Source of the DNA: Octopus vulgaris
Taxonomy: Eukaryota
Direction of reading: 5' to 3'
Length of the DNA: 64,000 bases
Assembly (NCBI GenBank): GCA_951406725.2
Contig: OX597815.1
Span: forward strand, 201,252,001-201,316,000
The position numbers and the translations under genes are program-made. Of this stretch, positions 1 to 64,000 are shown in pieces (the first letter of the stretch is position 1; each line of letters starts with the position of its first letter). The notes under the pieces were generated by a model. That model was not told where the DNA came from and searched no databases. It was given only the letters and a program-made list of their open reading frames with translations.

Positions 1-499
1 AACGCACAGCGCAGAAAGTTTTAAAGTAAAATACGAGTAAGTTTATAGAAAGTTGCAAGCCACAAAGAAAAATACAGTTGATTTTGACAGACTTGTTCAC
101 TGGACGGTATTCAAGTCTGAGATATGAGTGAACGAAAAGAAAATTAAACGAGAAATATATGGTAAAAAGAGACAGAGATGGAAGGATTCTAAGACAGAAT
201 GAATGAATGGAAAAGAAACAGTAGGCGATGAAGACAATACATAGAGGAGAAGTAGATTCTGATGAGAAGTAGATGTGTGAGAGGGAAATACAAAGAGTGG
301 AGAACGATAGGAAGAGGGAGGAGAGAAAGATTTAATCTCATTTCGCCGACAGGTATTTTGGCAGCAATTCTAACCTTATAAATGGGAGATAGCCAAAGTA
401 ATCTGAATATCGACTTAGACATAAACACACACAAACGCATATTCGTACACATACGAATACATGCCGACACACTTTAACTCATACACAAATGTTATGTAC

Positions 500-552
500 A
501 TATATACATATATATATTATTATTTTTATATATGTACCAATATGTATGTATG

Positions 553-611
<59 letters not shown>

Positions 612-1004
612 ACATACACACACATATATATATATATATATATACTCACACACATATATACATGTATGCATGTGTGTATATATACATACACACATACGTG
701 TGTATATATTTATATATGCCTATGAATGAATCTATGGATGAAAACAAATATATAAGTATGCATACACAGACGTAAACATATACACAACCACGCGCAAACA
801 CACACACACATCTCTGTCTGTGTATGCAATCTATTATGTATGTATATGTATAGATATATATTGTGTATGCGCATCTATTAATTTACATACACGTACGTAC
901 ATATAAATCTATGTAAATATGTATGATATTTATATACTCATATATAATATATATTTGTATACAATTATAATAACTTATATATATATATATACATATACAT
1001 GTAC

Positions 1005-1039
<35 letters not shown>

Positions 1040-1151
1040 CATACATATTTGTGTGTATACATATATATATATATATGCCATATTTGTGTAATGTATAAGT
1101 GTGTCATTGAAATACATATATATGAACATCTCTCTACAAGCATAAGTACAA

Positions 1152-1211
<60 letters not shown>

Positions 1212-1245
1212 GCATACACACATATACGCATACACACATGCATAT
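500..1245. repeat. Composite (TA)n/(CA)n/(TG)n microsatellite region
   Basis: Long pure TA runs (about 557-601 and 1156-1210) mixed with CA/TG runs; explains the overlapping IY/TH/VC ORFs. Confidence 0.95.
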
Positions 1246-2014
1246 GTATTACAGAAAATTAAGTATGCTTCGAACACAGTCATATCTATGTATGTGATGT
1301 TCTTTGCTCGTGAATATATTTCTACTCATTTGGTAGGTCTATTTTCTAAAATGCAACGTCTGTGTTTCTACCTGAAAACAAGCACTTTCTTAAGTAGGAT
1401 CCATTATACTCTTGTTGTATATTCGTTATTGTCAATATTTATTGAAAATAATTTATGTGGGAAAACTGAATACGTTTATTCATTGCTTGTTTAATATATA
1501 TCCCGTATCCAACGAAATATGTTTTTGTGTATATGTGTATAGAGAATATGTCTACAGTTCTTACGTCCTTCTGTCTATCAATTATTGTTTACTTGATATC
1601 ATAAACTATATTTTTCTTTTACTTTCTAATACATGACATTTCTATACTGTCTTCATCTCGTATATACCATCTGCGAGAAAATCTTTGGTGCACTTCTCAA
1701 ATTTCACGAGACTTAAGGTTTATTAATCGCATTAGTTCCGATTTCATACACGTGTGAGTCTATCGACAGCCCAGGATCTCCCAGCCATTTAGTCTTATAG
1801 ATACATCTATGGTTCTTTTCGTGTTACGTATTACTTCTAATGTTAAGTGCATCATGAGCTGAATTGCTTTGCCTGAGATCGCAACGTGGTCTCTGAAATG
1901 TTGAATCAAGTCTACAAGACAGCCATCGTGATTTCGACTTAATATATTAATTCTGGCTCGACACCACAGTGATAACATATCGGTGACAAATTTGAGGCAT
2001 TAGATTATCTACAG

Positions 2015-2265
2015 TTTTATCTTTTATTTGTTTCAGTCTTTGGACTGAGGCCACGTTCAGACAGCGACTTGAACGATTTTGTTCGATCCCAGTCTATCAG
2101 CATCTTCTAAAGAACGACTCACATACGGGACGTAAACAAATCGTCATAGGTTTTAAAGATGGGCTTTCCTTCTACCAAATTTCATTACTCAAGTTGCTGC
2201 AAATTGGGATTGAAACCGACAAGCAGCGGTTACACAGCGAGCATAGTAACCTATAGGTATCCCTA
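2015..2265 (-). mobile_element. Highly decayed copy of SINE family A
   Basis: ttgtttcagtc...gactg.ggcca, gggacgtaaac and tctaccaaat segments occur in the same order as in the copy at 33806-34219. Confidence 0.5.
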
Positions 2266-2697
2266 TACCTACAGGATTTTTAGATTAGAATTTTAGGAGT
2301 TAGATTTAAAAAAATAAGTCTCCCTTGTCGGTACAATTTCCTTTATTATATATAAAATTCGTATGAAGATACGTTGCATAACTAATGTATTACCGGTCTA
2401 TTTAAAGAACCAACAAACTAATGATTTCTACATTTACAGGGAGCTCATTTACAAAGTATCATACGCAAAGTGACTACCAATATCATAGACACAGAAAGAG
2501 GATATTGTTACTACAATGCGTCGCAGTTCGGTGATAGCGATACCACCACGTAATATTAAGCCAGTGATATTTAAGATGGATTATATTAGCAGACACAAAC
2601 ACACACTATTACACACATACACACACACATATACACAGGCATATCACACATAGGACAAAAGACCACTACCCATATATATATATATATATATATACAT

Positions 2698-2900
2698 TTC
2701 TTTTATTCTTTTACTTGTTTCAGTCATTTGACTGTGGCCATGCTGGAGCACTGCCTTTAGTCGAACAAATCAAGGGCCAGAACCTATTCCCTATTCCTTG
2801 TAACACTAGTATATATTCTATCGGTCCCTTTTGATGAACCGCTAAGTTACAGAGACGTAAACACACACTAGTAAGCGATGGGAGAGGGGGAAACAACTAC
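2698..2900 (-). mobile_element. SINE family A, 3' half
   Basis: cttttacttgtttcagtcatttgactgtggccatgctggagcactgcctttagtcga...ccgctaagttac matches 33806-33990 and 51385-51580. Confidence 0.8.
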
Positions 2901-3001
2901 ATACATATATATATACATATACACAAACACATATATGCACAAACTCACACAGCCACGCAAAGTTATGCACATACAGGTACTCACCTACGCATATATATGT
3001 G

Positions 3002-3035
<34 letters not shown>

Positions 3036-3331
3036 CATACGGTAATGATCACTTATTCATGTTGTAGAGAGGCCACTTCACATATTATATACACTTGAGG
3101 CACATAATACTAAACATATAAACTGGTCATATCAAATACATATATTACTACAACATTGGCAGTTTCGTCTTAGGGATTATTTAACGACCAGCATGCATTA
3201 CGTTAGGATTATCAAAAACTCGCACTTGCAGAACGATATCACTCTTTGTCTCTGTCTGTTTGTCTATCTCTCGGTCTTTCTTTTCTCTTTCTGTATAACT
3301 ATCTTTGTGTGTGCGTGTATAAATAGTGGTT

Positions 3332-3562
3332 CCCCCCTCTTATTTCCATGACACAAACTATGCTCCTCGGCTGTTTAACTCTTTCTCCTTCCCTCCTGGC
3401 CCCTCTAAATTTCTCTTACTCATGACATCAAGAGCCTATACATGGTGATCCCTCACCAAGTGGGGCTTCGATCATTCCAACACTACGTTGGCCTTCGACG
3501 CAACGCAAAACCAGACACATCCACACTTCTTCGTCTGGCCAAACTTGTTCTCTCCCTTAACA
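3332..3562 (+). mobile_element. Penelope-like element (PLE) reverse transcriptase fragment, frameshifted
   Basis: Manual translation PSYFHDTNYAPRLFNSFSFPPGPSKFL / THDIKSLYMVIPHQVGLRSFQHYVGLRRNAKPDTSTLLRLAKLVLSLN resembles the PLE RT pattern PSYxxDT...DIKSLYTxIPH.GL...LLxLxxLVLxxN; one frameshift near 3417. Confidence 0.8.
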
Positions 3563-3930
3563 ACAGATTACAATAAAACATCGGAACAGATAGACGATGG
3601 ATTATATTAGCAGACACAAATACACACTATCACTCTCATAGACACACACACGCTATCACACACATACAAAGGTGGACAGGAAAAAACAAGGACATGTCAT
3701 TCGCAGCCTTCTCTCATGTGAGAAAGCAATCGAATGTGTACAACAAAGACAAAGAAAAACAAACGGAGAAAATAATACACAATTACAAATACAAACTAGA
3801 AAATAACAACAGATGTCTTTCGACTAATAAAGTCGAATCAATTGGAGTTGGCGTGTGTAGAGTGAAAGCCTTTAGACAGGGACATAGGAGATGAACATAA
3901 GAGAGGAAAGTCATATATACACACACATAC

Positions 3931-3967
<37 letters not shown>

Positions 3968-4000
3968 AATGTAACATATATACATATATTTACATACACA

Positions 4001-4051
<51 letters not shown>

Positions 4052-4053
4052 TT

Positions 4054-4149
<96 letters not shown>

Positions 4150-4151
4150 GG

Positions 4152-4272
4152 GTGGAGGCTCCTGTCTTAGTGGTTAGTGTGTTGAACTTATGATCGTAAG
4201 GTTGTGGTTTCGATTCCTGAACCGGGCGACACGTTGTGTTCTTGAGCAAAGCACTTCATTTCACGTTGCTCA
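4152..4272 (+). mobile_element. tRNA-derived SINE head (family C)
   Basis: A-box-like tgtcttagtgg and B-box ggtttcgattcc, followed by gttgtgttcttgagcaaagcacttcatttcacgttgctc, which is shared in inverted form with 4730-4780 and 62995-63035. Confidence 0.7.
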
Positions 4273-4520
4273 TCCAATCATCATAATCATCGTCGCCACG
4301 CACATCGTTTCTACGATATGTTAAGTATGAAATAGCGTCTCATATCACTCACATTTACCATGGATTCACCAATCAAATATGAATAGATTGTTTTTTTTTA
4401 TTTGTGTGAGTGTGTTTGTTGGTGTGTAAGTGTGTATATTTGTGTTTTGTGCTTCTGTGCTTGATGCCAATGTGCCTATTTGATTTAACTCTGTATTCAA
4501 ACAAAGGCATAAAATACGGA

Positions 4521-4606
<86 letters not shown>

Positions 4607-4617
4607 AATAATAAAAA

Positions 4618-4815
4618 CTCCTTTTGGTCATGAATGGCAAAGGGATTGCGCCCTAAAAGTTACCCTCTGAGGCACAAGTCCGATATAGTTAAGCACCAGT
4701 GACGTCGCAATGCTTTTCTACAGCTGAGTGAACTTGAGTAATGTGAAATAAAGTGTCTTGCTCAAGAACACAACACACAGTCCAGCCCAGAAATCGAACT
4801 CACTAACTCATGAGG
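4618..4815 (-). mobile_element. SINE family C, internally deleted
   Basis: ggtcatgaatgg...agttaccc...gcacaa and gaaataaagtgtcttgctcaagaacacaa...aatcgaactcac are shared with 62710-63114. Confidence 0.65.
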
Positions 4816-5728
4816 GTGTATATTTAAGGTGATGTTCATAGTAAAATGAAATGTCCCTCCAGAAAAAAAAGTAGAAAACTCTACCAGAGAATATATTGTA
4901 TATGCCCCTTGAAAATACTGGAGCTCTGATATAAGCCAATTCTTAATTATAAATTTGCATTTAAGGGACATTTAAGGGACATTCGAAAGTGGAATGATTT
5001 AGATACTTGGCTAGATTTTAAAATTTTCGTAGGAGAAATTTGCTTGATAATGTCTCTAACATGGATATCGATTATGTAAATGATGATGAATCGACACAGA
5101 AAATAACTAAGTATACATCATACAGATATGTAAAGCAATATGATTATAAAATATCGTCACCGGAGAATGAAAACGAAGTGAGTGTGATAGAAAATTAAGT
5201 AATAAAGAAGGAAGAATGAAAGAAAAGCAGGGATACAACATAGAAATTAATAAAGAAACCATAGAGAAATATATTTGGCAAAGTAAGTAATTTTTGTTTT
5301 TTAATTACGGGAAACTTGATATCATTAGTACGGATAGTGTTATAGTGAAGTCTATTGTTATAGCATGCTTGACTATATTTTAAGATTATGGAACCAACAA
5401 AGAGAGTAAATGTCGGTAGTAGAAATATTCATGGGGGAGGAAGAGGTGGTTATAATAGAATTGAATTGAATGCTGAAGAACATTCATATACAAGAAAAGT
5501 CAAAGGAAAATACAAAATCCACACACAAACACGTACGCTTACAAGCACAGATACACACGTACACTTACACACACATGTACACTTACACATGCGCACTAAC
5601 ACATACGCACACGACCGATCAGACGTATGCGACTACACAAAAACTCGTCTATGCGAACGTGTCAATTTGTGTGAGAGTTTTATGCATGCGCGTGTGTGTG
5701 TTAGTGTGTGTGTGTGTGTGTGTGTGTG

Positions 5729-6128
5729 TTAAGTTAAGTTAAGTTAAGTTAATGTTTTGGCACAAAAAGCAAAAGCAAGGCCATGTAGGGGTGCATGGAG
5801 TTATGTACAGGGAGGGTGTTCATCCAAAGAGTTCAGGCCATTTATGGTCAAGAGATTCTTTGAACCGAGCAGTCGTCGGCATCTTCACTATCTCGTCCGG
5901 CAGCTTATTCTACGGATCCGCAACCCGGACGGAGAAAGCCTCTCTCCTTCGATTGAGATGAAATCGTCGCAGGCAGAGCTTTTCGGAGTGACCCCGCAGC
6001 GGACGCTCTGGAGCAGGAGTGAAGAACAGCTCTTTCGAGGGGTTACACTTTCCGCTTATGATGTTGTGAGCGAGAATGAGATCAGCACGGCGTCGTCGTT
6101 TTTCTAGAGAATAAAGGTCGAATAAAGG
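5729..6128 (-). mobile_element. CR1-clade LINE, 5'-truncated 3' end with (TTAAC)n tail
   Basis: LYSLEKRRRRADLILAHNIISG...LRGHSEKL...RRREAFSVRVADP*NKLPDEIV...FKESLD is the typical CR1 ORF2 C-terminus; short 3' UTR ending in a 5-bp tandem tail at 5729-5752; (GT)n on both sides. Confidence 0.88.
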
Positions 6129-7312
6129 TGTGTGTGTGCGTGCGCTTAAAATGCACTGCATGATATATCTAGGAGGCATTTAGCAAATACTGTATGTTAT
6201 TGTAAACGATTCGCATTTACAATACCCATTCTTGCAATAAAAGAGAGACCTACTGTATTTCTTCGTAAGATTTGGATACTTCTTTAGGAGCCTTCCACCA
6301 GATATGACCACAAAATGTACACAGGAACTTGATTTACTTACGTGAGTCCCCATACATTGCTAATGCAGAAGTTCTCCAATTAAAACTGTCGTGAAATATT
6401 TTATGATATGAGACTAAATCTGAAATACTTACAATAATGATGGCGAAATTGTATGACACATATTCTCATGTATTCTGGATGAGAAATGCTATGTTCATCT
6501 TCGGAAGAAAATTAATTGAAGTCATACTATGCTTGCGCTTTTAAAGTAATTTTTGTTAGTATGCGTTTGTATGCATTATTATACTTGGATGCCGTCCCAT
6601 TAAAACATATCGTCGTGCAGCGAAATGCTATAATGTTAGGAGGTAATGATAATCGCTAAATTATTCAAACCAACGAAAGTTTGGCGAGACAAACTGTAAA
6701 TGTCAATTGTGCACTTCGCATCCTCTAAGGGTATAATTCTTACTAGTGTGGATATCTAACGCTATATATAGAAACGTAGATATCTTCCCAGTGGCGAAAG
6801 TCATATCTGATTTTCTAAATTGCAGTAAGTTCTTTTAAGCGCATTACGCTGAAAATAACACATGGAGAGGGAATTGTTCATGATTTTATCTAAAGAGAAT
6901 TTAATAAACATACATCGAATGAGAACATGAGTGCCATCCAGATTAAATAGCAGTTCACTATTGTGTTTCACATGAACCAATTACACAGAGAGAAGCACTT
7001 ACTGCTCTACATGTGACCAGAATTTCTTGAAGCAAAATTCGTAAATTAATAAATTCATATCTCAAAGTCATAAGCATAATTTATCCTTAGTGTGTAATTT
7101 CTTTGAAATATTTCGTGATATAATTTTTGCATGAAGACAAATCGGTGAACTGCCTGGATATAATGTCTTTTTCATGGCAAAAATTCAACCGATTACAAGT
7201 ATTTGGTTTTAGTGGTTATTTATCAAGAGTTTCACTTGTCAACTGCAATAAATTTAGTGACGGTTATAGTGCATGGTATAAGAATAAACTGTTGCTTGCG
7301 TACAATGAGTAT

Positions 7313-7495
7313 AGATAGCACGTCGGACAAAATCCTTAGCGATGCTTCTACCGTCCTATAACATTACGAGTTCAAATGTTACCGATGTCAACTTTATAAC
7401 TTGTCCTTCAGGAGCCCATAAAGAAATGCATCATTCAATTTATGTAATCTGCTTATCCTTCCCTTAACATTCCTGTCCTAGTGCTAAAGTTTAGA
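7313..7495 (+). mobile_element. Decayed SINE family B
   Basis: tagcacgtcggacaaaatccttagcg...gagttcaaat..accga.gtcaacttt is shared with 33436-33645 and 57264-57475. Confidence 0.55.
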
Positions 7496-8858
7496 GAGAA
7501 ATATTTCACTAAAAGTGCTGAATAGACTTTTCAAATCCCTTCCCATTCCCACATATATCTAGAATGAAAGTATATTGCTTATTGTGAAGTGTAGATGATA
7601 AATACGCTCTCTACATAGACTACTTTGTGCAGAGTGTGATATATAAATTTTTTGAAACGTAAACATGAAATATCCCATCGATGATAGCCTGATCGGCAAT
7701 AGGAATGGCCTGATCGGTTCAGTACATGTTGATATGATTTTAGTCTATGTCAGACACATTGACAGTGTTTATATTAAGTGTATTATGCCTGTGTGTTGAG
7801 TGAACTAGTTATAAAGAGATAAACCTTAATTTAATGGCGACATGTCTAGTTTACGATGAAACAAATTTGACTTTTGTATATCGTCTCCTTTACCAATCTA
7901 TGCAGTAGTTTTCCATTTTCTGTGTCGTTTTTTGTGGAGGAGGAGGTTGTATATTACTTCTTCATGTTACTGTGATATTCCTCTGAAAAATTCGACAACA
8001 GACTTTTGGGCAATCACAAATTCAGAAATATCCTATCTAGATGTAATACACACCGTTTCATTCGAAATGTGTCAAATTTTATACAGATCTATTATTAGCG
8101 AACAGGAATATACAACAGGGCAGAAAATCCTCCTCCGCCATGGTATTAGAAAAATGAAAGATGCATTGTTTGAAATCTGACTTTGAAATAAACCAGTGAT
8201 CCTTTATTTGAAAATTATGGATATTCAACTTCTGAGTGTAAACCCTTTCCAAAACTTAATTTTTTTATTTATTCTGACACTGAAGTGTACTCATGCATCA
8301 AATACACAATCTTTGCTTAGAAATATAAAATCTTAATTACACACAGTAGTCTCATTATTCCAATTGCACATATTCAAACACAAACACATACATATACACA
8401 CATTAGCGCATCACTGAATCTGAAAGTCATTTATTTTTGTCTAACGACTGCATTCAGGAAATTCAAATTATTCCGTAGTCCAAAACTAAAACAATTAATT
8501 CGCAGTGCAAAACATATTTTGTGTGGAAGGTTTTACCAGACACCTAGACGTATTTTAGACAATTTCGCGTGTTCTAAATGTTTATGCCATGTATTGAATA
8601 TTATGTCTGCAAGAAAATAAAACGATTGCTTTGAAATAACTATATATTTGTCGTTGCTCATTCCCCTTTTCTGATACTGCATATGAAAATAAGTGATGTT
8701 ACATCTCCCAAATAACTATGACAGTAATATTATTATATAAAATGTCAAAATATCAGATAAATTACTGGAAATTTTACGCCTTTTTATTACAAAGCATTTA
8801 TTGTAATATTGATATATTAAAAAGTTTATAATTTTAAAGAGTCCCTGAGGAGGAATGA

Positions 8859-8901
<43 letters not shown>

Positions 8902-8942
8902 GTGTGTGTGTGTGTGTGTAAGTATATATATATGTATGATAT

Positions 8943-9004
<62 letters not shown>

Positions 9005-12000
9005 ATATATATGTATGTATGTGTTTACGTATGTATGTGTGTGCATATGTATGCATGAATGAATGTACATATGTCTTTCTGATTCTGCATTATTTTGTAA
9101 TTTTGATTAAATCCTCGAATCTGACTATTTCATACTAGTTTTCCTTTCCCAAAATTATATGTTGTTATCCGTTGGTTATGAGTCACTAGTTGATGTATAG
9201 CATTTTATCACGTTTGCAGTGATAGTATTATTCTAAATTATATTTGAAATACTTATAAAAAAAACTGTTGCATATATCTAATTTGAACAAGATCCACATC
9301 AATAGCCAACAGGTTATTTTAATAAAATTATAAACAGCAATGTTTCTGTTTGTACTTTGCTAATATAGAACAGCCGTATGTCACAAATATATTCTGGCAA
9401 ATCTACAAAGTAAAAACTTTGCATGTGAAGAATAGTATGTTGTTTTTTTTTTCTTTTCTAAGTCATTGATTTTTTTTGCATCCACCAATAAATTTTTAAT
9501 ACATCAATACATTGGACTTTCTAACTTATCCATATAATTTTTTCTACTCTTGATCTCTAACTGTTCTTCTGTTATGCCAAGTTTGAGTTGATATTGGTTT
9601 ATATCAAGTTCCTAAAAAAAATATTTCGAAGTTCTTTCTGCTCTTTTTTTATTTCATCTCTATTTCCTTCTTTTAATGTGTATATCCTGTAGAATTAAGC
9701 ATGATTTTGTCATAAATCCAATCCGAATTCTTTATCGGCAAAAATACAAAAAAAAAATGGTTTTGATCCGTCTGGAACATACGATTATTCCTGTATTAGT
9801 TTATTTTCAGCAACAATATTTTTAACTATGTTGTTTGGGTCAGAGTTCTTTGCCTATACTCTTTTATTACCGTGGGGAATTTATATGCGTCCCGCATTCA
9901 TTTTTGTTTCAAGGGCCAATATATTTTGATCTATGTGTTCAATTTTTTTCTTTATTTTATGTGATATAATGGTATGTTTACTCATCCTTTTGATGTTATC
10001 CTTCATACGTATATTAAACGATGAAAGTCGTTTTATTTAATATTATTTTTCCGTTTTTAATCTCAATTTCGCCACAGTATATATTTCAGAAGCATTCGTC
10101 AATTTATATATATATATCAATATAATAGTCTCACACTTTTATACAAACATTGTTACCAATGGACTTGTTATTATCTTGCATAATATTAGCTTTGGTATTG
10201 TGTTGCTGTTGTTGTTGTTATTGTTGTTATCATTGTCATTGTTGTTGTTTTGTTGTTGTTGAAGGTTTTTCCTTCTTGACGTCGTCGGTGTCGATGTCGC
10301 TACTACTCTTATTGCTTGTGCTGTTTGTGGAATTTATATTTGTCTTCGAAAGGTTCTACATCGTTCCGAGTGCAACATGCTGCAGATGAAACGTGTATCT
10401 GTGTCTCGTGAAAGCACGTTGTATCTAAGTTATGCTGCGATGATATATGCCTTTGTGTTATTAAAGAGTTTCATTATTTTGATATGAAAGCCTATTATTT
10501 GGAAAATTTGGAAAATAAAATACGCTTCATGTGCTATAGGGTTGAAAATAATTGCTTTTTTTCTATTTTGTGTTATATCATTGTCACTAAGAATATCATT
10601 AGTTATATTCCTTGTGTACACACATCATTGATAAACAGTGTTTCCATTAGTGCCGCTTAAGTGGTGTAAATACCGCATGACATGCTTAAGATGAATTTTT
10701 AGCATTCCTGAGGAATAGGAAAAGCAACTAATATTATTTCTATGAAGTTGCATTCCATAGTTATTCAAGAATCTAAGACTGTGGCAGAAAATATTCGGTA
10801 AACGTGATGCACGCTGAAATCAAGACTAGAACACTTTCGTTAATAAATGAAATACTTAACTTCGAACAGAAGGAAAAAGAAAAATTTTTCAATTCAAGGG
10901 ATTTTTGAAATATGACGGATTTTCTTACAATAAGCAGCGTAAAACATGTGTCGCATTTTTTTGTTTTTGCATTAATAGAATATAGTAAAAGTGTTGTGTT
11001 TCTAGTTATTAGGGTCTTCCTTTCACCTCATATGATATTTCTTAGTCATGAAACTAAGATACGTTAAGTAACATTTTACTAGGAGAACCAATGTTACGTT
11101 TTCTATGAAGGAGAAATATATATTTTTATATCATGCTCTGTGGTATTGATATGCTAAATATCAGGGAAATAAAATTTCTAAGTAAAAAATTGTACGTCAA
11201 ATTAAATGTTGTACGTCTAATTAGATAGCCTGAAATTACAAAATCATACCAAAAACCAACAGTGTATAGTCATGTTTATTTATACTAAAGTCATAATTAA
11301 TGACGAGTTTAGTGTGCTTACAGATATGTAGCGTTCACTAACAAATGTGAACAAGCAAACTTCACTTAGGTTTATGACTAGTTTCCAGTGGATACACGAG
11401 AGAATCCTGATAAAATAGAAATTAATAAAGACCGCAGATAAGGTGTAAGAAATATAATGGCATGCGAAAGCACGCATGCCGTTATATGAAATCATACATA
11501 CGCACACACAAATATGCACACACATGTGTATAGATGAGCACATATATATAATAATACATTAAGTTGCTGGCTGCATAGTTTTCTGTGCACATATTTCCTG
11601 CGTACATATTATATTACACACACACACACGTGTGTATATAGATATCCATGTGTGCAAGTGTATGTGGTGTATATAAACAGCAATATTTATATCTATAAAT
11701 AAATTAGCATCATTATTTGAACTTTGATACGTTTCCATAATTTATTAGAATAAATTGACGCATAAGAATATGGAGAAAATCATTTCACAAAGGAGAAAAT
11801 TCAAATATTATTGCAAAATCAGTTGCAAGAAGCACACAAACTAGAAAAAAAGGGGTTTGAAACGCTTTCATTTGATTAATGAAATCAATTCAATATATGC
11901 TCAATTGATCTTTTAAAATTAATGCAGGTACACATTGAAATTAACATTTGATATATATCATCGCAAGTGTACATGATTAATGTTAGTACACAGAAAAAAA

Positions 12001-12156
12001 AGATCCAGGTAACAATCATTTGTTATGTATATGTACGGTACTTATCTGCATGCATAAAGTAAAGTTAAATTCCGCTATAGGTACATGCCCAATACTTACA
12101 ACTAGGACACGAGAAATTGTATGTGCTACATACATTTTGATTCACATTTTATTCTA

Positions 12157-12158
<2 letters not shown>

Positions 12159-12211
<53 letters not shown>

Positions 12212-12216
12212 ATAGA

Positions 12217-12250
<34 letters not shown>

Positions 12251-12293
12251 TAGATAGATAGATAGATAGATATATAGATAGATATATATATAT

Positions 12294-12361
<68 letters not shown>

Positions 12362-12370
12362 GATAGATAG
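12159..12370. repeat. (TA)n + (GATA)n microsatellite
   Basis: Read directly from the sequence. Confidence 0.95.
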
Positions 12371-13101
12371 AAAGAACAACAATATCTTGGGTACTATATT
12401 TTGAAATGTTTCAGCGGAAACTAATAAGAAAATGAGTATACGTGGAAAAAAAGTATTGTTCATTATTTTTACATTAATGCATATTACAAGCATTTTTTGT
12501 AGATACTTTTCTTCTTAGCTCATTGTTATCTTTACGTCAATCTTGAGCTTTTAAATTTAAAGTGTTACCTCATTGATATACAATGTTTGATGTAAATATC
12601 ATTTCTTTTCATAATTTTTTCGAGTAAGTATACAATTATAAATTTTCTATAAGTTTTCTTTTCTTTTCTCGCGAAGTGCAATTAGAAGAAAATTACATTT
12701 TTTCTCGACGAAATATAGAGTATTTTGTTTTCGTTTCGGAATTTTATGTAAACCATTCTTTTAATTCTCTTTTCTCATAAGATAACGCCTTTTCAGTTTT
12801 TAAAAATGTATTTGATAAATTCATCGCATATTACTGATTGGCAACATTCTTTAAATATATACTGCATGTGTATCTGGAGAATGGTTTTAATGGTTTTCAT
12901 ATACGTTGTCCATTCAAATAAATGCATATTTCTTGAAAAATACAATTGAAGAATTTTGTTACGCAGGAAGAAAATTAAATGTCTTACATCCAGTTATATT
13001 TCTGTATTAAACTTTTGTTATGTTGACCTTCACAAAACCCTCCTGTGAACGAGTTTTATGATATATATCGCTTACTCGTTTGTGGAGAATATTTTCACAT
13101 G

Positions 13102-13218
13102 TTACGTCTAATCCTCTTGCAATAATCCAACGTAATATCCCCGTGCAAGTTATGGAAAGGGATACATTAAACCTGAGCTTCACTATTGTTGTTATGCAGA
13201 CAATAATTGAAATAAAAT
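13102..13218 (+). repeat. 117-bp direct repeat, copy 1 (partner 14597-14713)
   Basis: ttacgtctaatcctcttgcaataatccaacgtaatatccccgt...gaaataaaat aligns without gaps to copy 2. Confidence 0.9.
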
Positions 13219-13469
13219 CCATTTGCCTAAATCCAGTAAATTAAATATCGGCATCGAAATTGTTTGCTCTTTCATGCATTCTATATTCGGAGGTATTGGT
13301 CTTTTAATCTTTCCTTAATTAATCTTTCTTGTCATTCAGCTTTCTGATCAGCAGCCAATTTTGTAAATATATACGTACGTGAAAATGCATATGCTTACAG
13401 AGGCACACACATATATATGCATGTCATGCGTATATATGTATGTAAAGATATATATCAATATATATACAC

Positions 13470-13476
13470 GTATATA

Positions 13477-13543
<67 letters not shown>

Positions 13544-13570
13544 TCATATATATATATTCGTATATATATG

Positions 13571-13622
<52 letters not shown>

Positions 13623-13651
13623 AAGAAACAGATAGATAGATAGATAGATAT

Positions 13652-13690
<39 letters not shown>

Positions 13691-13720
13691 TATAGATAGA
13701 TAGATAGATAGACAGATAGT
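13470..13720. repeat. (TA)n/(GA)n/(GATA)n compound microsatellite
   Basis: Read directly from the sequence. Confidence 0.95.
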
Positions 13721-14596
13721 TGCATATACACACACATATGCTATGTTTTTCAGCGTTTGAGAGTGTTGTGAGAAGTTTGTATGTAAATGCATGCAAGAAC
13801 ATTTTATTAAAGTATGAAAGTCGCGCATTTTTGCGTTAATACATTTCTTCTCACAATTTCAAAGTTAAATATTACATTGAAATTCTATTCAACCCTTCGG
13901 TTTTGATATATATTTTTTGCAGTTTTTATATTTGTTTCCTACAATCTTTTTCTTTTTTTCTTTCATTCTTTTTTCTTACTACACAGAAATGTAAAAAGAT
14001 CTGCCTCTTTATTGATGTGAAATTTTGAATATCAATGCATATAGTTAAACTTTCAATATATATACATGCAGTGAAAATGTTCGTGCTGTAACGAAGAAAA
14101 TTAAATTAGAATTAAGAAGACAAGATGAGAATGAAGTGCACTGTAATTTACAAGTATATGCTTCTCTGCATGCATGCATGTATATTACACTACGACCTAT
14201 GATATGTCTCATGAGATTCTATATTTAGAGCTAGAAATATCTCCTCGAATTACAGGCAAAATCTTTTGAGGAGGTGCAGTTGTTCCCAGTTATGCCGTGG
14301 CACTACCTTCTCCACGTTGTTCTCTTCTATCAAATAAAAACGAAGATAATATAGTTTGTCCCTAGGGTGGATACTTGTTTTTTCAGAATAGATTACCCAT
14401 CTCAAATTCTCATATTTAGACCCGCAGGTATTCCGCCAGTCGACTCTCCTGTGGTCATTCGCGCTTGTTACGTCCATATCAATGTAAATACATGATTATC
14501 GCTACCAGAATGAATGGATGTTGCTTAGGACAAGTTTTCCACATGTCGCATTTAAAGAAGTTGAATCTGAATTTTGTGTATCATAACAAGTACTAT

Positions 14597-14713
14597 TTAC
14601 GTCAAATCCTCTTGCAGTAATCCAACGTAATATCCCCGTACCACTTATGGAAAGGGATACATTATACATGAGCTCCAGTGCTGTTGTTATGCAGACAGTA
14701 AGTGAAATAAAAT
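14597..14713 (+). repeat. 117-bp direct repeat, copy 2, containing a GTAAGT donor-like site
   Basis: Ungapped match to 13102-13218; GTAAGT at 14698-14703. Confidence 0.9.
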
Positions 14714-14788
14714 GCGTGAAATCATATTAATGAAGAGAATATTTAAAACCCAATTCAGAGTGAGGAGCTGAGAAATGGGAAATATTGA

Positions 14789-14987
14789 TCTCAAATTTTG
14801 GAACAACGCCAGCGTTGAAGTTGATTGCATCTACCACTGTGCTCAACTGGTACTTATTTTATCGATCCCGAAAGTATGAAAGGCAAAGTCGATCCCGGCA
14901 GAATCTGAACTAAGAACGTAATGATGAACTAAATTTTGCTAAGTATTTCGCCCAGCTTGCTAAATATTCTGCCATCTCGCCACCTTG
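14789..14987 (-). mobile_element. SINE family B with 17-bp target-site duplication
   Basis: Reverse complement of family B (ggcgagatggcagaat...gactttgcctttcat...gataaaataagtaccagttgagcac), flanked by gaaatgggaaatattga (14772-14788) and gaaatggaaaatattga (14988-15004). Confidence 0.8.
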
Positions 14988-16327
14988 GAAATGGAAAATA
15001 TTGACTATCATCATAATTTGCATGTTTGTTTACATTTTATATTCAGTGCATTTGTAATTTTGATGCTTTAATATCAATCATGCAAAAAGGGGAACCACCT
15101 TATTACCTGTTAAACAATATTAATCTTTATTATACAACTTACGTACCAATAATTTTGTAATTGTTAATATTACATATGATTTTGCCCACTGAAGATATAG
15201 TTTTCATACGGATTTCGTAGTTGAAAAATGAAACCGTATATTACTTTTCTAATCTACTCTAAGTGATAGCAAAATTTAGATGGAAAACCGTTATGCAAAT
15301 ACACAAATTACATTCCTTTGTTAAATACTAGAATCAACGTGTGATTAACTTAAATCACACATATCTGTTCATAACCGTCACTGAAGAGACTTGCAGTTAT
15401 ATAACTGTTGTTTAGTATGGGTAAAAATATGAATCAGCGGCACATCCTAATTTCTGTAAAATGTTAGCGTCTGGATATATATAATTCTAGTCGGGATATG
15501 TTTCATGGGAAGAATTCTGTAGGGAGAGAGATTTGGAGGTCACTCAGAAAACATCACAAGTCATATTCGGCTATGTATATTCACATACTCAATTAGCCAT
15601 GCTACTTTCACATTGTCAAAATCCCTGCTTCGACTTTAGACAATGTGATATAGATAAACCAGTTGGTTATCCATTAATATCGGCACATAATGATACGCAT
15701 TACATTCGCTACGATAGGTCTTATAATCAAACGGCACAACCTTGGAAAAGCTTCCTTTACTAAATTAAGCTGGTTGTCTGTTATATAATGAGGCAGTTGT
15801 TTCGGTCGGTAAATCTCTTACGTGAATTGATTCACTCATCTGACTAAACTTATACCATCAATATGCCGAATATTGTGAGAAAGGAAGACCACCATACATT
15901 CGCACAATTAATATCGTGAAACAAACATCCTTCGATTAATATTTGCATGTGTCTAGGGATTAAGTGCAAATGCTTGTAGGTGTGATAATGCTTGCCTGTT
16001 ATACGTTTCATTTAACTTTGCCTAAGCGATATCCAATTATGTTTCTTGCACCGTTGGCTGATTTGCCTAATCTTCAAAACTGACTGACACGAAGCAAGCA
16101 AAATAGCTTCACTCACTAAATCCATTACCGCCAACACCAACCTAGCCACCATTTGCCAAGCAACAAATGAGTTCTTCTCTCAGACGATAGATCACACGTA
16201 AATCCTTTCCTCCATAGTTATTCTACACTAATTGGTTGGTTAACTAAAACACTCTGATAATAAACAACACGTTTCTGTTGTAACGCAATATAACTAGCTA
16301 ATATGTATAAACTTAAAATGTGTCGGA

Positions 16328-17613
16328 CGAGGTGTGTTCATTAAAGATTTACTCTGAGCTACTTCCCAAGGACTGGGATAAACGAAGCTCAGTATAATTT
16401 TTAGGACATTCTACGTATAGCTACCACCAATGGTGAAACACTTCTCCCATTGCTATATACAGCTGCGAAGGGTTCGTTTGTAGAAGTCGGTAGGTTACGT
16501 CCGGAGCCAAGATTTTACCTCGGAAATAAGTTCATCATCATCCGAAAACGAAAAAGTACCTTCGCTTCAAAAGAGACTTCATGGGTGGAAAGATGTGGAA
16601 GTCAGATGATGCGAGTTCAGGGGAGTAAGGGGGATGAGGAAGGATTTCATAGCCACAAGGAGTGTGCTTTCATCTGGGCAATGTGCGCATTGTGAACTGG
16701 GGCATAATATTGGAGCAAGCGGATTAATTTGGTCAGCATGGCACGCTTCTCTGCTTTGATGGCGCCCCGCAATTTCTGCTGCAGAGAAGCATAATATTCT
16801 CCGTTAATTGTGGTGCCCATTGCCAGAAAATCCATCAACACTGCTCCGCACTGATTCCAAAAGACTGTCAGCATCACCTTGTCTACTGAGGGTTAAACAC
16901 TAGCTTTCTTAGGAGGTGGCGAATTATCAATCTTCCTTGGTATCGACTGGTTTTTATTCTATCATAGTGATGTATCTATGTTTCATCAAGAGTGATAAGT
17001 CCGCCAAACAGTCCGCCTCATTTTTATGCCAATTTACCAAAACATCTTAGGGGTAATTGACTTGTTCCTGCATCTGAAAAGGTGTAAGTACCCGGGATAT
17101 TCATCGTGCAGACAACCGCCGCATTTGAAAATGGTCGTGAATGAATTTTTTTCCGCATACCCTACACTTATCTTCGCTGCTTGGGCAAGTTGCCGAATAG
17201 GTATGCGATGATCCTCCAGCATGACGTCTTCCTATTTATGGACGGTGTCGTCATCAATGGCGGAATGTGGACGTCTAGGAATAGGAGCATTTTTCAACGA
17301 TTTGAACTAGCGATACCAGTGCCTGACTACGTCGTATGATGTTGCATCATCACTATATATGTCATTCATCTCATCGAAAGACTCTTTTGGTGTATGACTT
17401 TCAAGTATAAGTACTTGATCATTGATTGCATTCCAGTGCCTCCACTATAACACCTTAGTCCACTTCAGCATCCGTAAAGGAGAAACGAATACTAGTGGAA
17501 AGCTGCAATTTACAAAGTTACGTGTAGAAACATGTGTAATTATACCTCTACAAGTTCGATTTTCTGCAATAACTGGAAGTGGGTCAGAAGAAATATTTAA
17601 TGAACACCTCTCG
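16328..17613 (-). mobile_element. Full-length decayed mariner-like transposon (about 1.29 kb) with TIRs
   Basis: TIRs cgaggtgtgttcattaaagattt and aaatatttaatgaacacctctcg followed by TA; transposase remnants MLEDHRIPIRQLAQ (HTH) and MLTVFWNQCGAVLMDFL..GTTINGEYY...APVH; many stops and frameshifts. Confidence 0.92.
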
Positions 17614-19408
17614 TAAATGATATCAAAACCTCAAGTAACATATATTTTCGATTTTATTTTAAGTTGGATGCTTTACTATTTCTCATTGAGAATGTAGTCT
17701 GCAACAGTTATGTTAACCTTTTGAGCAAAGAAAAGTTTTTGAAATTAAAGGCCTTTCATGATAGGGGAACACCTAGGCTGGTTGGTGAGAGTTGTTGGTA
17801 ATATGAATCTATTGGAATGAGTGCTTGTTTTCCTCTATGTATGCTTAGATATTGTTGTTGATATACCTATGGCGATCACAATCATATAAGAGCATCTTTT
17901 GATTTTTGGTACTGTTACGTAATTTTCAAATATCCTGTAGAACCAATGTCAACGTTTTGTATAGAGAAGCGCAATAAACCCGAGAATGGACGATACGAGC
18001 TTAATATAAAAAATCTGTCAGAATTGAAAGAACGCCTATTCGGAAATAAACTCGTGTTATAGAATTAACTGATCTTTCGAACGTTAACTTTACTTATTAT
18101 AAGCGTGCCATTAAAATTAACGGCGGACATTTTTCGTAAATATATTTGCATTAAGTTGGTTAAAAATTCTCAGATTTTTATAGCAAAAAATGGTACTCCG
18201 TTTTGTGCTGGAAAAACAATTAATTTTTTTTTTAAAGGAAGAAGATAAATAACATAAAAATACTAACTTTTAAGTAATGCATTATTTAGTGCATTTTTAT
18301 CCTGGTGGAGAACACGCATATTTCAACAGTCTGATACAATACGAAATTTTTTTATCATTTGATGAATCATATTGGAATGATGTGAAACCATTGCTTTGTA
18401 TATTGAAATATTGATCGACGTATACGAATATGTAATGTTTCTAAGATACCATGAAATCTTTTAAGATTGATTAGTCCCGACAAAATTGTATAGTGGTTCT
18501 GTGTTACATTTTTATAGTAGACAAGGATAATTCAAATGGTACAGGTTGAATTAATTATAGTGAAACATTTACCTCAAATGTAAAAAGTACGGGCGTGACT
18601 CCCACCAAAGAAACCAAGCCAAATTTTTTTTAATGTAAAGAGCAGAAAATACGTATTAAATGCAAATGTTTGAAAGACAAGATAGTCTTCAGACATACAC
18701 ACATCAACACACACGCATGCGCATATCTGTACAAATATATAGCCACACTACTCATACTGTGTGTCATATTGTCACTGTATTTTTAAATATCAGAACGACA
18801 TCTATGTGCACGCATGTGCATCAGTTAGAAACCTATTTACTATAACACTAATGACGCTAATATATTTTTAAAATTTATCAATTATGGCTTGTAAGTTGTC
18901 TTTAATTCGGAAATAATCAAGCATTTCTTCCATGTTTAAAAGGAAATTTCATCACATAAATTACAGCTAGAGAGTTTAGTAATTTTTTCTTGAAAATATT
19001 ATGTGTATTCCATTTAATTATACGCTTCATCTATTCATTAAGCCTAAGGAAGTTTCAGTATTTGTTTTCTTTATGGATGAAAATCAATTGAATGTTATAA
19101 TTATGATAGACATTCTACAAAGAAGCGTTGTTTTAGTGTTGTGTTTATTTAATATATTTTATGTTGCAAGAGCTAAAAATACAACATCGCTTACATGTCA
19201 CTATAACCGTAAGTTCACATTAGATGAATATGTGTGTGTGTGTGTGCGCGACGGCACACGCGCGTAAGTGTGCGTGTATGATGCATATGTGTGTACGTGT
19301 TTTGTATGTATGTATATATATATATGTATGAACATTATATTTAAGTATTTTGACATATATATATATATATAGATAGATATATACGTATGTATATACATAT
19401 ATACATAC

Positions 19409-19447
<39 letters not shown>

Positions 19448-19556
19448 AGAATATTCTTCAATTACGTGTTTGGGTTTTATATATAATAACACAAACACCT
19501 CTACTCATTATCTCTCCCTTTCTGTATATAAGTTCACACACGCACATACATCTCAC

Positions 19557-19591
<35 letters not shown>

Positions 19592-19660
19592 TATTCACTT
19601 ACTAGTTAAAATATTTGAGCTACGTCTAATGCAGGACACGGCCGCTCATATATATATATA

Positions 19661-20171
19661 ATGATAAATCTCAGAGCGAGTTATAAGCAGTAGCAGCAAT
19701 ACATCGTTACGTATATTTGCCATTTGAATATGGCTAACCCCTAAGGGTGGATGCTACTGTGGTTTGTAGCCCCAGGAGGACACCTTCTCCAGTTGGCTAT
19801 AGACACACTTTCTGTGCCTTATCAGTATTTGCAAAGGGAAGCCATCCTTCCCGTCTTCTTATGATACACACGGACTCGAGTTTCAGGGTATTGACCCGTC
19901 ATAGGCGTGTGACAATCACAGTTGTCGATGAGAAGTAGGCTCCCTTCACAAATACATATACTTTTTCCAGTATCGATTGACACTGATATTGTAAAAGTGA
20001 AATCAAACAATGATCAATCTCAGAGCGAGTTATAAACAGTAGTAGCAACACATCGTGACGTATATTTGCCATTTGAATATGGCTAACCCCTAATGGTGGA
20101 TGCTACAGTAGTTTGTAGCCCCAGGAGGACACCTCCTCCAGCTGGCTATAGACACACTTTCTGTGTCCTAT
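19661..20171. repeat. Two 162-bp direct repeats (19661-19822 and 20010-20171) separated by 187 bp
   Basis: atgat.aatctcagagcgagttataa...ggctatagacacactttctgtg occurs twice, roughly 90% identical by eye, period 349 bp. Confidence 0.92.
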
Positions 20172-21227
20172 GCCAATTGCAGCGACATCTAGCTGTTGAA
20201 CTCGTTGTGACGATGTGACTTTGTTAAGTATCGAGGCATACTAACGACGTATTATGAGATTGCGCCAGTGAAGTGCAACTCTATAATTCTGTTTACAGAA
20301 AATCAATCACTGCAAATGTAAATATAGTTCTAATTTTCTCTTTTAGTATCAATGCACATAGCGCACTGAGGAAGATCAAATAGCCATTCAAAGATATTTA
20401 TTGTACGAGTGCAGTTAACAATTTAAAATTTCCATGTTAAAGACGTTCAGCTTTCATGTTGACAGTAAACTTGTTAGATATTAAAGAGAGCAACTGATTA
20501 GATTGCTGCATTGTAGTAATAGGAATGTTATAAATTTGCTTCTCAGATGCTCTTACAGTGAAACATATTGAGAAGCTATTGGATTCATAGTCACCTCATT
20601 TACAGGTATGTGTTACAATTACCATTTTACATCCTCTGTAAATCGATATATCTTCATAAGTAGTGTAACTATTCTTAAATCATATATGCAGACGTTATAT
20701 GTTAAGTTAAATGTTAAACTTTCAAAACAGGAAACAAAACATACTGTCAAGCTCGTGTAAAAGAGAGAGAGAGAGAAAATAATAACGACACAATACAGCT
20801 GTTACAATGCATAGGTAGTGTTGTGTTAAATATTCTATCCTGTCACCATATGTAGCTTCTATGAAAATCCATTTTCGAAATACACCTTGTACACAGAATT
20901 TTAGAGTACCTTTCCCATATAATATCATTCATTCTTTTTGTAAGGTTTGCTGATAAAGGAATTGCTTCAAATAATTCGCTTAAAAACAGCATAGCGAAAA
21001 CAAATTAAAAATGTTAATATAAGAGAAAGCGAAAACAGTGCGAATGAAAAATTATGTATTTTACACTGGTGATACTGAAAAATGTATGTATGTTTCCTAT
21101 ACTAATTTGTTCAACTGAACTGTAAAATTACTATTATACCAAGGGTTTTATGTGTACACATGTAAGAGCGGATGGCATATCTATCTGCTACTATAATCTT
21201 GTGGTTGTTTGCTTGCTTGCTTGCTTG

Positions 21228-21550
21228 CTTGCTTGCGTGTTTGTCTGAAATTTAATACAGCCCAACTGGCGTATAATGGGAAAATACTCTGAAAGTAAAG
21301 CACCCCTGTAACGTGAATTGAAACAGAATAAAACAAGCTTTGCGGATATCGGACCACAGATTCTCGAGATACGCGGGGTTTTAGGTTTGTTTCCACAAAT
21401 TTAAGCTGTGTAACCTAGAGTAATTGTCCGTTAATGCGAACACCAGGATAGTTTTGTTTTCGTCCTTGCTTGCGTGCATAATTGTCTGTATTTTAATAAT
21501 CCAAACCGGCGCATAATGGGAAGATACCCTTAAATTAAGGTGACCCTGAA
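21228..21550. repeat. Diverged direct repeat pair of about 85 bp (21228-21311 and 21465-21550)
   Basis: cttgcttgcgtg..ttgtctg..tttaata..ggcg.ataatgggaa.atac..ccctg.aa is present in both. Confidence 0.6.
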
Positions 21551-21599
21551 ATGGAAATACAAAAGGATATATAATAATAATAAAAATAATAATAATTTA

Positions 21600-22480
21600 T
21601 TTAGTAGTTTACATGGGAGGCTGATGGAACAACTTCAGGATTTCCTCAATGGAGAAATAATACCCGATTGTATAACTAGAAGGAGGACATTACACATTAT
21701 GAAAGAGCAAGGATAATACAGGTAGCAACTATAGTCCAATCACTTGCATACCATTAGTGTGGAAGCTGTTAACAGGAATGCTTTCAGAAAGCATTTACGA
21801 GCACCTTGACAACCAGAAGAACAGAAATGTTGCAGGAAAAAGGCAAGAAGAACACATGATCTATTATATATATATAGACAAAGCAATTCTAAATGAAGTA
21901 AAAGCTAGAAAGAAAAATCTAACAATGGCATGGATAGATTATAGGAAAGCCTATAACATAATCCCGCACTCATAAATAAGTGAATGTTTGAGTATTTTCA
22001 GTATAGTAGAGAACATAAGAGAATATATTATCTTTAGCTTGGAGTAATGGAAAGTAGATCTCTACTCAGGTGACTCACTCTTAGGGAAAGTTAGTATCAA
22101 GAGAGTAATTGTCTAGGGGTGCTCGTTGTCCCCTTTAATATTTGTTTTATGTTTGATCCCCCTCAGTTTAGTATTAAGGAAGGCAAACACAGGTTATCAG
22201 TTCAGAAATACTAATGAAAAGTTATCCATTGCCTCTATATTAATGACCTGAAACTTTTTAGCAAGAATGCAAAAGATATAGATTCATCAATGCAGACTGT
22301 AGGATTTTTCAGTAAAAGATATGGGCATGGGATTCATCATACATAAGTGTTAAATATTAGTCATGAGAAGGTAATCGAAAGCGAAGGCAACCAATTACCA
22401 GATGGCTAGACATTAAAATCACTGAAAGAAGGACAGTGTTATAAGCAGGAGTGTTAGAAAATGAACAGACGATAAAGAAG
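21600..22480 (+). mobile_element. Old R4/Dong-clade retrotransposon RT fragment (different family from the 26-31 kb copies)
   Basis: SNYSPITCIPLVWKLLTGMLSESIYEHL...IDKAILNEVKARKKNLTMAWIDYRKAYNIIPHS parallels NYRPITCL...INKAI...LSMAWIDYKKAFDSIPH; many stops; preceded by (TAA)n at 21571-21596. Confidence 0.85.
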
Positions 22481-22779
22481 TTATCGTCTGCTGAATACTT
22501 AGAATCAAATTACCTTTCTTTTCACGAAGATGATGTTTCAAGTCAACATTGAAAGTGAACTCCCTTATTAACTTCGTTTTTATCATTTACAAGATTTTAA
22601 TCACTCATTCATAGCAAAGTTAGAACGACAGATTTCAAAAGTTTAAATTGCTATCACTTAGTATCTTATCCGTTTTCATGTTTTAATTTTCCGTAACGTT
22701 CTGTTCTGAAAAATCATCTAAATTTTAAACTGAAGGTGAGGTCCCTTACTGAATTTATCAAAAAATATTCACTCATTTA

Positions 22780-24645
22780 ATAAAGTCATTGGTGATGGAA
22801 ACTGTATGTTAAGAGTTGTATCACTCTTGCCCAAGCACAGTAGGAATTAATGAACTCTTCGAGAAGAGCCCGTACAATACATATGCAATAATTGGGGGTA
22901 TTCTCATTCTTTTATTCCTAAAAGTATAAGGCAGAAATATCAAGCATACATGAGGAGAGATGGAACATAGGGCGGTAATGTTGAATTAGCTGCTATTAGT
23001 GATTTGTGCAATGTTGCAATTCAGGTTCGTCACAAAAATGATGATGAAATTATTCTTCCTCTGTTCACCGTTTGCGGTCGAACAGGTACAGGAGGGAAGA
23101 TTTCAGTGTTATATAGTGGTGAAATTGACAACGGCCACTACGATGCTCTCTTTCTCATAAACAGTTATGAGCTTGAGTGAAATGTAGAAGGAAATGAAAT
23201 ATCACAAGACAGTAAAAAAAGAAACAAGAAAAAGAAACAAGAAAATTGTAGAAGAAAGTAAAATACGTCAGAAAGTTGGGTTGCAAAAAATTAAGGAATA
23301 TGAGTAGACGACAATAGAATGAGAAGGGGATAAAGATAAGGAAATAAGATTGCTGAGAATAAAGGGAAATTATAGAAATGAAAAGTACATGAAAATAAAA
23401 AATCAAATAAATACGATTGCAAAAATGGAGAGAGAAAGGTAGAATAAAAAGAAAACAAGACATTGAAAACAACCTGAATATACGTATAAAAAGAAGAAAA
23501 CTTACTCGAGAAAATCAGCAGAAAAGTATGGACAATTTCAATGCCAAGGCGTAGCATTTAATGATGATCATAATCGTAATTATGCATCTGAAAAAAATTC
23601 TATCTCTGGATTCTGTGTGCAAAACATGTAAAAAAATGTGGTATTAGAAAGCGGGACAAAGAATCATTAGATATTTGTTGTTGTAAAAGTGAAGTCCATT
23701 TACCAATAATTGAGCCTCCAGAACTTATAGAACATATTCTTTTGGTACCACGTCAGAATCTAAATACTTTCTTAAAAAATGTTCGAGCATACAATTGTGC
23801 TTTTCAAATGACATCATTTGGGACAAAACCTATAAGGGAAAGTGGGTTTATCCCGACTTTTAAAGTGCAAAGAAAAATTTATCACAGAATTTGCTCTCTT
23901 AACCATTTACAGAATAAAGATCTACAGTTTTTACAAATGTATTTTATAAGTGACGTTCAAAGTGAAGCACAGTTTTGCTACAAGAATTATCCAGGTACAA
24001 GACTAGAACTTATTTTTAAGCTGCGAGGAATACTTCACAAAAAGCTTCCGGTATACTTTAGAATTTACTTCACCTTCGGACTTCCAAGTTGTCATTGATG
24101 CCGACAAAAAACCAGTCGGCGAACATGTCTGTCGATTCAATGTTCGTGAGTGTAATCAAGTGGTTATTATTATGGTTGGAGAACAACATGGTAAACGAGA
24201 TATTGTTTCGAAGTATCATGATAATATCATCACATCCGTAAATGAAACACCTCGTTCATATGATGCGTTATAATATCCCTTGCTTTTTGTTAACTGAGAA
24301 GATGGATACCACTTTGGAATACCACAAGTTGGAGGATGCACTTTCATAAAACCTGTATCTTGGACGGACTATTATGGTCATCGGTAGATGATTCGCAGTA
24401 ATTCGTTTAATCATCTACAATATTGCCAAATTCTTTTTCAGCAGTATGTTCTGCCAAAATACAGTTGGATAGGTTATGCTACATAAAAAGATCTACGTTC
24501 AGAATCGTACGTGCACCTACGAGATAGCATTAACAACGATATTGCTGGGACAGGGCTCGAACAGCTTTATGTTCTCCCATCCAGTTTTACAAGAAGCCCA
24601 AGATATATGCACATGAGAAGACAGGATGCTATGACTTACGCATAC
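22780..24645 (+). mobile_element. Decayed Helitron: OTU protease domain plus N-terminal Rep/helicase region
   Basis: OTU motifs KVIGDGNCMLR, GGNVELAAISDL and YSGEIDNGHYDAL (22780-23150); Helitron motifs FLKNVRAYNCAFQMTSFG, PTFKVQ..IYHRI, GEH..RFN, SYDAL*YPLLF...EDGY and LPSSFTRSPRYM....QDAMTY. Termini not identified. Confidence 0.88.
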
Positions 24646-25198
24646 TGTCATTGAACCCTGCATAATCACTAAGTGAAACATACAAACTTACAACTTTCGG
24701 CCATTTTATTTTTATATAGAGAGATTAAAGACGTTTGAAAGACTCTCACGGGAAGATAGATACAATCTCTCTTATTTCCCCAATTTTCAGTACTCAAAAT
24801 GTATAAGGAGACGTATGTTTGTGACTTATTAACGTCAGGCCCTGGCGGATTGAATAAAAAGACAAGGGAATCTCATCATATGTACACAAAACTGTTTGAT
24901 TGAATAATCTTATTTTATTCCTTCTTTTTTTCTTTTCTGTTTCTTCTCTTTTAATATTTCTCTTTTTTTCTTTATTTTTTGCCACATGTAAACTTAAGAA
25001 TTATAGACTGATGATGTCATTCTATCAACGTGGGGGCTCTGGTGACCCTCATTGATATTTTGTATTTCACCTATTATAAACTTGAATTTCTCTGTATGAC
25101 TTTCATTTTGAAATAGCGAAAGACAGGTTAGTTGGCGAAATTTCGTTCAGCAAATAAAATATTTTTTGCAATAGCATCTCCCTCTTCGTATTTTCTAA

Positions 25199-31443
<6,245 letters not shown>

Positions 31444-31972
31444 GAGTGAGAGATCAGTTCATGCCATCAAAGTGACACTGGGGTAAAATATACGAAACCC
31501 AATATACCCATCATGACTACCCGTCTGATAAGTGTACACCAGGCACATGCATCACAACCATATGTGCGCGACATGGTGATCTCATATCAAGATAAACAGC
31601 ACATAACGTTGCAGGTGGGGCCCAGTTAGAATTTTCTTCAGGTTGAGTAGCCCATCCCGCTCAAAAGGTCCCTGAATAAGGGTTGTTTAAGGATGTGGAA
31701 CGAAACACCCATGTTTCCAGAGGTGAATTATTCAAACCCCAAAGAATCTCTCTCAACACATGGCTATGATGTTCTCCCACTACTTCTGCTCGTGATCAGA
31801 CATGCACATGTCATCAGCCATTAAGGGACATGCTCAACTGGTTACGGTCAAACAGCTGACAAGCAAATCTGTGGTATTGAGCAGAATATTTGCTGTAGCC
31901 CATCTTTTATACCAAGACAAAACAATATACATGATAACACTTTCAATCAATTAAGATCAGAAGCCATGAGAG
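31444..31972 (-). mobile_element. 529-bp non-coding element embedded in (TAA)n; candidate non-autonomous retroelement
   Basis: Flanked by TTA runs on both sides; both ends match the second copy at 52710-52885; no ORF. Strand is inferred from the shared fixed end and the variable opposite end. Confidence 0.75.
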
Positions 31973-31995
31973 TTATTATTTTTACTAGGTAAAAT

Positions 31996-32131
<136 letters not shown>

Positions 32132-32605
32132 TTTTATTTGCATTACATATATATTAAATTTCAATTTGTTTCTACACATAAAGATATATGAAATAATTTA
32201 TTTCGGCTATACTCTGATGGTATGCGTGTTTTGGTAATGGAAAAAAAAAACTTACTTATGCGAGTTTTTGCCAATCTTCCTTCTTGTTATTTAAATCACA
32301 TTAATTAAAGGTAGACTTTACCTCAATAGGAATTGAAATCGGAACATTAACTCTTGCATCTTTCGCGAACTATATTAATAAACGGATATATTCCAAAACA
32401 ATTTTTGGAAATTACACAGCAATGTACTTTGCAAAGATACTTTCTGTAATGGAATGCTGTTTATCTATGTGTGTAATAATCGCCAATATCGGAAATGTTA
32501 TTTCCTGAACAGTGTTAAAATGCTATATTTTTAAAGTGTAATAAGTTGTCTTCATTACATACTTAAGAGGATATATACATATAAATACATACCTATATAC
32601 GTACA

Positions 32606-32680
<75 letters not shown>

Positions 32681-32689
32681 ATATATATA

Positions 32690-32741
<52 letters not shown>

Positions 32742-32776
32742 GTATATATACATATATCCATCTGTTGCTATTTGCC

Positions 32777-32839
<63 letters not shown>

Positions 32840-33435
32840 GTGTGTGTGTGTGTGTGTGTGTATTCTAGAAATAACATCACCAGAAAGAAAACAAAAGATG
32901 TAATAGTGCTATACATTCGAAGGGAAATTATTAACACAACAGTGTCTCCAATATTGGGTAGGAATTGAAATATTTATTAATAAAAGAAATCACATTATGT
33001 TCCTTGTATAACTCTGGTTACAAACAAATGACCAACGCATATACAATATATATAAGTGTTAGCGTGTATGCTACTGTTTTTCTTGGAAATTACTTCGAAT
33101 GTCAATTTCGATCAAGAATACTTAAGTTATTCAATTTTGAAAACAATCTTGGTATCTTTTTTGAATGGAAAAACAAAAATAATACGTAGCCAAAGCGTTT
33201 TCATTAAGTAACTTTGAAAGGATATTTCGAAGTGCGAAAAATCATCATTGTATATCATCTACAGTTATTTTCATAGCATTTGTGCTTTTCACTGTGGTGC
33301 TGCTACAAATGGAGTTCTCAGGTTTTATCTTCTAGACATGTTTTGTTGATTCCCATCCACGACTGAAGTGTTATCGACTAAACATTTTTGGTATCTTTGC
33401 GTTAAATTTGTAATATAACCAGATGTTATTATGAT

Positions 33436-33645
33436 GGCAGGCTGGTAGAAACTTTAGCACGCCGGGGAAAAGTTACTAAGTGATATTTCGTCCGTCTTTA
33501 CGTTCTGCGTTCAAATTACACCGAGGTCAACTTTTCTTTTCATCTTATCGGCGCGATAAAATTAACACCAGTAGGACACTGTGGCCGATGTAATCGATTC
33601 AGCCTCTGTCTGGAAATCGTTGGCCTTGTGCTAAACTTAGAACTC
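33436..33645 (+). mobile_element. SINE family B
   Basis: ggcaggctggtagaa..ttagcacgccggg...atttcgtccgtctttacgttctgcgttcaaatt..accgaggtcaacttt...gatgtaatcga, shared with at least four other copies in the window. Confidence 0.8.
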
Positions 33646-33805
33646 AATAAAATATAATGGCCAACAGGTAAGAAACTGTCGTTAATCAGTGTCTGATGCC
33701 ACAGTTTGATTAATGAATATAAAGCATTTTCTCCTTTGCATTGAAAGCGAAACATTACATTGCTCGCCTTCTGACTTGGAGGCCACTTGCTTAATTTCGT
33801 AGAGT

Positions 33806-34219
33806 CTCTTACTCTTTTACTTGTTTCAGTCATTTGACTGCGGCCATGCTGGAGCACCGCCTTTAGTCGAGCAAATCGACCCCGTGACTTATTCTTTGTA
33901 AACCCAGTACTTATTCTATCGGTCTCTTTCTCCGAACCGCTAGGTGACGGGGACGTAAACACACCAGCATCGGTTGTCAAGCAATGCTAGGGGGACAAAC
34001 ACAGACACACAAACACACACACATACATACACACACATATATATATACATATATACGACAAGCTTCTTTCAGTTTTTGTCTACCAAATCCACTCACAAGG
34101 CATTGGTCGGCCCGGGGCTATAGCAGCAGACACTTGCCCAAGATGCCACGCAGTGGGACTGAACCCGGAACCATGTGGCTGGTAGGCAAGCTACTTACCA
34201 CACAGCCACTCCTGCGCCT
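33806..34219 (-). mobile_element. Full-length SINE family A (tRNA-like head, internal CA/TA microsatellite, AAAAGAGT-type tail)
   Basis: Minus strand reads aggcgcaggagtggctgtgtggtaag (A box) ... gggttcagtccc (B box); near-identical to 51385-51864. Confidence 0.9.
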
Positions 34220-35697
34220 GTTGATAATTTTGTTATTTTTGGTCAAGAGTATGATAAGAAATATTTTGCTTCGGTGTTTTGAAAGGTATTTTGGTTTATG
34301 ATATCTAATGATGCAAATTATATATAGGAAGAAATTGATTGCATTGTATACTAAAAAATTAATTTGTGTGTTCCTGCGGTGTGTTGTATCAGCTGCATAT
34401 GTGATCTCCTGCTCAGCGTGAATGAGTGGTCTTAAGGAATATATATGCAATATATTGTCATACGGAGCGCATTTAATCTACATTCTTCCCAGTATTTAAC
34501 ATATAGAATCCTCGCTAAAGATAAATTATAGAACCTAAGAGCCCTTTAAATATGCGAAAATAAATGCATGCTGTTTCAAAACTCTACCCAAAGCAATTGA
34601 GAAAATATGTGTATAGAAAAGGCGTATGTTATAAATCTTTCAATAGTTTTCGTACTGGGTAAAAGATAATGATTCACTTACCACGTATGGAAGTGATTAA
34701 ATTTCGTAATATCTTATGTTAGCATGACTTAGCCGTTCATATTAACTACCACCCATTTCTATAAATATTTAAACAGCATTTTTGTTATATTTTGAACAAA
34801 TTCACTCTCCTACAATATTGAACGTAAAATGATTTTAGAGCTTCGAAGCCTGAATTTGAGAAAGTCATGTGAAATTTAGCGGCTGCCAAAAAAATTCAGC
34901 ATCTTATATCGCGTGATATTCGACAAAATTACCGATTATATGTGAAAAAGATAATAAAATTTCTCACTGGATACTGTTGTGTATTATAAAACAGCCATAA
35001 TAGAACATCGTGTGTGTGAGTGTGTGTGCATGTGTCAGTCGAATGTGAGTGTGTGTATATATGTATATATATATATTTATATATATTTATGTTTGTGTAT
35101 CTATGTGTATTATGTGTGTGTGAGTTCAACCTCAAGGTTACTAAATAAAATTTCATTACAACTAGAAAGTCTAAACTGCTCTCATTCTAAACCTCCTTTG
35201 AATATATTCAAAAGGTTGTATGTAAGACAATGCTTCTTTGACTTAATCATTAAATATTTTCCAAATGATTATAGGTATATATTAAGCTACATGCCACGTA
35301 GTTTAGACATGAACACGAAAAAAGTATAGAACGAATCCCTGTAATAAAAAGTATGACAAGATTCGTAGCTCAGAATCCACAATCTGTAAGATGAAAGAGA
35401 AATAACAGTGATACCGTATTAACATACCAGTTAAGTGGCACCTGTTAATGAAAAATAAAACTGATAAGTCACGTAAATGAAAAAAAAGGAGCGAATAAGG
35501 GCTACATCAATGAAAGGAGTAAAATGATAAAAGCGGTATGTACCTAGCATTTGAAGTATTTTTTACAACGGATATTGAAAGCATTCCAAAAATATTATTT
35601 AAAAGAAAAAGTATGCTTGACACCTAAAAGGAAAATATAGAAACGTATGCATATTTACACACCTACGCATATATGATATGTGTTGAGTGGAATATTA

Positions 35698-35698
35698 G

Positions 35699-35753
<55 letters not shown>

Positions 35754-35812
35754 TGAGAGAATGAGAGAACGAACGAGGGAAAGAGGGAGAGAGAGAGAGA
35801 GAGAGAGAGAGA
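35698..35812. repeat. (GA)n microsatellite
   Basis: Read directly from the sequence. Confidence 0.9.
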
Positions 35813-38639
35813 ATCATTCCATGCAAGCGTTTCATGTAAGTGTTGCCTATGCAATATGGAAAACTTATTACGCAAAACTTGTACTTTCTCAATAATCGAA
35901 TGATATCTTATTCCTATGGTGACAATCAAATATATTCATGCTGAGAAAATTAATCCCTATTGAATACACGCCAATAAGCAAAACTGTGTGCCATAGAAAA
36001 ACATTTTGTGTCTACTTCTGTCATAGTTACGACATTGTAATATTTCCAAACGTATATCTGTATGTATATATTGTATATATGTAGGAAGAAGTAAATATCA
36101 TGTAACTTACAAAATTTAAGTACTCAGATTAAAGATAAAATCGGTCACCTATGAATCGATAGCAATTTTATTTGGTTACATGGAAGAAATACATTCTGTA
36201 TTATGTAAATATCGGAACACTCACACACACAAGACGTATGTATACTAAGTTTTAAATTCTACATTCTAAAGACAAAGTGATAGATATCACTGATCCAGAT
36301 GTCTGAGCTCTGTGTTCAAATCCCCCTTGGGTCAACCATGTTTTTAATCCTTCCACGTTCGGTAAAGTAACAATCAAATAATGGGATCGATGATTTCGAT
36401 CAATGTTCATCTCTTGACAGTGCTGCGCTCAACGTAAACTAAAAACCGTCATATATCATCTAAGCAGGTGCAGTAGGGCGGCATATTTAAGAAATTCTCT
36501 TCGTGATCATCAGGTCTCAGTTTCGATTCCATTGTGTGACACAATAAGCAATAGTAAAAATAGTAAGTTTTTATGGTTTTGTGCCAGCCGTGTGTTGTGA
36601 GCGCAATTGGTTAAACGAAATCTGTTTAAAAACTCGCCAAATAGAATATACGTGTAATTTAAAGGCCCGCTCTTGTCACTCTGCGCTAACGTGATTCGAC
36701 TTCCGAATTCCATTAAGAAGTGTGTGCGCGTGTGTGTGTGTATATGTGTGTGTGTGTGCGTGTGTGTGTGTTTGTGTGTTTGTGTGTGTGTGTTTGTGTG
36801 TTTGTGCGTGTGTGTTCGTATACAGATGACTTAATGAACACACAAATCCAAGTAGCAAACATCATCGAATCTCATTGCAGTTCCGTTGTATTTAATAACA
36901 ATTTGATTCATTTCCGATAACTTTAAACTTCGCCGTCTGTCTCCATGTATGTGATGGGGTTAAACTTGTCCTATGTTCACAATAATTTAAGTAAAGTAGA
37001 GTTGAGTGCCACTGTAATTCCTTGCGTAAACACAAACAGCTACACACACATATGCACACGCAAACACACATAGAAGCGTAAATCACCCTTGACAACGATT
37101 GACAGTTATAATATTTATTATGAGATGATTTCAGTTCAGTCATTACATAAATCTAAGCAATAGAGCTCTTTTTAATATATAGCTTCATAAATTTATCTAC
37201 TTCATTTATTGAATCACCACTTACCAAATTTTATAGTATATATTTTTTTACATATAAGATAGATATATAGTTCAACTAAAATTGTTCTTTATAAGAGAAT
37301 AATTCCAATAAATTTACAGTGCATTACAGTTTCCTAATGGTTTGTGATTATCTAAATACTATTATATGATATATGAGATCATGAAATAAATACGTTCGGT
37401 AAAATCGGTATTTAATGTATTTCAGTGTGCATACATGTTAAAACTTTCAATTATAAATGGTTGTTAAAATTCTGGATTATGCAATAAATTTGAATAATTT
37501 GTGAACGATCTTCGAAATGACATCATCCATTTCCTGACTTACCAATACAATCACCATAAAAGTGGTCCTATACCAATAAGACTATTTTTTTTATATTACA
37601 GACAGAGAATAACGAATAAGAGTTCTCGGAAATACATAAGTTTAGTAAATGGCTTTATACGATTGCATATTGAGAAAATATTTGACATGTCATGAAATAA
37701 ATAGAAAATAAATTGAATAAATTTTCCAGGTTACAAATGTCAAAAATTGATTCCGACATCTTATTAATGTACATGCAATATATTTTTCAGAGGAAACATC
37801 AAGCGCTTGTATAAGACGATCTTGTAAGATAAATAACGCAGTATTCGGTATTCTACCAAGGCATACATGTTAAGTTGGATATAAAGATTACCCTTAAAGT
37901 ATGAGAAGTAGAGAGTAAATGCTTAATACAGTTAGTTATTTGCAGGGATAGATATTTGAAATAACTTATTGAAGAGGTACGGAGAGGACAGGATATAATG
38001 AAATTAAAACTGTTAACTTATATCACTGGGTAAAAAACAGTCCACGCTGGGAGCAACAAAATTCAAGATACAGGACGGTAAAATAAAATGAGAATATGTT
38101 GTTAGTGCTAAATGGCAATGACAATCTTAAAGAGAATTTGGGAAAATTACATCCTAAACTATAGAAAAATATCCAAAGAAGAGTACACCGCACTGGACAC
38201 AATCTATTTGCATTTTCATCATTTATTAATTTTTCATAAAATCTGAATATAACTGAACTCTCACTAATGTACATTTGTCATGATCTTCCCCGAACATTTA
38301 CATTGATATTACCAGCTATCCCTGTGAAACTCGATGAAATTTCTGTAAGCATATCAATGTTTGATTATTTAAATATGTTTGTCAAATTTTTACCTTGTAA
38401 CTTTAAACTCGCCTAGAGGTTTTATTTGTATATTTGTACCATTGTTAAGCAAAACTTGTTAAAACTATTTTGATATGAGGATAACACTTTTACAAATTTT
38501 AAAAACGACACCATGTTTATGTTTTAGCAAAGTCTTGTGATTTGGTTCCATGGCTTCCTGCTGACATCTATACTTGGCTGACCACGGTCAAGGAATTTAA
38601 TTAAAATAGAACTGATGGACACATTAGTATAATTAAGGT

Positions 38640-39270
38640 TGTATGAGGGCCATACAACCTTGCGTATGAACAATGGAACGATTTTCTGAATCTAGCGTTG
38701 TGTCTGTTTGGAGCTGTGGGATGGTGCCAAGTCCTGCCGGAAGCTACAACATGCGCCTTGAAAGTGCTCATTCACCCACGGATGCACTTCAGCTTCCAGA
38801 ATTTTGCTAATGTATCGCGGGATGTTAATTTTAACACGCAAATGCACAAAAACGAGTTGAGGCATTCCAGTACCTGTCACGGCCGCCCAAACTATAACTG
38901 ATTGCGGATTTTGACTTCGATTTCTGGTAATTTTGAAAAGCTGAGGAGTCCGCACACTTCTTCGGCCACGTCCAGGTTAATCAGTGGTGGAACCAGTCTC
39001 TTGAAATGTCTTGACAATTTTCCAGACTCTTGGGTTAGTTTTTATCTATTTGATAAAGCTGTATTATTTTCGCATCCATTGTGGAAGGTTATGATGGTAA
39101 TTCGGTCTATAGCCATTATCTAATTTATAAATCTGAATTATTTATTTAGTCAGAAATAAAAGGAAGACACACTAAACTTTTATAATCATGTATAATTTTC
39201 ATATCTTATCACAATTAGTGATAGTTATTACAGCCGGAAACTTCAGTTGCCTTAATTTCGAGATACCCTG
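38640..39270 (-). mobile_element. Tc1/mariner transposase fragment with one probable TIR
   Basis: QNPQSVIVWAAVTGTG..LVFV...VKIN...Y...ILE...FRQDLAPSHSSKQTQ is a DDD/E core pattern; probable terminus TA|cagggtatctcgaaatt at 39270 on the minus strand. Confidence 0.8.
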
Positions 39271-39589
39271 TATACAATCACACACACACACACGCTCTCC
39301 CCCACCTCTCTCTCTTTCTCTCTCTCTCACACACATATTCCTTATGTCCAATAGAAGCTGTATTTGTATAAATCATAACAAAATCTATGTATCATGTATA
39401 AAAGTAATACATTATGAAAAGCTTAATTAACTGTCATGTTCGTCTTCTGGCTAATTGCACTGTTTGTGATTTTTCAAACACTGATGCAAGCTGCAGAAAC
39501 GCAACATCTAGCAGCGCTATCAGCGGTGCTGGATAGCTTTCATTAGCAACTGATATACTTCTCTATTATGTAACGTCCTTCTGTGAGAA

Positions 39590-39750
39590 ATAGGCTGCGA
39601 TTTCACAGTCGGTATTCGTATTAAAAATCGAGTTGAGCGAACTTTTGCACTGTTGATCGACGTGTGCTTTCTATGCGCACTGAGCTCATTTTGGGACACC
39701 TGCTTTAGCATTTGACAAATATATCGTCCAGTCAAATTCCCCAACCGGCA
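39590..39750 (-). pseudogene. Divergent 28S (LSU) rRNA domain V fragment
   Basis: Plus strand tttcacagtcggtattcgtattaaaaatc...agcgaacttttgc...ctgagctc...ggacacctgc...tttgaca...ccagtcaaattcccca is collinear with the antisense eukaryotic 28S as I recall it (tttcacggtctgtattcgtactgaaaatc...agcgagcttttgc...ctgagctc...ggacacctgc...tttgacag...ccagtcaaactcccca). Confidence 0.8.
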
Positions 39751-41743
39751 ATTCACGAGTAAGAGCAGCGTCCGTTAAGGTGCTAGACATGCACCGTACA
39801 CTTCACAGGAGATAATGAACTACAGCTCGTTGACAGACCTACCCCTTCATCATCAGACGAATGAGATCATATATCGAGACGAAGAGTACAGCTAATTAAA
39901 CTCAGTTAAGCACCACATATATGTCTTAAGTATGACATATAAAGTGCTATGTATATAATTATATAATTATACACATATGTATGCATATAGATGTATATTT
40001 GTATACATACATAAATACATAATACATATATGTATGTCTCTCCATGTTTGTTTCTGTTCGATATCTTCGTATGCCTCAACTGCCTTGTTTTGGTTCCCAA
40101 CTTTCATCCACGCTAAATCAAAAATTCTATTTTGGAATTTATGGGAGCAACTGTCGTCAAATACTCATATTGTCGTTGAATGCTCGAAATGCGGAGTAGA
40201 TAGACTGCCAACAACTGATGAAGGGTCGTTCTTTGTGTTACTTGTCCAGTTTTCGTTGTTTGCGCCTATATACATACATATATTCCTATGTATGTATGTA
40301 TTTAAATATATACATATATACTTATGTATATATACATATGTATTTTTATGTGTACTGCTTGGATATGTATAAATATTAATAGACACGTGTATTGTCAGCT
40401 GTATACTGTTACAAATTTCTGTGTAGTTACAAAAGGATAATTACTATTTTGAGAATTTATCAGATATGATGAATGAGTAAATGATGTATATCAGGTGATT
40501 CGTCTCAATTATCAATATCCTGATACCTATATCGAAATTATTGGTATTTAATTTCTCTAGAAAGTTTTCAATATTTATTTCTTATTTAGGCACAAATCTC
40601 AGCGATTAGTGAAAATGTATAATCATGAATATTGTTTCCAATATTTTACCTGTTAAGCAAACCTAGACGACGAACATCAACGTTCACTTAGATGTGATTT
40701 GAATGTATGAAGTCCAATGAAGTTTAGATGTCAAACCAATATGGAAGCTAATGAACAAATCTGTATGGAATCCGTACTGTTACCGATGGCTTAATGCTAC
40801 TTGAAACTGCATAATAAATCCTACTTTGTACTATCCGTGATTTAAATAAGATATTACTAATAACACCATGTTTATAAATGAATAGTCAATGCATATTTTG
40901 AAGATCATTGCTCTAAAATTTTAATCGAATTATAAATATTTTGAGAAATTTGCCAAGCATCGGATTTCCTTTCTGCCGTATGGCGAACACTTTTTTATTC
41001 CATTTTCAACTTGTTTGTACATCTAAATACTATAGGAATATATTGAACATTACGAGCAAAACTGCTATTCAAGGCCACTTTTCAATCGCTTTTATTAAGT
41101 GGCAAAGTATTCAAATATTATATGCCGGGTGTGTTGTGTGAAGTTACTGTTTCAGTATTTTCGCGTAGGCCTGTTCTGAGTGACCACTATTTAACTTTTC
41201 TGCATATTTATTTCTCACTTCTAGAGGATCAGATTAGAAATCATTGTTAATATTATCTATATACAATTTGCTATCTCTTCCTGTGTCTCACTCTATCGGT
41301 CTCTCTAGTTCTATTTCTATTATGTATATGTGTACAGATATATAGCTAAATAGATATACATCTATATAGACATTTACACACACGCACACACGCACACACA
41401 CACGCACACACACACACACACACACACATACACACACACACACACACACATGTCTCCTTACTTATATGTGTGTTTGTATTTATACCCAAAATTAATAAGG
41501 CAATAATGTTGAAAATCTAATTTTGACTTACATATTCATGGTATAATTTCGTAAGTGGTATCAAAACATGTTTAAGATGAAATATTGAAATGAATTTAAC
41601 GTGTTAGTACTCTTCTTATGTAATCAAATGTGTCGTATCTTACTTTTGCTGAAATAAACATAGCTTAATAAACTGATTCCTAAGCAGCATATTGATATGT
41701 ATGCTAACGTTACTGTCTTGCTCTGTGCAGCCACATTAATAAC

Positions 41744-41839
<96 letters not shown>

Positions 41840-43439
41840 CTGTATGGTTCGTTGTTTTCCTCCCTTTTTTTACCTTATGTATTACAAGGGCTGTTGTTTG
41901 CGGAGACTTATTTTTGCAGTAATAGTAATAGTAGCCATTTGACTACTATTTCTAATGTTTTCGGTATGTGGTTTAAGCAACTTGTTGCTCAAATATCCTT
42001 TATTATAATTATATAAATTTGTAACGAATATGGTCCTTTCCATACCGAAATTACTACTAGGTGAAATTTATTAATTTTATTAAATTAATTATATTTCACC
42101 CTTTATCTGTATATTTCACCCTTTATCTGCTATATATATATATAGCACGCTAATACAGACACCCTTATATATATGTATATATCTATACATATATTCACAC
42201 TCATATCTGTGTGTGTGTAAATCCGTGTCATACATATTCCATTGAAAAACCAATATATATATATATATAATGTTATCCAAGCTGATATTTTTCTATTAGC
42301 TAAACGGCCTTGTCCGTAAACATATATTTTACTTGCAAGCTACCGTATACTCTCCTAAGATAAGATTTCATCATTGGCCAAAAAATATATTAAAAACATC
42401 CTGATGGATGTATAAAATATACGTGCATATATCTGGAAATAGTTATCTTCCACTCCTCAGCATTCATACGCTGTGAAAATATTTATGAACAGTCGATTGA
42501 TTATGTATTTTAGCTTCCGGTGGCGTGGAAATTGTTTCAAAATGTGTTAGGTTCAATTAATTTACATAGCATTCTTTTCTGTATTGCCCGCCTTTACCTA
42601 TTGTTTACACAACCAATTGCTTTGTGAATGCTTTACCATTGGCAAAGAACTGCCGCATATTTCTGACTATATTTATCATCTCAGATGTTTTGAATTCATT
42701 TGTGGCAGAACAGGGATCGTTGTAATCATTGGTTTTTCAGTCATAATAACAGAACACAATATCTCACCGTTGTATGAGAGATAGCTTGTAGCTATCTATA
42801 TACCAATACAATATCATCTATCGTAAATTGCTTTGCAAAACAGAAATGCTAACAAATATATAAATACACATTTCTATATTTAGTTTTTCAACCTTTGTCA
42901 TATATTCAGTTGCTTCGATACTGCCTTTACCCATCATTCTTGGATTTGTATACTAAACCTAAAATCTGAGTGCATATTGCATCAGTTTTGTTAATATTTC
43001 TTAAACTTTAACCCTATAATTGTTTGTAAATTTGACTCGCATATGCTATATTTGATTACAGTAAACAATATCGATTTCAGTACACATTAAATAGTATGTT
43101 ACGTTATGTATTACAGAAAATAAATTAAGTAAAGTCACGATGAATGTTCATGGGCATCTAAATTCAAAATTGTGGTGCCTAAAACTCCCTCAATATTTTG
43201 TCATTTTGTTCTATTAATTCTGTCTCCTGAAGAGCCGATAAGTAATCTGAAGTGTTCTTTATTTTGGTTGTACATATACATAAATGCAGTCAGAAGTAGC
43301 TGTGTACGTACATAAACTTGCATGTATGTATATGTATACAAACACAAACACACATTGCTACCATGATGTGTACATACACACATACATATGTATGCATGTA
43401 TCTATGTATCTATGTAAGTATGTATGAATGAATGCATTT

Positions 43440-43597
43440 GAAAGGCTGATTTCATTAACGTCTACCAAATCCATTCACAAGACTTTAGTCGACCTGTGCC
43501 TATGGTTGAACACTCATACCAAAGAATATATTTATTGGAACTGAACACGAAGGCACCTGGTTAGGAAGCAAATTGCTTACCACATAGCCACACCTAT
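43440..43597 (-). mobile_element. SINE family A head, decayed
   Basis: gtctaccaaatccattcacaag...ggaactgaac...tgcttaccacatagccacacct matches 34079-34219. Confidence 0.7.
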
Positions 43598-43602
43598 ATA
43601 TG

Positions 43603-43633
<31 letters not shown>

Positions 43634-43636
43634 GCA

Positions 43637-43682
<46 letters not shown>

Positions 43683-43764
43683 GGTCCCGGGTTGAGTCGG
43701 GGTTAACCACAGTAAATAAGGTACTCAATACATAGCAGAGTAAATTAATTTATTTTATAGAAGG

Positions 43765-43815
43765 AGCTTCTACAGGACTAGAACTGTTTCATTCAGAAGA
43801 AATCATCAGGAAGCT
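43765..43815 (-). ncRNA. Minimal type I hammerhead ribozyme motif
   Basis: AGCTTC-CTGATGA-tTTCttctGAAt-GAAA-CAG-ttctagtc-CTG-TA-GAAGCT: 6-bp stem I, 4-bp stem III, GUA cleavage triplet; non-canonical U.U at 10.1:11.1. Confidence 0.7.
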
Positions 43816-43826
43816 TCCATCCGACA

Positions 43827-43873
43827 CTTCCTGATGATTTCTTCTGAATGAAACAGTTCTAGTCCTGTAGAAG
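43827..43873 (+). ncRNA. Minimal type I hammerhead ribozyme motif (inverted twin)
   Basis: CTTC-CTGATGA(43831-43837)-stem II-GAAAC(43850-43854)AG...CT-GTA(43867-43869)-GAAG; 4-bp stem I. Confidence 0.65.
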
Positions 43874-43883
43874 CTCCTTCTAT

Positions 43884-43930
<47 letters not shown>

Positions 43931-43933
<3 letters not shown>

Positions 43934-44109
43934 GATTTTTTTTTCCTATGTCTTCCCTTCTCTGGATCTTTTCTTCTCCTATGTTTTCGACGAAGAGCTC
44001 CGCTCGAAACGTTAAATCCTCCTTCTTTCCTTCTTTCCTGAGCGTCCAGTAATACTATATTTGTTCCACGTCCTCGCGTTGTTGTGTTTTTGGGTTTTCT
44101 TGTTTGGAT

Positions 44110-44113
<4 letters not shown>
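43931..44113 (+). mobile_element. Short (TA)n-flanked repeat with degenerate hammerhead-like core
   Basis: tcgacgaA-GAGC-tcc-GCTC-GAAACGTT...AGCGTC; related to 61980-62181. Confidence 0.5.
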
Positions 44114-44154
<41 letters not shown>

Positions 44155-46487
44155 TTATATATATATGTGTGTGTGTGTGTGTATGTATTTATGTATGTAT
44201 GTATGCATGCATGTATGCATGTCTGTATGCATGCATGTATGCATATATGTATTGCAAATTGTTAATATACAATATATGCAATAACGATCAAGTGACATGA
44301 GTATTCAGACAAAACTATTTCTAGCAGTTGAAACAAAGAACACAAGGCGATAGATAATCGAAATTCAAGGGCTCAAACATAAACAAGTGATCCGTTATCA
44401 TTACAAGCTTTAGTAACTTCACTCACTTTGATCCTAGTTAAGAATATTCATGTAATTTGTTCTTCGCTAAGAAACTGTTTTGTTCAGAATCTAAATGTCA
44501 GTGTTCTCATCTTTAGATGACGTGATATTCCAATTAAAGTCAGAATGATTTTGATTAAAATGTATGCTAAATGATAAATATTACATGTAATCAACAATTC
44601 ACCTATTGGTTTAATTTAATATTTGCAAGAGAATAAGCTAATCACGATGGCGAATGGGAAGCTAAGAAGGGACAGGATTGTAACACTGAACTAAAAGGAA
44701 CAAGATATAGATATTGCAATAAATTGACCTGGTGTTTTATGGTGTATGCTAGTGAGCCAAATGATGTTGAAATAATGATGTTATTCATTTCGTATATATT
44801 TGATAATTTGCGAAGCGGGGAGACATTAATGTGTTTACGCTGAAAAAGAACTTTTTATTTATTACTAAATTTCTTCATATTTCTTTGAGAGAATATGAAT
44901 CCACAAGGATCGCTAGTCAAGTATAAACAATTTGTCGGCCATTTGATAATATGAACTGTTTAGTTAATGAAACATTCGAGATAATAGACTTTTTCTGCTG
45001 TAATACATTACGCAATGATTCTAATAACTTTGCTAGGATTAATCGCGACTATGTGAACATCAGCAAAACGGAGACGATTTAAATTATATCAGCATTGATT
45101 ATTGGTTTTCCTTTAAGATTCAAATGAAGTAACCATTTTTTTCTCGCTTGAAAACATCTTGTTTATACGTATTACTTGATTCACTCGATTAGCTACGTTG
45201 AGTTAACTATTAATAAAAAAAAATGTATGTTTAATCGTTTCCATCCGACACTTTCGAGAGTTGTCAAATATTATATTGTTGTATGTAAGGTGTACAGTTT
45301 TGTGTGATAGATTCTTATCTAGTTTGCTTAAAATGTTCGATTTATATAGTATTTCTTTATCGTCGAGTATATACGATTAACATTTTTTTTTACATAACCA
45401 ATCAGAAGAAACCACTTATCTGAAGTCAATATGTCATCTTCAGCTGATATATAATCAGCCTTTTCTCCACAACAATGTTGCAGTAAATCACGGCAAGAAA
45501 GCACTAATATGCATCATATCTTCTCTAGTTGCCACAAAAGTTATTGTAGTGTGACAAGTTTAGCAAAGTAAGTCTGGAATAACCAACAACTATATGAATT
45601 ATGTTATACGAAACCATTTTCGAACAACTGTGTATGCTCAACATCATGAAGAATCTTTGGCAAAGATCTCCAGCTTTGTATTATTAAATGATATTTTGCA
45701 CATTAAGACGTGAACAAAACTTTCCAACATATCGGATATAATTTCCCATACGAATCATTCAAATAATGCCATATTTTGCACTGTATTCGTCTCGATTTGT
45801 CTCAAAGAGACGAGACTAAAACGTTTCATTTGTCATAGACTCCCAAATTTTCAGTTTCTACAAAAATTATTTTTGTTTTCATTTGTTCTGTCTAATTAAA
45901 TCCATTCAAGTACGTTATTATATGCATCCGTATAGCATTTGGGTATGCCTCTTCGTCGGAGAAAATTTGCTGACATTACATTTCATTCATTATTGTGATT
46001 CACTATAAAAGATTAATTTTTATGCGGGATTGTATGCAAGTATTTTAGCATATAAGTATATATGTAAGTGCATGTGTAATTATTTTTTGCATATAGAATA
46101 TTGTAATTTGTACAATGATAGTAACGCATACTATTTCTGAGGAAGATGAATAATTTATCAGACCAAGAGTGAAATTATACTTGGATTGTTCGAGAAACAT
46201 TATGCTACATCATTGTATGTGTGTGTAATGAGATCACAGCTTATCATAAATACCTGAATGAGCAAAGGGAATACTTCGAGGTAGATGCATATCAAATAAA
46301 GAATGAAGTATGTATTCCTGGATCGGCTAAGTGCTTCAGCAGATTACTAATAAGTTTCCTTGATCTGTACGTCATTACTTAAAATGTCGAAAGTTTATTG
46401 TTCTCTTTACTGCAATGATTATTTACATGTGTTTGCGGCAGAATAGTTTTGCCAATATGAATATGTGCGAACAAAGCTAGGGATGAG

Positions 46488-47092
46488 ATGATGATAAGTG
46501 TCACAATATGAAAACAAAATGTTTTCGAATCATTGACCAACTCAGCTAACAAATGATGATGGTGCTGTTGCAGACGTTGGTGATGGTTGTGATGATGGTG
46601 ATGATGGCAATGATAGCAGTGGTGGTGTTGGTGGCGGTGGGGGTTGTCGTCGTCATGGTAGAGGTAACGGTGACAATAATGAATGATGCTGCTGCTGATG
46701 ATGATGACGACGATGACGATGATGAGGAGGAGGAATTTGATGATGATGATCATAATGACGACGACGACGACGACGACGACGACAACAACAACAATGATGA
46801 TGATGATGGTGATGATGATCATGATCATGATGACGACGACAATGACAACGCCGACAACGATGGTGATGATGATGATGACAACGACGACGACAATGACAAT
46901 GCCGACAACGATGGCGATGATGATGGATGATGACGACGACGACGACGACAATGACAACGCCGACAACGACGGCGATGGTGATGATGATGATGATGACGAC
47001 GACGACGGCGATGATGAAGACGTTGGTTGTGGTGATAGGGTGGGTTTGGAGGTGGGATGATGCCGATAGCCCGATAGCCCTGATGATGACGA
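46488..47092. repeat. (GAT/GAC/GGT)n low-complexity region with a higher-order unit of about 50-60 bp
   Basis: gacaatgacaa.gccgacaacga.gg occurs three times within 46838-46990. Confidence 0.9.
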
Positions 47093-47206
47093 CTGTACAA
47101 CTGTACAAACCCATGGATTGGTAGGCAGTAATACATGCTGCTTGATTGAGTTAAGATGCTTTTTGAAAGCATCAGAATTTATCTAAGATATCAAAATTAT
47201 CAATGT

Positions 47207-47505
47207 AGGTACAGGAGCAGCTGCGTGGTAAGTAGCTCGGTCGAAGGGCGCCGGTACACCACCCATTTTCATTCATTTGTTGTCGTTATTATTATTATCA
47301 CGTAAATGTCTTTGTCCAGCCCGCAGCTACTCAGTGTACTGTCCTTGTGGCAAACTAAGTGAATAAAAGTAGCTTGCTTACCAATCACATGGTTCTGAGT
47401 TCAGTTCCACTGCGTGACACCTTTGGCAAGTATATTCTACTATAGTCTCGGGCCGACCAAAGCATTGTGAGCGGGTTTAGTAGACGGATACTGAAAGAAG
47501 TCCAT
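47207..47505 (+). mobile_element. SINE family A head interrupted by a 129-bp insertion (47238-47366) with an 8-bp TSD
   Basis: aagtagct at 47230-47237 and 47367-47374; the SINE sequence resumes in register afterwards (tgcttaccaatcacatggttctgagttcagttccactgcgtg). Confidence 0.8.
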
Positions 47506-48615
47506 CGAAGAGGTGCATGTGGATATCCACTTCTTTCGTTCGCTGTCCTTTACCTCAAAGAAGTTTTTATTCCACCAATTTGAATACCACACTTAAATTA
47601 ATAATATCATGTATGTGTATAGTTCACGCTTAATTGATTTCAAAGAACCACAGCAATTTCTTTTTTAAAATAGAGAATCTACATTTAAACTGATGTACAA
47701 GATTAGGAAAATATGAGAAAAGAAACTGGCATTGGATATGGGTGATTTTATAAAGTAGCATATGCTTCAGATTTCAAGGGGATATTTGAGAAAGAGTAAA
47801 TGAAAGACACAATGCTCTGTTTCTATGAGATTGTGACGTCCCTATTAATTTAGTTCCTGCGATCAATGAGCTTCTGGATATGTATGCATATAGGCCTGTA
47901 AGCAGGCATACACGACAATGGTTTACATACTTCCCTATATTTTATTATATAAAATCTATAAGCTAACAATATAGCTTTTCATTCTACAAACTCCAATTAT
48001 GGAAATATTTTCCATTACTAACCATAATAATCTCACAAAAAAAGATTCAATGGATGAAGGGATTTGATACCTTATACACATAGCGTCTTACAAACGCATA
48101 TCAAGGAAATTGATATACATCCAAATATATTTGCCTAGACGGGAGGAAACGCTAAACCCACGCAAATTATGTGTACAACAAATTCAAAAGATTTCGAACT
48201 AAGAAGGCACATTCATGACTAAGAAATTCAAATACACACGCGCACACACACACGCTCACGCACGCACATATATAAAGATATAAAAGATGATTCACACTTT
48301 AAGATGATGTAGATAATAACGACTTAGGAGCCTTTCATAGGTTGAAGCACTTACATTTCTACAGGCATGTGTGTATGTACGTTATCATATATATATATAT
48401 ATATATATACGAATGCATGTATATGCGTACGGATGTATTCATGTATATCAATTTATATGCATATGCATATGAGTATATATATGTACCAGTCTATAAGCGT
48501 ACCTAGTTGCATAAGACATTACCAGTGACGCATGAATGAGCAAACTAAATTGTGTACTTATACATGTGCATAGTTTTGGATATACACGTAATTCATGTTA
48601 GTATATCTTTTAATT

Positions 48616-48617
<2 letters not shown>

Positions 48618-48708
<91 letters not shown>
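48618..48708. repeat. (TA)n microsatellite
   Basis: Read directly from the sequence. Confidence 0.95.
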
Positions 48709-48711
<3 letters not shown>

Positions 48712-49088
48712 TAGTTTCGTAGCTCGTACAAAATTCGACAAGCTACTCGGATGATACGACTGGCATCGAGGCAAGAACCAATAAAATATACAACATATGC
48801 AACAATAAATTAATTAATAAAATTTTGCAAAATTTTCCTTCATTTGTCATTCAGCTATCAAACGTGTTTCAAAAATTATGGGATAGACCATAATATATTT
48901 CAATTGCTGGGACGCAATCTCTGCATGATTTGCAGATTAAAGTGAGGAATAATGCATTTAATGCGTATATAGCAACATCTTGTTGAGAACTGAATCCGTC
49001 AAGATTAAGAGCGAGAATGAAGGAAAATATCTTGCTATGGTTATTTCTAAAGTTATAGCCAACACTGAATTTTTTGCTACAACTTTTC

Positions 49089-49577
49089 GTATCGAGACGT
49101 CAAACATAAACAAACGATAAGATCGAAGACAAAGATGGCTAATGAGTGTATATGCCATATTTCAGGGGATTTTTGTCCCTTCATCAGCACGCATCTAACC
49201 CATTCTTGCCTCCGAAGACATTGTCTACATAGCCACCGCATTCAGCGGTGTAAAGTTAAACGCATTCCTTGTACTGGTATGTAAATATTAAAGATTTGTA
49301 GGCATGTGGAATTACCTTATGCAACCATAATATGCTATAAAGTATATTAAATGTTTTTGATACCAGCACCAGGAATGCGTTTAATATAATATATAAATTG
49401 GTACATCCAATAACATTGCACCGCTGTGTGCGGTGGCTATATAAGCTATGTGTTCGGAGGCAAGAGTGAGTTAGATTTATGGTGTTGAAGGGGAAAACCC
49501 CCGATATATGGCATATATACTCAGTCCTTATCTTTGTCCCCAATCACATTGCTTGTTTACATCTGACGTCTAAATAC
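49089..49577. mobile_element. Fold-back pLTR-like element: diverged inverted arms of about 170 bp (49089-49258 / 49411-49577) with a 152-bp spacer
   Basis: caccgctg..tgcggtggctat, ttcggaggcaaga, tatggcatata, atctttgtc and tgacgtct all appear in mirrored order. Confidence 0.82.
49146..49190 (-). ncRNA. Minimal type I hammerhead ribozyme motif with palindromic stem III
   Basis: GTG-CTGATGA-AGGGAcaaaaaTCCCCT-GAAA-TATGgCATA-TA-CAC: all core nucleotides intact, 3-bp stem I, AUA triplet. Confidence 0.8.
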
Positions 49578-51102
49578 AAATAGGTGGAGCAAAATATCAG
49601 TTCTGGCTATAATTTCTGTAGAAACAACCTAAACAAAAATAATGTAAAGATCACTGCTAACGCAGTAGGACGGGGTGTTGACTCATAAAAATTATGTAAT
49701 ATACTTTATAGTATATTATGTTTGCATAACTAAATTCCTCGTTGCCACAAGTCTTTCATAGACGGAAAATACGTTGTCTCAGCAAATCACTTGTTTCCTC
49801 CAATGTATATATTACTTACTTAAATTATGTCCAACACGTTATTAAATTGAATGGGAGTATCGGGAAAATCCAGTCCTATCACATTGAAATGAATGCCTAT
49901 TTCCATTAGATGAGCTTCTAAAATAGGCTCGCAGGTATTAGAGTAATCTCTCTGGAGTTAAACGAAAAGAGATACTAAAAATTAAAATGAAAATCTAAAA
50001 ATAATATTCGTTGAAATATAATGTAATAATCATTGTAGTAACAAATGGTAACAAGTTTAACATTCTTCAAATATTCTTATGTATAAAAATAAGATAAGTC
50101 ACCCTATTTATGACAGAGTTAATTCTTGTCTACATCAGTGAAATAAAAAGAAATAGAAAACATGTAATTAGGGAAACTGCTTCATGTAACGTGTGAAATA
50201 TTGCTTACTGAACAAAGACAGGTGTTTAATTAGGCATATTTCTACAAAATATTTTGTTTTTATGATTATGTTGTAAATGTACTTCGAATTCGGAAACAGT
50301 TTTGCTATTTGTGGAACGAAATGTATTTTGTTATTGAAATAGTTTGCAAGCTTTCATACTTATTTGTCTCTACATATCTTCAATCATATGTCTTTTATTT
50401 CTCAATATATAAACATATAAGTTTCGCATAAAAGAAAACTTTAAAATATTAGTACTAAATAAAACATTGTCAAACTTCCAAACAGCATTTACCTCACGTG
50501 TAAATATTAAATATTTGCTTCCCAATAAAAGTTAAAATTGTTAAAATGTTTTAAATTAAATTCTGATAAATGTTACATGCTAAAACATTTTACCGAGGGG
50601 TCAACACATTACCAAATTGATTCAATCCATTTTATAAAAATCAACTTCTACAAGTTTATCTATATAGAGACGATAAAATATTCTAGATTGATCATAGCCC
50701 ATTTCAAATATTCTTTTTCTAAAATCATTTCTGAATTACCTTCGGAAAACAATTATTTCCTATTCACCGAAAGGTAAATGCTCATAGGTTTCAATCTACA
50801 CAGGAGAACACTAATCTGAGAATTAACGAAAGACTCACTATAATCAATATAAATATCATTTAGATTGAACAAAATATGTTGTAGCCATAAACATAATCAT
50901 ACATAAATTTTCAACACTTTTCTCCAACTCTTAGCACGTGCCAATTCACGAACAACCTCTCCTGATTGTTTTCAATTTAGTTTCCGTTGAGTGACTGTAA
51001 CAGGGTCAGTTTGAATGTCCGTTTGTACTTTGTGTTTTGTTTTCGTTTTATGGATTGTTGTTTAAATTTTTTTGTGGTTTTATTCAACATGCTTCATTTT
51101 CA

Positions 51103-51339
51103 GGAGGCGCAATGGCCTAGTGGTTAGGGCAGCGGACTTGCGGTCGGAGGATCGCGGTTTCGATTCCCAGACCGGGCGTTGTGTGTGTTTATTGAGCGAA
51201 AAAAACACCTAAAAGCTCCACGAGGCTCCGGCAGGAGGTGGTGATCCCTGCTGTACTCTTTCACCACTCTAAAAGGCGGTGCTCCAGCATGGCCGCAGTC
51301 AAATGACTGAAACAAGTACAAAAAAAAAAAAAAAAAAAA
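51103..51339 (+). mobile_element. Young tRNA-derived SINE with a family-A 3' tail and poly(A)
   Basis: A box tggcctagtgg (51113-51123), B box ggtttcgattcc (51156-51167), family-A tail from about 51269, A20 at 51320-51339. Confidence 0.85.
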
Positions 51340-51384
51340 GTATATTGTCTGATTGACTTATTTATTTTTATACTCTTTCTCGTT

Positions 51385-51610
51385 TACTTTTTTACTCTTT
51401 TATATGTTCCAGTCATTTGACTGCGGCCATGCTGGAGCACCGCTTTTAGTCGAGCAAATCGACGCCAGGACTTATTATGTGTAAGTCTAGTACTTATTCT
51501 ATCAGTTTCTTTTGCCGAACCGCTAAGTTACGGGGACGTAAACACACCAGCATCGATTGTCAAGCGATGTTGGGGAGAAAAACACAGACACACAAACAAA
51601 CACACACACA

Positions 51611-51690
<80 letters not shown>

Positions 51691-51864
51691 GACATATATA
51701 CGACGAGCTTCTTTCAATTTCAGTCTACCAAATCCACTCACAAGGCTTTGGTCGGCCCGAGCCTATAGTAGAAGATACTTACCCAAGGTGCCACGCAGTG
51801 GGACTGAACCCGGAACCATGTGGTTGGTAAGCAAGCTACTTACTACACAGCCATTTCTGCACCT
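51385..51864 (-). mobile_element. Full-length SINE family A
   Basis: Collinear with 33806-34219. Confidence 0.9.
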
Positions 51865-51882
51865 ATTTTATTTTATTTTTTG

Positions 51883-52182
51883 AGGCAAGTGTTTTCTAGT
51901 ATAGGCTCGGGCCGACCAAAGCCTTGTGTATGGATTTGGTAGACGGAAACTGAAAGAAGCCCATCGTATATATGTATGTATATATATTTGTGTGTGTGTT
52001 TGTGTGTCTGTCCTCCCAACTTCGCTTGACAACCAATGCTGGGGTGTATACGGCAAAAGAGACGGATAGAATAAGTACAGGCTTACAAAAATAAGCCCTC
52101 GTGTCGATTTCGTCAACTAAAGGCGGTACTCCAGCATGGTGACAGTCAAATGACTGAAACAAGTAAAAGAGTAAAAGAGTAA
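51883..52182 (+). mobile_element. 5'-truncated SINE family A
   Basis: ggcaagtgt...ggccgaccaaagccttgtg...aaggcggtactccagcatgg...tgactgaaacaagtaaaagagtaaaagag. Confidence 0.88.
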
Positions 52183-52310
52183 ATACAAAGGAATTCCTGA
52201 AGGTATACAAATACTGTGAACGTACTTTAAACGGTAAACTCTAATATGTATAAACGAACTTAAAATTATTACTAATGTACATACATATACGTATGTGTGT
52301 ATGAGGTGTG

Positions 52311-52356
<46 letters not shown>

Positions 52357-52604
52357 AATGTATATGTGTGTATGTGTGTGTAAATAAATAAAGATATTAT
52401 AATTATTAATATTAATAAATAACAATAATAATATAATTGGCCAGCATGTATTAAAGCCAAAAAAGTATAACTATAAATTTATAATTAATTATCAATTACA
52501 ATTGAGGGTACACGATATACCAGTGTTGCTACAAATAAGAGTGGAAAAATACACAAATACTCAAACGAAATAAGTATATATTTTATACACAAATAAATAA
52601 AGAT

Positions 52605-52614
52605 ATTATTATTA

Positions 52615-52703
<89 letters not shown>

Positions 52704-52709
52704 GTTATT
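52605..52709. repeat. (TTA)n array
   Basis: Read directly from the sequence. Confidence 0.95.
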
Positions 52710-52885
52710 GGGTGAGAGAGCAGTGCATGTCATCAAAGTGACACTGAGGTAAGATATACGAAGCCCAGTATACACATCTTGACTACCCGTATTTTATACC
52801 AAGACAAAACAATGTACATGATAACACTTCCAATCAGTTAAGATCAGAAGCCATGAGATCCACTGTCTAATACTGCATCAGGGCA
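52710..52885 (-). mobile_element. Internally deleted copy of the TAA-associated non-coding element
   Basis: The first ~80 bp match 31444-31524 and the next ~67 bp match 31905-31971; it extends about 27 bp further and then runs into (ATC)n. Confidence 0.8.
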
Positions 52886-53189
52886 TCATCATAATCATCA
52901 TCATCATCATCATCATCATCAAGGTCATTATTATTATAATTATATATAACAACCATGAATATCAATGGCCAGCATGCATTAAAGCCAAAGAGGCAAAATT
53001 ATAAATTTATAATTAATTACTAATTATAATTGAGGGTGTACGAATTACCAGCGTTGCTAGAAATAAGAGTCAGAGAAAACTCAAATAAGCCACAATTCCA
53101 CTGAAAAATTTACCAAGCTGATGAAAATCGAGGAAAGAGTAAAAGGGAACCTACCATTGCCGGTGAAAAACGCATATCAAATACGTCAT

Positions 53190-53395
53190 TGTGTTCGTGT
53201 TTGTCCCACAGCAAGGCTTGACAACTGGGCTCGTTTATGTCCCTGTAACTTAGCCTTTCCGCAATAGGAGCCTGATAGAATAAGTAAAAAGGCTTCAGAA
53301 AATTACTGGGGCCGAATTGTTCAGCTATACACTCCTAGGCGATGGTCCATCATGGTCACGGTCTCATTACTGAAACAAGAGAAATAATAAAAGAA
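53190..53395 (+). mobile_element. SINE family A 3' half, decayed
   Basis: gtgtttgtccc...gcttgacaac...gtaacttagc...gatagaataagt...catggtc...actgaaacaag. Confidence 0.65.
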
Positions 53396-53706
53396 TAGCG
53401 TTAGTGCTGCGACATATTGTTCCAAATATATCTGTAAGAGACTTATCGATATATTGAAATGTTTGATAAATTCCACTTCATAGTAAAACTTCATTATCAT
53501 CAGACGTAGAATTCATGGCATTGCAATGAGGCAATTATTGGATAATAAGTTACTAGAAGACCTGCAACTAAATAATATAAATAGCATATTTAGTAAGATA
53601 TGCCTCAGGTCAATTTCGTTTACAACTATATATGCAATAGAATTGCGAACCCAATATTGTTAATATTTTGGTAGTATTTATTGTGAGAAACCGGACGGGT
53701 AGAGGG

Positions 53707-53836
<130 letters not shown>

Positions 53837-53965
53837 CTTCCTAAGTTTACTATTATTATTACTATTCGGAAAAGTATCATTTCTATGATCATTATTTACG
53901 TTCACTAACTTTTAATCTGATTTATGTAGTCTTCTGGCATTTAGGATTCTATATACGTAAATGTA

Positions 53966-54163
53966 ATTCCTAACGTATCTAATATATATTTCAGATAGTC
54001 AAGAAATTTATGTAAGTTAAGCTTGTAATTTAGCTGCAGAGAAAAAGAGAACAGTAAAAACGTACGATAATAATCCACCTAAGAAAATACAGACTTATTG
54101 AATTAATTTCTACTTTGAATGAACTTTACGGGACTATTTCCTCGTATTCGATATACGAACAAC
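53966..54163 (+). repeat. Direct repeat of about 197 bp, copy 1 (partner 56015-56210), containing candidate microexon 53995-54011
   Basis: cctaac...tttcag|ATAGTCAAGAAATTTAT|gtaagt; roughly 85% identical to copy 2 by eye. Confidence 0.9.
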
Positions 54164-54633
54164 GCGGTAGCAGTTAGATTCATAGTAAGAAACTATATCA
54201 ATGAAATCGGCGAAATTTATAGAGTGCCTACCCGGAGACATGAAAAAGAATATTTCCATAAGGTACAGGGAGACAACAAAAGTATTTGTTTGCTTTCTAA
54301 AGATTTCAGTATTGGTGAGGCAATGTTCAACTTGGATTAAAGGCTTATGCTTCGGTATTTCTAGTTTCTATACACCAAATCTTTTGACTTAGATCAAAGT
54401 GAGAAATGTAAGTTGCAGGAACAGTGAAATATAAAGGACAGCCAACTTCCATGCCGCAAACATTTCTCTGTAGAGTAGAAATAAAATAAATTATTAATTA
54501 TCTCATATCATACCAATTCATATATGGAATCAAGAAACATCGAGCTCTCTCTCTCTCTCCCTCTCTCTCTCTATCTATCTATCTATCTACCTATCTCTCA
54601 CTTCCTCACTTTTTCTCTCTCGCCCTCTCTCTC

Positions 54634-54672
<39 letters not shown>

Positions 54673-55392
54673 CTCCCTTACTTCCTATCTCTCTCTCCCT
54701 CACTCTCTCACTCCCTCTCCTTTTCAGTGAGTGTATTTGCAAATGCACACATACAAACATCAGGCGTATAAGCCACGTGCGCACATGCATACACTCGGTC
54801 TCACATAAAATCACGCATCCATACGTATAATTATATACATATATTCATTTGATTCTTGTGATTCACTTTGCACAACTCTGAGTTTTTTGTTATATGCTCC
54901 TAAATATAGGTTTCGGATTACTTCTTAGGAATTAGTTTCCATTTCACTGAATATCAAACATAGCAAAGAGACTAAACATGCAGTTTCGAAGTGAACGTTG
55001 TTCTTAAACGTAGTTATTGTTATAGAAGATGTAATAGGACGTCTGTTATCCGATGTGCTATATAGTTGGTTTCTCGTCAATGGACTTAGTGATAATTATA
55101 TATGAGCATCATAACGTTCCACGTAACTTTATATTTTGTCCGAGTTCTGTTAAAGGCAATGCAAAACGAATTCATAATTGGATTAAAGCGTTTAACGGAT
55201 GTATACTAAGGACACAGATTACTTACAATAAAATACAATGACATAAGTTTCACCAAATAGTTTCCTTTATGAAACTTAAAGGAAGAAAACGACTCATTGA
55301 TCACATCAAATATGCATAGACATGTATATATGAATAAGTATACACGCTTACGTCCATAAATAGATACATACACACGTGTGTTTTTTTCTATA

Positions 55393-55484
<92 letters not shown>

Positions 55485-56014
55485 TGAGTCGTTAAGAAAT
55501 CATAAACATTGGAGAAAACGTGGAATAGTCCTTTCTTGTTATTAGTTTTTGAAGTGCATTAAAAGCTACAAATACTAGCATGTATTAAAAGCTACATTAC
55601 TATTACAATACAATATTAAAAGCCACAATACTACCATGTAGGATTGAAAATCCGTATTGGATAGTAAAGTTGAGGGAAACACATAGGGCGTGAATTCATA
55701 TCTCATTAAAGAATTATAAGCGTCCTGCCATTGTTTCACAGCAACCATTCGGATTTCTCTAACCGTTGTAGAATTTTTATTCTTACCAGAGAAGGAATTG
55801 CTTGTTTTTAAAATCTTCAGGATTTATAAACATTCGAGTGAAAGTAGGATAACTCATTTTTGGAATTGGTTCTCAAGGTAAAAATCTCCAAATGATAGCA
55901 ACATTAAGAAGAGAGCCCGAATAACTTAAAAGCCAGTGTGGAATATCCTGTATTACATACTAAGTTCGTCACGGCTTCAATAAAACCCCTGCCGGAAGTG
56001 GTTGTATTTTATTA

Positions 56015-56210
56015 AATCCTAACGTATCTTATGTATATTTTAGATAGTCAAGAAATTTATGTAAGTTAAACTTGTAACTTAGCTGCAGAGAAAAGGAGAA
56101 CAGTAAACGTGTACGATAAGAATCCACTTAAAAATATACATTTATTGAATTGATTTCTACTTAGAAGGAACATTACGGGACTACTTCCTCGTATTTGATA
56201 CACGAACAAC
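56015..56210 (+). repeat. Direct repeat of about 196 bp, copy 2, containing candidate microexon 56044-56060
   Basis: cctaac...ttttag|ATAGTCAAGAAATTTAT|gtaagt. Confidence 0.9.
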
Positions 56211-56659
56211 ATGACAAAGCTTACTCATTCAGTGCATGCACAAATCCAATAGTACTATAATAAAATCTTTCAATTTAAAGCTTGAGCCGGTGTCTTGTAC
56301 AGTCATAATTTGGATATTTCTTTATTGAACAATTTCTTTTAATAAAACTAATTGCAAGATCCAAAGTGGATGGAAATTTTAGATGAGCAGATATATTTAA
56401 TTCCGTTGGAAGGAAACTAATTCACTTGTTCTAGATATATATTATTTACAAATAATATTTCGTTGTTTCCAATTCGTTATACAATGATTGAAGTTAGTCT
56501 TCATACTTCTTACAGACAAACTCAGTTGAACGAAGAAGATTACTATGATTATATATTTAAATTCTAATACTAAATATATACCTTGGATCAAAACAAGTAA
56601 GGAGCATTATATTATGTACACATCCTACATTATATTTCGGTTATTGTGGAGAACTATAT

Positions 56660-57042
56660 TAAGAATAAGTGTTCTTTCAGCAAGATGGACCGCCTCCACA
56701 TTATACGTAAGAGACTACCTTAACCAAGCCTTTTCACGGCGTTGGTTTGGAAGAAAACGTTTTATGAGAACAGTAAATGAATTAAAATATTACATTTCTA
56801 CCACATTCCCTGAAATTGATGGAGAACAGAATTTGGGTCGACCTGTGTGTAAGTGTTGGGAAGAGGTTTAAAAGAATGTTGAAATGTTGAAGGAGGATAT
56901 TTTGAGTATCTTAGAAATTAAACATTGTCTGTTTAAGATGTGCATAGACATTATGATTTTAAGATTGAAATTTAAATGTAATAAAATGTTTTAAAAGAAA
57001 TTTAAAGTGCCTGCGTGATAAATGCTTTTTACCGAGCTGTAT
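56660..57042 (+). mobile_element. Tc1/mariner transposase C-terminal fragment
   Basis: FFQQDGPPPHY / VRDYLNQAFSRRWFGR / VNELKYYI resemble the FQQDGAPPH...VRxxLxxxFxxRWIGR pattern; possible TIR ending ctg|tata near 57040. Confidence 0.7.
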
Positions 57043-57263
57043 ATACTTTGATTGTCAAATTTGCTGTATGATCTAAGGAATATTTATTATTCCAGCAAAT
57101 CAAGAGTTTTAGTTTTAGATAAGTAAGAATTATGTCTAGATACTTTTCCTTATACCTGCGTTATTTCTAAGCACGTAAGTGCAGCTTATTTTGTTTCGAA
57201 GCCATGGTAACAGTTCAGAGCAATATGAGGATAAATCTAAGTAATGTTTTATGTTGAAAGAAG

Positions 57264-57700
57264 ACAGTTAGATGACAGAATCGTTGGCACGCCGGGCAAA
57301 ATGAGTAGCGACATTTCGTCCGTCATTACGTTCTGTGAGGAAATTCCTCTGGGGAAGGTTTTGATTTCATCCTTTCTACAATCGATAACGTACAGTACCA
57401 GTTGATCATAGAAATCGATGTAATCGACATAATCCCACACCCGAAATTGCTGGCATCGTGCAGAAATTTGAAGCACACATTCTATGTTGGAAGGAGTCGG
57501 CAAGCTCGGAAAATCTTCAGCACGCTGGGAAAAATGCCTAGCAGCATTTCATCCGTCTTTATTTCTTGGGTAGACACGCCACCGTGGTCCACTGTGCTTT
57601 TCATCCTTTCGGAGTCGAAAAATGAAGCTACAACTAGCACAATGGAATCGACGTAAGTCATTTACTCCATCCCATGAAAGTGCAGGCTTTGCGCAAAATT
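57264..57700 (+). mobile_element. Two tandem decayed SINE family B copies (57264-57475 and 57490-57700)
   Basis: gcacgc.ggg.aaaatg..tagc.catttc.tccgtc...tttcatcctttc...aatcgac occurs twice. Confidence 0.75.
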
Positions 57701-58211
57701 CTTAAGCCAATATTTTTTGTTATAAAGATGAGAAAGTCTCTTTTCAATATGCTTTACTACCACACATGGTTCCCACGTATAAGGGTGATTGAGTTAGGTT
57801 GCAACTTATCAGATGACTGAAAACTGAACACATTGAAATTTAACTTCCAGAAAATTATTTGAAGTCATAAACTTTGAAGAGAAAAACATCTATCATTTCA
57901 TGTACTTCATAAAAAATTACTTGAGGTTATTTTTGCTTGTGGCCATTTAGACCATTTTGCTCCCACCATACAAATGCTCTTTCAAAAACACAGTTGTTAT
58001 AAATCATACGTACGCACCAAACTCATTTCATTCAGAATAACGTCATATTGTACTGAAGAAATACAAACATTATTCTACTTCACTGAATTGTGTTCTAGAT
58101 AAATGTAATATTGACATCATAGGAGGTCGATTTTATATCTATATATCTTTATATCTATCTATCTCTTTATCTAACTCTCTCTCTCCTTCCCTTCATAAAC
58201 TCCTTTGTTTG

Positions 58212-58293
<82 letters not shown>

Positions 58294-61200
58294 TATATAT
58301 CTAAATTTCACTATCTGAATCTCTCTCTCTCTATAGATATATATATGCAGGTATATATATTTATACGTATGTATATATATACTTGTGTGTATATATGTAT
58401 ACACACACACAAATATATATATACACTTTCATACATACATAAATATACATTCAGGTAGAAGAAATCAATTTTTGTAAAGATGTATAGTGTTGGTTTACTT
58501 CGCTGAAGATTTTGAATAATTTTCACTGAGTAATTAATGTCTGAGCCAAAAATTACAGAGTATACAGACACAGAAATTATATATATATATATGCGGAGAG
58601 AATTAATTTCATATAGATGTATGTGTGTGTGTGTGTATATTATATATATGTTTATATGTGCACATACACAGACACACACACGAATATATATATATGTATG
58701 CATATATTTATATATACATATATACATAGATATATAATGGACAGATTGATTGATAGATAAGATACATTGATACATACGTAAGACATATAAGTGTATATGT
58801 CTTGATATGCTTATACACATATGTATATACATACACGCACGCAGGTATATTTCTCCACAGACCATTTCATATATAGAACAAACACGCACATACATTCTGA
58901 AATGTAAAAAAAAACATATATTTATAAAATGGTTTTTCTTTATAGTGTCTCTCAATGTTTTCGTATATACATGCGTAGAATTTATTTAATGTCTTATGAT
59001 TGTACTGATTTATTTTTATAATTTTTATCGAATGAAATTTTGAAGTGTTCAGCAGACGATATACAAAAGGCGTGATTGCTATACATAATTTTTGAAACTG
59101 AATTGTGAAGTCTTTTATATAATAGAAGGTTAGACAAAACATCGCAAAATAAATGTTTTCTTGGAAATGAATAAATTAGTACAGCGGAAATAATTAAAGA
59201 GTTTTCCAATATAAAAATTCATCCAGATATTGCAATATCCTGTTTCTTATAACGAAATAATAGACTATATGTTGTTCCGTTGGTTTTCCTATTCGAATAC
59301 TATTAATGAACCATATTCAATATACCATGGTATTATTTTTCAGATGATTTTGTTGTTTTCTCTGAATAGATAAAACAAGAAATTCAGTAGCGTATGTATA
59401 ATTTTCTAAAATTAATTACATTTAACAGTTGATAGATACACTCGTATCTGAGGGATAGGAAATCAGGTATGTTATTTTGACTTATTTACCAGTGTGTACG
59501 TTGTTATAAACCTCCCCCATCTTCACCCGATATAAAGAGAAAAAGAAACCGAAAAGTATACGCAGAAAAGTCGCCATTTATCTTGTCAAAACTCTACTCT
59601 TAATTTCTCGCATGTTTGGAAATGAAATCAAATTTGTATGTCTGGAAGGTGTCAGCATGAAATATATGTACGAATATCAATGCTTTGAAAAAGAATGTCT
59701 CGGAATGAATAATGGATATAAAATGAAATAATGTTTCTCAGGTTGAAATGAGATTCTGGCTAAGAGATTAGCTTCTCAAAAAATAAAAGCAAAAAAAAAA
59801 CGCCTGCAGTTTTGATAGCACAAAAGCATTCCAAGGTCCTCCCATACAGTTTCGGGTTAGCTATTATTATGTCAGGGGAATCTAGTAGGGATAAATTATA
59901 TTCAAACCCTGCATAATAAAGCCGTATTGTACATTCATACACACACACATACATACACACACACGCACACATATATATATATATGTGTATGCATATATAT
60001 ATATATATATATATACATCAAGAGTTTGTAGTTCACTTTAAGCGTTGTAGTAGAGGGTTTTGGAAAAGGAGTGTGGTCCGACCGCATGGCCCATTTCAAA
60101 TTACATGCAGTTGAGTTTTGATGTATTAACTGAGATAAAGAAGTGCTGTTAGTTCTGCCCTTCTCAAAGAAGTCCGCATTTTCGCAATGAAATCCTCTAA
60201 TCTCACATGATTTTAATATTACTTTGGCAGTCTGACGAACCATTATAAAATTTCATGGAAAATTCTGGCTCCGGAAGTACACGCCAAACTAATTCTACCT
60301 CCCAATGAGTGCGAGTCACTCGGTCCAAGTTAACGACCTTCTAGGTTATTATCTATTTCATAGTCTCCGGAAACAATTCCGTAATATCTTTGTTGGGCTA
60401 AATAGGGGCAGCTCTCTGTTTGCAACCCAGAACTCTAGTGACCGTGAAATACTACAACCGTGAAACAAAAATCAGTCGCTTATTTAAAACCTGGTCCTTA
60501 AGGTCACTTTCAGACACGGCATTAAAATAGCTCATTTCATAGATGTCAGGCTAGATTTACAAAATAACATAGCGGAAACCCGGAGAAAAACTTAACATGC
60601 CATAATTTTGCACGCAAACACACACATATATACGCACACTCACTCTCATATACACACAACAACAAAAGTAAGCACATAGATGTAAAACTAGACGGGAAAA
60701 TAACACTACTGTGAAACGTGCTCATGAACAAATAACATAATCGTTCGTTCACCGCAAAATGTCCTGTGTGCATACATCTCCAATATATTTACCGGCATAC
60801 TCACACGTGCAAACACATACGCATACTCACGCATACATACACATATACACATATACACATATTCACGCATGAATGACTGTTGTATTTATATTTCATTGTT
60901 TTAATGAAAATTTCGATTTATAATTGAAATCTTCGGCAAATTACAACTCATTTTCTAATAGTTTGAAAAATTATACGTTTTTCTATAAATTATTTCTTCT
61001 TTAATTATATATATATATATGTTTAATATTCATGTCATATGTTCTATAAAAGTGTGTAGCTACTTTTCATACTATTTAAGTATATTTTTGATTACCTGAA
61101 AAATTGCACGAACATGTTGAATCGTATAACAAAGAGAGAATAATATTTTCAAACTTCCATAATATCTGCACGCTCCAGATAAAATTGTGCGGATCTTTAA

Positions 61201-61379
61201 TTTACGAAATCTTTTCAAATCATTCTATCCGCATCTTTTAACAGCAATATAAATGCCACTCAGTGTTGATACACCTACCATATGACTACACTTTTAACCA
61301 AGGTTTGATAACGACAGATTGAAATTCAAATGCGTAACAATGAACATGTAAGTTATATTGCCTTGTTTATGCTATTTCA

Positions 61380-61900
61380 ATTCACCCACTAAGCTTTCTA
61401 ATAAAACAAAATGGACGGTCGAAGACTAGTCAAAAGATTGTTGGAGCTACGATTAAGGATTCTGCATCTTAGCCGTCCAACGGAGGAATTCCATCTTAAG
61501 TGTGTCAAGAAAACGGCGCAAGTGAGAGGTGGGGGTAGCGTTATGGAGTGGGCCCGTACAGCAGCTTAGGTGGTGGTTCAACTCGCAAGGTTGATGGCAG
61601 ACTAAACAGTTTAGGATATCAACAATTAGTAAATGAAAACGTGCTGCCATATTTATTCAAAATATAGAAAGATGTAGAATTTTTCAAAATATAGAATTAG
61701 AATGGAGAATGTTGAATTATTGTAGAATGGAGAATTAGAATGTAGAATTATCCAAAATATAGAAAGATTTGTAACGCCTATATCATTCGAAAGAAAAAAA
61801 ATGTACATAAACTGCAAAAAATGATTTTATACAGTTTTGTTAAAAATAAATTAATGAAGGAAAAGAACTGTCATCATCGGTGATAAAGTTATTTTGGCCA

Positions 61901-61903
<3 letters not shown>
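61380..61903 (+). mobile_element. Decayed Tc1-like transposon fragment
   Basis: KWTVED*SKDCWSYD, EEFHLKCVKKT..GGGSVMEW and KVDGRLNSLGYQQLVNENVLPY match Tc1 motifs WTxxDWxxVxWSDE, GGGSVMVWG and GxxNxxxY; terminus ttttggccagtg|TA. Confidence 0.75.
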
Positions 61904-61967
<64 letters not shown>

Positions 61968-61979
61968 CATATATATGAG

Positions 61980-62181
61980 TCGCCATGATAGATCGTTAGC
62001 CACTACAGACATGTTTTTCTCTCCTTGTTTCTCTCCTTGTTTTATTCTGAGTCCCCTTCAATAGAAGAGTGTAGGCTCGAAACGTAAAATACTTTTTTCT
62101 ATTCCTGAGCGTTTTACTAATAAATCTGTATGTATTGTACACCCCATGCCTTCGTCTTTTGTTCTTTTCGTAAACTTTCCC
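61980..62181 (+). mobile_element. Short (TA)n-flanked repeat with degenerate hammerhead-like core
   Basis: agaa-GAGT-gtag-GCTC-GAAACGT...ttcctgAGCGTT; related to 43931-44113. Confidence 0.45.
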
Positions 62182-62207
62182 TATATATATATATATATAT
62201 ATATATA

Positions 62208-62656
62208 CAATTTAAAATTAGGATAAAATCTTTATAAGAATGTATCAAGTAGTCAGCGTGAAAAACCTCATAAGAGAAAAAAATCCACCAATTTTTTCAT
62301 TTAAATATATTTATTTATATTATACAGAGGGCATTATTACACATAAATGCTACACGCTAGGAGGGACTCTTAAAGTCAAAACTACTAAAATAAATAAACA
62401 CATCGTACCGAATGCAACACTCGAAGCAAGTCATTTAAAAATATAATTTAGCTGCAGATCACCGTGATTTCGTAATCAGTGCAGTGGTGCACTCTTAACT
62501 CATCGGTGCAAACATAATTCAGCTACATTCTATTTTTAAGTGACTTGATTCGAGAGTTGCATTCGGTAAGATATGTTTATTTATTTTAGTAGTTTTGACT
62601 TTAAGAGTCCCCCGTAGCGTGTGGCATTTATGTGTAATAATGCCCTCTATAATATA
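62208..62656. mobile_element. Fold-back pLTR-like element inside (TA)n: inverted arms of about 138 bp (62316-62454 / 62520-62656) with a hammerhead in the spacer
   Basis: Arms about 90% identical by eye (also visible as mirrored ORFs EGIITHKC...KVKTTKINKH); TA runs on both sides. Confidence 0.85.
62453..62510 (-). ncRNA. Type I hammerhead ribozyme motif (U4C variant) with palindromic stem III
   Basis: TGCA-CCGATGA-GTtaagAGTGCAccacTGCACTgattAC-GAAA-TCACgGTGA-TC-TGCA: 4-bp stem I, G10.1:C11.1 pair, AUC triplet. Confidence 0.78.
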
Positions 62657-62661
62657 TATAT

Positions 62662-62706
<45 letters not shown>

Positions 62707-62709
62707 TAG

Positions 62710-63114
62710 GAGGGGACCCACTTCGGTCATGAATGGTCATGGAAATACACCAAGATAGTTACCCACCGTTGCACAAATCTGGGCAAGGTTGTTTATGGAA
62801 GGCCATACCGGACTCCTCTCTTCACACCACTGATACCATAGAAAGACAGACTGGGCAAAACAGAACAGGGGAAATACGTGGGGAAGACCAGCAGTCGCCC
62901 TTCTTCACATCACCGATTTTAACCAAGGGACAGGCAAACCCAATACATCTTAGCAACATGACCTCGGAACATATCTCTACAAAGATGTAAACAGGAACAA
63001 TGAGAAATAAAGGTTTTTGCTCAAGAATACAATTCACAGACAGTTCCGAGAATCGAATTCACTATCTCATGACTGTGACAACGATGTGTTTACCAGTGAG
63101 CCATGCGCCTTCAC
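62710..63114 (-). mobile_element. SINE family C, rearranged and decayed
   Basis: Minus-strand head gtgaaggcgcatggctcactggtaa...ttcgattctc; body shared with 4618-4815. Confidence 0.7.
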
Positions 63115-64000
63115 ATATGGGATAATATTTCGAGTTCAATTTATAAATAACTTGTATATCATATTAACGTACTTTCATTTAAATTTTAATCACATGATTT
63201 AATTTGTTTTATATAGAGTATTATTTTTCCTTAATTATATTATAATATTATAACCTAATCTGTAGTAATAATTGGCTGAACTCATGTTACGTCAGATCGA
63301 CTTTTTGTGTAGAAATTCCTCATAATCATTTTATACCATTGTCTACAGCACAATATTTGAGTTTAAATTTTAATTCTAAATTGTTATTCCTCCCGAAATT
63401 ATTTCAGTTTCTGTGTAGATTAAAACGTAGCAATTGTTAGCATTTCCTTCTCTTCTTCCAGCTGAAATATCAGACAATGTATATAATAAAATAGTGATAG
63501 AAAAAATATAATACAGAAAGAAAAGAATATCTACTAACATTTGTATATGTTTCAGATACACATTACACATCATTTATATTTTATCAATATTTTCGACTTA
63601 ACTTTTGCATTTTCCTTTTATAATGATATTTGTTCTGTTAACTTCTGCTTTTTCTTTACATAGTGATATTTGTTCTTTTGTTTCATTGAAATTCTAAGAT
63701 ATTGAAAGAGTGAATTAATTCATTCGTTATTTACCAAGCAATATTTTGGTGCACGTTTATTGCGTCCCGATAGATGTTTTCGCGGTAATGTTTCTTTATG
63801 AATTTTGTTATTTGTCCCTTAAAAATTATGAAATTGCCAGTTTTCACTTTCCATACTTGCATTTATATAATATACTCCTTACAACTCTTTTGACGACCCA
63901 ACTATATTTATATAAACACATATATGTATGTGTGTGAGTGTGTGTGTGTGCGGGTGTGAGTATATATGTAATACGAATGTTACGCTGGTTTGTTGAGCCT

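Follow-up and report, generated by a model that had tools for sequence, protein, structure and literature searches.

The hairpin at 62.4 kb of the window, by which we mean the whole stretch of 64,000 nucleotides of Octopus vulgaris DNA analyzed here, is probably the product of one insertion of a non-coding hammerhead repeat with a unit of ~497 nt. Two cDNAs would have been joined head to head in this event, likely by a reverse transcriptase (RT)/GIY-YIG enzyme of the Penelope-like element (PLE) type acting in trans. Copies of the same family elsewhere in the genome end at two 3′ sites, A and B, next to (TA)n runs, pair one A end with one B end, share short overlaps at their junctions, and mostly read through the predicted cleavage site of the hammerhead.

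Structure of the hairpin at 62.4 kb

The arms of the hairpin (62317-62454 and 62520-62657) could be aligned without gaps, with identity at 125 of 138 positions, and are separated by a spacer of 65 nt (62455-62519). The predicted minus-strand fold of positions 62300-62670 had an energy of −208.6 kcal/mol (z −29.6), which was equaled by 0 of 100 shuffled sequences. The mismatches, corresponding to a divergence of 9%, are scattered along the arms, as they are in other family copies. In the numbering used here, +1 is the base directly after the predicted cut. The inverted arm spans +3 to about +139, its first base being the third nucleotide past the cut, and the direct arm spans −63 to about +247, including ~108 unpaired nucleotides that continue past the stem down to about position 62210. 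Both outer ends of the insertion meet (TA)n. The parts of the locus are as follows, with the basis of each assignment in parentheses:

62182..62207, no strand: (TA)n target microsatellite, left flank (sequence)
62208..62316, minus strand: unpaired "tail" of the direct arm, from 3′ end site A (about +139) to site B (about +247) (monomer match to c254)
62317..62454, minus strand: direct arm, paired part, monomer +3 to +140 (arm alignment)
62451..62513, minus strand: type I hammerhead motif with U4C core and AUC triplet, predicted cut 62457/62456 (motif scan and family covariation)
62510-62507 / 62456-62453, minus strand: hammerhead stem I, UGCA/UGCA (motif scan)
62506-62500, minus strand: hammerhead core, CCGAUGA (motif scan)
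62499-62472, minus strand: hammerhead stem II, two-part (motif scan)
62471-62468, minus strand: GAAA (motif scan)
62467-62459, minus strand: hammerhead stem III, UCAC-G-GUGA, followed by the triplet AUC (motif scan)
62455..62519, minus strand: 65-nt spacer, i.e., the stretch of the direct arm beyond the inverted arm, monomer −63 to +2
62518..62521, no strand: head-to-head junction with a 2-nt overlap of the arms, TG on the minus strand (median overlap across the family, 2 nt)
62520..62657, plus strand: inverted 5′-truncated arm with its end at site A, monomer +3 to about +139
62652..62708, no strand: (TA)n target microsatellite, right flank (sequence)

The initial annotation of this sequence had described a hairpin of ~138 bp with a hammerhead in its loop, a spacer consisting essentially of the ribozyme, and an inversion breakpoint adjoining the predicted cut. 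The arm alignment and the fold agree with this description, the family-conserved type I motif fills the 65-nt spacer, and the inner end of the inverted arm lies 2 nt from the cut. With its long B arm, its short A arm, the 2-nt overlap, and TA on both sides, the 62.4-kb hairpin is a usual product of the family, and the single locus is ordinary.

The hammerhead motif in the 62.4-kb copy

A motif scan of both strands identified one type I hammerhead in the whole window, located on the minus strand. It has the type I core (C3-U4-G5-A6-N7-G8-A9, GAAA, and an NUH triplet), with a U4C variant in the 62.4-kb copy. As none of the 147 matches of an Rfam scan of the window (E ≤ 1) belonged to a hammerhead family, the assignment is based on the motif and on covariation within the family. 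The microRNA and snoRNA matches of the Rfam scan were rejected, since all were below the gathering scores and most were simple repeats. An inverted repeat at positions 51273-51446, with arms of ~35 nt and an A/T-rich spacer, was seen solely as a sub-threshold microRNA match. Positions 43690-43890 belong to another repeat, in which a CUGAUGA...GAAA motif and long inverted arms are found beside TA runs; it showed no similarity to the 62.4-kb family and gave no hammerhead call under the stem rules of the scan.

The ribozyme had been assumed to have no antisense partner and to be able to fold beside the long stem, and neither assumption was supported. Of the 3′ strand of stem I, the greater part (+3 to +6, 62454-62451) is taken up by the long stem, and the 3′ strand of stem III is predicted to pair with the hammerhead core. 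When imposed in the calculation, the active secondary structure had a predicted cost of 8.0 kcal/mol in the isolated motif and 12.3 kcal/mol inside the hairpin, tertiary terms, dimers, and help from proteins being left aside; for the isolated motif, the median across the family is 5.9 kcal/mol (range, 1.0 to 14.1; n = 82). Because the 3′ strand of stem I is drawn into the long stem and the core is the minority U4C variant, the active fold is predicted to be disfavored in the 62.4-kb copy, and this copy is probably a dead remnant. U4C was reported to lower activity considerably in vitro while still allowing viroid infectivity (Perreault et al. 2011, PMC3088659), and a short palindromic stem III was described as favoring dimeric activity (PMC4209133). 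We rejected covariation of U4C with an alternative inhibitory helix (7/8 versus 48/74, p = 0.19).

A family of non-coding hammerhead repeats

Four DNA queries against the 2.8-Gb, 227-contig assembly gave 2,220, 1,440, 1,189, and 819 first-look candidates, and exact matches to two short family stretches were found at 230 and 309 places, with 0 matches for the reversed controls. The family comprises over 1,000 candidate places and is non-coding and circularly permuted, with a unit of ~497 nt. The longest stop-free frame of the 497-nt monomer has 80 codons, and the monomers of sister subfamilies measure 474 and 484 nt. Among the 325 arms used for the end statistics (see below), 38 were longer than one monomer, the longest measuring 838 nt, and locus L272 has two hammerheads one unit apart; the 62.4-kb locus itself is sub-monomeric. 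No array past about 1.7 units was present among the sampled copies. As a short non-coding type I hammerhead unit without LTR or ORF, the repeat resembles a non-LTR retrozyme in the composition of its unit.

We retrieved hammerheads from 82 distinct sequences with a regular expression that demanded a near-intact core. U4 was present in 73 of the 82 and CUGANGA in 71, and 8 had C at position 4; the triplet was AUC in 45 cases, AUA in 33, AUU in 3, and GUC in 1. For 33 copies hand-picked from the 82 for diversity, 95.2% of the cells of the three-stem structure were paired and two-sided changes occurred at 10 of 18 pairs, these changes not being independent because of the kinship of the copies. 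None of 500 shuffles was as good, and slid alignments were only 16 to 49% paired. Since the covariation of the three stems exceeds that of both controls, the predicted ribozyme architecture is maintained across the family, for which self-cleavage is predicted. Family sequence was also found in contigs of all four of four sequencing runs guessed to be RNA, contigs that carry no strand, end, or circle information. A rise of contig depth near the cut was rejected as a sign of cleavage, as the loose ends there run on into hammerheads of sister subfamilies.

Ends, pairing, and target of the insertions

BLAST searches with three references yielded 458 segments, 364 of them unique. The 325 arms kept for end statistics exclude the window's own locus, loci obtained from the junction-containing query only, segments at locus edges, and all but one of the three copies of a segmental triplicate. 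In 12 cases an arm continued in the same orientation and no end was scored, and the pattern-derived loci were the first 100 listed of the 230 and of the 309 places (contigs 1 to 9 and 1 to 6, respectively). Three end clusters of the first pass (c280, c483, and c228) were sister-subfamily artefacts that vanished with three references.

The 3′ ends fell at site A (about +130 to +152) in 144 arms, at site B (about +245 to +254) in 138 arms, and elsewhere in 43. Sites A and B are about 105 nt apart. (TA)4 was present at the arm end in 130 of the 144 A arms and 116 of the 138 B arms, compared to 7 of the 43 others. At least two further sister subfamilies, represented by L298, L300 to L302, L307, and L308, have an altered stem I and stem II, the same A/B ends, and a covarying hairpin near +80 to +125.

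An inverted arm was joined head to head in the case of 199 of the 325 arms, and 114 arms had no partner. An overlap of 1 to 8 nt (median, 2) was found at the junctions of 103 of the 199 joined arms. Sites A or B accounted for both ends in 74 of 99 junctions, of which 71 combined one A and one B end, compared to an expected 50% (p = 3e-18). The inner ends of the junctions range from −246 to +233. The layout known from PLEs, with 5′ truncation, an inverted 5′-truncated copy, a tail on one arm, and a microsatellite target, is found in this family.

The further-reaching arm in the 71 A+B junctions was the A arm in 31 cases and the B arm in 27, and in 13 cases the arms were level. In 23 junctions the loop is on the A arm and the whole tail, overlapping A, on the B arm, which argues for two separately primed cDNAs. 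The lengths of A and B arms showed no overall correlation (rho 0.03). Level junctions were more frequent than expected under independence (13 versus 3.5, and 31 versus 16 for junctions level within 30 nt), which indicates coupling of some arms, whether through fold-back, use of the same template, or a subsequent deletion. Partner arms diverged by 0.071, random arms of the same subfamily by 0.088 (n = 52, p = 1e-5), and the subfamily was common to both partners in 76 of 80 pairs. As partners are closer to each other than random same-subfamily arms, both derive from one template lineage, unless later gene conversion occurred; gene conversion after insertion could account for the allele sharing of the arms. 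An origin of the 62.4-kb junction by annealing through stem I was rejected, since the overlap is just 2 nt and lies 6 nt outside the stem.

Arm ends near the predicted cleavage site

From the position of the breakpoint, the initial annotation had suggested that the inverted copy was reverse transcribed from self-cleaved RNA, and it had proposed to look for 5′ ends of family copies clustering at the AUC site. The counts mostly failed to show such clustering. Of the arms at risk at +11, 119 of 133 (about 89%) read through the predicted cut, and the 15 ends in +1 to +10 correspond to 1.47 times the rate in −60 to +60 (p = 0.11) or 1.70 times the overall rate (p = 0.04, uncorrected). Five ends fell in +1 to +4 (1.2- to 1.4-fold, p = 0.3 to 0.4), no excess was seen in −5 to +5, and in the main subfamily alone the value for +1 to +10 was 1.24-fold (p = 0.33). 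Three ends of this unbiased sample were located exactly at +1. The 10-nt windows just 3′ and just 5′ of the cut contained 15 and 3 ends, respectively (p = 0.006), and the end density in +1 to +50 was about twice that in −70 to −1 (p = 0.001). In total, the excess near the cut amounts to ~6 ends in 133. On our reading of these counts, read-through prevails, and roughly 5% of the arms could be run-off products. The inverted copy is still best understood as a product of reverse transcription; as a rule for the family, run-off from cleaved RNA was not supported.

The densest cluster of 5′ ends was found at +51 to +63, where 1,000 nt at risk contained about 21 ends, compared to 7 overall. It may partly be an alignment or subfamily artefact, as the subfamilies differ at +45 to +60. 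The same interval is also the densest for near-perfect palindromic junctions (e.g., L134, L189, and L196).

None of the 49 whole-hammerhead arms in head-to-head junctions had a partner ending in +1 to +10. A targeted pattern matched 8 places, 5 of which were real hammerhead-tipped hairpins, namely, the 62.4-kb locus and four loci of a sister subfamily (L298, L300, L301, and L302) whose short arm ends at about +4 to +16. Control anchors, which were unmatched for abundance and one of which was blind to the sister subfamily that yielded the four extra hits, gave 0/1 and 2/2 real hits. Four of 11 pattern hits (L303 to L306) were discarded as chance matches. The same hammerhead-tipped layout was found in L013 (+1) and L027 (+7), both obtained from a query selecting that layout. 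Because about nine in ten fragments run past the cut site, the location of the 62.4-kb breakpoint beside the predicted cut is probably due to chance, and the stop at +3 most likely reflects 5′ truncation of the ordinary kind.

Candidate mobilizing enzymes

A GIY-YIG search of the assembly gave 148 matches, many of them within frames of 781 aa that hold an RT and a GIY-YIG domain, the RT domain scoring 28.9 bits, slightly below the Pfam cut-off of 29.6. Long copies of this autonomous element are 95 to 99% alike, and its (TA)n-flanked ends lie at two sites ~40 nt apart; in L246 and L248, one such end is present on each of two opposed arms. Copies of this young element, with a 781-aa frame, lie at L233:1445-3787 (G000:C16) and at least 15 other listed places. 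No canonical type I hammerhead was detected in L233 by a regular expression. In a second PLE group (L239 and L243), whose protein is ~46% identical to that of the first, both copies carry a type I hammerhead with the core CCGAAGA; U4C is thus present beside an autonomous-type frame, too.

The 497-nt unit contains no ORF and is thus not an autonomous PLE. A comparison of the monomer with 16 PLE loci, which cover about three protein groups and a minority of the 148 GIY-YIG matches, gave only TA-rich chance matches. RT fragments are located inside five family loci, and in L215 a TA run parts the fragment from the insertion. Since no autonomous partner among the 16 PLE loci shares monomer sequence, it is from the anatomy of the insertions that we infer mobilization in trans by a PLE-type RT/GIY-YIG enzyme.

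In another part of the window (25199-31450, minus strand), partly duplicated RT frames of 624 aa (26414-28288) and 699 aa (28359-30458) lie between long (ATT)n runs and resemble a microsatellite-targeting non-LTR retrotransposon, possibly of the Dong/R4 type.

Discussion

The insertion that we consider probable would proceed as follows. A Penelope-type RT/GIY-YIG enzyme acting in trans would cut both strands of a (TA)n run, and two cDNAs would be primed inside the RNA, each at one of two fixed sites, before being joined head to head. The template would be a circular or multimeric RNA in which the hammerhead junction is intact. For the 62.4-kb copy, one cDNA may have stopped at +3 and the other at −63, leaving the hammerhead in the loop. 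The role of the hammerhead would lie in the RNA cycle of the family, i.e., in the predicted cutting of multimers to monomers, probably as a dimer because loop III has only 1 nt. Several points count against this explanation: the absence of monomer sequence from the 16 compared PLE loci, the excess of level junctions, the alternative of gene conversion for the allele sharing of the arms, the roughly twofold end density in +1 to +50 relative to −70 to −1, which plain random truncation leaves unexplained, a tail of ~105 nt compared to the 30 to 40 bp described for PLEs, and the lack of a long tandem array in the sample.

We regard it as unlikely that the inverted arm is a run-off cDNA of self-cleaved RNA, made as a minority pathway by the same enzyme on the same element, with the other arm copied from an uncleaved or circular molecule. 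The inner end 2 nt from the cut, the step in end density across the cut, and the three ends exactly at +1 are in line with such an origin, as is the identical layout of L013, L027, L298, L300, L301, and L302 set against 0 and 2 real hits of the control anchors. However, the great majority of arms (119/133) pass the cut, +1 to +4 is not enriched, the main subfamily shows no significant excess, and the overall excess is just ~6 ends; moreover, L013 and L027 were found with a query selecting their layout, and the control anchors were unmatched for abundance, one being blind to the sister subfamily of the four extra hits. A single cDNA that folded back, primed itself, and copied its own earlier part would suit the 62.4-kb locus, where the tail-bearing B arm carries the loop, and self-priming has been discussed for palindromic PLE junctions (Arkhipova et al. 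2013, PMC3846280). Private variants common to both arms and the excess of level junctions (13/71) point in the same direction. We nevertheless judge this origin to be quite improbable, as the A arm reaches further in 31 of the 71 A+B junctions, the 23 junctions in which the whole B tail overlaps A would require a jump back to the RNA, and arm lengths are uncorrelated overall.

Long inverted arms, a very stable predicted hairpin, and TA flanks would also be expected of a DNA transposon of the foldback or MITE-like type whose termini are long inverted repeats, or of a selected host hairpin RNA that presents the ribozyme. This reading is very improbable and largely refuted by the variable junctions. 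At the family level there are no fixed symmetric terminal inverted repeats: the inner ends vary from −246 to +233, the outer ends are asymmetric (A versus B), a partner is missing for 114 of 325 arms, and partial tandems occur among the copies. The 9% of scattered arm mismatches, which occur likewise in other copies, and the predicted disfavored active fold likewise speak against this reading.

An insertion by a PLE-type enzyme can be compared with what has been described for endonuclease-bearing PLEs. These have (TA)n targets and form inverted 5′-truncated copies that bear a tail of 30 to 40 bp at one of their ends (Craig et al. 2021, PMC8557442; Arkhipova et al. 2013, PMC3846280), and their inverted pLTRs are joined head to head with the tail on one arm (PMC3846280, PMC8557442). 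The octopus family shares with such PLEs 5′ truncation, partial tandems, the inverted copy joined head to head, the tail on one arm, (TA)n targets, and a hammerhead near the 3′ end. It differs in that the unit contains no ORF, the tail is about 105 nt instead of 30 to 40, and no similarity was detected between the monomer and the pLTRs of the 16 compared PLE loci. For the autonomous element Poseidon of Anolis carolinensis, two internal RT start sites were reported to bound the tail in vitro, with both strands cut and extended; hammerhead cleavage was dispensable, and unprocessed RNA was the main substrate (Frangieh et al. 2024, PMC11167929). In the octopus family, two internal start sites bounding the tail, an AT-rich target, and cutting and extension of both strands are likewise suggested, here read from genomic copies. 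In contrast to Poseidon, both family ends lie in AT-rich sequence that is similar to the target, and genomic copies are the source of the strict pairing of one A with one B end (71/74).

Metazoan retrozymes were described as type I hammerhead repeats expressed as circles, also in mussel (Cervera and de la Peña 2020, PMC7229834), and were proposed to derive from PLEs as non-autonomous elements (Li et al. 2026, bioRxiv 10.64898/2026.07.22.740005). The octopus repeat resembles these non-LTR retrozymes as a non-coding AT-rich unit of a few hundred nucleotides with a type I hammerhead, in its circular permutation and partial tandems, and in the presence of autonomous PLEs alongside. Its unit of 474 to 497 nt compares with 170 to 400 nt (PMC7229834) and 51 to 972 (bioRxiv 10.64898/2026.07.22.740005). 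In contrast to the metazoan retrozymes, which are known as circRNA, the family is known from DNA sequence, and the sampled copies contain no array beyond about 1.7 units; it consists mostly of sub-monomer head-to-head pairs with two fixed 3′ ends, an arrangement not described for metazoan non-LTR retrozymes in the available parts of these reports. We found no paper coupling retrozymes with the head-to-head layout, a search to which the supplements of the cited papers could add such families. Judged by titles and the beginnings of abstracts, none of the papers found on retrozymes and octopus concerns the 497-nt family, and in the accessible portion of the repeat annotation of Octopus vulgaris (PMC13282606) Penelope-like elements are present and the word "ribozyme" is absent. 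These comparisons fit an element that works like a PLE insertion without being an autonomous PLE and that matches the retrozyme class in its unit and hammerhead.

As a more specific and tentative possibility, a dimer of the PLE RT/endonuclease would copy circular hammerhead RNA from two fixed starts, one per cut strand, and ~5% of the cDNAs, perhaps including one at 62.4 kb, would have run off self-cleaved linear monomers. If true, the family would be a genomic record, hundreds of events long, of PLEs mobilizing retrozyme circles, and the run-off cDNAs would record cleavage in vivo.

The useful result of this analysis is the family-level counts, i.e., 71 A+B junctions out of 74 and about 89% read-through. 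They support the view that animal retrozymes are moved by Penelope-like enzymes, for which Li et al. (bioRxiv 10.64898/2026.07.22.740005) argued from co-occurrence and phylogeny, and the insertion anatomy matches that of an autonomous PLE of the same genome. The pairing of ends (71/74) supports an origin of the head-to-head structure of PLEs from two cDNAs begun at fixed sites, one per end. Read-through suggests that most templates of integration were not left cut at the hammerhead, in agreement with the in vitro data for Poseidon. With its length of only 500 nt and two mapped start sites, the RNA would lend itself well to tests of this type of insertion.
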